Part shown: in pieces, positions 1 through 64,000 of the stretch | How the letters are laid out: every line of letters begins with the position of its first letter | Position numbering within the stretch: the first letter of the stretch is position 1 | Assembly: GCA_032250835.1 (NCBI GenBank) | Contig: JAVVEA010000008.1 | Location: 79,943-143,942 of the forward strand | Reading direction: 5' to 3' | DNA: 64,000 nt | From: a bacterium | GTDB taxonomy: Bacteria > SAR324 > XYD2-FULL-50-16 | The notes under the pieces: generated by a model | The model's input: only the letters and a program-made list of their open reading frames with translations | The model's database searches: none | What the model was told of the DNA's origin: nothing | Program-made: the position numbers and the translations under genes

Positions 1-562
1 CGCCGATGTGCCCATAGGGTTGCACCGCCTCGATGCCCAAATCTAAACAATGTTTGGCAATGTCGTGGATCTTTTTTGCCTCTGCTGAACAGTTACCCAC
101 CAAGAAGCTTCGGTTGGTGTCGCCGAAGTAGCCGTCTAAGATGCAAGTAACGTCCACGTTCAACAGGTCCCCATCCTCGACCACTACGTCTTGGCTGGGG
201 ATTCCGTGGCAGACCACCTCGTTGAGCGAGGTGCAGCAACTCTTGGGGTAGCCATGATAACCCAAAGTGGCCGGCGTGGCTCCGTGGTCCAAGGTGAATT
301 CGTAGACCAGTTGGTCGATTTCCTCGGTGGTGATGCCTGGCTTAAGGTGCTGCTCAACCATCACCAAAGTGGCTTTCGCCAAGCGGCAGGAGGCGCGCAT
401 GCCTTCGATAAACTCAGCGCTACGGGGGATCGGGCGCGGGCGAAAGGGACTACGGTTCACTTCGGGTTCCTCTAGGTCTTTGCCAAGATGGCATTTCTTA
501 TATTTCTTTCCGCTCCCACACCAACAGGGGTCATTGCGGTTGGGTATCTGCTCTGGGGTCAC
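1..562 (-). CDS. map: Type I methionine aminopeptidase with N-terminal SEC-C motif (3' end outside window)
   Basis: Not in the ORF track. Manual translation from GTG at 562 (GTGA overlap with the leuS stop) gives [25 protein letters not shown]...GMRASCRLA...[10 protein letters not shown]...[21 protein letters not shown]...GDLLNVDVT...DGYFGDT. Confidence 0.93.
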
Positions 563-2976
563 TTTACAACAAGGTTTAAGATCTTGTCGGGCACATAAAT
601 CACCTTAACCACTTGTTTGCCTTCGGTGTACTTTTGCACTTTTTCAGAAGCCATGGCTAGCGCCAAAACCTCTTCCTGGCTGCTGCCGGGGGGTACTTCT
701 AGGCTGTCGCGGTGTTTCCCTAATACCTGAACCGGCAGCGTGATGCTTTGGCTGACCAGTTTAGATTCATCAAAGGTCGGCCAGGGCTGATAAGCCAAGG
801 TCTCGCCACTGCCCAGCTTCTGCCAGAGCTCTTCGGCCAAGTGCGGCGCAAAGGGGCTCAGTAGCAGCACCAAACCGCTCATTTGGCTGCGATTGCGCTG
901 GCTTTGCCCGGTCCATTCGTTGACCGCTATCATCAACTGGCTGATGGCCGTATTGAACCGCAGTGCCTCTAAATCTTCGGTAACCTTCTTGACCGTCTCA
1001 TGGTAAAGCCGGGTGATTTCTTCGCTGGCTTCGGTTTCGACTAATGCCGCCGATAGTTGGTCCTCTTCATCGACAAACAAACGCCAAAAGCGCGCCAAGA
1101 ATCGGTTGATCCCTTCTAGTCCCGAGGTGGACCAAGGCTTGGATTTCTCTAAGGGCCCCATGAACATCTCGTATAGCCGTAGGCTGTCGGCCCCAAACTG
1201 GGCGACGATGTCGTCGGGGTTGATCACATTGCCCCGGCTTTTGGACATCTTCTCGCCGTTTTCGCCTAAGATCATGCCTTGGTTGACCAGCTTTTCAAAG
1301 GGTTCTTTGGTGCTGACTTCGCCGCGGTCATACAAGACTTTATGCCAAAACCTAGAATACAAGAGGTGTAAGACCGCATGTTCCGCCCCGCCCACGTATA
1401 GGTCTACCGGCATCCAGTATTTTTCGGCTTCTTTGGAGAAGGCCGCTTCACGGTTGTGGGGGTCGCAGTAGCGCAGATAATACCAACAAGACCCAGCCCA
1501 CTGGGGCATGGTGTTGCTGCTGCGGGTGGCTTTGCGGCCATCAGGCAAAGTGACTTCCATCCAGTCCTTCATCTTCGCCAAGGGGCTCTCGCCGGACTCA
1601 GAAGGCTGGAAGTCGTTGGTTTGGGGTAAGCGCAGCGGTAAATCGTTGGGGTCCATGGGGACCACTGCGCCGTCTTCGGTCTGCATCAAGGGAAAGGGCT
1701 CGCCCCAATAGCGCTGACGCGAAAAGAGCCAATCGCGGAGCTTGTAGTTGATGGCCAATTTGCCCTGGCCTTGGGCTTCGAGTTGGTCGATGATCTTGGC
1801 CTTGGCCTCGTCCACTTCCAGCCCATCCAAGAAACCCGAATTGCACAGAGCCCCGTCGCCGGTGTGGGCCGCTTCGGATACGTCGGCACCGGCGATGATG
1901 TTTTTGATCGGCAAATTCATGGCCTGGGCAAATTCGTAGTCTCGCTGGTCGTGCCCCGGAACGGCCATGATCGCGCCGGTCCCGTAGCTCATCAAAACAT
2001 AATCAGCGATCCAAATGGGCAGCGGCTCACCATTAACTGGGTTGATGGCATAGGCCCCGGTAAAGACGCCCGTCTTTTTCTTGGAAAGATCGGTGCGGTC
2101 CAGGTCCGACTTGGCCGCGCAAGTTTCTTTGTAGGCCTTTACGGCCTGCCATTGTTCTTCGGTGCAGATCAGCTCAACTAAGGCATGCTCGGGGGCGAGC
2201 ACACAGTAGGTGGCCCCAAACAGCGTGTCCGGGCGGGTGGTGAAGACCACAAATTCGCGGTTCTCTTGGCCTTGGATCTTAAAATGGACCTCTGCGCCGA
2301 TGGACTTGCCGATCCAGTGCCGCTGCATTTCTTTGACACTAGCCGGCCAGTCAAGGGCGTCTAGGTCTTCAAGCAGCTTGTCGGCATATTCGGTGATCTT
2401 AAGCATCCATTGTTTCATGGGCTTGCGGATTACCGGGTGGCCGCCGCGCTCGGACTTGCCGTCGATCACCTCTTCGTTTGAAAGCACAGTACGCAATTCG
2501 GGGCACCAGTTGACCGGAGCGTTGTGCTCATAGGCTAGGCCCGCGTCAAAGAGCTGCAAAAAGATCCACTGGGTCCATTTATAATAGTCTGGGTCGGTGG
2601 TGTTGATTTCTCGGTCCCAGTCGTAAGAAAAGCCTAGGGCCTTAATTTGGCGGCGGAAGTTGTCTACGTTCTGCTGGGTCGTTTGGGCCGGGTGGGTGCC
2701 GGTTTGGATGGCGTACTGCTCGGCCGGCAGGCCAAAGGCGTCCCAGCCCATGCAGTGCAACACGTTAAACCCGCGCATCCGTTTGTAACGGCTGACGATG
2801 TCCGTGGCGGTGTAGCCCTCGGGGTGGCCGACATGTAAACCCTGGCCCGAGGGGTAGGGGAACATGTCGAGGGCGTAATACTTGGGCTTGGCGTGGTCGA
2901 TCTCGACCTTAAAAGTCTTGTTGGATTCCCAGTATTGTTGCCACTTGGGCTCGATTTCGCGAGGGTTATAGGCCAT
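559..2976 (-). CDS. leuS: Leucine--tRNA ligase
   Basis: MFPYPSG-LHVGH (HIGH-like), KMSKS, FTTRPDT editing-domain motif, 805 aa. Confidence 0.98.
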
Positions 2977-3201
2977 CGGGGCGTTGCTCCTGAAGGGGCG
3001 GTTGCATTTTAAAAAATTGGCCCATTCTAGGTGAGGCGAGCCGCTTGGTCAATGGGGTAGGCCGTGGAACCGCCACTGGCCCGGTAAGGTTGGATTTTGG
3101 CCGAAAGTGACCGAAAATGTTGCTGCATTCCCTTTGATTTACACTATACTTAGAACTGGATAAGGGGGAGTTCTGACGCAAATGAATGGGAAATAATCAA
3201 A

Positions 3202-3876
3202 ATGATGCCATTGAAAAACGAACAGGAAATCCGTCTTTTCGAGCGTGCGGTGGAATTAACCGAATCCATGGCTCGGGCGCTAGAAAGCCGAGATTATGAA
3301 CACCTAGACCGGGTTTGGGACCTTTTTGGGAAGTTGGATCAAGTACCCTTTGGCTATTTTTCGGTGGCCCAAGAAATCCACCTTGAGTCCATCGCTCAGC
3401 GGCAAGAGCATTCTTTTAAAAATCAGGTAGACATCAACGGGACTTGGCGGTTGCTGAGCCTTTCTGTCGGGATGGGCTCCTTGTGCAGTGCCTTGGCTGG
3501 GGCTTTGTTGTATCTTGGTTCTGGGCCCGGCTCTTGGATTGCTTTTGGGGCCGGGTTGATGTTTTTGGCGATCTTGCCCTTTGTGGTGTGGGTTCCCTGG
3601 TCCGCCCCCCGTTGCCCAAGGTGCGGCTCTAGTGCCCAAGGCCGCAGAAATTGGGAGCGCCTGATCGAGGGCGGCTCCCTGCCGGTATATCAGTGCCAAT
3701 CCTGTGCTCAGGAGTTTTTCCGTTACGCCGGTTTAACGCTGCTTGAGCGGCACGAATGGCCCGAATTGCTGGTCGCGCGTGATGAACTAAAGCAACGCAA
3801 GGCGGGCCACCGCAGCTTGGTTTTGGGCTTGGTCGCCGCCAGTTTTACCCGCAGCTCCACTCACTTAAAAGGTTGA
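3202..3876 (+). CDS. Hypothetical membrane protein with CxxC..CxxC zinc ribbon (paralog 1 of 3)
   Basis: Two hydrophobic segments, then CPRC...CQSC-FFRYAG-LLERH-PEL; pattern shared with 4316 and 4969. Confidence 0.8.
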   Translation: MMPLKNEQEIRLFERAVELTESMARALESRDYEHLDRVWDLFGKLDQVPFGYFSVAQEIHLESIAQRQEHSFKNQVDINGTWRLLSLSVGMGSLCSALAGALLYLGSGPGSWIAFGAGLMFLAILPFVVWVPWSAPRCPRCGSSAQGRRNWERLIEGGSLPVYQCQSCAQEFFRYAGLTLLERHEWPELLVARDELKQRKAGHRSLVLGLVAASFTRSSTHLKG

Positions 3877-4315
3877 GTCTAGCGGGCCGCAGCCTGTTTG
3901 GTGGCCTGGACCTTTCCTATCAAAGATACCTTGCACCAAAAGCACCTAGATTTTCTGGCTTGGTGCGGCCCCAGCGCTGCCTACCGCAGGTTGGGTTTAA
4001 GGCCCCTTTTTTCCGGGCCTTTGGCTTGGTCCTTTACCCTCCTGGTCCGTCTCCAACCTCCAGATTCCCGTTATCCCAAACGCGTTCCCTTGGGTGGCCC
4101 CTTTTTAAGATCCCCTCAAAGACCAAAGCTCGGACCCTGCTTGGGACCGCCCAAACCCCTGGCACCTCCGCTCCGTCCGCCCGCCCGGCGCTTGGGCCTT
4201 GCAAACCCCTTTAGGTCCCTAAGGCTTTAGCGGCAGGGGGCGGGGTCAAGGAGTCACTTCCCGTTTGTGGTAGATCGTGCTTAAATAGCACCATATTATA
4301 ATTCATTTTAGGCCC

Positions 4316-4972
4316 ATGACCGATAAAAATCCCGATCTACTGGTTGCCGTAAAGCAACTCCGCGCCCTCTCCAAAGCACTCTACCAAGGCGATGCTCCGG
4401 CGCTGGCCCAAGGGGCGGCCAGGTGGGACGCCCTGATACGCGTGCCCAGGGGTCTGCAATACCTCGCGGAAGTGATCGCCCAAGAACAGGTCGCCCAAGT
4501 TAAGGGGGACCCTAATGCGGCTAGTTTAAAGGCCAACCCTTTCCCAGCCCTTTGGGTCAAGGGGCTGGTTTTTATGTGTATCGTCTTGGTGATTGGTTGG
4601 GTGCTGTACCGCTATGGTTCCGTTGAAGGCGGTTGGTTTGGGCTGCGGTTGGTCGGCGCTTTTTTGATGTTCAGTTCCCCTTTAGGTCTGATTTTGGGGC
4701 GTTCGCGGGCGGTGTGTCCCGGCTGTGCCCAGGTTAGCTCGGATTTTGCGGACCAGTCGCTGGTTACCGAAGAGGCGGTTTTGCCGCTGCATTCCTGCGA
4801 ACGCTGCGGTAAAACTTTTTTCCGCTACCGGGGCACCATGTTGTTTGAGCGCCACCAACGGCCCGAATTGTTGTTTCCCCAAGAGCTTGCCTCAAAGGCC
4901 CAAGACCAACCGATCCAGTGGCTACAAGACCGTAAACAGCTAACCCAGATTTTAAATGGAGCAAAGGCATGA
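4316..4972 (+). CDS. Hypothetical membrane protein with CxxC..CxxC zinc ribbon (paralog 2 of 3)
   Basis: Two TM segments, CPGC...CERC-FFRYRG-LFERH-PEL. Confidence 0.8.
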   Translation: MTDKNPDLLVAVKQLRALSKALYQGDAPALAQGAARWDALIRVPRGLQYLAEVIAQEQVAQVKGDPNAASLKANPFPALWVKGLVFMCIVLVIGWVLYRYGSVEGGWFGLRLVGAFLMFSSPLGLILGRSRAVCPGCAQVSSDFADQSLVTEEAVLPLHSCERCGKTFFRYRGTMLFERHQRPELLFPQELASKAQDQPIQWLQDRKQLTQILNGAKA

Positions 4973-5631
4973 GCGGTGACAACCGGACGCAACGGGTCTA
5001 CCAGCTACGCGAACTTTCCGGCGAAATCGCCAACTTTTTGGCCCAAGGCAAGCCCGAAGAGGCCCTTGCGTTGAGCCAGCGGGTTTGGGGTCAGCTGCAG
5101 GCTGGTGACCGGATGCCCGCCGGGCAAGCAGCGCTGTTGCATAAAGTCGCGGCCACCGCCGAAGAGGCCTTAGGCCCCCAAAACAACCGACTGCACCCGA
5201 CGGTAAACAACAGCGGGGCGCTGCTTTGGCGCGCCGCCAAATATGTAGGGATCGCCGCCATCACCGCCGCCATGGGCTATTTTTTGGCCGAAGAGCGGGG
5301 CGATTGGTATTGGTGGCTGCTCTTTTGGTTCGGCCTCTTGTGCATGGTCGCCATCACCCGCGTCCCCTATATCCCCGACGGTCCGGCCGACTGCCCCCGC
5401 TGCACCCGCACGGCCGCCACGCCGACCGAAGAGGTCTTTTTGACCGAAACCGAGGCCTTCCGTATCTACCAATGTAAGTCCTGCCAGACCCGCTTCTTTC
5501 GGCTAGGTGAAGCGACGCTGCTCGAAGATCACAGCGCTCCGCAGCTAATCAAACCCCAACAAGCCGCCCAAGAACTGCTCAGCCCGACTTTAGAGGGCGG
5601 CTTGGTGGACTTGGGCGAGGTGGAATTGTGA
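4969..5631 (+). CDS. Hypothetical membrane protein with CxxC..CxxC zinc ribbon (paralog 3 of 3)
   Basis: ATGA overlap with the previous gene; two TM segments, CPRC...CKSC-FFRLG-LLEDH-PQL. Confidence 0.8.
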   Translation: MSGDNRTQRVYQLRELSGEIANFLAQGKPEEALALSQRVWGQLQAGDRMPAGQAALLHKVAATAEEALGPQNNRLHPTVNNSGALLWRAAKYVGIAAITAAMGYFLAEERGDWYWWLLFWFGLLCMVAITRVPYIPDGPADCPRCTRTAATPTEEVFLTETEAFRIYQCKSCQTRFFRLGEATLLEDHSAPQLIKPQQAAQELLSPTLEGGLVDLGEVEL

Positions 5632-5670
5632 GGCCCGAGGGGGCCTTGGCCCCGATAGGCTAGGTAGGAG

Positions 5671-6141
5671 ATGTTCAAGCGAAATCACCTGGCCCTTACC
5701 GCCATCTTTCTGTGGGTCCTGACCCTGGTGGTTTTCGGCTATTTTGTTTACTTCGGGACGCTGACCGGCGAAGTCGAAGGGGGCCGCAAGGTGATCCAGG
5801 TAACAGCCAGCGAGTTGGCCTTCATCCAAGAGCGGATGATTTTTTCCTTAAAACAAATCGCCCAGATCCAAGCCGCCTTGGCCGTAGAGGACTTGAAAGC
5901 CATCGTCGAGCCCGCCCGCAGCCTGGGCCGGGGCAACGGCGTCGAAGCCCCCAAGAGCCTACCCTTAAAAATGCCCTTCGATTTTAGGCGCTTGATCGTC
6001 ACCAACCAAGAAATCTTCTCCGGCATGGCCGAAAAGTCCGCCCAGGGAGCCTTCCCTTCAGAACTCCAAGAAGACCTCACCCGCGTCTTAAAAAACTGCC
6101 ATGAGTGCCACGCGAAGTTTAAGGTGGTGGCGGGGGAATAA
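5671..6141 (+). CDS. Membrane-anchored monoheme cytochrome c, class II (c'-like)
   Basis: N-terminal hydrophobic anchor, helical body, single C-terminal CHECH heme motif. Confidence 0.8.
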   Translation: MFKRNHLALTAIFLWVLTLVVFGYFVYFGTLTGEVEGGRKVIQVTASELAFIQERMIFSLKQIAQIQAALAVEDLKAIVEPARSLGRGNGVEAPKSLPLKMPFDFRRLIVTNQEIFSGMAEKSAQGAFPSELQEDLTRVLKNCHECHAKFKVVAGE

Positions 6142-6159
6142 TGGTATCTTTTGGAACTA

Positions 6160-7155
6160 TTACTTCAGTATACGATCAGCAATCAAATTTGCCACGACAC
6201 CAAAACCTAATGAGACAATGGAATAAAGTAGGCTATTAATCAAATATCGCTTTCTGGCAATTTTATCAGTTTGAATCAACTTTTCGTCCCCTTTGTTCAA
6301 TTTAATGTATGTCGCGTGATTGATTTTTGTGGCGTATTCTTCAACGAGCATCCCAATCTGTGTTCCTGCTTTATGAAAGATGTACATAAAAAATATTGAT
6401 ATAATTAGGAAACTTGCCTGTTGATGGGGCATGCTCACCGAAAAGTACTTGAATATTTGTGCTGAATTTTCAGCAATAAAATAGGAAATGAAGCCAAAAA
6501 ATGCCAGTTGAAATCCAGGCCGATAGAACTTTCTCAAGCCTTTGAATATTTTGATCGGCTTTGAATGCGTATCGTTTGGTAGCCCTTTTAACCATTCTTC
6601 GAAAGCAGCCTTTACAGTGTTTGCAATTATGAAATCCACATAAGTAATCTCTATAGCTGCTGTTACAAAGTCTATTAGGTCGAATAGTTGGTAGGGTACT
6701 TTTTGGCCTACCTCTTTCATCCAAGCAACGCCTGAAACAAGGTGTATTTCAATTTTATAAGGCTGTGGGTGATCTGTGTCCTGAGTGTGTTTGACAAAAT
6801 TGTATTCGAGCATTACTCGGGAAACTGGGTTGATCCCGTTTTGATTGTATGAATGAAATTTATCAAACGAACTAAAGCGAGAAGTTTCACTTTCGCTATG
6901 AAAAACCCAAACAGTGCAACCATGCCTAGATACGCCTAGTGTCCGAAGGACTTGGAGTATCTTGATGTTTAGCTGGGCAAGCTCTTGAAATTCCAACTGA
7001 AACGGCTCAGAGTATTCGTTTTTTTGCTTGTCTGTTTTTCCCGTAACTAGATGATAATATTCTTGAAATTGGTGAACATCAATTGCCAGGTTACTAGTAG
7101 TCTCAGTTCTTTGATAGCTAACGGAACTTGATGTGTTTGATGGTTGATTCTCCAA
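6160..7155 (-). CDS. Hypothetical AT-rich membrane protein (soluble N-domain, about 3 C-terminal TM segments)
   Basis: 331-aa ORF in a visibly AT-rich patch; hydrophobic stretches in the C-terminal third; TTG start uncertain. Confidence 0.75.
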   Translation of the reverse strand: MENQPSNTSSSVSYQRTETTSNLAIDVHQFQEYYHLVTGKTDKQKNEYSEPFQLEFQELAQLNIKILQVLRTLGVSRHGCTVWVFHSESETSRFSSFDKFHSYNQNGINPVSRVMLEYNFVKHTQDTDHPQPYKIEIHLVSGVAWMKEVGQKVPYQLFDLIDFVTAAIEITYVDFIIANTVKAAFEEWLKGLPNDTHSKPIKIFKGLRKFYRPGFQLAFFGFISYFIAENSAQIFKYFSVSMPHQQASFLIISIFFMYIFHKAGTQIGMLVEEYATKINHATYIKLNKGDEKLIQTDKIARKRYLINSLLYSIVSLGFGVVANLIADRILK

Positions 7156-7338
7156 TATTTACCCCAGATTACTATAGGTTGAAATACGTGCAGATATTAC
7201 AAAGTCAGAATGTTCATATCAACATAAAAAAAGCCTCAAGCTATAGGCAATCTTGATATTGTCTTAGGAAAGCAAGTTCCATGAAGCTTTCTTCAACACA
7301 AGGATTGGCTTGGGTGGATGCCGCTAAAATTGATCAGC

Positions 7339-8241
7339 CTAAATCTCCCCCATCAGCGCCAAATACCCTTCATAAACCTCGCGGTCCAGCAGTTCCTTTT
7401 GCACTTCGGCTTTGACGTTGCAGTGGGGTTCGTGGGTGTGGGTGCAGTCGGCGTGTTTGCAGTGGCCGCTGTAGTCTTTGATCAAGGGGAAGTGGAAGCG
7501 CAGGTTGTCTTTGGTCGCCCCCCAAAGGCTGAACTCGCGGATGCCCGGCGTGTCGATCACCTGGCCCGCTTCGCCGATGGAGATCATGCGGGCGTAGGTG
7601 GTGGTGTGGGCTCCCTTTTGGGTCTTCTCGCTGATCTCGCCTACTTTGAGGTCCAAGCCCGGAAAGAGCCGGTTGATCAGGCTCGACTTGCCCACCCCCG
7701 AAGGGCCCGAAAAGACGCAGACGCTGCTGCCGATCAACTCGGCCAAGCGGGCATCGTCGGCACTGCCGCCTTTACTGCTGAATAAAATTTCTAAGTCGAT
7801 ATTTAAGAAGGGGCGCAGGAAGGGCAGGTCTTTGTGGTGGTGGACCAAGTCCATTTTGGTCATCACCAAGACCGGGCGCACGTTGCCCAAGCTGGCGGCA
7901 ACCAACATCCGCCAAACCAATCCGGCGCGCGGGTCCGGCTGTTTGGCCGCCAAGCTGATGAACATCACGTCCACATTAGCGGCAATCACCTGTTCGGCCT
8001 CAATGCCCACCCGGGCGCGGGACAAGAAGGATTTGCGTTCTTCTAGGGCGCTGATCAGGCCGATGTCCTCGCCTTCGCCCATACGGTAACTGACCCGGTC
8101 CCCCACGGCGATTTGGTTGTCGAACTTGCTCTTTTGGAAGAGCGCTCCTTTGGCTTTACACTCTACTTCGACCCCCTCGGGGGTGCGTAAGTAATAAAAA
8201 CCTTTGGTGCGGCGGGCCACGGTGGCGATCAGCTCGGACAT
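7339..8241 (-). CDS. rsgA: Ribosome small subunit-dependent GTPase A
   Basis: OB fold (VGDRV), TKMD, GPSGVGKSS, HTTT, DTPG, C-terminal CKHADCTHTHEPHC zinc site. Confidence 0.96.
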   Translation of the reverse strand: MSELIATVARRTKGFYYLRTPEGVEVECKAKGALFQKSKFDNQIAVGDRVSYRMGEGEDIGLISALEERKSFLSRARVGIEAEQVIAANVDVMFISLAAKQPDPRAGLVWRMLVAASLGNVRPVLVMTKMDLVHHHKDLPFLRPFLNIDLEILFSSKGGSADDARLAELIGSSVCVFSGPSGVGKSSLINRLFPGLDLKVGEISEKTQKGAHTTTYARMISIGEAGQVIDTPGIREFSLWGATKDNLRFHFPLIKDYSGHCKHADCTHTHEPHCNVKAEVQKELLDREVYEGYLALMGEI

Positions 8242-8311
8242 AATACCAGGGGGTTGGGGGGCAATAATTGAGTCTTGTCTAGGTTAGCCCAACGGCCCCC
8301 TTAAGGCAAGA

Positions 8312-8731
8312 CTACCAAGTTCCCTGATTTTGCATCGACTTCCAGGGTTCCTCGGGCGGCAGCGGCTCGCCTTCTTGCAACAGCTCGATGCTGATCCCGT
8401 CGGGGCTTTTGACAAAGGCCATGTGCCCGTCTCGGGGCGGGCGGTTGATCACAATGCCTTGGTCTTGTAGGCGCTGGCAAAACTGGTAGATGTTCTCCAC
8501 CGAAAGGGCCAAATGCCCAAAGTTGCGGCCCTGGCTGTAAGTTTCGGGCTCGTCCCAATTGTAGGTCAGTTCCAGCTTGGTCTCGTTTTCGCCCAACTGC
8601 AAGAAGACCAGCGTAAACCGGCCCTCGTGAAATTCACGCCGCCAAGTTTCATGAAAGCCCATCTGCTCTACCCAGAACTTCAGCGAGGTTTCTAAATCAA
8701 AGACCCGGATCATGACATGCAAAAACTTCAT
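8312..8731 (-). CDS. gloA: Lactoylglutathione lyase / VOC family
   Basis: FLHVMIRV, LELTYNWD, FGHLA, FVKSPDGISIEL. Confidence 0.9.
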   Translation of the reverse strand: MKFLHVMIRVFDLETSLKFWVEQMGFHETWRREFHEGRFTLVFLQLGENETKLELTYNWDEPETYSQGRNFGHLALSVENIYQFCQRLQDQGIVINRPPRDGHMAFVKSPDGISIELLQEGEPLPPEEPWKSMQNQGTW

Positions 8732-8857
8732 CAGTCCTCTTGGGGAAAATTAGGGGGAATGGTGAGGGGGCGCACTTGAGCTTTTTGTCGGCATCGGCTA
8801 AAGATTATAGATTACGCCCAATTTGTATAGTTACCGACCATCTTAGGGGAAGTTTCG

Positions 8858-10258
8858 ATGAAAAAGACGATGTTTCAAAAGATCTGGGATGCCCATGTGG
8901 TCTTCGAAGAGCCGGGCTTGACCCCCTTGCTCTACGTGGACCGGCATCTGATGCACGAGGTGACCAGTCCTCAGGCTTTTGAAGGCCTGCGCCAACGCAG
9001 CCGCCAGATCCATCGCCCCGAAGCGGTTTTGGCCACTATGGACCATTGTATCCCGACCATCAACCGGGATCAACCCATTGCTGACCCCATTGCCGCCAAA
9101 CAAGTCCAGACGCTGCAAGACAACTGCGATGCTAACGGCTTGAACTTGTTTAATATGCACAGCCCCAACAACGGCATCATCCACGTGGTGGCTCCGGAAA
9201 ACGGCTTCACCCATCCGGGCATGGTGATCGTCTGCGGCGATTCGCACACCGCCACCCACGGCGCTTTTGGGGCTTTGGCCTTTGGTATCGGCACCAGCGA
9301 GGTGGAGCATGTTTTGGCGACCCAGACGCTACCCCAGAAGAAGGGCAAGACGATGTTGATCTCCGTCGAGGGCAGCCTCAAGCCCGGCGTGACCTCTAAA
9401 GACGTGACCATGGCCATCATCGGCAAGATCGGCACCGCGGGCGGCACCGGGTATATTGTGGAATATGCCGGCAGCACCATCCGCGAAATGAGCATGGAAG
9501 GGCGCATGACCCTCTGCAACATGGCTATTGAAGCCGGTGCCCGCGCCGGTATGGTGGCGCCAGACGAAAAAACCTTTGAGTACCTTAAGGGCAAAAAACA
9601 TGCACCCCAGGCGGACCAATGGGACCAAGCGGTAGCTTACTGGAAGAGCATGGCCACCGACGAAGGCGCTACTTTTGACGCCGTGGTGGAACTGAAAGCC
9701 GAAGAGATCGAGCCGCAAATCACCTGGGGCACCAGCCCCGAGCAGGTGATTTCGGTCAATCAAAGCGTTCCCGCCCCGGCGGACATGGACGAGGCGGGCA
9801 AACAATTGGCGGTCAAGAATGCGCTGGCCTATATGGGCTTAAGCGCCGGGCAGAAGATGACCGACGTGACCCTGGATTGGGTTTTTATCGGCTCTTGCAC
9901 CAACAGCCGCATCGAAGACATGCGCGCCGCCGCCGCCGTGGCCAAAGGCAAGCAGGTGAACCCCAAGGTCCGCGCTATTGTCGTGCCGGGGTCTTATCCG
10001 GTCAAGCTGCAGGCCGAGGCCGAAGGCTTAGACAAGATCTTCACCGCCGCCGGTTTTGAATGGCGCGAGCCCGGCTGCAGTATGTGCTTGGCCATGAATG
10101 GCGACGAACTAAAGCCCGGTGAACGCTGCGCCTCGACCAGCAACCGCAACTTTGAAGGTCGCCAAGGCAAGGGCGGACGCACCCATTTGGTCAGCCCCGC
10201 CATGGCCGCCGCTGCCGCCATCGAAGGCCGGTTTGTGGATATCCGCAACTGGAATTAA
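8858..10258 (+). CDS. leuC: 3-isopropylmalate dehydratase large subunit
   Basis: [38 protein letters not shown]. Confidence 0.98.
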
Positions 10259-10284
10259 ACGGTTCAAACAGGAGTTTTTGATAG

Positions 10285-10896
10285 ATGGAAGCCTTTACCC
10301 AACTGACCGGCGTCGCGGCGCTGTTGAACCGCGACAACATCGACACGGACCAAATCATTGCCAAGCAGTTTTTAAAAAAGACCGAAAAGACGGGCTTCGG
10401 CAAGCACCTGTTTCACGACTGGCGTTACGACGCAGCAGGCAAGGAAAACCCGGAATTTGAGTTGAACAATCCCGCCTTTAAGGGTGCGTCCATCTTGGTG
10501 ACCGGCGACAACTTTGGCTGTGGTTCTTCACGCGAGCACGCCCCCTGGGCGATTGCCGACTTTGGCCTGCGTGTCATTGTGGCCACCAGCTACGCGGACA
10601 TTTTTTACAACAACTGCTTTAAAAACGGCATCTTGCCGATTGTAGCCACCGCCGCCCAGCGCGACCAGCTGGCTGGCGAGATCGAAGCGAACCCCGGCGT
10701 GGCCTTTACCGTTGACCTTGCCGCCCAAAAGATCAGCACCCCCGGCGGGCTGGAAGTGGGCTTTGAGATCGACGACTTCCGCAAGGAAAAGCTGCTCAAG
10801 GGCCTAGACGACATCGACACCTCTTTGTTGTTGATGGACCGGATTACCGCTTTTGAAGCAAAGCAGAAAGCACAACTTCCCTGGCTTTGGAAATAA
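10285..10896 (+). CDS. leuD: 3-isopropylmalate dehydratase small subunit
   Basis: NIDTDQII, NFGCGSSREHAPWA, DIFYNN. Confidence 0.98.
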   Translation: MEAFTQLTGVAALLNRDNIDTDQIIAKQFLKKTEKTGFGKHLFHDWRYDAAGKENPEFELNNPAFKGASILVTGDNFGCGSSREHAPWAIADFGLRVIVATSYADIFYNNCFKNGILPIVATAAQRDQLAGEIEANPGVAFTVDLAAQKISTPGGLEVGFEIDDFRKEKLLKGLDDIDTSLLLMDRITAFEAKQKAQLPWLWK

Positions 10897-10897
10897 C

Positions 10898-12421
10898 ATG
10901 GCAAAGGACAACCGCAAGGTCTTGATCCTCGACACCACCCTACGCGACGGCGAACAGACCCAGGGGGTTTCGTACGCACCGGCCGAAAAGGCCAACATCG
11001 CCAAGGCGCTCTTAGAGGTCTTGAAGGTGGACCGGGTCGAGGTTGCTTCGGCCCGCGTGTCCGAAGGGGAGAAACAGGCGGTTGCCTCGATCAACGCTTG
11101 GGCGAGCCAAAAGGGCTTTGCCGAGAAGGTCGAGGTCCTGGGCTTTGTGGATTTTAATAAGTCCGTTGATTGGATCAAAGAAGCAGGCGGGCAGGTGATC
11201 AACCTGTTGACCAAAGGCAGCCTCAAACACTGCGAGGAACAGCTCAAAAAGTCCCCCGCCGCCCATTGGGAAGACATCAAAAAAACCATCGCCTACGCCC
11301 AGGAACAGGGCGTTCGGGTCAATGTGTATCTGGAAGACTGGTCCAACGGGTATAAAGACTCGCCGGACTACGTTTTTGAGATGATGGACGCTCTGGCGGA
11401 TCAGCCGATCGAGCACTTTATGCTGCCCGATACCTTGGGTGTGATGGGCCCCGAAGAGGTCTATTTGGCCTTAGAAGACATGATTGGCCGCTGGCCCGAA
11501 AAGAGCTTCGACTTCCACCCGCACAACGATTACGGCCTAGCCACCGCCAACGTCCTGGCGGCGGTCCGCGCCGGGGTCAAGACCGTGCATTGCACCATCA
11601 ACTGCATGGGCGAGCGGGCGGGCAACGCCAGTTTGGCTGAAGTAGCGGTGAACCTGCGCGACCGCTTCTGTATGAAGCTGAACATTGTGGAAACGGAGTT
11701 GGTGACCCTCAGCCGGATGGTCGAGAACTTCAGCGGCAAGCGCATTGCCGACAACGCCCCCATTGTGGGCAGCAACGTCTTCACCCAAACGGCAGGCATC
11801 CACGCCGACGGGGACCACAAGGGCGGCTTGTATCAAAGCGACCTACGCCCCGAGCGCTTTGGCCGCAAGCACACCTATGCTTTGGGCAAGATGGCCGGTA
11901 AGGCCAGCTTGATCAAAAACCTAGAAGAACTGGGCTTGCACCTAAGCGAAGAGAACCAAAAGAAGGTGCTCAAGCGCATCATCGAGTTAGGCGACGCCAA
12001 GGCCGAGATCACCGCCGAGGACCTTGAATTTATCATTGCCGACGTGCTTGAAGCCGCCGGTTCGGACCGCTACAACCTACTTAACTGCACCATCACCAGC
12101 GGCCTGGAACTGGAATCTACAGTCAGTGTGCGGGTCAAGGTGGGCAAGAAAGAACGCCTCGCTTCGGGTATCGGCAACGGCGGCTTCGATGCCTTTGTAC
12201 AGGCCATGAAGAAGATCACCGAACCCGAGTCCGTCAAGTTCCCCGAACTGCTGGACTACGAAGTCCGCATCCCCAAGGGCGGCAAAACCAGCGCCCTGAC
12301 GGAATGTATCATCACCTGGAAAGGGGCCGAGCGCAATTTTAAGACCCGCGGCGTACACCACAACCAAGTCTTCGCCGCCGTGCACGCCACCATCAAAATG
12401 CTGAATCTGGTGGGGGGGTAA
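10898..12421 (+). CDS. cimA: (R)-citramalate synthase (LeuA/CimA family, Leptospira/Bacteroidota-like type)
   Basis: DTTLRDGEQT-GVS, VDRVEVASARVS, YLEDWSNG, LPDTLG, FHPHNDY, C-terminal regulatory domain; ATG at 10898 directly after the leuD stop is preferred over 10853. Confidence 0.8.
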   Translation: MAKDNRKVLILDTTLRDGEQTQGVSYAPAEKANIAKALLEVLKVDRVEVASARVSEGEKQAVASINAWASQKGFAEKVEVLGFVDFNKSVDWIKEAGGQVINLLTKGSLKHCEEQLKKSPAAHWEDIKKTIAYAQEQGVRVNVYLEDWSNGYKDSPDYVFEMMDALADQPIEHFMLPDTLGVMGPEEVYLALEDMIGRWPEKSFDFHPHNDYGLATANVLAAVRAGVKTVHCTINCMGERAGNASLAEVAVNLRDRFCMKLNIVETELVTLSRMVENFSGKRIADNAPIVGSNVFTQTAGIHADGDHKGGLYQSDLRPERFGRKHTYALGKMAGKASLIKNLEELGLHLSEENQKKVLKRIIELGDAKAEITAEDLEFIIADVLEAAGSDRYNLLNCTITSGLELESTVSVRVKVGKKERLASGIGNGGFDAFVQAMKKITEPESVKFPELLDYEVRIPKGGKTSALTECIITWKGAERNFKTRGVHHNQVFAAVHATIKMLNLVGG

Positions 12422-12671
12422 ACCCTTCCCCCAGGTGGTTGAAGAGGGCCAGGGTACGCGAGAGCGTGCCTTCTGCCTAACTTGCCGGTCCCTTCTTGGA
12501 CCAAAGGCCCCGCCCTGCCGCCTTGCTGGCTAGCTCTTAGCCTAAAATGATTGCCCCTGTCGGATAGATAGGGTAAACTCCCCGGTATTGATAACTTAAG
12601 TTTTCTCTGTAAATGGCTTCTGGCTCTAGCTTAACCAGCTATCCTCCCCAAAAGTTTTAGGTGCAACTAAA

Positions 12672-13121
12672 ATGTTTTTTGCTCGCTTAACTACCGGCCT
12701 CGTTGTGGCCGGACTGTTGTTTTTTGGTGGTTCTAGACAGGCCCTCGCGGTCGGCAAAGAAGCCCATTCTACCGTGATTGCCCTGATGTTAGTTAGCGGC
12801 AGCACCAGCCTTTACGACGGCGTGCAATTCAACAAGCTGGCCGACGAAAATAAGGGATTGGAAACTGAGTATTCCACCACCACTAGCACGACCCGCCGCC
12901 TAGAAATCGAACAGAAATACAGTAAAAACAAAGAAGAGATGCAGTTGCTTGATAAGCGTATGGTATTGGCTGATCAGGTAACCCTTGCTTTTGCCGGTCT
13001 GGAAGTCGTTTTATTGCTGCAAACGGGCTTAGAGAAATTGTTTAGTGACGGGCGGCATTGGGAACTTCGGCCCATGGTCCGCCGCGAAGGTTCCGGGTTT
13101 GAATTTAGTTGGAAATATTAA
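12672..13121 (+). CDS. Hypothetical exported/membrane protein
   Basis: Signal-like N-terminus, short coiled segment, C-terminal amphipathic strand GFEFSWKY; TAATG overlap with the next gene. Confidence 0.7.
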   Translation: MFFARLTTGLVVAGLLFFGGSRQALAVGKEAHSTVIALMLVSGSTSLYDGVQFNKLADENKGLETEYSTTTSTTRRLEIEQKYSKNKEEMQLLDKRMVLADQVTLAFAGLEVVLLLQTGLEKLFSDGRHWELRPMVRREGSGFEFSWKY

Positions 13122-14152
13122 TGAAATCAATTAAATACCTGATAATATTAAGCCTGCTAGTCGGCTGTGGCAAGCAACTGACCCAGGATAATCAAGGGGC
13201 GGCGGATAAAGAATTGCCTGAAAGGACCACACTGACCTTTTCCGGCCTTAGCGGTACGCCCGCCGAAGGTGGGGCAACGGCCAGCATGACCGTTCAAGCG
13301 GGCTACGCCCCGACCAGTTCCTTTACTTTGACCTTGACGGATGCCCAGAACCAGATTTCCTTTAGCCCAGAAAAGTTAGTCTTTACCGCCGACAACTGGT
13401 CCGTGGCCCGAGAGGTGACGATCACGGCTATTGATGATTCCGATAACGACGACAACGCCGTAGGGACCGTAGGGTTTAGAGTCTTAACCGACGATCTGGT
13501 CTACCAAAAGGCGACCGCCAATAGCTATTCGGTGAGTACCCTGGATAACGACAGCCGACTCGACGAATTGGGAGCCTACGAGTTTACCTTGCTGCGCTCG
13601 GGCGGGACCTGTCCCGCCGGCTTTACCGCCGGGTCCATCAGCTTAGATACCGAGGACTTAAGTAACAACGACAGCGTGACCGGCGAGGTGGGGGATACCT
13701 GGACCGGGTCGAACGGGCTGCATCTTGAGCTTTGCACCTTGGACCAGCCGATCTCTAGTGCTTGGTCTAATGCTACGGCCACGGGGTTTGCCTTCTTGCG
13801 CCATGGGGGAAGTTGTCCTAGCGGGATGGCCGAAGGAACCATCCGCATCAACAGCGAAATCGACAATACGGACAGTAGCATATCGGGCAATGCTGGCGAC
13901 AGCTACATTAAGGCACCCTATGTCTACTTAGAAACCTGCGAATCCACCGCCAGCTTCGACTATACCCTGTTAGAAACCGCCTCGTTTACGCTCTTTAAAA
14001 GTGGCAGCTGCCCTGGCTCTTCTTCAGGGGCGATCATCAAGGTAGACACCGAAGACGACACAAATTACGACGCTTGGTCCGGAGCGGTCGGCGACAGCTA
14101 CGTCTCCCAAGACCAGGGCACCAGCGTCTTCTTGCAGGTTTGCACCTATTAG
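13121..14152 (+). CDS. Lipoprotein with Ig/Calx-beta-like domain and three Cys-bounded ApeC-like repeats
   Basis: Lipobox LVGC; FTADNW..EVTITAIDD surface-protein motif; three CPxG...D(T)ED...C repeats. Confidence 0.8.
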   Translation: MKSIKYLIILSLLVGCGKQLTQDNQGAADKELPERTTLTFSGLSGTPAEGGATASMTVQAGYAPTSSFTLTLTDAQNQISFSPEKLVFTADNWSVAREVTITAIDDSDNDDNAVGTVGFRVLTDDLVYQKATANSYSVSTLDNDSRLDELGAYEFTLLRSGGTCPAGFTAGSISLDTEDLSNNDSVTGEVGDTWTGSNGLHLELCTLDQPISSAWSNATATGFAFLRHGGSCPSGMAEGTIRINSEIDNTDSSISGNAGDSYIKAPYVYLETCESTASFDYTLLETASFTLFKSGSCPGSSSGAIIKVDTEDDTNYDAWSGAVGDSYVSQDQGTSVFLQVCTY

Positions 14153-14195
14153 CAGCACCGCCGCGGCGGTCGCTAGCGCTTTGAAGGGACCTAAA

Positions 14196-14281
14196 CAAAC
14201 TTCCCCCGCAGCTTCTTGGGCAGCTTCGAAAGATACAAAATCTTTTGCAGGGTGTCGGTGGTTTTCTTGGGGCCTAAAAGG
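14196..14281 (-). repeat. Degenerate copy of the 3' end of the 16176..16382 gene (matches 16184..16275)
   Basis: Manual alignment: 76 of 86 aligned bases identical plus one 6-bp gap. Confidence 0.9.
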
Positions 14282-14651
14282 TGCGCACCCTTTTGGCTGC
14301 CCTAAACCCCAGACCTTTCTCTGTATTCCTCGTTAGACAGGTTGGCGAAGCCCTCCCGAAAAACTCCCGCCCATTCTGCGCCCTTCCCAAACATTTTTTA
14401 AGCTTTAACCCTCCACCTCCCCACCGAGGTTGTGGCTAGCAAGCCCCCGGAAGTTAAATAGGTAAAGGGTCCCCCCACTTTGCTAAAAAAAAGGGGTCCG
14501 GTGGCCCGAAACCCAGTGGCGTTGCCCTAGTCTTAGTGGCTTTCTGTTCAGCGGGGGAGGTTGACGCCTGCGGGTACGGTTGATTTAAGGCGGGTCTAAT
14601 GGACAGCCTTTGCATCTGGGTATACATTAGTACATACATTACCGGAGGCTT

Positions 14652-14894
14652 ATGTTCCGCACCCAAATCTATCTGACCGAGTCGGAGCGCGAGGGGTTAA
14701 AGGCCCTTTCGGCTCAAGAAGGCACCAGCCAAAGCGAGCTGATCCGCCAAGCCATTGACCGCTACCTCCTGGAGCACCAGCAAAAGGACTGGAAAGGCAA
14801 CCTGTTGGCCCTTGCGGGGTGTTTGTCTGAGAAAGAGGATTGGCCGGACTTTCAGGCCCTGCGCGCCGAAGGGGACCGGGAGTTGAACTGGTGA
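14652..14894 (+). CDS. CopG/ribbon-helix-helix antitoxin (VapB-like)
   Basis: MFRTQIYLT...SQSELIRQAIDRYL; GGAGG RBS; overlaps the PIN gene. Confidence 0.88.
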   Translation: MFRTQIYLTESEREGLKALSAQEGTSQSELIRQAIDRYLLEHQQKDWKGNLLALAGCLSEKEDWPDFQALRAEGDRELNW

Positions 14895-15307
14895 AGCCCT
14901 ACTTGCTCGACACCTGCATCCTGATCGACTTCAGCCGAGGCAACCCCCAGGCCGGTGAGTTCATGCAAGGATTGGAGCAACAACCGCTGATTTCCTCACT
15001 GGTCGTCGCCGAGTTATACGCCGGAATCAAAAAGCCCAAGGAGCGGGCTTTGGTGGGGAAATTAGTTGAGGCATGCTGCGTGGTGGAATTAACGCAGACC
15101 ATGGCCGAACAAGGCGGCAAGTGGCGCGCCCAATACGGCCCCAGCCACCACGTTGGCCTAATCGACCCCCTCCTAGCCGCCACCGCCCAGGAAGCGGGAG
15201 CAGTTTTCGCCACCCTAAACCTAAAGCACTTCCCTATGCTGGGTGCAAAGACGTTGCTCAAGCCTTACCAAAAGGTTTGGGGAATCTGCGGCCTCCCGCC
15301 CCAATGA
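14891..15307 (+). CDS. vapC: PIN-domain toxin
   Basis: GTG start in GTGA overlap; LLDTCILIDF, ELYAG, ID-LLAATA, TLNLKHF. Confidence 0.9.
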   Translation: MKPYLLDTCILIDFSRGNPQAGEFMQGLEQQPLISSLVVAELYAGIKKPKERALVGKLVEACCVVELTQTMAEQGGKWRAQYGPSHHVGLIDPLLAATAQEAGAVFATLNLKHFPMLGAKTLLKPYQKVWGICGLPPQ

Positions 15308-15447
15308 GTTCCGTTTTAGGACCATTAGACCTACGGTCGCCAAACGGTTCCAATTCCGCGAATTCATGGGCTAGAGGGACCTGTATTCGCCAGGGTCTGA
15401 AGTTGAAACGGCGGCGCTGTTTTTTTAGGACGCGGTGAAAAGCCCAC

Positions 15448-15750
15448 TTAGGCTTCAGCTAGCGCCTCAAAGGGCTTGATCTTGGGCAAGCTTTTATCTT
15501 GGCCCGCCTCCCAAAGGTCCACTGCTTCTTGTAGGTTCAACCAGAACTCGGGACTGGTCTGGGTAAACATTCCCAGCCGGATCGCCATATTCGCCGAAAG
15601 CGCTTGCCGCTCGTTGACCAGAGCACTGATGGTTTTGCGGGTGACGCCCAACCGGTCCGCTAAACCCTGCTGGCTCAAGCCAAATTCCGCCAAAATATCT
15701 TCTTTGATGTAAACACCTGGATGGGTGGGCCTTACGTTGCTGCGGATCAT
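15448..15750 (-). CDS. higA: HigA-family antitoxin (HTH)
   Basis: PTHPGVYIKED...LADRLGV...SPEFWLNLQ. Confidence 0.93.
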   Translation of the reverse strand: MIRSNVRPTHPGVYIKEDILAEFGLSQQGLADRLGVTRKTISALVNERQALSANMAIRLGMFTQTSPEFWLNLQEAVDLWEAGQDKSLPKIKPFEALAEA

Positions 15751-15759
15751 TGGCTTTCC

Positions 15760-16038
15760 TTAGTGGTAATCTTCAAAGAGAACATCCTGAGCGCCATCGT
15801 TCCAACTAAAGGAGATGCGCCACTGGATGTTGATTCGAATGGCGTATCTGGCGGGGTTGTGCCCCTGCAAAGCGTGAAACTTATTGGAAGGGGGAAAGTA
15901 AAGGTCCTCAAGCCTACTGGCAGCATGAAGACGATCCAACCCTTTTTTTACTTTGCGGGCGAGGTTAAAATCAACATTCTTGGCTTTCCCTTCTGTGAAG
16001 AGCTGTGCAGTGGTTTTGTCTCGGAAGAAATGGATCAT
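15760..16038 (-). CDS. higB: HigB (RelE-like) toxin
   Basis: MIHFFRDK...PPSNKFHALQG...IRINIQWRISF...DYH; upstream of higA. Confidence 0.93.
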   Translation of the reverse strand: MIHFFRDKTTAQLFTEGKAKNVDFNLARKVKKGLDRLHAASRLEDLYFPPSNKFHALQGHNPARYAIRINIQWRISFSWNDGAQDVLFEDYH

Positions 16039-16060
16039 TGAAGGTTATTGTGTTTACCTG

Positions 16061-16090
16061 AATGTAACCCATAAGGTTACATGACGTCAA
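16061..16090 (-). promoter_or_regulatory. higBA promoter with palindromic operator
   Basis: Perfect inverted repeat ATGTAACC-N5-GGTTACAT (16062-16082) overlapping minus-strand TTGACG-N18-TACATT. Confidence 0.75.
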
Positions 16091-16175
16091 TTGGTTTTTA
16101 ATTCCCCACAGAAGTCGGTTGGGTATCGCGGAGGCACTTGCGACCTTTTACGTTGTATCTGTTTATTGAATTAGT

Positions 16176-16382
16176 TCACGCCTCAAACTTCCCCCGCAAC
16201 TTCTTGGGCAGCTTTGAAAGGTATCTAGCCAAAAACTCTTGCAGGGCGTCGATGGTTTCTTTGCGGCCTAAAAGGCGGGCGGTGACTTGGGGGTCTTCGG
16301 GGATTTGGGCGAGCGCGGTCTCGACCTCTTCGAGGTGGGCTTTGATCAGTTGGTGCAGTTCGTAGAAATATTCGGGGGCCAT
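16176..16382 (-). CDS. Small hypothetical helical protein
   Basis: 68 aa with AGGA RBS; resembles the neighbour at 16419. Confidence 0.7.
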   Translation of the reverse strand: MAPEYFYELHQLIKAHLEEVETALAQIPEDPQVTARLLGRKETIDALQEFLARYLSKLPKKLRGKFEA

Positions 16383-16418
16383 GGGGATTCCTGAAAGGGG
16401 GCGCGGCGGGTCGCCGGG

Positions 16419-16610
16419 CTAGTAGTATTTTTGGGTTTTCAGGTCGTAATTTTTGGTCAGGTGGTCGCGGAAGAACTGGGCTTCTTCTAAGCGGCCTTCG
16501 GCGCGTATCCGCGCTTCGCTGCCTTCGTCTAGGCCCATCATTTCGGCCTGGGCCTTTTGGATCAGCTCGCCGATAAAGTTCTGAATTTCTACGGAATATT
16601 GGTGCGCCAT
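16419..16610 (-). CDS. Small hypothetical helical protein
   Basis: 63 aa with GAGGG RBS; resembles the neighbour at 16176. Confidence 0.7.
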   Translation of the reverse strand: MAHQYSVEIQNFIGELIQKAQAEMMGLDEGSEARIRAEGRLEEAQFFRDHLTKNYDLKTQKYY

Positions 16611-16793
16611 GGGGGTTCCCTCTCAGTGTAATTTGGCCCTAGTTTAGTCCCTTATGCCTCTGCTGGCAACGACCAAAGAGCCGCCTTCGGGCGGGTCTTT
16701 TAAGAAGGGGCTGGCGAGCTTGGCTTGTGCCGGGGTCCGAAACCGGATAGAATGGGCTTGACCTGTTACTTTAAACCCCATCCGCAAAGCTCT

Positions 16794-17324
16794 ATGCCGC
16801 GCCACCTGCTGACTTGGTTGCTTCCTTTCGTCTTATTCACCTTGGCGGTCGGTTGTGACCGGGAAAATCGAGCCCTCAACCAGCTGCCGCCCCGCGAACC
16901 TTTAGAAGTGGCCCCGCGCATCCCACCGGCCATGAAGGCCATGGGGCAGTTAGTCTACGTGCCGGTCTATTCTTCGATTCAAGAGGGCCAAAAGGGACGG
17001 TTGTTCCACCTAAGTGCTCACCTGTCGGTGCGTAACATTTCCCAGAAAAACAGCATTGTGTTGGCTGTGGCAGACTATTACGACAGCAACGGAAAACAGG
17101 TGCGCAGGCTCTTAGAAGCTCCGGTCAAACTGGGGCCCATGGCCAGCACGGACTTTTTCATCCGCAGCAACGACCTAGCCGGAGTAACCGGGGCTAGCTT
17201 CTTGGTGGAATGGGAGGCCGAAAATCCAACGGCCCCGCCGGTGGTCCAAGCGGTCATGCTGGGCACCAACGGGGGCCAGGGGATTTCTTTCGTGACCAAC
17301 GGTCTGCCGGTGGATTCACACTGA
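16794..17324 (+). CDS. DUF3124-type lipoprotein
   Basis: Lipobox AVGC; GQLVYVPVYS, LSVRN, DYYDSNG, GASFLVEW, GISF; ATG at 16794 preferred. Confidence 0.85.
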   Translation: MPRHLLTWLLPFVLFTLAVGCDRENRALNQLPPREPLEVAPRIPPAMKAMGQLVYVPVYSSIQEGQKGRLFHLSAHLSVRNISQKNSIVLAVADYYDSNGKQVRRLLEAPVKLGPMASTDFFIRSNDLAGVTGASFLVEWEAENPTAPPVVQAVMLGTNGGQGISFVTNGLPVDSH

Positions 17325-17403
17325 TCAGGCAGGCACCTTGGTCGAGCGGGCGGTCCCAGCGGTTCGAAGCTCCGCCTTTTGGGGCGCTGGGGTAAGGACA
17401 AAC

Positions 17404-17441
17404 AAAAAGACCCCGGCAGCTGAAGCTACCGGGGCCTTTTC
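17404..17441. terminator. Intrinsic terminator between convergent genes
   Basis: A-tract, CCCCGGCAGC-TGAA-GCTACCGGGG stem, T-tract. Confidence 0.75.
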
Positions 17442-17466
17442 TTTAGATGTTAAAGCCTGTTAAAAC

Positions 17467-18576
17467 TTAGCTTTGAGCGGGCTTGGGGCAAGCAGCCAAG
17501 GCCTCAACCACCTTATCGCCGAAGGCCGAGGTGCTGATCAAGTTCGAGCCGCCGCGCTTGAGGTCCGGCGTGGTGAAGCCAGCACCGAAGACGCTCTTCA
17601 TAGCCGCCCAAAGGTTGGCCGCTTCTTCGGCCATGCCAAAACTCATGTCCAGCATCATGGCCACGGAACCGATCATCGAGTAGGGATTAGCAATGCCTTG
17701 ACCGGCAATGTCCGGGGCCGAGCCGTGGCTGGGCTCGTAGTAGGCTTTGTCGGGGCCCATGCAGGCCGAGGGCATTAGGCCCAAACTGCCCAAGATGCCG
17801 CCGCCCTGATCGCTTAAAATATCGCCAAACATGTTTTCCATCACCATCACGTCAAACTGTCCGGGGTTCAGGCAGAGCGCGGTAGCGGCGGCGTCAACCA
17901 ACATGTGCTTGACCTCGACTTGCGGGTAACTCGGGGCCAGTTCGTCTAAGATTTCGTTCCAGAGCACGCTGGACTTTAAAACGTTGGACTTGTGGATGTT
18001 GTGCAAGACCTTCTTGCGCTTCATGGCCGTCTCGAAGCCGACCACCAAAATTTGGCGGATTTGGTCTTCGTCGTATTCTAAGATTTCGTTTACATAGCGC
18101 TTGCCCGCTGCGTTGGTTCCCATCTCCTTCTTGCCGAAGTAAAGACCGCCGACCAATTCGCGGATGATCATGATGTCGATCCCTTCACCGATGATCTCGG
18201 GCTTTAGGGGACTAAAATGAGCCAGTTCCTTCGGGAGGTAGACAGGGCGGAAGTTGGCGTAGGTGTTTAAGCGCTTGCGCATGGGCAGCAAAGCGCCCCG
18301 TTCGGGCTGTTTGTCTACCGGGATCTTCTGGCTTTCTTCGTGGCTTAAGCCGATGGTGCCCTTTAAGACGGCGTCGGCTTCGTCGCAGGCCTTTTTGGTT
18401 TCTTCAGGGAAGGCGTCGCCGGTCTCGAAGTAGGCAACCCCGCCGAAGAGGCAGTCTTGTAACTCAAAGGTTACCTCGTTGCGCTGTTCAACCAACTTTA
18501 AGATTTTAACCGCTTCGGCCATGATCTCAGGGCCGATCCCATCGCCCGCCAAAAGGGCGATTTTGTAGTGTTTCAT
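17467..18576 (-). CDS. leuB: 3-isopropylmalate dehydrogenase
   Basis: GDGIGPEI, PERGALL, YANFRP, IRELVGGLYFG, HKSNVL, NMFGDILSD, YEPSHGSAPDIAG. Confidence 0.95.
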   Translation of the reverse strand: MKHYKIALLAGDGIGPEIMAEAVKILKLVEQRNEVTFELQDCLFGGVAYFETGDAFPEETKKACDEADAVLKGTIGLSHEESQKIPVDKQPERGALLPMRKRLNTYANFRPVYLPKELAHFSPLKPEIIGEGIDIMIIRELVGGLYFGKKEMGTNAAGKRYVNEILEYDEDQIRQILVVGFETAMKRKKVLHNIHKSNVLKSSVLWNEILDELAPSYPQVEVKHMLVDAAATALCLNPGQFDVMVMENMFGDILSDQGGGILGSLGLMPSACMGPDKAYYEPSHGSAPDIAGQGIANPYSMIGSVAMMLDMSFGMAEEAANLWAAMKSVFGAGFTTPDLKRGGSNLISTSAFGDKVVEALAACPKPAQS

Positions 18577-18589
18577 TGAAACTCCAGAT

Positions 18590-19495
18590 TTAGGGATGGT
18601 AATTGGTGGCCACCATGTCGGCGATGATCACCAGGTACAATAACAAAAGGTAGATGTTCGAAAAGATGAAGTTGCGCCTAAAGAGGCGTTCGTCGGCTTT
18701 GCCTAGGTTTTGGATGTTCATCCCTAAGAGGATGAGGCCCAAAAGGGTCGAGCCGACCAGATAGAGGGTACCCAACTCCGAATAGTGCCAAAGGGCCACC
18801 GAGGCCGCGAGTACCGCCAGGGCGTGGCCAATGATCAGCCAAATGGTGTTGTTCGCGCCAATCACCGGGGGCAACATGGGGATGCCCGCTTGCTCGTAGT
18901 CTTCTTGGTAGAAGGCGTTGAGGTTCCAAAAGTGGACGGGGTTCCAGAAGAAGCTGTGCACCGCCATGATCGCACCGGGCAGGGTGACCTCGCCGGTGAT
19001 GGCCGTGTTGCCCGCTAAAATAGCAAAGGGCGAACTGAGGCTGCCGACGGTCACGTTCCAGAGGCTATGGTGTTTAAAGATCAGCGTGTAAATCACCACA
19101 TAGGTGAAGAAGCCCATGAAGAGCCAAAGCGCCGAAACCCAGCCGAGCAACCACCAGCAAAGGCCGATCCCACCGAGGCTCAAGAAGGCCCCAAAACCTA
19201 AGCTTTGGCGCAGCATCAAGGGGTCGGAACTGACTAGAAGCCGGTGCTTGGTCCGGTTCATCAACTGGTCGGTTTCGCGCTCGAAGTAGTGGTTAAACAC
19301 CGCTCCGCCCGCGCTGGCCATGATGGTGCTGATGATCACGATCCAAGAGGCCCATTGGCCGTAGGCCAGAAAGTCCTTCTGGAGCAAAAGCCCGACCCAA
19401 GCGGTCATGGCAATGGCCAGAAAGATTCGGGGCTTGGTTAGCGACAACAGACGCAGGGGACCTGTGGCCGTTTGTTTGGGTGCTTGGTCGGTCAT
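18590..19495 (-). CDS. cyoE: Protoheme IX farnesyltransferase (heme O synthase)
   Basis: LTKPRI, N-YFERETD-LM-RT-HR, W-PVHF, EDY-QAGIPMLP; multi-TM. Confidence 0.92.
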   Translation of the reverse strand: MTDQAPKQTATGPLRLLSLTKPRIFLAIAMTAWVGLLLQKDFLAYGQWASWIVIISTIMASAGGAVFNHYFERETDQLMNRTKHRLLVSSDPLMLRQSLGFGAFLSLGGIGLCWWLLGWVSALWLFMGFFTYVVIYTLIFKHHSLWNVTVGSLSSPFAILAGNTAITGEVTLPGAIMAVHSFFWNPVHFWNLNAFYQEDYEQAGIPMLPPVIGANNTIWLIIGHALAVLAASVALWHYSELGTLYLVGSTLLGLILLGMNIQNLGKADERLFRRNFIFSNIYLLLLYLVIIADMVATNYHP

Positions 19496-19735
19496 GGAGA
19501 ATTGATAAAAGTTTTTTAGGGTGCTTGGGGGAGCACCGAATCAATAAATCTGGCAGGTTCAGCCTAAGAGGGCAAGCCCCAATCAACTGGGACGGGCCTA
19601 TGAAGCAACCTACAAATTAAATAAATGCCCCTAGACAGGGCTATGGTAGCAAGGGCAACCTACAGGTAGTGCCGGGGGGATCACTATAGCGAATGATTTT
19701 GGGCCTTGACCCGCAACCTCACAGGAGAATTTTTG

Positions 19736-20380
19736 ATGAAAGCCAATTTAGCCACCCTTGCCCTTATCGCCCTAGCCACCATGGGTTTAAGCCTTTCGGG
19801 CTGCGACAAAAAGCCCCAAACGCCCCAAGTCAAAGTGAGCGACTTCCGCGCCCGTTCGGTCGCCGCCGGAGCTCCGACCAGCGCGGTTTATATGACCATC
19901 GAAAACCAAGGGGCCGAGGCAGACCTGCTGCTCAGCGCCAAAGCCGAAGGGGTTGAGGCTACCGAATTGCACGAAACGACGATCGACGAAGCCGGCGTGA
20001 TGAATATGAACAAGCTCCAAAGCATTGAAATTCCAGCTAATGGAACGGTAAGCTTTGCTCCGGGTGGTTTGCACGTGATGTTGATCGGTCTTAAAGAAGG
20101 CCTCAAAGAAGGTGATTCGGTGCTGTTGGACCTAAACTTCAAGCATGCGGGGATGATCTCCTTGAGCGTTCCCGTCAAAGGCTTGGCGATGGCTAACATG
20201 CCCATGGACGATGCCCACAAAGGCATGCAGATGCCCATGGACGATGCCCACAAAGGCATGCAAATGCCCATGGACGATGCCCACAAAGGCATGCAGATGC
20301 CGATGGACGATGCCCACAAAGGCATGCAGATGCCCATGGACGATGCCCACAAAGGCATGATGAACCAACCAGCCAAGTAA
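19736..20380 (+). CDS. Copper chaperone PCu(A)C lipoprotein with Met/His-rich repeat tail
   Basis: Lipobox LSGC; AVYMTIEN, ELHET...M.M, PGGLHVML; AGGAG RBS before ATG 19736. Confidence 0.92.
   Translation: MKANLATLALIALATMGLSLSGCDKKPQTPQVKVSDFRARSVAAGAPTSAVYMTIENQGAEADLLLSAKAEGVEATELHETTIDEAGVMNMNKLQSIEIPANGTVSFAPGGLHVMLIGLKEGLKEGDSVLLDLNFKHAGMISLSVPVKGLAMANMPMDDAHKGMQMPMDDAHKGMQMPMDDAHKGMQMPMDDAHKGMQMPMDDAHKGMMNQPAK
20198..20359 (+). repeat. 33-bp coding tandem repeat, about 4.9 copies (MPMDDAHKGMQ)
   Basis: Units start at 20198, 20231, 20264, 20297, 20330 and are nearly identical. Confidence 0.97.
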
Positions 20381-20383
20381 GTT

Positions 20384-21010
20384 ATGATGATCCGTAGACT
20401 TTTATTAGTGGCCTTGGTCGCTTCGCTCAGCTTTGGCTGTATTAAAAACAAGCGCGAAGGCGAAGAGTCGGGCACCAAGGATTCCTTTGGCGATGTATCG
20501 CTGCAACGATTTGAGCACATCGGCGGGGATTTTACCTTAACGGACCAGAACGGAAAACCCTGGACGCTCTCAGAGCAAAAGGGCAAAGCCTTGATTCTGT
20601 TTTTTGGGTACCTGACCTGCCCAGACGTTTGCCCGACCACGTTGGTCGAGATGTCCAAGGTGCTGACCGAACTGGGCCGCGATGCAGAACAGACCCAGGT
20701 GGTTTTTATTTCCGTAGATCCCGAGCGTGATTCACCCGAGAACTTACGGAACTATTTGGTCAACTTCAACCCCGCCTTCATCGGTCTGACCGGTACCCCC
20801 GAGCAGATCGCTAAGGTGGCCGAAGATTATAAAGTGGTCTACCGCCGCCGGGAACAACGTTCGGCCATGGGTTACACCATCGACCATTCCAGCGGGAGTT
20901 ACTTGGTTGATAAGGCCGGAGACGTACGCTACATCTTCGCCTTCCAGACCAAGCCCAAGTTCATCGTCAAAGGCATCGAAAAGGTCTTAGGGCTCGCCCC
21001 TGGGGCTTAG
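20384..21010 (+). CDS. SCO1/SenC family copper protein
   Basis: FFGYLTCPDVCP, ISVDPERD, YTIDHS. Confidence 0.95.
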   Translation: MMIRRLLLVALVASLSFGCIKNKREGEESGTKDSFGDVSLQRFEHIGGDFTLTDQNGKPWTLSEQKGKALILFFGYLTCPDVCPTTLVEMSKVLTELGRDAEQTQVVFISVDPERDSPENLRNYLVNFNPAFIGLTGTPEQIAKVAEDYKVVYRRREQRSAMGYTIDHSSGSYLVDKAGDVRYIFAFQTKPKFIVKGIEKVLGLAPGA

Positions 21011-21056
21011 TCTTCGGCGCAAAAGGCCTGTTGCGGCTGAGTTGGACTGGTTAATC

Positions 21057-21093
21057 AAAGAGCCCCGTTGCCTTTAAGGTAGCGGGGCTTTTT
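21057..21093 (+). terminator. Intrinsic terminator after SCO
   Basis: AGCCCCGTTGCC...GGTAGCGGGGCT stem followed by T-tract. Confidence 0.8.
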
Positions 21094-21104
21094 GCATTTA
21101 GAGG

Positions 21105-22856
21105 TTAGGACTCGTCCGAGTCTTGCTGTAGGCGCTGTAACTGTTGCAGCATCTGTTCTAAACCGCCGTGGTTAGAGCTAGGCTCTTTGTCTTCGGGCAA
21201 TAAGTGGTCTAGCCCCTTGGAGTGTAAGAGGGTCCGCAAAAGGCTCATGCGCTCCTTGGCGCTTATTAGCCAATGTGCACTTACGGCCCGCTGGGTCGGT
21301 AAGGCGCGGTAGTAGGCAAAACACTCAATGAGAAGGTCTTGGATTTCCCGCTCTTCAAAGTCCCCTGCGTTAAGTTGGCGGACAACCATTTCGTCGAAGA
21401 TAGCTGCTTTCTGCCAGAAGAAATAGGCCCGACTCACGCCGGGTTGATCATCAGCCAACTGACTCTCTGCCTGACAGGAGGCGCTTAAGGCCTCTTCCAA
21501 TTCCCCACGTTGGAAATAGATTTGGGTCAGTTTGCCCCAACATTGGCCGGCCCGCGCACAATTCTGGGTCCCTTTCAGTGCTAGTTCGTAGGCCCGTTTG
21601 AGGTCGCCTTTACTGTAGTAATAGCTTGCTATGTTGGAGTAACTCCGTTCGTCTTCGGGTAGATGACTGCGGAACTGTTTGTTGAGTTCAACGGCTTCTT
21701 CGAACCTTCCCTGCCCGAAGAGATAGTCTTCGGCAAAAACAAAGGCCCGCCAGTTCCATAGCTCCCACGCAAGTTCGCATAGGATATCATACTGATTTTG
21801 AGCCGTCTGGATGTCACCTGCTTTGTTTGCATAATGCAACGCATCTGCGTTGAGGTCGATGTCATTTTTAAAGTATTGGAGACCCAACTGGGCTACCTGG
21901 AAGGCTTCAACGAAGAGATCAGAACGAGCGTATTCGGCGGCGAGGTTGTGGAAGTCGTTTGGATCTCCTTTGATTTTATCTTCCAAAATTTGCCGTTGGA
22001 TTTGCAGGGCTAAGTCGATCTGTTTTTTCGAATTCCCTTCCGGGGAAAGCAATTCAACAACCAAGTTGTGAGCTTGCCCAATGCTCGCCATTCGCTTGAT
22101 CTGGTGAGACGACTCTTGAAATTTTTCAAGCCAGTCATAACCTTTTACGGACTCGAGATGCTTTTTAACCTTGGTGTCAAAAGTGTTATATTGTTTTTGC
22201 AGCGCTTCCGTCTTGTCTTCCACAGCCTCATCCAGAGCTTCTTTGGCTACTTGACCGATCAAGTGTTCGAAGCTCTTGAACTGAGCATTAGCTTCTTGGG
22301 CGTATTGATGCCGGGCTTCTTGCGCCAGCTTGCGTTCGGCCATCATCTGTTCTTGCAAGGATTGGCGCAGTTCCTCAATATTTCGGTCAAAGCCCTCAAA
22401 ACGTTTGAGGCCGCTAGTGCTGAGCAAGATGGTAAAGATCAACACCATCACCGGCACCACAATTTTGATCAAGTCTTCACCGGCAAAGGCACCGGTATAG
22501 GCGTTGTGCTGGATATTGGATGGCGGCTTGCTGTCGCTCGTTGCGTCGCTGGCTAGACTGATTTGAACTGTGTTCTGCTGGGCCTTGGCAAAGAATTCTA
22601 GATCTTCAAGGAACCGGTCTGAGGGGAACATATTGTAGAGCACCAAAAAGGCCCCCAACACCACGGTCGTAACCAGCGATAGCTGGAGGACTTCAAACCA
22701 CCAAGTTTTTTCCCGCCTTTTTTCCTGTTGGGTTAGCTGACTTTGTAGGTTTTCGACCGATATCTGGAGCTCCTCGCAGCGGCGCTGTATAGGAGTTAGC
22801 AGTTCATTGACTCGCGGTTCTAGCGAATCCGATTCGGAAGGTTTGTTGGGTTCCAT
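21105..22856 (-). CDS. Membrane-anchored coiled-coil/TPR protein
   Basis: Two TM segments, coiled region, C-terminal TPR-like helices (GRFEEAVE, YSNIASYYYSKGDLKRA, GELEEAL); GGAGG RBS. Confidence 0.8.
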   Translation of the reverse strand: MEPNKPSESDSLEPRVNELLTPIQRRCEELQISVENLQSQLTQQEKRREKTWWFEVLQLSLVTTVVLGAFLVLYNMFPSDRFLEDLEFFAKAQQNTVQISLASDATSDSKPPSNIQHNAYTGAFAGEDLIKIVVPVMVLIFTILLSTSGLKRFEGFDRNIEELRQSLQEQMMAERKLAQEARHQYAQEANAQFKSFEHLIGQVAKEALDEAVEDKTEALQKQYNTFDTKVKKHLESVKGYDWLEKFQESSHQIKRMASIGQAHNLVVELLSPEGNSKKQIDLALQIQRQILEDKIKGDPNDFHNLAAEYARSDLFVEAFQVAQLGLQYFKNDIDLNADALHYANKAGDIQTAQNQYDILCELAWELWNWRAFVFAEDYLFGQGRFEEAVELNKQFRSHLPEDERSYSNIASYYYSKGDLKRAYELALKGTQNCARAGQCWGKLTQIYFQRGELEEALSASCQAESQLADDQPGVSRAYFFWQKAAIFDEMVVRQLNAGDFEEREIQDLLIECFAYYRALPTQRAVSAHWLISAKERMSLLRTLLHSKGLDHLLPEDKEPSSNHGGLEQMLQQLQRLQQDSDES

Positions 22857-22911
22857 GGGCCTCCTCAGTTAGGGTTTGGCTAAACCTACCAACTGAAGGG
22901 GGCAGAGCCCA

Positions 22912-22958
22912 GGACATTAATGGGACATTGGGTCAGCATCCTGGACAAAAATGGGACA
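22912..22958. promoter_or_regulatory. Candidate operator of phased GGACA boxes upstream of the TPR gene
   Basis: GGACAttaaTGGGACA (22912-22927) and GGACAaaaaTGGGACA (22943-22958). Confidence 0.5.
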
Positions 22959-22996
22959 GGTAAAGAGGGGGTCCCCAGAGGGTAGCGGGGCTTTTT

Positions 22997-23269
22997 TTAA
23001 TCCTTCGGGGCGGGCGGATCTTGGGGGGGGGCTTGCTGGTCGTCGTCACCGGCCATGTAAAACCCGGCGTCGCCCTCTTCGAGCTTGACGCGGGTGAAGT
23101 ACAAAATCCCGGTGGTGATGCCCATGGTGATCAGGCAGAGCCAAAGGTCTTCGGTAAAGCCTTCGCCCGCAAAGAGGTGGCGGGGCGTAAAATAGCTGAG
23201 GTACCCGGCGCACCACAAAAACACAGCCAAAACCAAGAGACGCACAAAGGGGCGGATCGCATCGAACAT
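22997..23269 (-). CDS. Small 2-TM hypothetical protein
   Basis: AGGAG RBS before ATG 23269; two hydrophobic segments and an acidic tail. Confidence 0.7.
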   Translation of the reverse strand: MFDAIRPFVRLLVLAVFLWCAGYLSYFTPRHLFAGEGFTEDLWLCLITMGITTGILYFTRVKLEEGDAGFYMAGDDDQQAPPQDPPAPKD

Positions 23270-23325
23270 ATAAACTCCTAAAGAAGGCCTTAAGTCTAAG
23301 CCGACCAAAAGGCCCGGTCAAGTCC

Positions 23326-23364
23326 GCTGGCGCAGGCGGTCAAATAGCTGGCGTTTCGGGTCAA
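23326..23364 (+). promoter_or_regulatory. Tandem direct-repeat site, probably for an AraC-family regulator
   Basis: GCTGGCG-N5-GGTCAA at 23326 and 23347 (21-bp period) upstream of 23428. Confidence 0.6.
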
Positions 23365-23427
23365 TATTTCTCAAGCAAGCCTGACTAAACTAAACTTATT
23401 AGATAAATCTGTTTTAGGGAGGTCCCG

Positions 23428-23940
23428 ATGAAGCTATGGCTAGCGATAATTTTCATTTTGTTGATTGGCCCTGCTCCGGTGAGGGCAGGCTGGGAATTAG
23501 AAGTGGACCCCTTTGCTTACGGGCTTAAGGGCTATTCGGGGCATCTCGCCTGGGCCGCGTCGGACTGGCGTGTGGATGCTGGCGTCTTCGGTTTAGAAAC
23601 GCCCACAGGATACTACCAGGAACATTGGGTGGTGAAAATGGACGGTTACGGCGCCAAGCTGCATTTTCTGAGTGACGGCGCTTTTTTTTGGGGCCTCGCT
23701 GCGGGCGGGGGGCATTTGACCTTTGGGCGCGACGATCTAGCATCAGAGCAAGTTAGAAACTTTACTAGCAGCGGCCTGGAGGCTGGCTGGCGCTTTGGTA
23801 CCGGCAACTGGTATTGGGTACCCTGGGTTGGGGTCAATCGCTTTGCTATTGCTGGCGAGCCCGTTGATTGGGCCGGGGATACCTTGGAAATGCCGGGTTG
23901 GCAGGTTTTCCCTACCATACACCTAGGCTTTCGTTTTTAG
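23428..23940 (+). CDS. Putative small outer-membrane beta-barrel protein
   Basis: Signal peptide, amphipathic strands, C-terminal HLGFRF. Confidence 0.75.
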   Translation: MKLWLAIIFILLIGPAPVRAGWELEVDPFAYGLKGYSGHLAWAASDWRVDAGVFGLETPTGYYQEHWVVKMDGYGAKLHFLSDGAFFWGLAAGGGHLTFGRDDLASEQVRNFTSSGLEAGWRFGTGNWYWVPWVGVNRFAIAGEPVDWAGDTLEMPGWQVFPTIHLGFRF

Positions 23941-24939
23941 CCTAAAATCACGGGGGCTGAGCCCGGTCCAGCGCTTGAAGGCACGGGTGAAGGCGCTGGT
24001 CTCGGAAAAGCCGAGTAAAAAGGCGATTTCGGTGATGTTCAATTGGGCTTGAGCCAGATGGATCTGGGCCCACTGTTGCCGGGCTTGTTCCACCATCTGG
24101 CGGAACTGGAGCCCCTGCTCGCCGAGTTTTCGTTGCAAGCTGCGCGGGCTCATACCCAAGCGGCGGGCGACCAGAGTTTGATCTAGGTTTTCTAGCGGGA
24201 GGGCTTCATTGATGACCCGTTGGACCTGGGCGGTCCAATCCTCGGCGGGGGGGATTTCGGCCAGCGCCTTTTGGGCTGCTTCGTCTAAGACCGCCTTCAG
24301 GCCTGAGTCTTGGCCTCCGCGCAAGGGGAGGTCCCATTGACCTGGCGCAAAGATGAGGCGGTTTTCCTCCTGGTCCCAAAGCCGGTCGATCCCTTGGAAT
24401 ATCCGCTCAAAAGCTGGGCCTAAGGGTTGGGCCGGGCCTTGGAAATGAAGGGCCAGCAAGCGGGGCTTTTGAAGCGTTTCCTGGCAAGCGATAATATACA
24501 ACGAGGCCAGGGTAAACTGGCTAGCTGCCGGGCCGGGACCGCTTCGGAGTTCTGAAAAAGAATGGCACAGGGCTGGGTGTTCCCCAATGTTGCGCAAGCT
24601 CAGCCGCGCTTCGTCGTGGATCAGCCGGTGGTAGCGGGCAATACAGCGGAAGAGATTTCCCAGGTTGTCTTGGGCCGTCATCAAGTAGCCCAACAGCCCC
24701 AACATGCGGGCCTCGGCTTGTTCGGCTAATTTGAACCCGATCTCTGGGTCTTGGGCGGCCGCTAAATCCCACAATAAAAGTTCTGTTTGTAGCGGAACTT
24801 TTTGGTTGTAGGTGAGGCCTGTCAGCTTGCTACCCACCTGACGGATCAGCTGGCTTTCTTCAATACCGCTCTGCAAGAGAAAATCCCATAGCGCTTGGGC
24901 GATCAGGGCCGGGCTGCCCTTTCCCTGCCAGTCCTTCAA
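23923..24939 (-). CDS. AraC-family transcriptional regulator (OruR-like architecture)
   Basis: VARRLGMSPRSLQRKL...ITEIAFLLGFSETSAFTRAFKRWTGLSP. Confidence 0.93.
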   Translation of the reverse strand: MKDWQGKGSPALIAQALWDFLLQSGIEESQLIRQVGSKLTGLTYNQKVPLQTELLLWDLAAAQDPEIGFKLAEQAEARMLGLLGYLMTAQDNLGNLFRCIARYHRLIHDEARLSLRNIGEHPALCHSFSELRSGPGPAASQFTLASLYIIACQETLQKPRLLALHFQGPAQPLGPAFERIFQGIDRLWDQEENRLIFAPGQWDLPLRGGQDSGLKAVLDEAAQKALAEIPPAEDWTAQVQRVINEALPLENLDQTLVARRLGMSPRSLQRKLGEQGLQFRQMVEQARQQWAQIHLAQAQLNITEIAFLLGFSETSAFTRAFKRWTGLSPRDFRLKTKA

Positions 24940-26195
24940 GCTTCCTCGATCAAGCGCAACGCCAAAGGCCGCCAGAATTCTTTCATCGCCAAGGTGGCAA
25001 AGCGGGCGGGGTCTAGGGTCTTGCCTTCTAAGGCGCGGTCCAAGGGCCAGAGGGGGTGGCCGCCTTCAAAGTAGCGGCCCGTGGTCAAGATGGGGGCCTC
25101 GGGGCCCACTAGGTCGAGCTCGCTGGCATAGGGGGCTAAGGCCAGCTCTTCGGCGAAACGGGGCAGATAGTCTACCTGGGCGAAACTGCCCAGGCAATGC
25201 AGCCCCAATCTAAAGCGCAACAGCAAGAAACAGAGCCAGACGCCGGGAGCCAAAGTTCCGGTTTCTAAGGCTGTCGCCAGTTGGTCTAAGTCCAAAGGCT
25301 CGGGGGCCGTCTTTTCGTTGGTCAATTCCCCGTCTAAGTAGCGGCAGGCCAACACTTTATTTGATTTTTTGCCCTGGTAATGGGCCAGGAAGTTCATCTC
25401 CGGGCTTTGCCAGTGTCCCGTCAGGACTTCTAAAATCCAGGGGTCCCGCTGGCGGATCAAGGCGCTTAAATAGCTCGCCGCTAAGCCATTGAGGTCTAAC
25501 ATCAAATACCGCCGCCCAGCAAAGACGGCCTGTTGCACCGCCGCCGCACTGCGCCCGGCCCAGCTGGTCCAGTTGTCGTCAGATTGCGGTTTGGCCAAGA
25601 GCCGCCGCACTTCGGGCTGCAATTCGGCTAACCGGGCTGCAAAATCTTCGGGCAGTCCACTGCCGTAAACCAACTGGTCACGCATCTTCGAGGGGATCAG
25701 GCTGATCCGGCGGTCCTCCTCACCGTGGGCTTCTCGCTCGCGGGCCGCGGCCAAGGCCTTGGCGAAGCCCGGACGGGCCGGGTCCATCAAGCGCTCTAAG
25801 TCCAGATAACCATAGCTGAGCGCGCCGCTCCAGGCACTATTGGAAAAGGCCACCCCGCTGGCCGCGGCAATCAGGTAGAGGCGGTGCGGCGGCAGGCCCG
25901 AGAGGCTGATCAAGTCGATGGTGGTGAAGGTGGGCCCGAAGCTAGGGGTGACGTGGTGCGAGCACTGCAACACCGGCAGGTTCGGCAACTGCTCGGCGGC
26001 CTCAAGCGCCAGCTCCCGGCCCCAGTGGGCCGCCTCGACCTGCTGGACCAGTAGGTCCAAAAACTCCTGGGGCAGTTTGAGGGGAGGCACCCGGTAGAGC
26101 CTAGCTGCATAGTCGGCTAGCGGTGTTTCCCAGTCGGCGGCAAAGGCCTGGGCTAACTGGGGGCGGTGGGGCTTTAGCAGGCTCAGGTCGATCAT
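24936..26195 (-). CDS. Hypothetical protein translationally coupled to mpl
   Basis: 419-aa ORF with 4-bp overlaps on both sides; no family recognised. Confidence 0.8.
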   Translation of the reverse strand: MIDLSLLKPHRPQLAQAFAADWETPLADYAARLYRVPPLKLPQEFLDLLVQQVEAAHWGRELALEAAEQLPNLPVLQCSHHVTPSFGPTFTTIDLISLSGLPPHRLYLIAAASGVAFSNSAWSGALSYGYLDLERLMDPARPGFAKALAAAREREAHGEEDRRISLIPSKMRDQLVYGSGLPEDFAARLAELQPEVRRLLAKPQSDDNWTSWAGRSAAAVQQAVFAGRRYLMLDLNGLAASYLSALIRQRDPWILEVLTGHWQSPEMNFLAHYQGKKSNKVLACRYLDGELTNEKTAPEPLDLDQLATALETGTLAPGVWLCFLLLRFRLGLHCLGSFAQVDYLPRFAEELALAPYASELDLVGPEAPILTTGRYFEGGHPLWPLDRALEGKTLDPARFATLAMKEFWRPLALRLIEEA

Positions 26196-27634
26196 TTTTT
26201 AGGCGGCTGGTCCAAAGCGGCGACTTTCTGGTCCACCAATGCGGCAATTTTGCGCTGCATCCCGCCAAAGTCGCCGTTGCTCATCACTAAAATAATGTCG
26301 CCCGGTTGGGCCTTCTGGGCCGCCTCTTGGGCCATTAGGTCTAGGTCTTCCCCGACTTGAGCCGTCAATCCTTTGGCCTGCAATTCCTTGCAGATCAGGC
26401 CTAAGTCTAGGCGCTCGGCGGGTTTGAGCCGCTCGGCGCGGAACAGGGGCGAAAAGGACACCTCGTTGGCGCCTTCAAAGGCCCAGGCCATCCGTTCTTG
26501 GTGTATCCGCCGCACCGAGGTGTTGGACTTGGGCTCATAGATCGCGTGGATGCGCGCCTCGGGCCAGGCAGCGCGGACGGCTCCTAAGGTCTCGTGGATC
26601 GCGGTGGGGTGGTGGGCGAAGTCGTCGAAAACCCGGATGGTTTCTTGCTTGCTGACCAACTGCAAGCGGCGTTTGACGTGTTTGTAGCTGTCTAAGGCCG
26701 CTTGGATGGCGGCGGGCTCGATGCCTTCTTCTAGGGCCAAGAGGATCACACCGGTGGCGTTGCGCACGTTGAACTCGCCCATTAAGGGGATTTCAAAGGG
26801 GTAGACTCGTCCGGCATAATGCAACTCAAAGCTCATCCCCACGCGGCCCATCCGGGGCTGCATCTTTTCGATCCGCCCATCGTTGCCTTCCCCGGTGCCG
26901 AAGGTGACCACCCGGCTGTAGCCCTGCCCGGCGACTTCGACGGCGTTGGGGTCGTCTCCGTTGGCCAAGATCAAGCCATTTTCTGGGATCTGGCGCAGCA
27001 TCAAAACAAAGCTGCGCTTGATCTGCTCAAGGTTGTCGAAGATGTCGGCGTGGTCAAACTCAATGTTGTTGATGATCAGGCAATCGGGCAGATAGTGGAA
27101 AAATTTGCTGCGCTTGTCGAACAGACTGGTGTCGTATTCGTCACCCTCGACCACAAAATACCCGCCGGGCTCTACGTCCTTGGAGCTGGTCCCGAAGTTC
27201 TCGGGCACCCCGCCGATCAAAAAGCCCGTGGGCTTGCCGCAGGCCGTAAAGACATGGGCGGCCAAGGTGGTGGTGCTGGTCTTGCCGTGGGTGCCGGTGA
27301 TCACCAAGGAGCGCCGTCCCCGGATGAATTCGTTTTTGAGCAATTCGGCCATGCTCAAATAATGCAAGTGGGCCTTTAAGGCATATTCCACTTCGGCGTT
27401 GCCCCGGCTGAGCGCGTTGCCCAGCACCACATAATCCGGTGCCGGGTCCAAGTGCTCGGCGGCGTAGCCTTCCATCACCGGGATGCCGTTTTCTTCAAGC
27501 AAGGTAGACATGGGCGGGTAGACATTCTGGTCGCTACCGGTGATCCGGTGGCCCCGGATTTTTAGTAACACCGCCAAGGAAGCCATGGCGGTGCCGCAGA
27601 TACCCGAAAAGTGAAAGTGCAACTTAGCGGACAT
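26192..27634 (-). CDS. mpl: Murein peptide ligase
   Basis: GICGTAM, GTHGKTST, EGDEYDT-LFDKRSKF, EFDHADIF, DDFAHHPTAI, MSNGDFGG. Confidence 0.93.
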   Translation of the reverse strand: MSAKLHFHFSGICGTAMASLAVLLKIRGHRITGSDQNVYPPMSTLLEENGIPVMEGYAAEHLDPAPDYVVLGNALSRGNAEVEYALKAHLHYLSMAELLKNEFIRGRRSLVITGTHGKTSTTTLAAHVFTACGKPTGFLIGGVPENFGTSSKDVEPGGYFVVEGDEYDTSLFDKRSKFFHYLPDCLIINNIEFDHADIFDNLEQIKRSFVLMLRQIPENGLILANGDDPNAVEVAGQGYSRVVTFGTGEGNDGRIEKMQPRMGRVGMSFELHYAGRVYPFEIPLMGEFNVRNATGVILLALEEGIEPAAIQAALDSYKHVKRRLQLVSKQETIRVFDDFAHHPTAIHETLGAVRAAWPEARIHAIYEPKSNTSVRRIHQERMAWAFEGANEVSFSPLFRAERLKPAERLDLGLICKELQAKGLTAQVGEDLDLMAQEAAQKAQPGDIILVMSNGDFGGMQRKIAALVDQKVAALDQPPKK

Positions 27635-27639
27635 ATTGC

Positions 27640-28032
27640 CTAATAGTGGGAATGGTCGATATGGGCAATCAGGTCGATCTCAACCCGGCAGTTCTTGGGC
27701 AGACGGGCCACCTCGACGCAGGCGCGGGCCGGGCGGTTCTCGCCCATATATTCGGCGTAGATGGTATTCATGGCGGCGAAGTCGCCTAGGTCCTTTAAAT
27801 AGACCGTCGCCTTGATCACTTGGCTAAAGTCCGCATGGGCCTCGGCCAGGACGTTGCCTAAGTTACTCATGACCTGATGCATCTGGGTCCGGAAATCCTC
27901 GCCGGCCAATTCACCGGTGGCGGGGTCCACCGGAATCTGACCGGCGGTATATAAAAAGTCTCCGGCCAAAACGGCGTGAGAATAGGGCCCAAAGGCTTCG
28001 GGAGCACCCTCGGTATTGATCATCTTGTGCAT
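27640..28032 (-). CDS. ridA: RidA/YjgF enamine deaminase
   Basis: GPYSHAV, AGQIP, PARACVEVARLP, VEID. Confidence 0.92.
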   Translation of the reverse strand: MHKMINTEGAPEAFGPYSHAVLAGDFLYTAGQIPVDPATGELAGEDFRTQMHQVMSNLGNVLAEAHADFSQVIKATVYLKDLGDFAAMNTIYAEYMGENRPARACVEVARLPKNCRVEIDLIAHIDHSHY

Positions 28033-28053
28033 GGCTACCTTTGCAAGTTAGAT

Positions 28054-30735
<2,682 letters not shown>

Positions 30736-30864
30736 CGCTACATGGGGCTGACAAAGGTTCTCTTTCTTCTACCCCCAAGGGCCTCGCTGGCGCAACCCAA
30801 GAAAAAGGGACTGTTCTATGGGGTCCAAATCGGTTAGTCTGGAAGTCATTAATTTGGGGGTTCT

Positions 30865-33447
30865 ATGTGGCCGATATTTTTGATTATTTTAGGGTTGGTC
30901 GGTGGGGGGGATCTGTATGCTTTGGATTTATCTCCCCAAAAAGGCGCGGTTCAGGTGGTTCAGGTCGAGCGCCTTAGCGACCCTTTGGGCCAATGGGAGG
31001 TGCAAGACCTCGACCTGCTTGATTTCAACCACCCGCCCGAATCAACCGCCCCCGGTAAGGGTACCCCGACGCTATGGCTGCGCCTTGAGGTCCACAATCC
31101 TTTGGCGAATCCACAAACTTGGTTCCTGCGCTTTGAAGACCCGGTGGACCGTCCGGTAAGGATGTTTTTACTGGGCTCCTTGGGCATTTTTAGCTCACAA
31201 ACCAGCTTAGGCAACATCCCCTTTGGCCCCGAAGGGTTCCAGCCCTTCCATAGCCACCCGGTCTTTGGGTTGTCTCTGGCGGGCTATCAAAACCGGCAGA
31301 TTATCTTAAAATTGGTCTTGGAGCCCCGCTACCTACAAGACAACCCCCGCATTAGCCTACTGACGCCGAAGGCCTATGCCGAGGCCCAAGGGGAACAACG
31401 GTTGGCCCAGGGAGCCTATCTGGGCTTGGTTTTGGCTTTGGTCCTGCTCTCGTTGTTTGGTTGGTTGCACCGCCGCCACCGGGGCTATCTTTACTTCGGC
31501 CTGAGCCTTCTTTTCTTGGCCGGGGCGCAGGTTTTTTTGACCGGACAGGGGTTAGAATTTTTGTGGCACCCCCGCTTTCGGCTCTACCCGCAAATTTGGG
31601 GGCAGGCCTTGGCCTGCTTAGGCTTGCTGGCGCTAACGTTGTTTTATCGGCGCGGGTTAGGGCTAGGTGCGGGGCTGCGGCGTAGTCTTGATGGTTTGTT
31701 GGCGGTCCAGTTGTTGGCCTTGGCTTTGGGGCCGCTCTATGGGTTTTGGATCAACCCCGACCTGCCTTGGTTGGGCCTGTTGGCCTTGCTCAGCCTGAGC
31801 GGTTGGGCCTTGGCGTTGTCCGAAAGACCGAACCTCCGGTGGCAATTGCCCGCCGCCGCGCTGCTGGTCGCTTCGCTCTTTTCCCCCTGGTTTAACGCCT
31901 TGGCCTGGATGGCTCCGGTGGCTCAGTTTCTCGCCTTGGCGTTGTTTGTGTGGCAACGCTCTCAGGCTTCGGACCAAACCTATTTTGATAAAATCGCGAA
32001 ATTTTCCGGTGAAATCCGGTTGCGGGATGAATATGTCTTGAGCCTTGAAGCAAAGATCAACGAGCGGACCCAGTCGCTGTTGGTCGCCAAAGCCAATGCA
32101 GAGGAAAGCAACCGCGAGCGGGCCGAATTGCTGGAAATATTGGTCCGGCGTCTGGCCGGGCAACTGACGCCCGAACAGCCCCAACTAGAAACGATGGTCC
32201 AAGACCTCTTGGACTATGCCCGTTTGTCCCAGGCCCTTCCCGCCGCCGAAGCAGTAGAGCCGGTGGCCGAGCTACGGGCCTTGGCGGGTATCTGCCTGCC
32301 CCAGGCCTTAGCGGCTCAAATTACCTTCACCATCGAATGCCCAGACGACCTCCCCGCCCGGCTGATGCTCTGCCGTCCGGTTTTTTGGCAAATTGGTCTG
32401 CGGCTCTTTGAGGTGGGGATGCGCTTAGATGCCGGGGGTGCTTTGCGGATGGCGTTGAGCCAACCGCTGGCCGGAGAATTGCGGCTTTCTGTTTGGATCG
32501 CCGGGTTAGAAGGGACTGAAGACGAGATGGTCCAGTACGTTAGCCCCCTGGCCCAGTCAGGCTCTATGTCCTTGGCGGTGGTCAAAGGCTGGACCGAAGC
32601 ATTGGGCGGGGAGATGCGCTTTGAAGCAGCCCATGGGGGGCAATGGGTTCATGCGCTGTTGCCGGTGGCTCCGGCCACTGGGGACTGGCGCGAAAGGCCC
32701 TTTGAAGGGCAAAGGGCTCAGGTGGTCGCCGCTAGCAGCCTTAAAAACCGCGCCATCCGCCTAGCCCTAGCCGCTTTGGGGGTCGAGTCCTTGCCGCCAG
32801 TTGAGCCCCAGGACTTTGAGGGGGCCGATTGGTTGGTGTTGGGGGAGTTGGCCAGTTGGGCTGGTGCCGAGGCATGGCGCGAAGCGGCCCAGAGAACCTC
32901 CACCGCCCTGGTCGACTTGGCTTTGGACCGGAACTTGGCGGGCTTGGATTTAGATTCTTTAGCCGCAGCCCTACAGGACCCGCCCCAAAGGGTCGAAACG
33001 CCCCTGGTGGCACCGATCGAAGGGAGTCTGGCCGAGCGGCTGCCCCTGAGGATCGCGGTGGCCGAAGACGACCCGACCAGCCGCGTTTATCTGCAAAAAA
33101 TGCTGGAGTACCAAGGCTATCAGCCCCAGGTGGTGACGAACGGCAAGAAGCTGGTAGAGCTTCTGCGGCAGGTTGAGGTGGATGTGGTGTTGTTGGACGT
33201 GCGGATGCCGGTGATGGACGGCTTAGAAGCGGCGCGGAGAATCCGCGCGCGCCTGGGGCCCGACCGCACCCCCTTGTTGGTGGCCCTGACTTCCAATGCC
33301 TTAGAGCAGGACGAAGCCTTGTATCTGTCTATCGGGTTGGATGGATTCTTAGTTAAGCCCTTGTTGCCAGACAGTATGGAGCGCTTGGCCCTGGGGTGGA
33401 GTCGAAAAATAGCGGCAAAAAGAAAAACGGCGGGTCCCTTGGCTTGA
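30865..33447 (+). CDS. 7TM-DISM-type hybrid sensor with degenerate kinase core and intact receiver domain
   Basis: WLRLEV extracellular domain, multiple TM segments, ERT..L..AK..AEESNR linker, REC (AEDD, LLDVRMPVMDG, ALT, KP); H and N boxes absent. Confidence 0.8.
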   Translation: MWPIFLIILGLVGGGDLYALDLSPQKGAVQVVQVERLSDPLGQWEVQDLDLLDFNHPPESTAPGKGTPTLWLRLEVHNPLANPQTWFLRFEDPVDRPVRMFLLGSLGIFSSQTSLGNIPFGPEGFQPFHSHPVFGLSLAGYQNRQIILKLVLEPRYLQDNPRISLLTPKAYAEAQGEQRLAQGAYLGLVLALVLLSLFGWLHRRHRGYLYFGLSLLFLAGAQVFLTGQGLEFLWHPRFRLYPQIWGQALACLGLLALTLFYRRGLGLGAGLRRSLDGLLAVQLLALALGPLYGFWINPDLPWLGLLALLSLSGWALALSERPNLRWQLPAAALLVASLFSPWFNALAWMAPVAQFLALALFVWQRSQASDQTYFDKIAKFSGEIRLRDEYVLSLEAKINERTQSLLVAKANAEESNRERAELLEILVRRLAGQLTPEQPQLETMVQDLLDYARLSQALPAAEAVEPVAELRALAGICLPQALAAQITFTIECPDDLPARLMLCRPVFWQIGLRLFEVGMRLDAGGALRMALSQPLAGELRLSVWIAGLEGTEDEMVQYVSPLAQSGSMSLAVVKGWTEALGGEMRFEAAHGGQWVHALLPVAPATGDWRERPFEGQRAQVVAASSLKNRAIRLALAALGVESLPPVEPQDFEGADWLVLGELASWAGAEAWREAAQRTSTALVDLALDRNLAGLDLDSLAAALQDPPQRVETPLVAPIEGSLAERLPLRIAVAEDDPTSRVYLQKMLEYQGYQPQVVTNGKKLVELLRQVEVDVVLLDVRMPVMDGLEAARRIRARLGPDRTPLLVALTSNALEQDEALYLSIGLDGFLVKPLLPDSMERLALGWSRKIAAKRKTAGPLA

Positions 33448-33481
33448 TCAATTGAATCACTCAGGGTAACTTAAGGGCCAT

Positions 33482-34765
33482 ATGAATCATTTTACCTTAA
33501 AATCCATGAAATCATACGCCAACCCGATCTTTTGGGCCTTGCTCGTCGCCTGGGGCTTGGGCTCCTGTTCGGCCCCACAGGCCTCGCTATTCGAGGTCCA
33601 GCGCCCTGCCAAGATTGCCTTGGATGCGCGCCTAAAGACCCTCTTTATCGACCCTGCCTCCTTTGACGGGACCAATGACCGCTTAGGGCTCAAAGACGCG
33701 CTGCTGCAACGCCTTAAATCCGATATTGAGCGCCAAGGACGCTTTAAGGTGGTGCTGGGCAAGGTCGCCGGAGTGGACCTGAACCTAGAGCCGGTGGCGG
33801 TGATTCAAGGATCGGTAACCAGTAAAGAAGGCAGCGAAACGGGCCAGTTTACCGAAATAGCCACCTGCGAAGGCGGCTTGGGCGGTCTGGCGGCGGGGCT
33901 TTCGCAGATTGACAAAAAACAAGGGGTGACGGTTAGCCAGCGGGGTCTGATCTGCCGTAGCGGGGACAACACCGAAAGCGCGGTACTCAGCGCCGGAATC
34001 GGTATGTTGACCAGTATGGCCACCGGTGAGAAACAACGAGTTCCGCCCAAGGACTCGGTAGTGCGGGTTTACCGCTATAAAAACCTAAACTTTTACGCCC
34101 AGTTGGATATTTCGGTGACCTACGTAGGGCAGGACCGCCGTACCCTGACGATTGCTTCTGAGTCCTCCAACTTTTCGCGTCATTTGGTCCAACCGGCAGT
34201 CAACGTGCATGATACCAGTATAGGGATCGGCGCTTTGGGTGTAGCTTTAGGCGCGCCGGTTTTTCCGGTGGTGATCGAGCAGGTAGCACTGGCCCAAGGC
34301 AGCAACCCCGGCCACGCCGAGGGCCGCTGGACTGGGGTGCGGGCCGAAGCCTGGGAAAAACGGGATCTACCGCCCGATGAACGGGCCGAAGTGATCTCTC
34401 AGTTGGTACGCCGGATCGTGCAGCCCGTGATGCGCCGGGTCACGCCTTACAAAGAGACAATAGAGGCCCAAGTGGCCCCAGGTGGCTCGGTGGAGGTGGA
34501 ACCTTTGCTGGTTCAGGGGCAATGGAAGGAGGTCAAAGACCGTTTGGCGGGCCTCCAGAAGAAAACCCCGGCAGATTTGTATAATTTGGGCTTGGCCTTT
34601 GAAGGCGGTGCCGCCAGCGAAGCCGACTATGTACAGGCCCAAGAATATTACCGGCAGGCCTTAGAGGCCGAAGAAAACAAAATCTTCGCCGAAGGGATTG
34701 GCCGGATGGAGCGCCGACTGGCAGAGACCAGAGCGCTTAAGGATCAAATGGAGGTCAAAGGATGA
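33482..34765 (+). CDS. Lipoprotein with C-terminal TPR (paralog 1 of 3)
   Basis: Lipobox LGSC; DLYNLGLAFE; start may be at a slightly later Met. Confidence 0.8.
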   Translation: MNHFTLKSMKSYANPIFWALLVAWGLGSCSAPQASLFEVQRPAKIALDARLKTLFIDPASFDGTNDRLGLKDALLQRLKSDIERQGRFKVVLGKVAGVDLNLEPVAVIQGSVTSKEGSETGQFTEIATCEGGLGGLAAGLSQIDKKQGVTVSQRGLICRSGDNTESAVLSAGIGMLTSMATGEKQRVPPKDSVVRVYRYKNLNFYAQLDISVTYVGQDRRTLTIASESSNFSRHLVQPAVNVHDTSIGIGALGVALGAPVFPVVIEQVALAQGSNPGHAEGRWTGVRAEAWEKRDLPPDERAEVISQLVRRIVQPVMRRVTPYKETIEAQVAPGGSVEVEPLLVQGQWKEVKDRLAGLQKKTPADLYNLGLAFEGGAASEADYVQAQEYYRQALEAEENKIFAEGIGRMERRLAETRALKDQMEVKG

Positions 34766-35898
34766 GCCGATTTACCTGGGGACTTTTGGCTTTGGGCTTC
34801 TTGGCGGCCTCCTGCGCCCCGCAGGTCCAGTTAAAAACCTTGCGCCCCGCTGAAGTGGATACGGGCGGCATCCGCCGGGTGGCGGTGGGCCCCTTTGAAA
34901 TAATGGGGCTCAATGAGCGGCTCCAAAGCGAACGCAACGGCCAATGGACCACCCAACCGGTCCAGTTAAGCGCCGCCCAGAAACAAGCCCTATCGGACCA
35001 AATCCGGGCTCAGGTGGTCGCGCGGCTGGCGGCTACGCCTTATTATGAACTGATCTACACCGACGAGTTTGCCGCTTTAGATAGCGACGAAAAGCTGCAA
35101 GCAGTGATTGCGGCGGCGGGCTATAGAGACCGGCAGACCCAGGCGGTGATCAGCGGCCGGGTCTGGATTGAGTTGGTCAAAACCGACGGGGCGATGCCCA
35201 AAAAGACAGAGATGGATTTTGTGGCCGGTGGCCGCAGTGACCTGTCGCTGTCTGTAGAAAAAATGGTTTGGTGGCCCTATAAAGCGTTGCGCGGGAACTT
35301 GACCTTAGAACTGAAGATGACCCAACTGGTGCCTACCGAGGTTGTTGCCGCCAGTATCGACACCCGGCGCTACGCCCACCGCATCGGCGGTGAGCCCTTA
35401 GACTTTCTCGACCAAATCCGCAATGTTGCCCAGGATATGGGCGAAGGGGGCGGCGAGGCCGAAGAATCTCAGTTTAATGTGATTGAGGGCTCCGATCAGG
35501 TGCTGCCCAGCTTTGAACAATTAACGGGCATCTTGGCCGCTTCGGTGGCCACCGACTTTATCCGCAAGATTTCGGTTACCGAAAGCCGTCAGGCCCTAAG
35601 TGTGGCCACCGGCGGGGACCAGCGGGGCAAACTGTTGGTGGAGGCCGGTGCTTATGGGATGGCCATTGACCGTTTGCAGCAGGTCACGGCCCAAGCACCC
35701 CAAGGGGACGATCTTTACAATCTGGGCTTGGCCTATGAGGCGAGCGGGGAATATGGCTTGGCTCGTTTGACCTACCGAGAAGCGCTAAAACTACAGGGCG
35801 AAAATCCCCTCTACGCCCAGGGCCTGGGACGGATCGAGCGGATGTTGCGGCAAAAGCCCAGACTGCGAAGCCAGCTAAGCGACAAGGGGACTAAATGA
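34762..35898 (+). CDS. Lipoprotein with C-terminal TPR (paralog 2 of 3)
   Basis: Lipobox AASC; LRPAEVD..GIRRVAV; DLYNLGLAYE; ATGA overlap. Confidence 0.8.
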   Translation: MSRFTWGLLALGFLAASCAPQVQLKTLRPAEVDTGGIRRVAVGPFEIMGLNERLQSERNGQWTTQPVQLSAAQKQALSDQIRAQVVARLAATPYYELIYTDEFAALDSDEKLQAVIAAAGYRDRQTQAVISGRVWIELVKTDGAMPKKTEMDFVAGGRSDLSLSVEKMVWWPYKALRGNLTLELKMTQLVPTEVVAASIDTRRYAHRIGGEPLDFLDQIRNVAQDMGEGGGEAEESQFNVIEGSDQVLPSFEQLTGILAASVATDFIRKISVTESRQALSVATGGDQRGKLLVEAGAYGMAIDRLQQVTAQAPQGDDLYNLGLAYEASGEYGLARLTYREALKLQGENPLYAQGLGRIERMLRQKPRLRSQLSDKGTK

Positions 35899-37016
35899 AA
35901 TATTTATGGGTGATCCTGGGCCTAGCCCTGCTTTCGGGCTGTGCGCCAGACCTGACCATTTACGCCACCAAGCCCGGAAAACTGCAGTTAGACCAGATCG
36001 AATATTTGGTGGTGGAGCCCTTCGAGGACCAAACCGGGGTGGTTATCGACCTGCCCCAAGGACTGAACGTAAAATCCAATGCGGCCCTAGGCCCGCTTTT
36101 GCGTGCCCAGGTTTTAAAAGGCCTGTCCAGCGGGGGGCAATATCGCTTGCTTCCGGACCACAAGGGCCTTCAGGGGGTCCAGCCGGCTTTGGGTAAGGTG
36201 GCGATCCTGCGGGCCAAGCTGGCCTATTTTGAAATGGAGCGACAAGGCGGGGACCAACAGTTCCATGTCTTTTTGGCCAAAAAGACCAACACCCAATCGG
36301 TCGGCGAATTGCTGGCGGTCACCGCCGGTTCGGCCATTGCTTCGAGCGCCGAACGCTCGGGCAAAGGCTTTAAGGTAGCGCACCCCTATGTGGAACGCGC
36401 CGCCGCCTTGCAGGTTACCTTCTTGTTGGTGTCGGCCCTAGACGGGGAACCTTTAGCTGCGCCGATCACTAAAAACCTGCACTTCCACAAAAAGTGGGGC
36501 GGAACTGAGGGTTCTTCGATGTTAGATCCCGACCTTGAGGCGGCTTTTGGGGTAGACAACCTTAACGTTGAGGACCTCTGGGCTGAGTTGGGTCAGGTGG
36601 ACGACCGTTTGCGCATGAAGACCCAAAACCCCGATGAATATATTGCCAAGGGGTATCACCTCAAAGAGGACGTTAAAGTGCCTTTGCTGTTGAGTGACCT
36701 GCGGGCCCGGTTGAGCCGCGAGGCCGCACAGGCCTTGACCCAACAGATCAGCCAGCATCAGGTTCCCTTCGCCTTGGACTTGAGCGGTGGTGACGGCGTG
36801 GCCATTAATTTGATCAAAGGTGGGGCCTTTAACGAGGCGATCAACCGGCTAGAAGCCCTGCCCGCGCCTTTGGATGCAGGGGATCAATATAACCTGGGGG
36901 TAGCCTATGAGGCGATGGGCGAGTATGCCCAGGCGCGGCGCAAGTACGGCGCGGGCTTGGACGCCGATCCGGGCTCCTCATTGTTTAAACAGGCCTTGCA
37001 ACGGGTACAGAACTGA
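35895..37016 (+). CDS. Lipoprotein with C-terminal TPR (paralog 3 of 3)
   Basis: Lipobox LSGC; DQYNLGVAYE; ATGA overlap. Confidence 0.8.
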   Translation: MKYLWVILGLALLSGCAPDLTIYATKPGKLQLDQIEYLVVEPFEDQTGVVIDLPQGLNVKSNAALGPLLRAQVLKGLSSGGQYRLLPDHKGLQGVQPALGKVAILRAKLAYFEMERQGGDQQFHVFLAKKTNTQSVGELLAVTAGSAIASSAERSGKGFKVAHPYVERAAALQVTFLLVSALDGEPLAAPITKNLHFHKKWGGTEGSSMLDPDLEAAFGVDNLNVEDLWAELGQVDDRLRMKTQNPDEYIAKGYHLKEDVKVPLLLSDLRARLSREAAQALTQQISQHQVPFALDLSGGDGVAINLIKGGAFNEAINRLEALPAPLDAGDQYNLGVAYEAMGEYAQARRKYGAGLDADPGSSLFKQALQRVQN

Positions 37017-37026
37017 GTTTTTTCGG

Positions 37027-37055
37027 TTGACTGGCTTTGGGGATTGTCCCATAAT
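37027..37055 (+). promoter_or_regulatory. Sigma70-type promoter of rpsA
   Basis: TTGACT-N17-CATAAT. Confidence 0.65.
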
Positions 37056-37108
37056 TCCCTTTTTACACCCCGGTCTTTGCGCCTATTCGCGCCAAGGCCT
37101 TGTAACCT

Positions 37109-38857
37109 ATGTCAACCATTCAGCTTCAACCTCCACCGATGACCGTAAACCAAACTAAACTCGACACGAAAGTCCAATTCCTCGACGAGGAAATTGATTT
37201 CGACGCTATGGTCGAAGCCAATCTGGCCAACCTGAACGAAAGCGAAATCGTTCATGGTAAAATCACCAAGATTGGTAAGGACTTCGTAACCGTCGATTTC
37301 GGCTACAAATCTGAGGGCCAGATCCCCCGCCAGGAATTCTACAACGCCGAAGGCGAATTGGAAGCCAACCTGGGTGATGATGTCGAAATCTATGTCGATA
37401 AATTCGAAGACGAAGACGGACAGGTCGTCGTTTCAAAAGAAAAAGCCGTCAAACTCCGTGTTTGGGAAGACGTCGGCGAAGTCTACGAAAAAGATGGCAC
37501 CGTTTCGGGTATCATTACGGCCCGCATCAAAGGCGGTCTCTCGGTGGATATTGGCATCAAGGCATTCCTCCCCGGCTCTCAGGTGGACCTGCGCCCCGTG
37601 CGCAACCTGGACAAGCTGATCGGCGAGCGTTTCGACTTCAAAATCCTCAAGTACAACCCCAAGCGCGGCAACATCGTTTTGTCTCGCCGGGCTATCCTCG
37701 AGGCGGACCGCGCAGAACAGCGCAAGAAGACCCTGGAATTGTTGACCGAAGGTGCGTTGATCAAAGGCCACGTCAAGAACATCACCGATTACGGTATCTT
37801 CGTGGATCTGGGTGGCGTCGACGGCTTGCTGCACATCACCGACATGACCTGGGGCCGCATTGTGCACCCCTCGGAGATGTACAACATTGGCGACGAGATC
37901 GAAGTGTTGGTGCTTAAGTTTGACGAGCGCGAAGAGAAAGTCTCTCTGGGCCTCAAGCAGAAGTCCAAGAATCCTTGGGACGAAGTGGCCAGCAAGTTCC
38001 CTGTGGGAACCGAAGTCAACGGTAAGGTGGTCAGCTTGACTAACTACGGTGCCTTCATCGAGATCGAAGAAGGTGTCGAAGGTTTGATCCACGTCTCCGA
38101 AATGTCTTGGACCAAAAAAGTTCGCCAGCCCTCGAGCGTGGTCAACCTAGGTGACGAGATCAGCGCGGTGATCAAAGAATTGGATGTGGAAAACCGCCGC
38201 ATCAGCCTTTCGATGAAAGAAGCTATGTCGAACCCCTGGAAGGAAGTGGCCGATGCCAAGCCGACCGGTTCGATGGTCAAAGGGGTGATCCGCAACATCA
38301 CCGACTTCGGTATCTTTGTCGGCCTCGACGAAGGAATCGACGGCTTGGTGCACGTTTCGGACATGTCCTGGTCTACTCGCCAGCGCAACCCTCACGACCT
38401 CTACAAAAAAGGTGACGAGATCGACGTTAAGATCTTGAACATCGACGTAGACAACCAGCGCCTCTCTTTGGGCATCAAGCAGCTTGAAGAAGATCCCTGG
38501 GAGCACATCGAAGACGAAGTCCAGGAAGGGGACGAGGTCTTGGGCCAAGTGGTCCACGTGGCCGACTTCGGCGTGTTTGTTGAGATCAAGGCCGGTGTAG
38601 AAGGTTTGGTGCATGTTAGCGAACTGGACAAGGACGTAGCCAAGAAATTGGAGCAGTTCTATCCCGTAGGCAGCCAAATCCAGGCTAAAGTGATCAACAT
38701 CAAGCCTGCTGAGCGTCGCTTGGGTCTGTCGGTAACCGGTTTGATCGGTGAAGACGGCTCCATGACCCCGATTAGCGAGTTGATCGCCCAGGCTCAGGCC
38801 GAAACCAGTAGCGAAGCCGCCGCCGCTCCCGCTGGCAAAGAGGAAGGCGAAGAGTAA
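37109..38857 (+). CDS. rpsA: 30S ribosomal protein S1
   Basis: Six S1 repeats (AFLPGSQVD, DGLLHITDM, EGLIHVSEMSW etc.); start could be 37139. Confidence 0.97.
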   Translation: MSTIQLQPPPMTVNQTKLDTKVQFLDEEIDFDAMVEANLANLNESEIVHGKITKIGKDFVTVDFGYKSEGQIPRQEFYNAEGELEANLGDDVEIYVDKFEDEDGQVVVSKEKAVKLRVWEDVGEVYEKDGTVSGIITARIKGGLSVDIGIKAFLPGSQVDLRPVRNLDKLIGERFDFKILKYNPKRGNIVLSRRAILEADRAEQRKKTLELLTEGALIKGHVKNITDYGIFVDLGGVDGLLHITDMTWGRIVHPSEMYNIGDEIEVLVLKFDEREEKVSLGLKQKSKNPWDEVASKFPVGTEVNGKVVSLTNYGAFIEIEEGVEGLIHVSEMSWTKKVRQPSSVVNLGDEISAVIKELDVENRRISLSMKEAMSNPWKEVADAKPTGSMVKGVIRNITDFGIFVGLDEGIDGLVHVSDMSWSTRQRNPHDLYKKGDEIDVKILNIDVDNQRLSLGIKQLEEDPWEHIEDEVQEGDEVLGQVVHVADFGVFVEIKAGVEGLVHVSELDKDVAKKLEQFYPVGSQIQAKVINIKPAERRLGLSVTGLIGEDGSMTPISELIAQAQAETSSEAAAAPAGKEEGEE

Positions 38858-38879
38858 GCGACTTAGCTTATAGAGTAAG

Positions 38880-38917
38880 AAAGGCGGCCCTCCGAACGGA
38901 GGGCCGCCTTTTTTTTT
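38880..38917 (+). terminator. rpsA intrinsic terminator
   Basis: AAAGGCGGCCCTCCG-AA-CGGAGGGCCGCCTTT perfect stem plus T-tract. Confidence 0.93.
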
Positions 38918-38920
38918 GCT

Positions 38921-39406
38921 CGCCAAGCAGCACCGAACGAAGTGAGGGCTGCGGGCGTAGCGACGCGAGCCGGCGGCGGTTGCCCAGCCTAAAACTGTTG
39001 GCGAAGCCAACATCCCCATAAAAATCTTCATCCAGGTTGATAGCTCCGAGGCCGCAGGCCGAGGGCGACGTGTGTGACAACGCGAGCCGGCGGCGGTCGC
39101 GCAGCCAAAGCCAACACTCCTTATTTACAGGCTCATTGGAAGCACGAAGCTACCGGAAGAATAAAAGAGATGGGATTACTTTCTTTGGCACACTAAGGAG
39201 CTTCGAGGCCGTAGGCCGAGGGCGACGTGTGTGACAACGCGAGCCGGCGAGTGTTGCGCAGCCTAAACAGTTGGCGAAGCCAACACCCATTGAAAAGTAA
39301 CAAAGAAACCTGCCCTCGACCTTCGCGCTCAAGACCCCTTAGCCTCACTCGCTAAAAGCCAAAAACTCGCCCCGCCAAGCAGCACCGAACGAAGTGAGGG
39401 CTGCGG
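38921..39406. repeat. Mosaic intergenic repeat cluster (REP/short-dispersed-repeat-like)
   Basis: 34-bp exact repeat at 38921 and 39373; 51-bp repeat (49/51) at 39042 and 39199; about 28-bp repeat at 38985 and 39259. Confidence 0.88.
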
Positions 39407-39449
39407 CCTCAAAGCTTCTTGGCGAGGCGCGAGCCCAGGAAATAGGGAC

Positions 39450-40427
39450 TCAGCCCCTTTGGGATTCTTGCTGTTGCCAGTCCCAGGCACTCTGGATGAT
39501 CTGCTTTAGGTCCGTATATTCAGGCTTCCAGCCTAAGACCTCTTGGGCCTTTTGGTAATCGGAAATCAAGCTTGGCGGGTCGCCGGGTCGCCGGGGGGCT
39601 TGGTTGACCTTAAATTGCCGCCCCGAAACCTGGGCAACGGCTTGTACCATCTCTTTAACCGAAAAGCCTTGATTACAGCCTAGGTTAAAGATCTCGGACT
39701 GGTCGTTGGCAAGCAGCCATTTTAAGGCCAACTGGTGGGCCCGGGCTAAATCGGAGACGTGGATATAATCGCGCACACAGGTTCCGTCGGCGGTGTCATA
39801 ATCGTCGCCGAAGATCGAAAAGCTTTCGCGCTGGCCTAAGGCTGTTTCAATCGCCAAGGGAATGGCGTGGGTTTCCGGCAGATGCCGCTCGCCGACTTCC
39901 AGTTCTGGGTCCGCCCCGGCAGCGTTGAAGTAACGCAAGATCGCATAGTTGAGGCCATAAGCTTGCTGGTAATCGATCAGTAATTGTTCGATCATCCGCT
40001 TGGTGCGGCCGTATGGATTGATCGGGTCAGGCGGTTCCGCTTCGCTGATAGGTATCTGGCTAGGTTGACCATAGATGGCGCAGGTCGAAGAAAAGATGAT
40101 CTTGTCGACCCCGTGGTTGCGCATGGCACTTAGCAGGTTAAAACTCCCCACCACGTTGTTGTCGTAATACTTTTGCGGATCTTCGAAGGACTCCCCCACG
40201 TAGGCCTTAGCGGCAAAGTGGATCACCGCAGAGATAGGGTATGCGCCAAATACTTGCTCTAGGGCTGCGGGATCGCGCAGGTCACCTTCAAAGCATTGGC
40301 CCCATTTTAAGAAGTCCCGGTGCCCGGTGCTGAAGTTGTCGAAAACTAGGCAATCTTGGCCTGAATTAGCCAGCAATTTGAGGGTATGGCTGCCAATGTA
40401 GCCCGCGCCTCCGGTGATCAAGATCAT
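39450..40427 (-). CDS. galE: UDP-glucose 4-epimerase
   Basis: TGGAGYIGSH, FSST-A-YG, YGRTK, LRYFNAAGA, GTCVRDYIHV. Confidence 0.95.
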   Translation of the reverse strand: MILITGGAGYIGSHTLKLLANSGQDCLVFDNFSTGHRDFLKWGQCFEGDLRDPAALEQVFGAYPISAVIHFAAKAYVGESFEDPQKYYDNNVVGSFNLLSAMRNHGVDKIIFSSTCAIYGQPSQIPISEAEPPDPINPYGRTKRMIEQLLIDYQQAYGLNYAILRYFNAAGADPELEVGERHLPETHAIPLAIETALGQRESFSIFGDDYDTADGTCVRDYIHVSDLARAHQLALKWLLANDQSEIFNLGCNQGFSVKEMVQAVAQVSGRQFKVNQAPRRPGDPPSLISDYQKAQEVLGWKPEYTDLKQIIQSAWDWQQQESQRG

Positions 40428-41653
40428 GCCGCAAGCTCCGAGAAAAGAGAGATAAAACGGTTCATCACCGGTTGGTTGTCATATTGTTCAAAAAAACGCG
40501 CTTTGGCCTTTTGGCCCATTTCCTGGCGGCGCTGGGGATTTTCTAAAAGGCTGGCTATGGCTTGGGCCAGGGCTTCGGGGTCGTTAGGCGCTATCACCAG
40601 ACCGGTCTGACCATCGGCGACCTGTTCGGGGATTCCCGCTACCTCCGTGCCGATGATCGGCTTGCCCAGAATCATGGCCTCTAAATTAGCGTAAGGGAAA
40701 TCTTCAAAGTCCACCGAAGGCATCAAAAAAAGGTCCGCATCGACAAGATATTCCACCACATTGCTGCGGTGGCCCGGCAAATGGACCTTTCCGCTCAACC
40801 CTAATTGTTTGATAGAGGCCTCTAAGGGAGCGCGCAGTTCGCCTTCGCCAAAAATAAAGAGTTGGGCCTCGCCCAACTGTTCTTTGATCCGACCCAGCGC
40901 CTCCACCGCCACCTGGTATCCTTTGCGCCAAGTCAAATGACCTGCGGCAACCATTACCGGAGTTTGGGGGGTTATTCCAAATTCTTGGCGTAGTTTGCCC
41001 GGTTGCAGCCTGAGTAAGGCCTCTTGATCCCCCAAGCAGTTGGGCAGATCGCTCCAAAGCTCAGGGGCAATCCCCCGGTTTTTAATCAACTGCCTACCGG
41101 CTGCTTTAGACGCGGTCACCCAGCGGTCTACCGAGCGGCGTACTTGCTCGTCTCGCTGGTGTTGTGCCGCCCCCTGGGGGCGGGTGGCTAGGTTGTTGAT
41201 CATCATGACCACGCCCGGAACACCTGCCTGTTTGGCCGCTACCGCTGCGTTCAGACAACTGGCTGCGCCGGGGTAGCCGCCGTTGTTGATGAAGACCACA
41301 TCTGGCCGGTTCTGCTCAAAAAGCTGACGTAAAACCGGTAAATTGGCTTGTTCCAGGCGGCCCAACCTTTCAGCGGTGACCATCGGCGCTTTGAGTAATT
41401 TTTTTAGCAGCTTGGGCAGGTTTTTCTGGTGGATTTTAAAATAGCAGCCATCAAAACTTTTGATTTTAAGGGGGAGCACTTCAAAGGGCAGCTCTAGCGC
41501 TTCGACGCCCCTTCGGTAGGCTTCATGGTCGCGGAAGGCAAACTGCACCTCAAAGGCCTCAAAGAGTTGTGGGCTTTGGAATAGGTTGGTTAAGACCTTC
41601 TCAGAGCCGCCAAAAAGGATGCAGTCTGAATAGACTAAAAGCTTCTTTTTCAT
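40424..41653 (-). CDS. GT4-family glycosyltransferase
   Basis: FGGSEK, KGY, DLFLMPS..FEDFP...LEAM..GKPII, G-PEQV; ATG at 41653 preferred. Confidence 0.92.
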   Translation of the reverse strand: MKKKLLVYSDCILFGGSEKVLTNLFQSPQLFEAFEVQFAFRDHEAYRRGVEALELPFEVLPLKIKSFDGCYFKIHQKNLPKLLKKLLKAPMVTAERLGRLEQANLPVLRQLFEQNRPDVVFINNGGYPGAASCLNAAVAAKQAGVPGVVMMINNLATRPQGAAQHQRDEQVRRSVDRWVTASKAAGRQLIKNRGIAPELWSDLPNCLGDQEALLRLQPGKLRQEFGITPQTPVMVAAGHLTWRKGYQVAVEALGRIKEQLGEAQLFIFGEGELRAPLEASIKQLGLSGKVHLPGHRSNVVEYLVDADLFLMPSVDFEDFPYANLEAMILGKPIIGTEVAGIPEQVADGQTGLVIAPNDPEALAQAIASLLENPQRRQEMGQKAKARFFEQYDNQPVMNRFISLFSELAA

Positions 41654-41776
41654 GTCGCTTAAATGAAAAGGCCGCCAACTGGGGGCTGGCCCCAGAAAGC
41701 CTGGGGGCAATGATGCAAGCGCCAGTATGGAGAATTCGGGTGGCAATTGCAACGGCCTTGCTCAGCGGCAAAGGCG

Positions 41777-42229
41777 CTATTTTTCTTGGCGGCGGCTCAA
41801 TTCCTTGCTGATTTCCAAAGCCAACTGCTGCGCTTTTTCAGTGATGTCGGCGCGCAACCGGTTAAACTGGTGCGGGATCACTGGCTCACGGCCCGTCACC
41901 CAGCGCAACGCTTCGGCCCGTTCTTGGGTGAGTGTTAAATGGATTTCTTTGGGGCAGGTCTCTTCTAAGATGGCTTCAAGAGGCTTGTCACCATATTCTT
42001 TGGTGATCTGGGCTTCGATTTTTTGGTAAGAGGATAAGGCCTGTAAAAAGGGCGTTAAGATGTTTAATAACTGCGCACTGCTGCGTCCTTCAACGGCTAG
42101 GTCGCGGTGCTGGTGGTAAAACTCAAAGACCGCCAGCTCATAGTCCACCTGCAAGACCGCACGGCAGGACAGGGCCCAGACCGGCAGGGCCCAGAAAATC
42201 AATAACAACGTCAAGAGATAGCGGCCCAT
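41777..42229 (-). CDS. Hypothetical exported protein
   Basis: Signal peptide, two Cys, GGAG RBS. Confidence 0.65.
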   Translation of the reverse strand: MGRYLLTLLLIFWALPVWALSCRAVLQVDYELAVFEFYHQHRDLAVEGRSSAQLLNILTPFLQALSSYQKIEAQITKEYGDKPLEAILEETCPKEIHLTLTQERAEALRWVTGREPVIPHQFNRLRADITEKAQQLALEISKELSRRQEK

Positions 42230-42332
42230 AAAGCTCCGGTTTGGGGGTGTCTCAACCTAACCTAGCCGGTCCAAGACTGGCAAGTTGCGCTTGGGCCTTT
42301 CTAAGTCCATTCGGCTCTGGTATCTTGAGGAC

Positions 42333-43169
42333 ATGAATCTAACCTTACCACCCGAACGATCCCTGGGCCGCTTTGTGGCTCTCTCCTTGGCACTGCACCT
42401 GGCTTTGTTGCTGCTTTGGCTCATGGCTCTGCCCCAGCCCGTTGAGCCACCCCAGCGCTTTGAGGTCCAATGGATCGACCCCCAGGCAACCCGCAAAGAG
42501 GCCACCAAGCCCGCACCTAAGCAAGCTCCGCCGACCAAAGAGGCCCCGGCCCCGGCCAAAAAAGCGGCCCCGGCGGCACCGAAACCGGCCCCTAAGCCCA
42601 GCTTAGACCTCAGCCCGGCACCCTTGGGGCTGGCCGGCGGGGGCTTGAGTTTGGGCGGAGGTGAATTAAACCCCCAGGGGCCCAGTACCCGCCAACTGGG
42701 TCGCCCCGGGGCTCCCTCGACCCAAGCAGGGCTCGCCGCCCAGGTGGAACCGGGCAGCCCCAAGGGCATCCGCGCCGGAAGCCGGGGAGTTGAAGGCAGT
42801 GCCCGCGAAGGCGGTGCGCCGATTCGCTCCAAAATTCAGGTAAAAGAAAGGCCTGAACAGGGTGGCACTGCGGTCCAGCCCGGTTCGGCAGAAGGCAAAG
42901 GGGCCATTGAAGGCGAGGTACGGGGCCGCCCGATCTTATTTAGGCCCGCTGCACCGGCCTTGAACATCGAACGGGACGTTACCATCACCCTTTCTTTTAC
43001 GGTGCTACCTGACGGTTCGGTCGAAGCCATTGTGCCTTTGGTCAAGGGGGAGCCTAGCTTAGAGGCCTTGGCGATTGATCTCTTGAGCCGGTTCCGCTTC
43101 GAGCCGATCAACGGCACCACCGCCCAACGAGGGGTGATCCATTTTAAACTGCAACGGCAGGGGCGTTGA
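42333..43169 (+). CDS. TonB-like energy transducer
   Basis: TM with SLALH, Pro/Lys/Ala-rich linker, C-terminal V.LSFTVLPDGSV...RFRFEP; ATG at 42333 preferred. Confidence 0.8.
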   Translation: MNLTLPPERSLGRFVALSLALHLALLLLWLMALPQPVEPPQRFEVQWIDPQATRKEATKPAPKQAPPTKEAPAPAKKAAPAAPKPAPKPSLDLSPAPLGLAGGGLSLGGGELNPQGPSTRQLGRPGAPSTQAGLAAQVEPGSPKGIRAGSRGVEGSAREGGAPIRSKIQVKERPEQGGTAVQPGSAEGKGAIEGEVRGRPILFRPAAPALNIERDVTITLSFTVLPDGSVEAIVPLVKGEPSLEALAIDLLSRFRFEPINGTTAQRGVIHFKLQRQGR

Positions 43170-43813
43170 TGAAAAAAATATACTGGGGGCTGCTCTTGCT
43201 TTGCTGGACCTTCCCGCTTCAGGCCCAGTCACTGCGTTTTTTGGACCCTAGCTTGGCTCGCCAGTTTGAAGACCCCGAAGGGCAATACACTCAAGCCCGT
43301 TCCCCGGCAACCTTCGCGGCCCCCGAAGACCCCGACGGGCGGATGTCTTTGCGCTTCACCAACTGCAATGGATATTTAGACGCCTCCATCGGCGGCTATC
43401 AGCCCGTAGGCGGGGCGGACTACCAAGCGGCCTTTGAATACCGCAACTGTGCGCTATTGTGGTTGTTGGTTAGGAGCCGCCCTAGCGCCCCTGCTCCGGC
43501 CCCGGCCATAGAAGAATTGGACCTGTCCGCTTTTGAACCCTTTAAGAGCCAAGGGGCGATCAACTTAAAGGAACTGGCGGCGATCACTAAGGGGTTATTT
43601 CAGCCCAAACCCAACGGCCTGACCCTCAGTGCCAACGGCCTACAACTAGGGGCCTTTTGGGTTTTAGAAGGAGACCTAGACGGTGAGGGGGGCACGGACC
43701 ATCTGCTGGAACTCCAATTGGGCGCTTCGCGTCAGTGGATATTGGCTTTAAGCCGCCCCGGTGGGGTTTCGGTGGTTAGCTTAGATGAGTTGATCCGCCA
43801 CAGTCGCCGTTGA
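43166..43813 (+). CDS. Hypothetical exported protein
   Basis: Signal peptide, Cys pair, GDLDGEG motif; coupled to the TonB-like gene. Confidence 0.65.
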   Translation: MMKKIYWGLLLLCWTFPLQAQSLRFLDPSLARQFEDPEGQYTQARSPATFAAPEDPDGRMSLRFTNCNGYLDASIGGYQPVGGADYQAAFEYRNCALLWLLVRSRPSAPAPAPAIEELDLSAFEPFKSQGAINLKELAAITKGLFQPKPNGLTLSANGLQLGAFWVLEGDLDGEGGTDHLLELQLGASRQWILALSRPGGVSVVSLDELIRHSRR

Positions 43814-44624
43814 GGGCTACTTGAAGCAGTAATAGGGCGCTGCGCGCCGCTTCGGCCTGTTCCCCGCGCTTGCGGTAAGAGCCCATCAAGGGGACTCTTA
43901 AGGGGCGGTCGCCGGAAACCACCACCAAGTTCTTGTCCAGCTGCCCCGCCCAAGCTTGGGGTAAATAGGCCGCCCCGCCTCGCTGGTTTAAGAGCCCTAA
44001 GACTGCATGGGGGCTATCTAAGCCAAATCTAGCCAAGCGGGCTTCGGGGTGCCTACGGGCATGTAGGCTGCGTAAGTTGGCCCCCCAGTCGATTTCGATC
44101 ATCGAACCGGTCCAATCTTCGGGGGTCGATGACACCAATACCAAAGGCAACTCGCCCAACTGCAATACCTCTAACCCCGCTCCTTTGGGGGCCTCGAACC
44201 CTAAATATAGGTCCCACTCTCCGCCCAATAGGTTGGGCGTATGGGCTTGGCTGGAAAGACGCAAGGCCCATTTTGGCTGGTCCCGATCGATTTGGTCGAT
44301 CCAAAGGGCGGCGTAAAGCTCTAAGGCCGCCGGGGCCAAGGCAACGCTCAGCCGCACTTGTCCTTCGGCCCCTTGATTGACCAGTTCCTTGCTTTCCTCC
44401 CACAGCGCTAACATCCGCACCGCTTGCTTCGAAAAGCTTTGGCCCGGCTCGCTCAGCCGCACTCCACTGCTGCCCCGGACAAATAATTTCTGGCCTAACT
44501 CATCTTCTAAAAGGCGGATTCTCGCGCTGACCGCGGATTGGGTTAAGTGCAGGTTGGCGGCAGCTTGACCAAAGTGGCCGGTGCGGCTGACTTCCAAAAA
44601 TGTTTTGAGTAAATCTAAATCCAT
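43776..44624 (-). CDS. LysR-family regulator (HdfR-like N-terminus)
   Basis: [35 protein letters not shown]. Confidence 0.92.
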   Translation of the reverse strand: [282 protein letters not shown]

Positions 44625-44783
44625 CGACTCCTTAGGGTTGTCTCCCCTTTTTCTAGGGTTTTGGGGTTACGGGCAATCAATTTTTTTTATGGAGCCCAAC
44701 AAAAAGATTCGTTGGCAATCAATCCGGCCAAGCCCTACCTTAGAATATCCCTTTTCTATCAACCCCCCGTAGTTTGAGGAATC

Positions 44784-45005
44784 ATGAAAGGACTGCTGAT
44801 TGGTTTGGTTTTTTTGTTCTCTTTTAGCGCCGTTGCCTTCGCTGAAATGGATGAAAGCGGTTTTGAAGAACAGTGCCGCAAAAACGCTATGGAACATGAA
44901 ATCCCCGCTTCTGAGATGGAAGACTACGTAGACAGCTGCGTACAAGAGATGATGGACCAAGGCCAGCAAGACGCAGAGCCCGCTCAGGGCCCCGAGCAAG
45001 GCTAG
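44784..45005 (+). CDS. Small acidic exported protein with Cys pair
   Basis: GAGGA RBS, signal peptide AVAFA, divergent from LysR, followed by a terminator. Confidence 0.75.
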   Translation: MKGLLIGLVFLFSFSAVAFAEMDESGFEEQCRKNAMEHEIPASEMEDYVDSCVQEMMDQGQQDAEPAQGPEQG

Positions 45006-45018
45006 TCCTAAAAGGAAC

Positions 45019-45063
45019 AAAAAACGCCCGGTCCTTAAATCTTTGAGGGCCGGGTTTTTTTTT
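45019..45063. terminator. Bidirectional intrinsic terminator
   Basis: A-tract, GCCCGGTCC...GGGCCGGGT stem, T-tract. Confidence 0.75.
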
Positions 45064-45158
45064 GCCTTCAGTCTTATCCGCTTAAAGGTCGAGGTGGCGG
45101 AGGACTGGGGTTGATCGCTCAACAGGCCCAGGAATCAGCCCGGCCTGAACCCTGGGCT

Positions 45159-46067
45159 CTAGTCTTTGAGCGACAAAGGGTTGATGTATTTGACTGGGTT
45201 TTGGGGCACCGAATTAAGGATCACCTCATAGTAGAGTTGAGGGCCTGTGGTGCGCGGGGTGTTGAGGATTTGGGCCAATTCGTCGCCCCGGCGGACAATC
45301 GAGCCCGTTTCTACTTGAAGGTTTGAGACATAACCATAGCGGGTGATGATGCCGTTGCCATGGTCAAGCTCTAACAAGTGGCCGTAGTATTCGTCTTCGC
45401 CTGAAAACTGGACAATGGCGTCAGCCGGAGCGTAGAGCGGCGTGAAGGCCCGGGTGGCAATGGTGATGCCATGTTGGGGACGCAACTGGCCCGAGAAGCT
45501 GTCGTGCAGCACCCCAAATTCGTTGGTTACATATCCTTTTACCGGCCAACCACGGGGCATGCGCTCTAAGGGGTTGGCGTTGCCCGCAAAGAACTCCAAG
45601 AGCTTTTTAAACTGCGCCTCTTGGACCTTTTTGTCGGTGTCGATTTCGGAAATATCCGAGGCGATCACCTCCAAAATACCCATTTTTCGGGCCCGTTCCA
45701 GTTGATCTTTTCGCTCCGTCTCTTCGCCCTCTAAGGTTTGATCCTTGGATTTGGCGGTGAGGCTGGTCAAGCGTTTTAGCTTAACGTAGAGCGAGTTGAG
45801 GTGGTCGAAGTGTTGCCGGGTGGTTTCAAACCGCTCGTTGAATTCGCCGATGCGGGTTTGCTGGGTTTCAAAATGCGCTTGGTTTTCTTCTAAGTTGATC
45901 AGCCGGGAGCGGATCGAAAGGTAGTCATAGACCACCCAGGTCCAGCCCATCAGCCCGATGATGCCAAAGAAACCTAAGATCACCAGCATCTTTAGCGAAA
46001 TCCGGTTCCGCTTGACCTTGCCAGTGCGCTCGGGGATTAAAATGAAGGTGATGTACTTGGAGAACAT
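45159..46067 (-). CDS. M23/LytM-domain protein with degenerate active site
   Basis: TM, coiled coil, WPVKG..T.EFG, DHGNGIITRYG, TGPQLYYEV; zinc ligands replaced. Confidence 0.88.
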   Translation of the reverse strand: MFSKYITFILIPERTGKVKRNRISLKMLVILGFFGIIGLMGWTWVVYDYLSIRSRLINLEENQAHFETQQTRIGEFNERFETTRQHFDHLNSLYVKLKRLTSLTAKSKDQTLEGEETERKDQLERARKMGILEVIASDISEIDTDKKVQEAQFKKLLEFFAGNANPLERMPRGWPVKGYVTNEFGVLHDSFSGQLRPQHGITIATRAFTPLYAPADAIVQFSGEDEYYGHLLELDHGNGIITRYGYVSNLQVETGSIVRRGDELAQILNTPRTTGPQLYYEVILNSVPQNPVKYINPLSLKD

Positions 46068-46073
46068 CGTTAC

Positions 46074-46268
46074 TTAAGACCAGCTGCCGGTGGTGAATTT
46101 GATCGCGAGGATCGCTAAGCCAACGCCGCCTTCTACCAGCGCCAATTGCTTCACGTCCAGATTGGGGAAAAATTCTTTCAGCCAGGACTCCACGCGGGCT
46201 AGATTACTCAAGGCGAACAGGGCGTCGCCGAGCATCAAAAGGGCGATGAAAGTGGTCAGCAGATTCAT
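46074..46268 (-). CDS. Small membrane protein
   Basis: 64 aa, two hydrophobic segments, fills the operon gap. Confidence 0.6.
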   Translation of the reverse strand: MNLLTTFIALLMLGDALFALSNLARVESWLKEFFPNLDVKQLALVEGGVGLAILAIKFTTGSWS

Positions 46269-46306
46269 GAAGCTAAACTAGCCCATTTTATCCGAAGCAG
46301 CAATGC

Positions 46307-47944
46307 TTATTGGGTGGAGATAGCGGTAGCGGCGGTGCCCAAAAGAGACTTCAGGTAGTCTTCGGTAAAGCGGATACCCATGCCCAGGTAGGGACTTTTA
46401 AAGGCTTGCCCGCTGGTGTTAGACTGGGTGTTTAAGAGGTCGTCCATACCCCCGACGACATAAAAGTTCTGCGCAAAGCGCCAAGCACCCCCGGCCCGAA
46501 GGTGGGTGGGCAGGTCGCCGGTACGGTTGAATTCAAAGGCATCGAACCGGAAGCTATACTGGTCGCCGCGCCCAAAGTATTGTTCTAAGCCAAAGCCCGC
46601 CGTACCCTCGTTTAGGCCAAAGGAAAGCTCTGTATCAAAGTAGCGCTGCACAATCATCGCCGTGATTAAGTACTTGTCGGCCGTTTGGTATTCGGTCAAG
46701 TCGCTGATCACCACATCGGTACTGGTGTCCGTTGTTTCGGTGCGGGTGCTGGTGATCTTGCCTTCGGGGTGGTTGACTAGCCGCAGTTGGTAATAATGGT
46801 CGCGCACCGGGCGGATGTTGAGGTCTACATATGATTTATAGGTACCTCGGGTAATCATCTGCTCGGTCTGGAAGCCCACGTCAATGCGCAATTTGTTCAT
46901 CGGGTTGATGAACTCGTTGACGCCGTCTAGCGCGGTGTTGATCGAGTTGATGGTCTCTTCGTCGTTGACCAACCGACCCAAGGTTCCCTGGCCGGAGTCG
47001 ATCTTATAGGCTATCTGGTCCACCGAATCCATGGCCGAATTTAAATTGGCCGAAGCCTCTTTGATTTCGGACATCGTTTGGCGGAGATTGTCGCGGTTTT
47101 CTTTTAAGATGCCCTTTAAGTCCCCGGTGATCTCAGGACCGTCTTCAGAGAGCTTGGCCATAAAATAGTCCAAATTCTCCAAGGTGCGGTTCAGGTCCGA
47201 TTCGTTGTTGTCCACAAACCGGTTGAGGCTCTCAGAAAAGTCGCGCAGGTTGGCCAACAGGTGGTGCACCTCGTCGCGGTTGTCGGCGGTGATCCCCGCC
47301 AAGTCGCTGCTAAAGCTTTCGAGGCTGCTTAAGATGGGCCCGATTTTTTGGTTGGTCTTGTCTAAGACTTGATCCAAGTTAGCGGTCAACCCTTCGACGT
47401 TGCTTAAGACGCGCTTGAGTTGTGCTTCTCCCTTTTCGCCACCCAAAGAAGCGTTCAGGGCTTTGGTGACGCTGCGCACGTCGCTCAAGATATAACTTAA
47501 GTCTTCGATCAAGCTGTCTAAGTCTGCGCCGGGCTCAACCAGCTGGATCCGGTCGCCGGACTGTAAGGCCTGCTGGTTGTTACTGCCTAAGCTGACTTCA
47601 ATGTATTTGTCGCCTAAGATGCCGATGGATTTGATCATGGCGCGGCTGTTGGTGCGCAAGCGATATTTGTCCATGATCGAAACGGTCACCTCGGCTTCGC
47701 CGTCGACTAGTTCAATGCTACTGACCTCGCCCACGGTGATCCCCGCTACCTTAACGGCCGTACCGGTAACTAAGCCGCTGACGTTTTCGAAGGTGACTTT
47801 AAGTGAATAGGTGCCCGAAAGGTCGGGGTCGTAGCGCGTCACCTGGATCGAGGCGATCATCAACAGACCCGTACCGGCCAGAATCAACAGGCCCACGTTC
47901 ATTTCGGTTTTGAGACCGGCCAGCTTTTTTAGGAATTGGAACAT
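46307..47944 (-). CDS. mlaD: Long MCE/MlaD-family protein
   Basis: TM, MCE domain (F-NVSGL-G-AV-VAGI-VGEV, GILGDKYIEV), long helical region, beta-rich C-terminus. Confidence 0.88.
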   Translation of the reverse strand: MFQFLKKLAGLKTEMNVGLLILAGTGLLMIASIQVTRYDPDLSGTYSLKVTFENVSGLVTGTAVKVAGITVGEVSSIELVDGEAEVTVSIMDKYRLRTNSRAMIKSIGILGDKYIEVSLGSNNQQALQSGDRIQLVEPGADLDSLIEDLSYILSDVRSVTKALNASLGGEKGEAQLKRVLSNVEGLTANLDQVLDKTNQKIGPILSSLESFSSDLAGITADNRDEVHHLLANLRDFSESLNRFVDNNESDLNRTLENLDYFMAKLSEDGPEITGDLKGILKENRDNLRQTMSEIKEASANLNSAMDSVDQIAYKIDSGQGTLGRLVNDEETINSINTALDGVNEFINPMNKLRIDVGFQTEQMITRGTYKSYVDLNIRPVRDHYYQLRLVNHPEGKITSTRTETTDTSTDVVISDLTEYQTADKYLITAMIVQRYFDTELSFGLNEGTAGFGLEQYFGRGDQYSFRFDAFEFNRTGDLPTHLRAGGAWRFAQNFYVVGGMDDLLNTQSNTSGQAFKSPYLGMGIRFTEDYLKSLLGTAATAISTQ

Positions 47945-47953
47945 GGCCCCTCG

Positions 47954-48703
47954 CTAATAATAGACATTGAAGGGACCTTCCAGTTCGCCGTGGACGAACT
48001 GATGAACCAAGGCGTCGTCGCTGTTGCGGATTTCTTCGGGCGTACCCTGCGCGACCACTTGGCCTTCGTAGATCATGCTGATCTGATCGGCAATATGGTA
48101 GACCGAGTTCATGTCGTGGCTGATCACCACGTAGGTACAACCCGTCTCCTTTTGGGTATCCAAAATCAATTGGTCGATCACCGAGGTCACAATTGGGTCC
48201 AGCCCGCTGGAGGGCTCGTCAAATAAGACCACGTCGGGGTCTAAGGCGATAGCGCGGGCCAAACCCACCCGCTTGCGCATCCCGCCTGAAAGATCGGCGG
48301 GCCGTTTGGTTTCGGCCTTGACCAAGCCGACCAAGCGTAGCTTGCGGCGCACGATCTCGTCGATCTCTTCACGGCTTTTGTCGGTGTGTTCTAGTAGAGG
48401 GAAGGCAACGTTTTCCCAGACGTTCATGCTGTCGAAAAGAGCGGAATCTTGGAACAACATGCCGAACTTTTTGCGCTTATCGCGCCATTGGTTGGCGTTC
48501 CAGTCGCTGCTATCTTGTCCGTCGATGAAAACCTTGCCTTGGTCGGGCTTTAAAAAGCCCATGATGTGTTTGAGCACCACCGATTTGCCCGCACCAGAGC
48601 GCCCGATGACCACGCTGATCTTTCCCTTGGGAAAGGTCAGGTTGACGCCGTGTAGGATCTTCTGGGGCCCGAAAGCCTTGTGGACGTTCTCGAATCGGAT
48701 CAT
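47954..48703 (-). CDS. mlaF: MCE-transporter ABC ATPase
   Basis: GRSGAGKS, FQDSALFDSM, LSGGMRKRVGLARA, DEP-SGLDP, ISHD. Confidence 0.93.
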   Translation of the reverse strand: MIRFENVHKAFGPQKILHGVNLTFPKGKISVVIGRSGAGKSVVLKHIMGFLKPDQGKVFIDGQDSSDWNANQWRDKRKKFGMLFQDSALFDSMNVWENVAFPLLEHTDKSREEIDEIVRRKLRLVGLVKAETKRPADLSGGMRKRVGLARAIALDPDVVLFDEPSSGLDPIVTSVIDQLILDTQKETGCTYVVISHDMNSVYHIADQISMIYEGQVVAQGTPEEIRNSDDALVHQFVHGELEGPFNVYY

Positions 48704-48729
48704 GCCTATTGGGGTAAGACCCCATTTAA

Positions 48730-49557
48730 TTACAGTAAAAAGGCACCGACAAAGTAGTCGGCAACCAAGATCACCACCGAGCCAACCACCACCGCTTGGG
48801 TAGTCGCCACGCCGACGCCCTCTGCGCCGCCGCTGGTGTAATATCCTTTGTAGCAGCCGATAAATGCGAGAATGAAGCCAAACAAGGAAGATTTGGCCAA
48901 GCCCTTGAAAATCTCTTTTAGGGTGACAAAGTCGGAGATCTTGGCGAAGTAGATACCTGAGTCTAAATCCAGCAAGGGCACAGCGATCAGATAGCTGGAG
49001 AGCATGCCCACCATGTTGAAGATCATGGTCATCACCGGCAAAATAAAGAACCCGGCGAAAAGCCTAGGGGCGATCAGGTATTGCACCGGATCGACGGCCA
49101 TAGATTCCAAAGCGTCTATCTGTTCGGTGACCCGCATGGTGCCGATTTCTGCGGCAATGGCCGAAGCCACCCGGCCATTGATCATCAACGCCGCCATCAA
49201 AGGCCCCATCTCACGCGCCATGATCAGGCCCACCAACCCGCCGACCATCTGCTCACCCGAGAAGGCGCGCAGCGTGTTGGTCAATTGCAGGCTCAAAATA
49301 GCCCCCACCGCAAAGCCGGTCAGAAGGATCACGACGATCGAGCGGTTGCCGATAAATTCGAGTTGTTTGAAGTAGAGGTGCCAGCGGAAGGGAGGCTTGA
49401 ACATGGCCGATACCCCTTCGCCCATCAGAAACCCTGCCCGGCCAAGCTTTAAGACCCAGTTCATGGCCCAACGGCCCAGCGATTCGGGCAGTTCGCGGTA
49501 GCGCCGCTCCGCAAAATAACGGAGCAACGCTTGGGCAATAGCAGAGGGGCCTTTCAC
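48730..49557 (-). CDS. mlaE: MCE-transporter permease
   Basis: REMGP, GRVAS-IAAEIGTMRVTEQIDAL, GAEGVG-ATT-AVV. Confidence 0.95.
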   Translation of the reverse strand: MKGPSAIAQALLRYFAERRYRELPESLGRWAMNWVLKLGRAGFLMGEGVSAMFKPPFRWHLYFKQLEFIGNRSIVVILLTGFAVGAILSLQLTNTLRAFSGEQMVGGLVGLIMAREMGPLMAALMINGRVASAIAAEIGTMRVTEQIDALESMAVDPVQYLIAPRLFAGFFILPVMTMIFNMVGMLSSYLIAVPLLDLDSGIYFAKISDFVTLKEIFKGLAKSSLFGFILAFIGCYKGYYTSGGAEGVGVATTQAVVVGSVVILVADYFVGAFLL

Positions 49558-49562
49558 CGTCG

Positions 49563-52145
49563 TTATTGCGGCAGGGAGGGGTCAACGCCCCAAATTTCCT
49601 GAGCATATTGGCCGATCACCCGGTCCGAAGAAAACTTGCCGATGCGGGCCACGTTGAGGATCGACATCTTAGTCCAAAGGGCTTGATTCCGGTAGGCCTG
49701 GGCGAGGCGCTCTTGGCAGTCGGCGTAAGCCCGAAAGTCGGCGGCGACCATAAAGTGGTCCCCTTCGTGGGTTACGGCGTTGTATATGTCCATGAACTGA
49801 TCGGGTTTATTGGGGCTGAAGTAGCCGTCGCGGATTTGCTGCAATACCCGCTTAAGCTCCCAGTCTTCTTCGATAAAGCGGTTGGGATCATAGCCGGTGG
49901 CGCGGGTCTGGCGGACTTCTTCTTCAGTCAGGCCGAAGATGTAGATGTTCTCGTCGCCCACTTCTTCTTTGATCTCCACGTTGGCCCCGTCGAGGGTACC
50001 GATAGTCAGTGCACCGTTGAGCGCAAACTTCATGTTGCCGGTGCCACTGGCCTCCATGCCCGCCGTGCTGATCTGTTCGGAAAGATCACTGCCCGGAAAG
50101 ATGCGTTCAGCCAAAGAAACACCGTAGTTGGGTAAGAACACCACTTTAAGCAACCGGCCAACCCGGCGGTCCCGGTTGACCAAGTTACCGACGGCATTGA
50201 TCAAATGAATGATTTCCTTGGCCCGATAATAACCCGGTGCGGCCTTGCCGCCGAAGATCACCGTGCGGGGCACAAAATTTTCGGTGTCGCCATCTTTGAT
50301 CCGATTGTACATGGCGATCACGTTGAGGATGTTGAGTAACTGCCGTTTGTACTCGTGCACCCGTTTGATCTGTACGTCGAAGATGCTGTCCGTTTCCACC
50401 ACTACGTTGGTGATGTCGTGGATCAACTTACCTAAGGCCGCCTTGTTCTTGCGTTTGACCTTGCGCCAAGCCTCTTGGAAGTCCGGGTCGTCGGCGCAGC
50501 TTTCTAAGCGGCGCAGCTCGTCTAAGTCTTTGACCCAGGCACTACCAATCTTTTTGGTGATCAAGTCGCTCAGCAGGGGGTTGCAGTGCTTAAGCCAGCG
50601 GCGAGGGGTGATGCCGTTGGTTTTGTTGTTGAATTTACCGGGGTACAGCTCATAAAAGTCTTTGAAGATTCCGGTCATCAACAGCTTGCTGTGCAACTCA
50701 GCTACCCCGTTGACCGAGTAGCTACCCACAATGGCCAAGTGGGCCATGCGGATCTGTTGGGGCTCACCTTCACTAACGATAGACATGCGCGCCCTCCGGT
50801 CAAAGTCGCCGGGGAAATAGGCGGCGACTTGGTCTAAGAAGCGCTGGTTGATTTCGTAGATGATGCGGATGTGCCGGGGCAGGATCTTCTCGATCAAAGG
50901 CACCGGCCAAGCTTCTAAAGCTTCGGGCAACACCGTGTGGTTCGTGTAAGCAAAGGTATTGGTGGTGATTTCCCAGGCATCGTCCCAGCCGAAGTTGTAC
51001 TGATCCAGCAAGATGCGCATCAACTCGGGGATGGCGATGGATGGGTGGGTGTCGTTGAGCTGGATGGCCACTTTATTGGGCAGGTTGTGCACCGTATCGC
51101 CGCATTTTTCTAAGCGGTGGATGATGTCCTGCAGGCTCGCCGAAACCATAAAATACTGCTGCTTGAGGCGCAGTTCCTTGCCCTGATAGCTTTTGTCGTT
51201 CGGGTAGAGCACCTTAGAGATGACCTCAGATTGGTGCTTGTCCACGATGGCGTCGATGTAATTGCCCTCGTTGAAGGTCTCTAGGTTGAACGACTCGGTC
51301 GAATAGGCGCTCCACAGCTTCAGCGTGTTGACCGTGTCGGTCTGGTAACCGGGGATGGGCATGTCGTAGGAAACGGCATTGACCCGTTCGCCCTCTTCCC
51401 AGACGTCACGGTACTGGTCGCTGATGTTGCGGAAGGCAGTGATACGGCCCCCAAAGTGGACTTCATAGCTATCTTCGGTGCGGCTGATTTCCCAAGGGTT
51501 GCCGTCGTGTAGCCAGTTGTCGGGATGCTCAACCTGCTTCAGGTTTTCGATGGTCTGGTTGAACATGCCGTATTCGTAGCGGATACCGTAGCCATAGGCA
51601 GGTAAGTCTAAGGTGGCCATGCTGTCTAAGAAGCAAGCGGCCAAACGCCCCAAGCCCCCGTTGCCCAGACCGGCGTCTTTCTCGTATTCTTCGAGTAAGT
51701 CTAAGTCCATTTCCAAATCCGCCAAGGCTTTGCGCGCCACCTCGATCATGCCGAGGTTCAACAGGGCGTTACCCATGGTGCGGCCCATGAGGAACTCTAA
51801 GGAAAGATAATAAACCCGCTTGGGGTTGGACTCATAGTAACGGTCTTGGGTCTTGATCCACTTGTCGATCATCTCGTCGCGCACCGTATAAGCAAGCGCC
51901 ATAAACTGGTCCCGCTTGCTGGCCGCATTAAGACCCCGACCTAGCGTGAGGTTCATGCGGGTGCGGAAGTTGGCTTTAAAAGCCTCTACCTTCTCTTCAA
52001 AGCTCGCGTTGGGGCTCATGGAAGAGACGGGGTTTAGCGTCGGACTCTTGGACTTTGCCACCGCAGCCGGAGCCGCTTTTGGGGTATCGTCGGCCTGAAT
52101 GGGTGTTTCTTCAGGTGCTTGGGGTGCGTTGGTTTCCTCAGCCAT
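49563..52145 (-). CDS. glgP: Glycogen/alpha-glucan phosphorylase
   Basis: LGNGGLGRLAAC, QLNDTHP, YTNHT, KRVHEYKRQ, EASGTGNMK; ATG at 52145 preferred. Confidence 0.97.
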   Translation of the reverse strand: MAEETNAPQAPEETPIQADDTPKAAPAAVAKSKSPTLNPVSSMSPNASFEEKVEAFKANFRTRMNLTLGRGLNAASKRDQFMALAYTVRDEMIDKWIKTQDRYYESNPKRVYYLSLEFLMGRTMGNALLNLGMIEVARKALADLEMDLDLLEEYEKDAGLGNGGLGRLAACFLDSMATLDLPAYGYGIRYEYGMFNQTIENLKQVEHPDNWLHDGNPWEISRTEDSYEVHFGGRITAFRNISDQYRDVWEEGERVNAVSYDMPIPGYQTDTVNTLKLWSAYSTESFNLETFNEGNYIDAIVDKHQSEVISKVLYPNDKSYQGKELRLKQQYFMVSASLQDIIHRLEKCGDTVHNLPNKVAIQLNDTHPSIAIPELMRILLDQYNFGWDDAWEITTNTFAYTNHTVLPEALEAWPVPLIEKILPRHIRIIYEINQRFLDQVAAYFPGDFDRRARMSIVSEGEPQQIRMAHLAIVGSYSVNGVAELHSKLLMTGIFKDFYELYPGKFNNKTNGITPRRWLKHCNPLLSDLITKKIGSAWVKDLDELRRLESCADDPDFQEAWRKVKRKNKAALGKLIHDITNVVVETDSIFDVQIKRVHEYKRQLLNILNVIAMYNRIKDGDTENFVPRTVIFGGKAAPGYYRAKEIIHLINAVGNLVNRDRRVGRLLKVVFLPNYGVSLAERIFPGSDLSEQISTAGMEASGTGNMKFALNGALTIGTLDGANVEIKEEVGDENIYIFGLTEEEVRQTRATGYDPNRFIEEDWELKRVLQQIRDGYFSPNKPDQFMDIYNAVTHEGDHFMVAADFRAYADCQERLAQAYRNQALWTKMSILNVARIGKFSSDRVIGQYAQEIWGVDPSLPQ

Positions 52146-52264
52146 GATAACTCTTAAAGGTTGGATCAAAAAGTTCTTTGATGGTCTTAAGTGTATGGAA
52201 GCCCAAGCGAGAATGCAAGCCCTGCTAAAAGCTTGCTCTCGGCTGCTGTAGGGGAACCCGACAG

Positions 52265-54859
52265 TTAATCTTTTCCCTGAGAGGCCTGTAGGGCCCGTAA
52301 AATTTTCTTTTTTTGCTTTTTAAAGTAGTCCAAGGATTCTCGGTCTTGGTCTAAAGCACGCTCGATGGTCCGCAGCGCCATTTTGTATTGCTGCTTCAGA
52401 AAGTAGATCTCCGCCAAGGTATCCAAATTGGCCGAAGTGGGGCTTAGCTTCACCGCCTTTTGACTCAACTCCAGGGCCTTTTCAAGGTGGCGTAGCGCCG
52501 GGTCCTTGGCGGTCACGTAGAGCCAAGCCAAGTTATTTAGGGCGATGTGGTCTTCTGGGTATTGGGCCAAGATTTCCAAATACATGGACTCGGACTCCTT
52601 TGGGTGCCCGGCCATATCGTAGTTTAAAGCTAGGCGGAGCTTGGCCCAAAGGCTCTGGGGCCGTTGGGTTAGGTGCTGGTTGAGCAGTTGGATGGCAGGC
52701 TCATATTGTTTGTCCAACTCGTAGCCATAGGCCAATCTCGCCTGAATCCAGGGGTCTTCGGGCCGGGCTTGGTGGGACGCCTGTAGGTGGGCCAAGGCCT
52801 GATCTTGTTCTTTAAGGAACATTGCATGGGCGGCTTGATAAAAGCCAAACCAAGCCGGAGCGCCTTGGAGCGGTTTTTTGCTATATACTGAGAGCCGCGC
52901 ATTAGGACCCTCTTCTAAGATGTCGGCAAAAAATTTCAGGTAGGGCTGGTAAGGGCTCTTCAGCTTCTTCAAGGCGGCGCTGGCCTGTTCCGTCTTTTTG
53001 TGGATGATCAACTCGTAGATTTGCGCTTCGAGGCCCTGGGGCTCAAACCCCCAAGTTTGGGCCGTTTGGCCTTTGAGGTAAAGATAAAGCTCCAATCCAG
53101 AGAGTTCAAAATCTTCCAGGTCCAAGGCCGCTGTGACGGCCTCAAGCGCCTTGTCGCGGTCAAAGTGCAACCGGGCATAACCCAAGCGCACCAACAAGAA
53201 GGCGTTGTCTGGGTTTGATGCCAGCGCTAACTCGAAGGCCCTGGCGGCCTCTTTCGGGCGGTCCAAGCGGGCTAAAATTTGGCCTTCAAACTCGCGCAGC
53301 CAATGGGCTTCGGGGTTTTTGTCGATCGCCTGCTTGATGTCGCTTTCGGCTTCGGTGAGGCGTTCTTGCTTGAGCCGGATCAGGGCGCGCTTGGCATAGG
53401 GCCAGTAGTCGTCCGGATTCTGCTCCATCATCTCTTCAATTTCCGAAAGCGCTTTGGGCCAGTTCTCGGTTTCTGTATAAAGCTCGACCAAGTGGGCCTT
53501 GATCCAGGGTGAGCGAGGCTGGGCTTTGGAAGCAGTTTCTAGGTACTGGACCGCCTTATCGTAGTTTTTGCTGATCCGGTACAGGTTGCCCAGCTTGCCT
53601 AAGATGAAATTGTTTTTGGGGTGTTGCTTGAGCGCTTCTTCGAAGGCAAGGGTCGCTTTGTCGTACTTGCGGCGGCGCTCCAAGAGGGTGCCGTACTCCA
53701 ACAGTAGGGCCGTGTTGTCGCCTTCGAGGTTAAGCCCTTCCACGATTACCTGCTCGGCCAAGAAGGAGTCACCGCGCTGGTTGTAGATACGGGCTAAGGA
53801 CTCAAAGACAAAGAGGTCGCGGCTGCCGGTCTCGCGGGCTTTTTCAAGCCATTCGACGGCCTGCTCTAGCTCATTTTGGGCCAGATATATCCGGCCAATC
53901 TGCACCATGGCCAGATAGCTTTCTGGCTTGGTTTCTAGGCCCTGCTTGAAGTGTTCTACGGCGCGGTCGTACTCCTTTTCGGCCCCTAAAATGGTGGCTA
54001 GTTGGAAGTGTAACAGGTGGTCTTTGGGTTGGTGTTTGAGGGCTTCTTCGATCACCTGTTTAGCGGGCAAGAGCTCCATTTGCTCGATGTGCCAAGTAGA
54101 CAAATGCAGCGCAAACCAAGGTTCGTCGGGGAAGCGTTTGACCATCTCTTTGAGCTGCCGCCCTAAGGCCGACTTTTGTCCCGTATAAGACAAGAAGTCG
54201 ATATAAAACTGTTGGTAGCGGGGGTTGTTCGGCTTGAGCTCGATGGTCCGCATGCTGCTCAAAAGGGCTTGCTGCAATTGGCCCAGTTGCAATTCCGCCT
54301 GGGCCCGTTGGAACCAAAGCTGGTCGTTCTCCGGCTCTATCGCAATGGCCTTGCGCAGATGTTCTACGGCGCGGTGTAAGTTTTTGTCTTCTTGGTAGAT
54401 CTGGGCTAAGGCTACCTGTAGCTCGACCCGTACCACGCCTGCGGCTTCAGCGGCTATCAGGTCTTGCTTGGCGGATTCTTTATAGCCTAAATCCAACAAC
54501 ACCTGCCCGCGCAGCGCAAGCAACTCTACAAAGTCCGGTTGTTCTTGGATTTGGGTGGTCAGGAAATCTAAGGCCTCTTGTTGACGCCCTCGGGTCAAGA
54601 GGATTTTGACCTTGAGTAAGTAGAGATTGGCGTCTTGGCGGTGTGTGGCTAAAAGCGCCTCAGTGGCCTTTTGGGCTTTTTCTAGTTCACCCTGGCGGAC
54701 CTCGGTTAAGATCAACTGATAGGCTTTGGCTTCGGGCGGGCTGGCGGCGGAGTGAGCCGGAGAAGCGGGCCAATCACTCACGTCAAGCGGCTCTACCGAG
54801 GGCGTTGCCGAGCAGGCCAGCAGGAGCCCCAAGGGGATCAGGTAAATTAGTCGGCGCAA
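52265..54859 (-). CDS. Large TPR-repeat lipoprotein
   Basis: Lipobox LLAC, many TPR units, ALNNLAWLY, LDTLAEIY. Confidence 0.88.
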   Translation of the reverse strand: MRRLIYLIPLGLLLACSATPSVEPLDVSDWPASPAHSAASPPEAKAYQLILTEVRQGELEKAQKATEALLATHRQDANLYLLKVKILLTRGRQQEALDFLTTQIQEQPDFVELLALRGQVLLDLGYKESAKQDLIAAEAAGVVRVELQVALAQIYQEDKNLHRAVEHLRKAIAIEPENDQLWFQRAQAELQLGQLQQALLSSMRTIELKPNNPRYQQFYIDFLSYTGQKSALGRQLKEMVKRFPDEPWFALHLSTWHIEQMELLPAKQVIEEALKHQPKDHLLHFQLATILGAEKEYDRAVEHFKQGLETKPESYLAMVQIGRIYLAQNELEQAVEWLEKARETGSRDLFVFESLARIYNQRGDSFLAEQVIVEGLNLEGDNTALLLEYGTLLERRRKYDKATLAFEEALKQHPKNNFILGKLGNLYRISKNYDKAVQYLETASKAQPRSPWIKAHLVELYTETENWPKALSEIEEMMEQNPDDYWPYAKRALIRLKQERLTEAESDIKQAIDKNPEAHWLREFEGQILARLDRPKEAARAFELALASNPDNAFLLVRLGYARLHFDRDKALEAVTAALDLEDFELSGLELYLYLKGQTAQTWGFEPQGLEAQIYELIIHKKTEQASAALKKLKSPYQPYLKFFADILEEGPNARLSVYSKKPLQGAPAWFGFYQAAHAMFLKEQDQALAHLQASHQARPEDPWIQARLAYGYELDKQYEPAIQLLNQHLTQRPQSLWAKLRLALNYDMAGHPKESESMYLEILAQYPEDHIALNNLAWLYVTAKDPALRHLEKALELSQKAVKLSPTSANLDTLAEIYFLKQQYKMALRTIERALDQDRESLDYFKKQKKKILRALQASQGKD

Positions 54860-54941
54860 AACAGGCTCGGGATTGGGGTGTCAGTCGATATAGTTTTTGG
54901 ATTATAACAGCCCCTTTGACGAAAGGAAAGCCCTCCTAGAC

Positions 54942-55874
54942 CTAGAATAGGTAACCCTTCTCCCGTTCGATTTCAAGGATTTGACCACTCGAGGTCTTCG
55001 TCAAGGTGAGCAGGCGGGTCCAATAGACTTCGCGCAGCGGCCAAAGTTCGGTAATCTGCACCCGCAATAGGTCGTTGATGTATTTGGTTTCGACCACCGG
55101 ATTTTTAAAGCCATGTACATAAAGGCTTTTAAAGTAGGGGTCTAACAGTAAGGTCTGGGTCAATTCAAAGTCGTTGCTCGATTGCAACATCTGGGTGGGC
55201 CCCCAGCCGCCAATTAGGTTGAAATCGGCGTAATGGTAGCGGTCCCGTTTGAGGCTAGACACATGCCAACTACTTTGAAACCAGTTAGCGGGCTGCAAAC
55301 TGACCCTCTCTCCCTGGCGCATCTCTTCGGGTAGCGTAGCCAGCACCAAAACCCGAACCACGCCATTGACCAACACAAAACCCACCAAAATAGCCAGACT
55401 CGCCTTGCAGACCGTAATGGTTTTGAGCCGGTTCCAGCGTTTTGTTACCCAAAGAAGAATGGTCAAAGACAAGACCACCAAATAGCCCTGGTTGACCAAA
55501 CCCAAAGAAAAACTAAAGTCGCTAAAGGGCCGCAGGAAGGGGAGGCGTTGGGTGCTGATCAGGCTAAGTAAGAGATAGACACCCAAACCCGCCAGGGGCC
55601 AAAAGACCTGGGTGGCGCGCTTGAGGTTGCGGGTGCCGATCCAGACCCAAAGACTGATCACACTGAGCAACGCCGCCAGATAAAAGGGGCTGTGGAACCA
55701 AAGGGGCATCCAGAAAAGGCCCGGCTCGCTGCTGGTTAAAAAGGCAATATAGTCCAGCAACGGCAGTAGGGTCCCCGCAAAGATCAAAGCCCAGCTGCCC
55801 TTGGAGAGTAGCTTTTGGTCCCTGGTCCAGTGGAACAGATTAAACAGCGTCAGAGCCGCAATCAAGGCATTCAT
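54942..55874 (-). CDS. Membrane protein, remote YdjM-like metal-dependent hydrolase
   Basis: Multi-TM; LP-LD and FHS reminiscent of the family but divergent. Confidence 0.5.
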   Translation of the reverse strand: MNALIAALTLFNLFHWTRDQKLLSKGSWALIFAGTLLPLLDYIAFLTSSEPGLFWMPLWFHSPFYLAALLSVISLWVWIGTRNLKRATQVFWPLAGLGVYLLLSLISTQRLPFLRPFSDFSFSLGLVNQGYLVVLSLTILLWVTKRWNRLKTITVCKASLAILVGFVLVNGVVRVLVLATLPEEMRQGERVSLQPANWFQSSWHVSSLKRDRYHYADFNLIGGWGPTQMLQSSNDFELTQTLLLDPYFKSLYVHGFKNPVVETKYINDLLRVQITELWPLREVYWTRLLTLTKTSSGQILEIEREKGYLF

Positions 55875-55881
55875 GGTTGTC

Positions 55882-57867
55882 TCAAGCGGTCAAATCCTTG
55901 GCTGCTTGGACCACCGCTTGTGCGGTGATGCCGAAGTGCGCGTAGGCCTCGGGGGCTGGGGCGGAGGTGCCGAAGCCGCTCATGCCGATGAAGCGGTCTT
56001 GGCGGTTCATGTACTTAGCCAAACCGGCTTGGATGCCCGCTTCGACAAAGACGCGGGGCATGCCTTCGGGCAGGACTTCGGCTTGGTAGCTCGCTGGTTG
56101 TTGGTCGAAAAGTTCGGCTGAAGGCAGGCTGACCAATTGGGCCGAGATGCCCGCTTTAGCCAGTTCTTCATAGGCTTCTAGGGCCAAGGATACTTCCGAA
56201 CCCGTAGCCACCAACAACAGCTTGGGGCTCTCGCCTTGGGCCAATATGTAACCCCCTTTGAGGGTCCCTTCGGCCGCGCCGTAGCGGCTGCGGTCGATCA
56301 CCGGTAGGTTCTGGCGGGTCAAGGACATGGCCACTGGCCCTTTGGCGGCTAGGGCATAGGCCCAAACCTGGGCGGTCTCGTTGGCGTCTGCCGGGCGGAA
56401 GCTGATTAGGCCGGGCATGGCGCGTAAGTAAGAGACCTGCTCAACGGGCTGGTGGGTCGGGCCGTCCTCGCCAACGCCGATGCTGTCGTGGGTGAACACA
56501 AAGATACTGGGGTAGCCCGAAAGAGCCGCCACGCGCAGCGAAGGCAACATGTAATCCGAGAAGGCCAAAAAGGTGGCTCCGTAGGCGCGGGTATGGCCCG
56601 AAACGCTGATCCCGTTAATGATCGCGCCCATGGCATGTTCGCGCACCCCAAAGCGGATGTAGCGTCCGTCGGGGCTGTTCTTTTGGAAGTCTTTGGCGTC
56701 GGGGTAGCCGGTGTTGTTGCTGGGCGTCAGGTCCGCCGAGCCGCCCATCATCAGCGGCAACTTGGGCATGATCGACGCCAATACCTTGCCTGAGGCCGAA
56801 CGGGTGGCGATGGACTGACCGGCTTCAAACTGGGGGATTTCCACCGCCGGGGTCTGGCCCATATAGGCGTTGATCAACTCCTGAGCCAGTTCGGGGTATT
56901 CGGCTTGATACCTGGTGAACAGGTCGGTGCTGGCCGCCTCTTGAGCGGCACCTTTTTGGGCCACTTCGGCGAAGTGGGCGCGGACTTCGTCGGTCACCGT
57001 AAAGGGGCCATGCTCCCAGCCCAGCACTTTCGCCGCACTGGCGCGCCCTTCAGCACCTAGCGGCGAACCGTGGACTCCCGAGCTGTCGGCTTTGGGGGCA
57101 CCGAAGCCGATGATTGTTTGGATTTTGATCAAGTGCGGGCGGCCTGAGGTCTGGGCCGTGGACTCAAGGGCTACGTCTAGGGCATGTAAGTCGTGGCCGT
57201 CGCCGCCGATCTCTTGGGTCTGCCAGCCGTAGGCCTTAAAGCGGGCCAAGACATCTTCGGTGAAGCTCAGGTCGGTGCGGCCATCGATGGTGATTTGGTT
57301 GTCGTCGTAAAGTAAGATCAGGTTGTCTAATCCTAAGTGCCCGGCCAGAGAACAGGCCTCAGCAGCAACGCCTTCTTGCAGACAACCGTCGCCCGAAGCA
57401 ACGTAAATTTTGTAGTCAAAAAGCCCCTCAAAGCCGGGCCGTGAATAATGGGCGGCCAGATACTTTTGGGCGATAGCCATGCCCACCGCGTTGGCAATAC
57501 CTTGGCCCAACGGGCCAGTGGTTAGCTCGACGCCTGGTGTGTGGCCGTATTCGGGGTGCCCCGGGGTCTTGCTGCCCAGCTGGCGGAAGGATTTGAGGTC
57601 TTCTAGGCTGACGCCGTAACCGCTGAGGTGTAGCAGCGAGTACAGCAGGGCACTGCCGTGGCCCGCAGACAGAACAAAACGGTCACGCCCCGGCCAATTG
57701 GGGTTTGCTGGGTTGTGCCGCAAATGTTTGGTGAACAGGCGATAAGCGGTCGGCGCAAAGCCCAAGGGTAAACCGGGGTGGCCGGAGTTTGCTTGCTGGA
57801 CCGCGTCAACGGACAGGAATCGGATGCAATTGATAGCCTTTTGTTCGATTGCTGATAATGCCTGCAT
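55882..57867 (-). CDS. tkt: Transketolase
   Basis: SGHPG, RDRFVLSAGHGS, GDGCLQEG, FGVREH, THDSIGVGEDGPTHQP. Confidence 0.98.
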   Translation of the reverse strand: MQALSAIEQKAINCIRFLSVDAVQQANSGHPGLPLGFAPTAYRLFTKHLRHNPANPNWPGRDRFVLSAGHGSALLYSLLHLSGYGVSLEDLKSFRQLGSKTPGHPEYGHTPGVELTTGPLGQGIANAVGMAIAQKYLAAHYSRPGFEGLFDYKIYVASGDGCLQEGVAAEACSLAGHLGLDNLILLYDDNQITIDGRTDLSFTEDVLARFKAYGWQTQEIGGDGHDLHALDVALESTAQTSGRPHLIKIQTIIGFGAPKADSSGVHGSPLGAEGRASAAKVLGWEHGPFTVTDEVRAHFAEVAQKGAAQEAASTDLFTRYQAEYPELAQELINAYMGQTPAVEIPQFEAGQSIATRSASGKVLASIMPKLPLMMGGSADLTPSNNTGYPDAKDFQKNSPDGRYIRFGVREHAMGAIINGISVSGHTRAYGATFLAFSDYMLPSLRVAALSGYPSIFVFTHDSIGVGEDGPTHQPVEQVSYLRAMPGLISFRPADANETAQVWAYALAAKGPVAMSLTRQNLPVIDRSRYGAAEGTLKGGYILAQGESPKLLLVATGSEVSLALEAYEELAKAGISAQLVSLPSAELFDQQPASYQAEVLPEGMPRVFVEAGIQAGLAKYMNRQDRFIGMSGFGTSAPAPEAYAHFGITAQAVVQAAKDLTA

Positions 57868-58242
57868 TTGCCTGTTTGGATTAGAGGAAAAGGAATCGGG
57901 GTTTGGTGGCCTGGGGTACCTTCGTCATCAAGCCCTTGTGATAGGCTTTTACTGACCCGAAATTTGGTTTACAAAGCGGTAGTGATCCGCTATCTAGTGA
58001 ACCCTAGTTTTAATGACCCGCAGCCTCGGACAGGCCTGTCCCTTAGGGTCTCCTTCGAGCCTAACAACGCTGAGAACTTCACAGCCCTGGACCCGCCGGG
58101 ATCGGCGTTGTCGAAAGGTTCAAGGGTAGAGGGATTGGTGAGAAACAATCAAGCGATTTTTTGAGGCCTTTCTGGACCTCAATAACGGCCCTAAAAGGCC
58201 GTCAATCGCCACCCAAATATAACGTTCGCCCAAACGCAATAC

Positions 58243-59520
58243 ATGGATAAGCTGAATAATTACCGCCTGAAGTTACAGGGAAAGGAATACCTTCCGATCA
58301 TGATCGGCGGTATGGGGATGGATATCTCCACCAGCAAACTGGCCTTAGAAGGCGCCCGCTTGGGCGGCATCGGCCATATTTCCGACGCCATCATCAGCGC
58401 CGTGGCGGACCGCCACTTCGGCACCAACTTCACCAAAGACCGTCAGGTGAAGTATAAAGCCTACATCAACCAAAATTTGGCGAACCGCAACCATGCCCAG
58501 TTTGACCTAGAGCATCTTTACCAAGCCAGCAAGATCGTGGTTGGTGATGCCATGGACGCCAAGTCCGGCGACGGGGATGTGTTCATCAACATCATGGAAA
58601 AACTGTCCATGGCCAACCCGCGTGAAACCATGCGGGTACGGCTGAAGGCGGTTTTGGATGCCGGTATCGATGGGATCACCATGTCGGCGGGTCTGCACCT
58701 GGGCACCATGGGCTTGATGGCCGAGCACCCCCGCTTCCGCCACGTGAAATTGGGCTTGATTGTCTCTTCCTTGCGGGCGCTGCAATTGTTTTTGAAGAAA
58801 ACGGCCCGGCTGAACCGCCCCTTGGATTATGTGGTAGTCGAAGGACCCTTGGCGGGCGGCCACTTGGGCTTTAAGATTGACGATTGGTTTACCCATGACC
58901 TAGGCAAGATCACCAAAGAAATCATTGATTTTTTAAAGGCCGAAAACATGGACATCCCGGTGATCCCTGCTGGCGGTATCTTCACCGGTGCCGACGCCAC
59001 CCAATTTATGCAGATGGGTTCCGGCGCGGTGCAGGTGGCTACCCGCCTGACCGTAACCGAAGAGTCCGGCTTCCCGATGAAGGTGCAGCAGCGCTTTTTT
59101 CGGGCCAAAGAAGAAGAAATCGAAGTCAACTTGATGTCGCCCACCGGTTACCCGATGCGCATGCTCAACGACAGCCCCTGCATCCACACGAGCATCCGGC
59201 CCAACTGCGAGACCTTGGGCTTCATTCTGGACGCGCAGGGCGACTGTAGCTACATCGACGCCTACAACCGCGAGATCGAGCGCCACCCGGACAACCCGGT
59301 GGTGCCCGATAAGACCTGTCTTTGTACCTACATGAAGTCTTACGGTACCTGGACCTGTGGGCACATGACCTACCGCCTCAAAAACACGACCAACCAGTTT
59401 GCCGACGGAACCTTCCAGCAGCTTACGGTCAAAGACGTCTTCCACGACTACCTAGAGGGCGGCGAAACCCACCTCAAGCCCGCGTTGCCCGATGGCGCAA
59501 CCCTATTGGGCGCAAAATAG
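58243..59520 (+). CDS. Nitronate monooxygenase/FabK-like flavoprotein with Cys-rich C-terminus
   Basis: PIMIGGMG, VVEGPLAGGHLG, PVIPAGGI, VQVATR, SPTGYP. Confidence 0.85.
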   Translation: MDKLNNYRLKLQGKEYLPIMIGGMGMDISTSKLALEGARLGGIGHISDAIISAVADRHFGTNFTKDRQVKYKAYINQNLANRNHAQFDLEHLYQASKIVVGDAMDAKSGDGDVFINIMEKLSMANPRETMRVRLKAVLDAGIDGITMSAGLHLGTMGLMAEHPRFRHVKLGLIVSSLRALQLFLKKTARLNRPLDYVVVEGPLAGGHLGFKIDDWFTHDLGKITKEIIDFLKAENMDIPVIPAGGIFTGADATQFMQMGSGAVQVATRLTVTEESGFPMKVQQRFFRAKEEEIEVNLMSPTGYPMRMLNDSPCIHTSIRPNCETLGFILDAQGDCSYIDAYNREIERHPDNPVVPDKTCLCTYMKSYGTWTCGHMTYRLKNTTNQFADGTFQQLTVKDVFHDYLEGGETHLKPALPDGATLLGAK

Positions 59521-60088
59521 CCCCGCCCCGGCGGGACTAGACTTTTTAGCCAGCGACGACTGGACCGACTGGAGCCACCCTTTGGTGGCCCAGTTGGCCG
59601 CCCAGCTGCCCGGCAATACCCCCACCGAGCTGGCCCGCGCCGCCTTTGAGCGGGTCAAAGACCAATACCCCCACGCTTTAGATTGCAACGCCGCCGCACT
59701 AGCCCGCAAAGCCAGCGAGGTGCTCCAACTGGGCCAGGGTTACTGTTACACCAAGTCTTTATTACTAGCCGCCCTCTTGCGGGCCCGCGCCATCCCCGCC
59801 GGGCTGGTGTACCAGCGCTTGGGTGATCCTGCTTCGGGCTACGCCTTGCACGGCTTGGTGGCGCTCTGGCTGGACCGCTGGCACCTGCTCGACGCCCGAG
59901 GCGACAACGCTCAAGTAAAGACGACCTTTGATCTAGAAACCCCCAGCTTAGCCTATCCCGGCACCGGCCCCGGCGAAGGCTGGGTGCCCCAAATCTTCAC
60001 CCAACCCCCACCCGAAGTGGCCCAAGCCTTGGCTCAGGCCGCCGACTGCCAAGCCCTGACCCAGAATTACCCGGACCGGCTTTTGTAA
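59492..60088 (+). CDS. Transglutaminase-like family protein
   Basis: GYCYTKS-LLAALLR---IPAG-VYQRL, LHG, LDARG (Cys-His-Asp triad); start uncertain. Confidence 0.85.
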   Translation: MAQPYWAQNSPAPAGLDFLASDDWTDWSHPLVAQLAAQLPGNTPTELARAAFERVKDQYPHALDCNAAALARKASEVLQLGQGYCYTKSLLLAALLRARAIPAGLVYQRLGDPASGYALHGLVALWLDRWHLLDARGDNAQVKTTFDLETPSLAYPGTGPGEGWVPQIFTQPPPEVAQALAQAADCQALTQNYPDRLL

Positions 60089-60227
60089 GCCCGGTAATTG
60101 AGGGGGCAGTAGGAGGTAGGGGCTGCTGGATTCCCGAACTAGACCAACACTTTGTGGCGAGTCGCAGGGCAAGGCTCGTTATGGCGGGGTTTTGAAACCG
60201 TTGGGTCTTGAACTATTGCCGGTCAAC

Positions 60228-60554
60228 TCAAGAGGCTGAAGAGTCGTCAGAATCGCGGTGATACAGCACAACGCCCACCCGGTCGATGTGCTCTTTTAGG
60301 TTTGGGTGGGTTAGGCGGAAGTAATCGGTCACGTCGAAGCTGTAGGGCGTGGGCAGTTCATCGAGCCTGGCGGCCAAATGGGCGGCCAGCTGGACGCTGG
60401 CGGCGGGGGCAAAAAAGGCGAGGTCTATGTCGGAGCCCTGCTTGTGGGTTCCTTTGGCTCGAGAGCCGTAGACCCGGACTTCGGTGACCTCAGAAAACTC
60501 GGCAAAGACCTGCCGAAGGGCGTGTAATACTTGGTCGGGCAGTCCGAAGGACAT
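60228..60554 (-). CDS. Minimal nucleotidyltransferase (MNT) antitoxin
   Basis: VYGSRAKG...SDIDLA, LPTPYSFD, LKEHIDRVG. Confidence 0.92.
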   Translation of the reverse strand: MSFGLPDQVLHALRQVFAEFSEVTEVRVYGSRAKGTHKQGSDIDLAFFAPAASVQLAAHLAARLDELPTPYSFDVTDYFRLTHPNLKEHIDRVGVVLYHRDSDDSSAS

Positions 60555-60556
60555 GG

Positions 60557-60913
60557 CTAGTCCCTTTGGGCATTAAGGTAGCTTTGTAACTGGGCCAGCC
60601 CCTGCTGGAAGCGGCTAACAATCAGCCGAACCGCCTCTTGGGCCGCCTCTTCGTTGTAGCTATGGGCCATCAGGTTGCGCGATTCCAGCATATCAATCCA
60701 GCATTGCCCGTCGGTGATGACTTCGGCCTTAAAGGCGAGCTTGACCGCCTCCCTGGGGGTTTTGACCCGCTCAAACCCTTGGTGTTCCAGATAGTCTTTC
60801 AGCAACTTCCAGCCCAACTCAAAACTAAACTCAAAGGCCTGCACCAAAGCCATCGGGTACAACTCGTTCTTAGGTTCGGCGTGGTGGGCTGCGGTGTGTT
60901 TAGCCCTAACCAA
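60557..60913 (-). pseudogene. HEPN (HI0074-type) toxin, probably 5'-truncated
   Basis: QAFEFSFELGWK-LKDYL, PRE, W-DM-ESRN--AHSY (RX4H); the usual first helix is absent and the TTG start has no clear RBS. Confidence 0.65.
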
Positions 60914-61412
60914 GAATTACCCAGTCCGTTCTCTCTAAAGACCGGCTATTAGCCCGAGTAGGCTTTTTCTAGGTCCTAAAAAGCAATTCTGCTGCCAGTT
61001 TTTTGATGTCAATTTATCTGGTAAACCACTGGAATGTACTTTGTTTGTACCTGTTTACTTTTCCTGTGACCTAGAAGGCAACGACCGAGCCGAACCTAGC
61101 CAGTTTAGTAGACCAACACTGGTATGGCTCGGGGGATTATGTAAAAAAGATATGAGGTATTTCTCGACTAAGTTATTGAGGTAAAATTTATTTTGTAGCA
61201 AAATTTAAATTGGATGCATCCCGCTCCTATGCCAATTCAGCTTTATCGACCTAAGGCCGCGTTCATAGTAGGGTGCAGATCAAGGCGTTGATAGGCTAAA
61301 ACCAGCCATTCAATGTTTCGGTTCCTTTTTAATAATCTTTTTTACGACGATAAGGCCACTTGTCTTAGGTTACTTTTCTAATAATTTGAAACTATTCTTT
61401 CACAGGAGACCT

Positions 61413-62372
61413 ATGGAAGGTTACATGTTTAATATATCAGAATCTATCAAGGAGAACCTTAACCAATTGTTTTTGAAAATTCATTCTTCACCACACAAAA
61501 AAGAGCAGTTTGGAAACTTCCTATCTCAAGCTGTTCAAGGTTTTGGAGAGGTATCGTTTGAGGTAATTGAGCGATTAATACATATTCGCGATTCAGCAGC
61601 GGACGGTTTTTTGATTGTGAGAAATCTCCCCACAGATCATGAAGTCCCTCTTACTCCCTATGATTGGAACGCAGTAACTGAAAAATCAACGCAAATAAGC
61701 GAAGCCTGTTTGGCTATGTTTTCAGGTATTCTAGGGCGGGCCTATAACTACCGGTCAGAGGGGGTTGACTCATTCTTTAGAAACATTGTGCCGATCCACC
61801 AAAAACACCCCAAGAATTTAAATACTTATTTCGGGGCTTATGGTCTTGGGATGCATACAGAACACGCATATCATCCGCTTCCGCCCGATTTTGTCCTGCT
61901 TTACTGCATACGCGGTGATCCTACAGCAGTGACGACCGTTTCAAATCTAAACTGTGCACTTGAAAACTTAAGTCAGAGAACCATTGCTTTATTACAGAGA
62001 GAAGATTTTAAGTTTACGGCCCCGGAATCCCTGTTCGACCAAATTCCAGAATGTGAACGTCTAAGCCCAGCTACCGCCATCCTGAGGAGAATAAACGGAA
62101 CCTTCGAGCTTCGCCTCAGATCGTTCAGTATGATTGCAGCCAACCAAGAGGCTCAGAAAGCTTTACTTCAACTCAACACAGAGCTTGACCGTTGTGCAGT
62201 CAGAATTTCTATGAAATCAGGAGACTTAATGGTCATTAATAATCGAAAATCATCGCACTCTAGGACTAAATACGACCCAAAATTTGACGGCAAAGACCGT
62301 TGGTTACAGCAACTATTTGTACGCAAGGAGATATGTTTAGATCACCCTGCGGTGGAGGATTTTTTCTTCTGA
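61413..62372 (+). CDS. Clavaminate-synthase-like Fe(II)/2-oxoglutarate oxygenase (TauD superfamily)
   Basis: GFLIVRNLP, MHTEH (HxE), PDFVLLYC-RGD, GDLMVINN--SSHSR, DGKDRWLQ; AGGAG RBS before ATG 61413. Confidence 0.88.
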   Translation: MEGYMFNISESIKENLNQLFLKIHSSPHKKEQFGNFLSQAVQGFGEVSFEVIERLIHIRDSAADGFLIVRNLPTDHEVPLTPYDWNAVTEKSTQISEACLAMFSGILGRAYNYRSEGVDSFFRNIVPIHQKHPKNLNTYFGAYGLGMHTEHAYHPLPPDFVLLYCIRGDPTAVTTVSNLNCALENLSQRTIALLQREDFKFTAPESLFDQIPECERLSPATAILRRINGTFELRLRSFSMIAANQEAQKALLQLNTELDRCAVRISMKSGDLMVINNRKSSHSRTKYDPKFDGKDRWLQQLFVRKEICLDHPAVEDFFF

Positions 62373-62434
62373 AAGGTTGCCCCTAAGGCCCCCATGATAG
62401 GCATAGTGCAGATAACATACAATTATCTTCAATT

Positions 62435-63676
62435 ATGCTTTCCGACCTTTTTAATTACGAGAAAGAGACATTTTTTAACTATATCAATTTGATAGGTAGC
62501 GCCAGTTATCCCCATCTCCCCACAATAGCTTACAAATCTCTTCCGTTCCAAACCGTACCTCATGAGCTGACTTACAGCTCAAGTTATTTTCCCCGAGCTG
62601 AAACAACTCGAATTCTCACAGATAAAGCAAATATTCTACTTCACGGTCTATTTGAAGGTAGCGAGGAATATGATTGCGACATCCAGCCCTGGTCGGGTAC
62701 GCAGGCAAACCAAATTGTTTTTAATGCCGTTCTGAAGCCTGGTGATCGAATTCTTGCGTTAGATCTGAAATCTGGGGGACACATCTCGTATCACAGCTTC
62801 AATAAACGTTTTTATAATCTAGATACTTATGAGTGCGGACCTGATGGCCTTATCGACTATACTGAACTTTGCGAAAAGATTCTCGCAGTAAAACCGCAAC
62901 TTGTTATTATTGGTGGGAGTTCTTACCCAAGGTCTTTTAAGTATGAAGCAGTCCATCAGTCTTGCCAAGAGGTTGGGAGTCTGCTCTTGGCCGACATTGC
63001 GCACCGCGACATCTATATCGCAGCAAAACTCCATGAATCGCCCTTCGGTTTTGCTGATTTTATCACGACCACGACCCATAAGGCGCTGCGTGGGCCGCGT
63101 GGCGGCATTATTTTGTATAAAGGAAAATTTGCACGGCAACTCAAAAATTCTGTTTTCCCTGTCATGCAAGGAGCACCGGACATAGCAAGCATGATCAGCA
63201 AAGTTAGCTGCCTGCAATTCAATACACCCGATGAGGTTCAACGCTTTGCGCTAAGCGCAAGGCACTCGATTGCGCGGTTCAAGGAGTTTTTTGAGTCCAA
63301 AAGATTTCCGCTAATATCCGATGGAACAGACACTCATTTGCTCTTAGTCGATATCCGTTGCACCGGAGAAACGGGGAAAGAGTTAGAACGGCTTCTGGAA
63401 AAAAACATGATTTTAATCAATCGAAATTGCATCCCCCAAGACCCGCTTAAAGCCAACTTGGCGTCTGGAATACGTCTGGGTTCCCTCGGTGTAGCCTCTT
63501 TAGGTTTTAATTCTGAAGAGTTGAATTTTGTTATTTCCCAACTAGAGCAGGTTTTTCAGGGACATCAAGCCGATGTGAGAAGGATTAAATCGCTGATTCA
63601 TGAGAAGGTGTCTCAATATTTAAAAGGTTGGGAAAATGGGATGAGTGAAGTCAAAATGCGGATGATAGGACAATGA
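62435..63676 (+). CDS. Serine hydroxymethyltransferase-like PLP enzyme (non-canonical)
   Basis: QPWSGTQAN, GGHIS, DIAH, TTTTHKALRGPRGG, GTDTHLLL, SGIRLG; N-terminal SHMT motifs altered. Confidence 0.88.
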   Translation: MLSDLFNYEKETFFNYINLIGSASYPHLPTIAYKSLPFQTVPHELTYSSSYFPRAETTRILTDKANILLHGLFEGSEEYDCDIQPWSGTQANQIVFNAVLKPGDRILALDLKSGGHISYHSFNKRFYNLDTYECGPDGLIDYTELCEKILAVKPQLVIIGGSSYPRSFKYEAVHQSCQEVGSLLLADIAHRDIYIAAKLHESPFGFADFITTTTHKALRGPRGGIILYKGKFARQLKNSVFPVMQGAPDIASMISKVSCLQFNTPDEVQRFALSARHSIARFKEFFESKRFPLISDGTDTHLLLVDIRCTGETGKELERLLEKNMILINRNCIPQDPLKANLASGIRLGSLGVASLGFNSEELNFVISQLEQVFQGHQADVRRIKSLIHEKVSQYLKGWENGMSEVKMRMIGQ

Positions 63677-63960
63677 AAATACTTGGAATTGGCGGTTCAG
63701 ATCACGATTTTAGCGCAGCACTGGCGGTCAACGGGCAAGTGAAGATTGCGATTAGCGATGAACGGATCAACCGGTTGAAACATGGCAGGGGTGACCTCTT
63801 CAGTCTCCCGCTTCAACCATCCATTCAATACTGTTTAAAGGATCAAGCTTTGGAACTCTCTGAAGTAGATCAAATTGTGGGCAATAAGCACCTCGAAAAG
63901 CGTTGTTTTGACCAAAACCTCCCAAGTATAGTGGACCCACTTGTCCAGACAACTTTTTGA
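63673..63960 (+). pseudogene. CmcH/NodU-type carbamoyltransferase, N-terminal fragment (interrupted)
   Basis: MKILGI...HDFSAAL--NG----AISDER-NR-KH; stops after 95 aa inside an IS-like end. Confidence 0.8.
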
Positions 63961-64000
63961 TTAGACGATCTTCCTGATCTTTTTTTCTAAGCAATCTTCA
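63927..64000 (-). mobile_element. Probable terminal inverted repeat and transposase tail of an IS3-family element
   Basis: TATAGTGGACCCACTTGTCCAGACA resembles IS3/IS150-type ends; a minus-strand frame ends ...EDCLEKKIRKIV* just inside it. Confidence 0.55.

Follow-up and report, generated by a model that had tools for sequence, protein, structure and literature searches.

A three-repeat ApeC-type domain on a predicted bacterial envelope lipoprotein

Many aquatic invertebrates possess ApeC, an immune domain of the lectin type. In the stretch of DNA analysed here (64,000 nucleotides, denoted the window), which comes from a marine-type bacterium, a sequence-only reading had suggested that a lipoprotein gene encodes a relative of this domain. 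The locus thus raises the question of whether the resemblance reflects true homology, and of what such a domain might be doing on a bacterial cell.

Layout of the lipoprotein and its upstream neighbour

The gene (13121..14152, + strand) encodes a product of 343 aa from an ATG at 13121; the ORF listing opens it at an alternative TTG start (13109..14152, +). In order, the product comprises a lipobox, a linker that appears flexible, a stalk of Ig-like fold and three repeats of ~65 aa; the stop codon follows at 14150-14152 (+). In its predicted lipoprotein signal peptide (13121..13168, +), the N-terminus is rich in Lys and is followed by a hydrophobic segment and the lipobox LVGC (residues 13-16), with Cys16 as the predicted lipidated residue. 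Of 14 family proteins, 12 share the lipobox that had been noted and none has an Asp at position +2. The genome encodes Lgt (two copies), LspA, LolA (two copies), Omp85 and DsbA-family genes. With a lipobox behind a signal peptide and the processing enzymes encoded in its genome, the protein qualifies as a predicted bacterial lipoprotein.

The linker (residues 17-33; 13169..13219, +) appears flexible in the full-length model, where residues 17-28 have a pLDDT below 50. It is followed by a stalk (residues 34-144; 13220..13552, +) modelled as an Ig-like beta-sandwich with pLDDT >90 over most of its length and carrying an acidic IDDSDNDDN loop. In VIA-align the stalk best matched a PapD-like chaperone domain (2co7_B, Z 9.2, rmsd 3.0, 105 aligned residues) and reached Z 7.1-7.9 against Calx-beta CBD1 chains; BLASTP aligned it with repeats of protein P0004, among them residues 357-468 (E 1e-8), a stretch that Pfam calls Calx-beta at 35 bits. 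These results lend support to the Ig/Calx-beta-like stalk that had been proposed from sequence. The Pfam scan of the stalk itself gave no Calx-beta match (PF03160) at E<=5, its best match being fn3_6 (E 0.062), and two relatives stay under the Pfam cut-off for Calx-beta (P0003, E 0.0015; P0011, E 0.036). With the Calx-beta domains of NCX1 (CBD1) and CALX (CBD1) the stalk shares its Ig-like sandwich, its size and the presence of an acidic loop, but it differs in lacking a Pfam match, and PapD-like and other Ig-like folds score equal or higher. Fold searches with the full-length protein returned matches dominated by this stalk.

The tip of the protein is a 193-residue domain composed of three homologous units of ~65 aa, each with a Cys-Pro...Cys pair and an acidic loop of the D-T-E-D-x-x-N-x-D type. 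Repeat 1 (residues 151-212; 13571..13756, +) runs from C164-P through DTED (176-179) to C205, repeat 2 (residues 213-284; 13757..13972, +) from C232-P through a degenerate NSEI (244-247) to C273, and repeat 3 (residues 285-343; 13973..14149, +) from C297-P through DTED (309-312) to C341. The spacing of the Cys-Pro positions and of the closing cysteines gives a period of 65-68 aa. Smith-Waterman scores between the repeats were 105 (R1-R2), 96 (R1-R3) and 78 (R2-R3) against shuffle means of ~25 (sd 5), corresponding to z values of 15.6, 13.9 and 10.5, and none of 2000 shuffles scored as high for any pair. All three strings quoted for the repeats in the sequence-only reading are present in the ORF translation. 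Of the three-fold CPxG...DxED...C pattern that it gave for invertebrate ApeC domains, the Cys-Pro and closing Cys stand in all three units, whereas the DxED of repeat 2 is degenerate. Across the family, DxED is found at sites 1, 2 and 3 in 10, 9 and 12 of 12 members, respectively, and at site 3 it reads DTED in all 12. Plain BLASTP of the lipoprotein against itself reported the identity match and none of the repeats; at the DNA level the repeats share only 12-nt matches, which implies that the repeat is old and detectable in protein only.

Directly upstream lies a gene for a small, putatively exported protein of 149 aa (12672..13121, +), predicted from the ORF and its hydropathy. A signal-like hydrophobic segment lies at its N-terminus, another hydrophobic helix covers about residues 97-118, and the C-terminus ends in F-x-W-K-Y; the stop codon of the gene overlaps the start of the lipoprotein gene (TAATG). 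A homologous gene is found directly upstream of the lipoprotein gene in all four loci compared (the window, L021, L048 and L049; alignment A4), and a word-based protein search gave a partner family of four proteins, the window's own included. No Pfam family scored over its cut-off for this small protein, NCBIfam returned no family for either product, and a scan for promoters and terminators found none beyond what is expected. The Atlas also names the Pfam entry PF31057.

Relationship of the tip domain to ApeC

The Pfam ApeC profile (PF16977) scores the window protein at 26.2 bits (E 8.2e-6) against a cut-off of 26.5, so that the protein on its own falls 0.3 bits short. With adjoining stretches of the reading frame added, as in a six-frame search of the genome, the score rises to 27.7 bits, above the cut-off. 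Ten of the 12 family members exceed the cut-off (33.6-56.5 bits), those below it being the window protein and P0016 (24.3 bits), and the precomputed Pfam label of the window protein in the protein collection is PF16977.11.

In the reciprocal search, a profile built from the domain alone (A2), run against 1.84 billion representatives, matched 288 proteins at E<=1e-3. Those with names come from sea urchins, oysters, a clam and a brittle star (Lytechinus, Ostrea, Magallana, Mercenaria and Amphiura), and the strongest matches outside the family are animal proteins, for example P0021 of a sea urchin (E 7e-18). Pfam ApeC was called on 116 of 132 scanned matches (38 of the 42 listed first) and MACPF on seven; further domain partners among the scanned matches were Peptidase_M10, GDPD and ChW. 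In the alignment, the C-P-x-G, D-x-E-D-x-x-N, G and F-C columns are in register with the other profile matches.

The predicted structure agrees with the profiles. The domain was modelled with a pLDDT of 89.9 and a pTM of 0.88, and a structure search of the Atlas with the region encoded by about 13571-14149 aligned it at TM 0.85 over 186 residues with a cluster of mollusc MACPF+ApeC proteins, a comparison of predicted with predicted models. The tip domain is supported as a true relative of ApeC by profile, reciprocal search and predicted structure alike.

No solved structure resembles the domain, as judged by Foldseek, VIA-align and PDB sequence searches. Foldseek against the PDB gave no rows at E<=1e-3, its top match being the APCbeta domain of Toxoplasma perforin-like protein 1 (TgPLP1; E 0.069, TM 0.22), and the viral structure library likewise gave none at that threshold. 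VIA-align against 48,161 chains returned a single chain at Z>=2 (3kls_A, Z 2.1, rmsd 5.0, 79 aligned residues). Sequence searches of the PDB yielded one chance match for the single domain (E 0.23) and one for a 68-row profile (E 0.66). Among the matches listed in a literature search for an ApeC crystal structure, the subjects were APEC E. coli, APECED or the aryl-polyene ApeC, and this domain was absent. APCbeta (5ouo, 6d7a) was considered as a structural relative and dropped, since none of the 997 Foldseek-best chains reached Z>=2 in VIA-align. It is a three-fold, beta-rich C-terminal domain that follows MACPF, as ApeC does in apextrins, but there is no evidence that it shares a fold with the window's domain.

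A third clan of ApeC domains and its distribution

In a tree that includes animal ApeC, the window's family forms a clan of its own (support 97/92) rather than nesting within the 22 animal-type rows. The 34 rows with a four-Cys pattern form another (support 100/100). The family is therefore a third clan, apart from the animal-type and the four-Cys bacterial clans, and is characterized by six cysteines, the best-kept three-fold symmetry, a predicted lipid anchor and stalk domains numbering 0, 1 or 3; in the relatives, the ApeC domain is preceded by 38 to 372 residues. The three clans could not be rooted by taking the repeats as outgroups to one another, as the repeats group by clan and not by position: in the repeat tree, which has 58 columns only, R1, R2 and R3 need four changes each, and all 36 repeats from the window's family fall into a single clan (support 92).

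The family is rare and patchy. The gene is present in three of 88 genomes of the phylum and absent from 85, with orthologs in two further genomes of the same taxonomic family. None of the 20 loci found in a genome contig search covers the ApeC domain, and among the 24 loci of a metagenome contig search one does (L021), the rest matching the stalk only. The five genomes behind the stalk-only loci gave no match, and neither did any of 301 genomes in a sample of the phylum around genome G088.

Do these data leave room for explanations in which the bacterial ApeC domain is spurious or borrowed? That an acidic, cysteine-rich repeat resembles ApeC by chance could be argued from the window protein's own Pfam score just below the cut-off, but this is refuted by the reciprocal profile, the Pfam census of the matches, the in-register columns and the TM value to animal ApeC models, and we regard it as next to impossible. 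A recent transfer of the domain from an animal to a bacterium, for instance for host mimicry, or contamination by animal DNA, would account for the animal proteins that lead the matches outside the family. Against this stand the position of the family in its own clan, the bacterial lipobox and stalk, the overlap of the gene with a bacterial partner gene, a GC content (0.536) within the range of the window (0.439-0.600), the orthologs in related genomes and the length of the contig (143,942 bases). This explanation is disfavoured and appears very unlikely.

A bolder scenario can also be drawn, although we give it a slim chance. The six-Cys lipoprotein clan may be the least-diverged living form of the original triplicated ApeC unit, with marine bacteria of this kind as the source of the animal domain, and in the bacterium the domain, anchored at the outer membrane, may grip the peptidoglycan of its own cell with help from the small co-translated partner. 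If so, a module that holds the wall in bacteria would have become, in animals, a receptor that detects it.

Proposed function and comparison with known ApeC proteins

We propose, with a probability of about 0.6, that the product of the gene is an envelope lipoprotein, with its ApeC-type domain on a stalk, which binds glycans, is somewhat more probably exposed on the cell surface and acts with a small partner. The protein would be exported by Sec, lipidated by Lgt and LspA and transferred by the Lol system to the outer membrane, a destination suggested because no Asp follows the lipid Cys. This +2 sorting rule was derived in E. coli, and the present lineage may not follow it. DsbA-type enzymes would close one disulfide per repeat, and the three-fold domain would serve as a lectin, with a sugar-containing ligand held in its acidic loops. 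As the snail protein BgACP1 binds peptidoglycan without needing DXED, according to the available part of PMC9585378, the role given to the acidic loops is a guess. The number of stalk copies (0, 1 or 3) may set the reach of the domain, and the small upstream protein, whose gene is adjacent in all four loci and overlaps the lipoprotein start, is probably a partner for anchoring or export.

The sequence-only reading had suggested surface display with an adhesin or mimic role, but the anchor would equally allow the periplasmic side. There, the lipoprotein would be fixed in the outer membrane and grasp the peptidoglycan of its own cell, serving as a tether or a sensor of the wall much as Pal or Lpp do, with the stalk and linker spanning the gap and the partner sitting in a membrane. 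In well-studied diderms, Lol-sorted lipoproteins face the periplasm by default, and the linker plus one Ig-like domain is of plausible length for the task. A search for a surface-export factor (Slam/SlipAM) gave no match, but the control genomes were equally silent, so that it carries no weight. Animal ApeC domains bind peptidoglycan, and in the available parts of the two papers (PMC8361754, PMC9585378) it is the sole ligand class shown experimentally for the family. A fixed distance between membrane and wall, however, fits poorly with relatives that have no stalk or three and widely varying lengths before the domain; the absence of the gene from all but three of the 88 genomes argues against a core envelope part; and other bacterial ApeC-like domains occur in secreted proteins, as in two clusters of the Atlas search (Por_Secre_tail and 'Secreted protein') and beside partners such as Peptidase_M10, GDPD and ChW. 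We hold a periplasmic orientation to be rather unlikely. That the domain is no lectin but a Ca2+-binding structural cap, or a module that binds a protein (the small partner, or a surface protein of another cell), seems improbable. The DTED..N.D loops and the acidic loop of the stalk do resemble metal sites at the sequence level, the partner gene is strictly linked to the lipoprotein gene, and no data on function, binding, localisation or expression of any bacterial ApeC protein were found in the literature searched, as far as the available texts go. Yet all functional data on the domain family in the accessible parts of PMC8361754, PMC9585378 and PMC12373286 concern recognition of glycans or peptidoglycan. 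Glycan binding by an envelope lipoprotein, with surface exposure slightly favoured, is the reading that we retain.

The general picture of ApeC is unchanged by this locus. The idea of a bacterial ApeC homolog holds as to homology, but not as to novelty: distant homologs in bacteria are already stated in print (PMC8361754, as far as its available part shows), and current Pfam labels the window protein. What the locus adds is a third lineage for tracing the origin of the animal domain, and a compact bacterial form of high symmetry, with three predicted disulfides and a confident model. This form could be tractable for mapping ligands and for solving an ApeC structure by experiment for the first time, no solved one having been found.

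Animal ApeC domains (amphioxus ACP1/2/3/5, oyster CgACP1, snail BgACP1 and the apextrins) resemble the window's domain in their size of ~200 residues, their three units, the C-P-x-G, D-x-E-D-x-x-N and closing Cys in register, and their occurrence in aquatic organisms. According to the available part of PMC8361754 their hallmarks are eight cysteines that are conserved, together with three DXED motifs; animal domains have eight or more cysteines, while the window's domain has six, each at a column where all 22 animal-type rows also have Cys, and in cysteine number is thus not of the animal type. Animal ACP3, ACP5 and BgACP1 themselves carry mutated DXED motifs (PMC8361754 and PMC9585378, in the parts available), so the loss in repeat 2 is compatible with ApeC membership. 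The repeats are more alike in the window's family (median z 13.8) than in animal ApeC (6.1), and the predicted lipid anchor and Calx-beta-like stalk contrast with the MACPF, lectin or CUB partners of the animal proteins. The published bacterial ApeC-like type of Li et al. 2021 (Mol Phylogenet Evol 155:107009), as summarised in the accessible part of PMC8361754, keeps four of the eight cysteines and is single-domain. It shares with the window protein a bacterial origin, a three-unit domain and the first and second Cys pairs; the 34 four-Cys rows lack the third pair, whereas the window's family keeps it and is multi-domain and predicted to be lipid-anchored. By that description the window protein lies outside the published type, and bacterial ApeC-like domains are therefore not all four-cysteine and single-domain.

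The lipoprotein gene and its probable upstream partner

The ApeC lipoprotein P0001 (343 residues) is encoded on the forward strand, from an ATG at 13121 to a stop ending at 14152; the ORF listing gives 13109..14152, from a TTG. From N- to C-terminus it comprises a lipoprotein signal, then a linker and an Ig-like spacer, and lastly a three-fold ApeC domain of the disulfide type. Its N-terminus, MKSIKYLIILSLLVGC, consists of a basic start, a hydrophobic core and the lipobox LVGC with Cys16, which bears out the lipobox proposed in the sequence-only reading.

Upstream lies a small gene of 149 codons (12672..13121, forward strand), whose TAA stop shares its A with the lipoprotein ATG (TAATG). This gene is conserved, abutting or overlapping the lipoprotein gene, in 4/4 loci, and the genes flanking the pair vary from locus to locus. 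Its product has four detectable relatives, itself included, one of them source-labelled SAR324 cluster bacterium. A Pfam scan of the small protein gave no family over cut-off, and its DUF5683-like neighbours in the Atlas fell below that tool's bar.

In the window, a LeuA/CimA-type synthase is located upstream of the operon, and two type II toxin-antitoxin pairs follow directly downstream, at 14652-15307 (+) and 15448-16038 (-); in one, a ribbon-helix-helix antitoxin accompanies a PIN toxin, and the other is HigA (HTH_3) with HigB. The gene at 16725-17324 (+) encodes a DUF3124 protein (E 9e-43) whose N-terminus resembles that of a lipoprotein (LAVGC). The GC content of the 12-14 kb stretch (0.536) is within the window's range of 0.439-0.600, and scanning for promoters and terminators gave no signal above expectation. 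Low GC was seen at 6001-8000 (0.458) and 62001-64000 (0.439), as compared with 0.52-0.60 in most of the window.

Homology, repeats and predicted structure of the ApeC domain

The sole Pfam match of P0001 is ApeC (PF16977; 26.2 bits, E 8.2e-6), which on its own stays short of the cut-off of 26.5 bits, while two full-length relatives found by word-based search, P0002 (49% identity) and P0003 (35%), pass it with 37.7 and 56.5 bits. A six-frame genome search with the ApeC model scored the P0001 frame, neighbouring stretches included, at 27.7 bits, and PF16977.11 was already assigned to the protein in the collection's precomputed column.

We built a profile, A2, from the C-terminal region alone and searched 1.84 billion representatives with it; 288 proteins matched at E<=1e-3, of which 28 reached E<=1e-10 and 10 reached E<=1e-30. 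Pfam ApeC was detected at E<=1e-3 in 38 of the best 42 matches, 34 of these exceeding the cut-off. Among 132 scanned proteins (P0001, P0002 and the 130 listed A2 matches of up to 620 aa; 19 longer matches were set aside, and P0003 did not figure among those listed), 116 carry ApeC and 7 carry MACPF. Organisms named among the matches include Lytechinus, Ostrea edulis, Mercenaria mercenaria, Magallana gigas and Amphiura filiformis. The C-P-x-G, D-x-E-D-x-x-N, G and F-C columns stand in the same register in the window's family (P0001 and its closest relatives) and in the other matches. When predicted models were compared, the Atlas model of P0001 superposed on a mollusc MACPF+ApeC cluster with a TM of 0.85 over 186 residues, and on two bacterial secreted-protein clusters with a TM of 0.81-0.82. 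Together, the profile matches, in-register columns and Atlas superposition make the homology of the C-terminal domain to ApeC, as originally claimed, well supported.

Two phage-tail-like proteins encoded outside the window, P0024 and P0027 (2221 and 2339 aa, with DUF2793 repeats), also match A2 at E ~3e-14; this match runs through many repeated 'GW.W.DTDD' units and is probably a motif-level resemblance.

The three repeats proposed for P0001 were recovered, with Cys-Pro at positions 164, 232 and 297 and closing cysteines at 205, 273 and 341. Compared pairwise by Smith-Waterman alignment, the segments scored 105, 96 and 78 against shuffle means of ~25 (sd 5; z = 15.6, 13.9 and 10.5), and for each pair the observed score was reached by 0/2000 shuffles. 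The repeats match in DNA over 12 nt only and are invisible to BLASTP of the protein against itself; the triplication is therefore old.

The full-length predicted model has a mean pLDDT of 84.8, falling below 50 in linker residues 17-28; the domain alone reached a pLDDT of 89.9 and a pTM of 0.88. As modelled, the ApeC domain of P0001 is without a neighbour among solved structures: Foldseek returned 0 rows at E<=1e-3, VIA-align gave Z>=2 for 1 of 48,161 chains and for 0 of 997 among Foldseek's best chains, and a sequence profile found no match in the PDB. A viral structure library likewise gave no match.

Residues 34-144 are predicted to form an Ig-like sandwich, in agreement with the Ig part of the proposed Ig/Calx-beta-like stalk. 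In VIA, PapD-like chaperone domains come first (2co7_B: Z 9.2, rmsd 3.0, 105 aligned), scoring above Calx-beta CBD1 chains (Z 7.1-7.9), and a Pfam search of the stalk itself gave no Calx-beta match. The stalk sequence aligns with five tandem repeats of another protein, P0004, one of them Pfam-certified Calx-beta. 'Calx-beta-like', short of membership, is therefore a fair label.

A six-cysteine family beside two other classes

Within the window's family, 12/14 proteins have a lipobox, none with Asp after the lipid cysteine. One protein has 38 residues between this cysteine and the first Cys-Pro, ten have 141-149 and one has 372, corresponding to zero, one and three stalk domains. The window's genome (3.66 Mb, 97% complete) has a single ApeC gene. 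The family occurs in 3/88 genomes of the phylum, the window's own counted, all three in one family-level group and 0/69 in other such groups; a Myxococcota-type sample gave distant matches only (13/301 genomes, open frames of 362-1205 aa).

We aligned 68 sequences (A5), comprising the 12 closest relatives and 56 hand-picked A2 matches (one-stretch match over most of the profile, <600 aa; P0021 and P0025 not included), and read three classes at the six cysteine columns of P0001. The window's family (12 rows) has Cys in all six, with six domain cysteines in 10 rows and eight in 2; 34 rows show the four-Cys pattern of the published bacterial type, with Cys in the first four columns only; the animal type (22 rows) has all six and 8-13 cysteines in total, every named member being an animal protein. 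In a maximum-likelihood tree (198 columns), one branch sets off each class; the window's family has support of 97/92, the animal type 100/99 and the four-Cys type 100/100. The bootstrap was incompletely settled (correlation 0.945), and two of the classes are defined by two columns that also lie inside the tree alignment. A quick tree agrees on the classes. At the level of sequence, the phylogeny with animal ApeC suggested in the sequence-only reading does show the window's family as a clan of its own, nested in neither of the others; the tree is unrooted and therefore does not give the sister pair among the three.

Internal repeat symmetry is far better preserved in the window's family (median of mean repeat-to-repeat z 13.8, range 9.4-16.0, n=12) than in the other two classes (6.1, n=22, and 6.0, n=34). 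The repeats, taken as outgroups of one another, gave no root. All 36 family repeats cluster together (support 92, 58 columns); this could reflect homogenisation, independent triplication or weak signal.

Proposed working and relation to known ApeC proteins

The genome encodes Lgt, LspA, LolA, Omp85 and DsbA-family proteins, and P0001 would be exported, lipidated and transferred to the outer membrane, with one disulfide per ApeC repeat. The best DsbA-family match, G000:C11:579174-579740 (-), outside the window, has one in-frame TGA in a 220-aa frame, which may mark a selenocysteine site, stem from a sequencing error or mean that the gene is broken. The small partner may act in anchoring or export, and the three-fold domain may bind glycan, peptidoglycan being the sole ligand class with experimental backing in the ApeC family. 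The adhesin or mimic role put forward in the sequence-only reading stands as a hypothesis.

We lean towards placing P0001 on the cell-surface face of the outer membrane, because stalk domains vary in number, the gene is rare and other ApeC-like domains of bacteria occur in a secreted context. Against this stands a position on the periplasmic face, which would agree with peptidoglycan as the known ApeC ligand and with the default orientation of Lol-sorted lipoproteins, which is periplasmic. The main value of P0001 is that of a tractable, symmetric bacterial ApeC for structure and ligand studies, and its family provides a third lineage for tracing the history of the domain.

Peptidoglycan binding has been reported for ApeC domains of animals (PMC8361754, PMC9585378), also for BgACP1, in which each of the three DXED motifs is mutated (PMC9585378). 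In the parts seen of the literature on ApeC with apextrin, bacteria or prokaryotes, we found no mention of a lipoprotein or six-cysteine bacterial ApeC. Distant bacterial homologs are described (PMC8361754), and P0001 is thus a variant within ApeC, whose bacterial relatives were already in print. The same source, citing Li et al. 2021, states that the bacterial ApeC-like domain seems to occur as single-domain proteins; in contrast, the four-Cys ApeC-like domains of L050-L057 (loci in Myxococcota-type genomes) and of proteins P0038 and P0046 lie inside large multi-domain proteins, with Peptidase_M10, GDPD, ChW and FlgD_ig among their partners.
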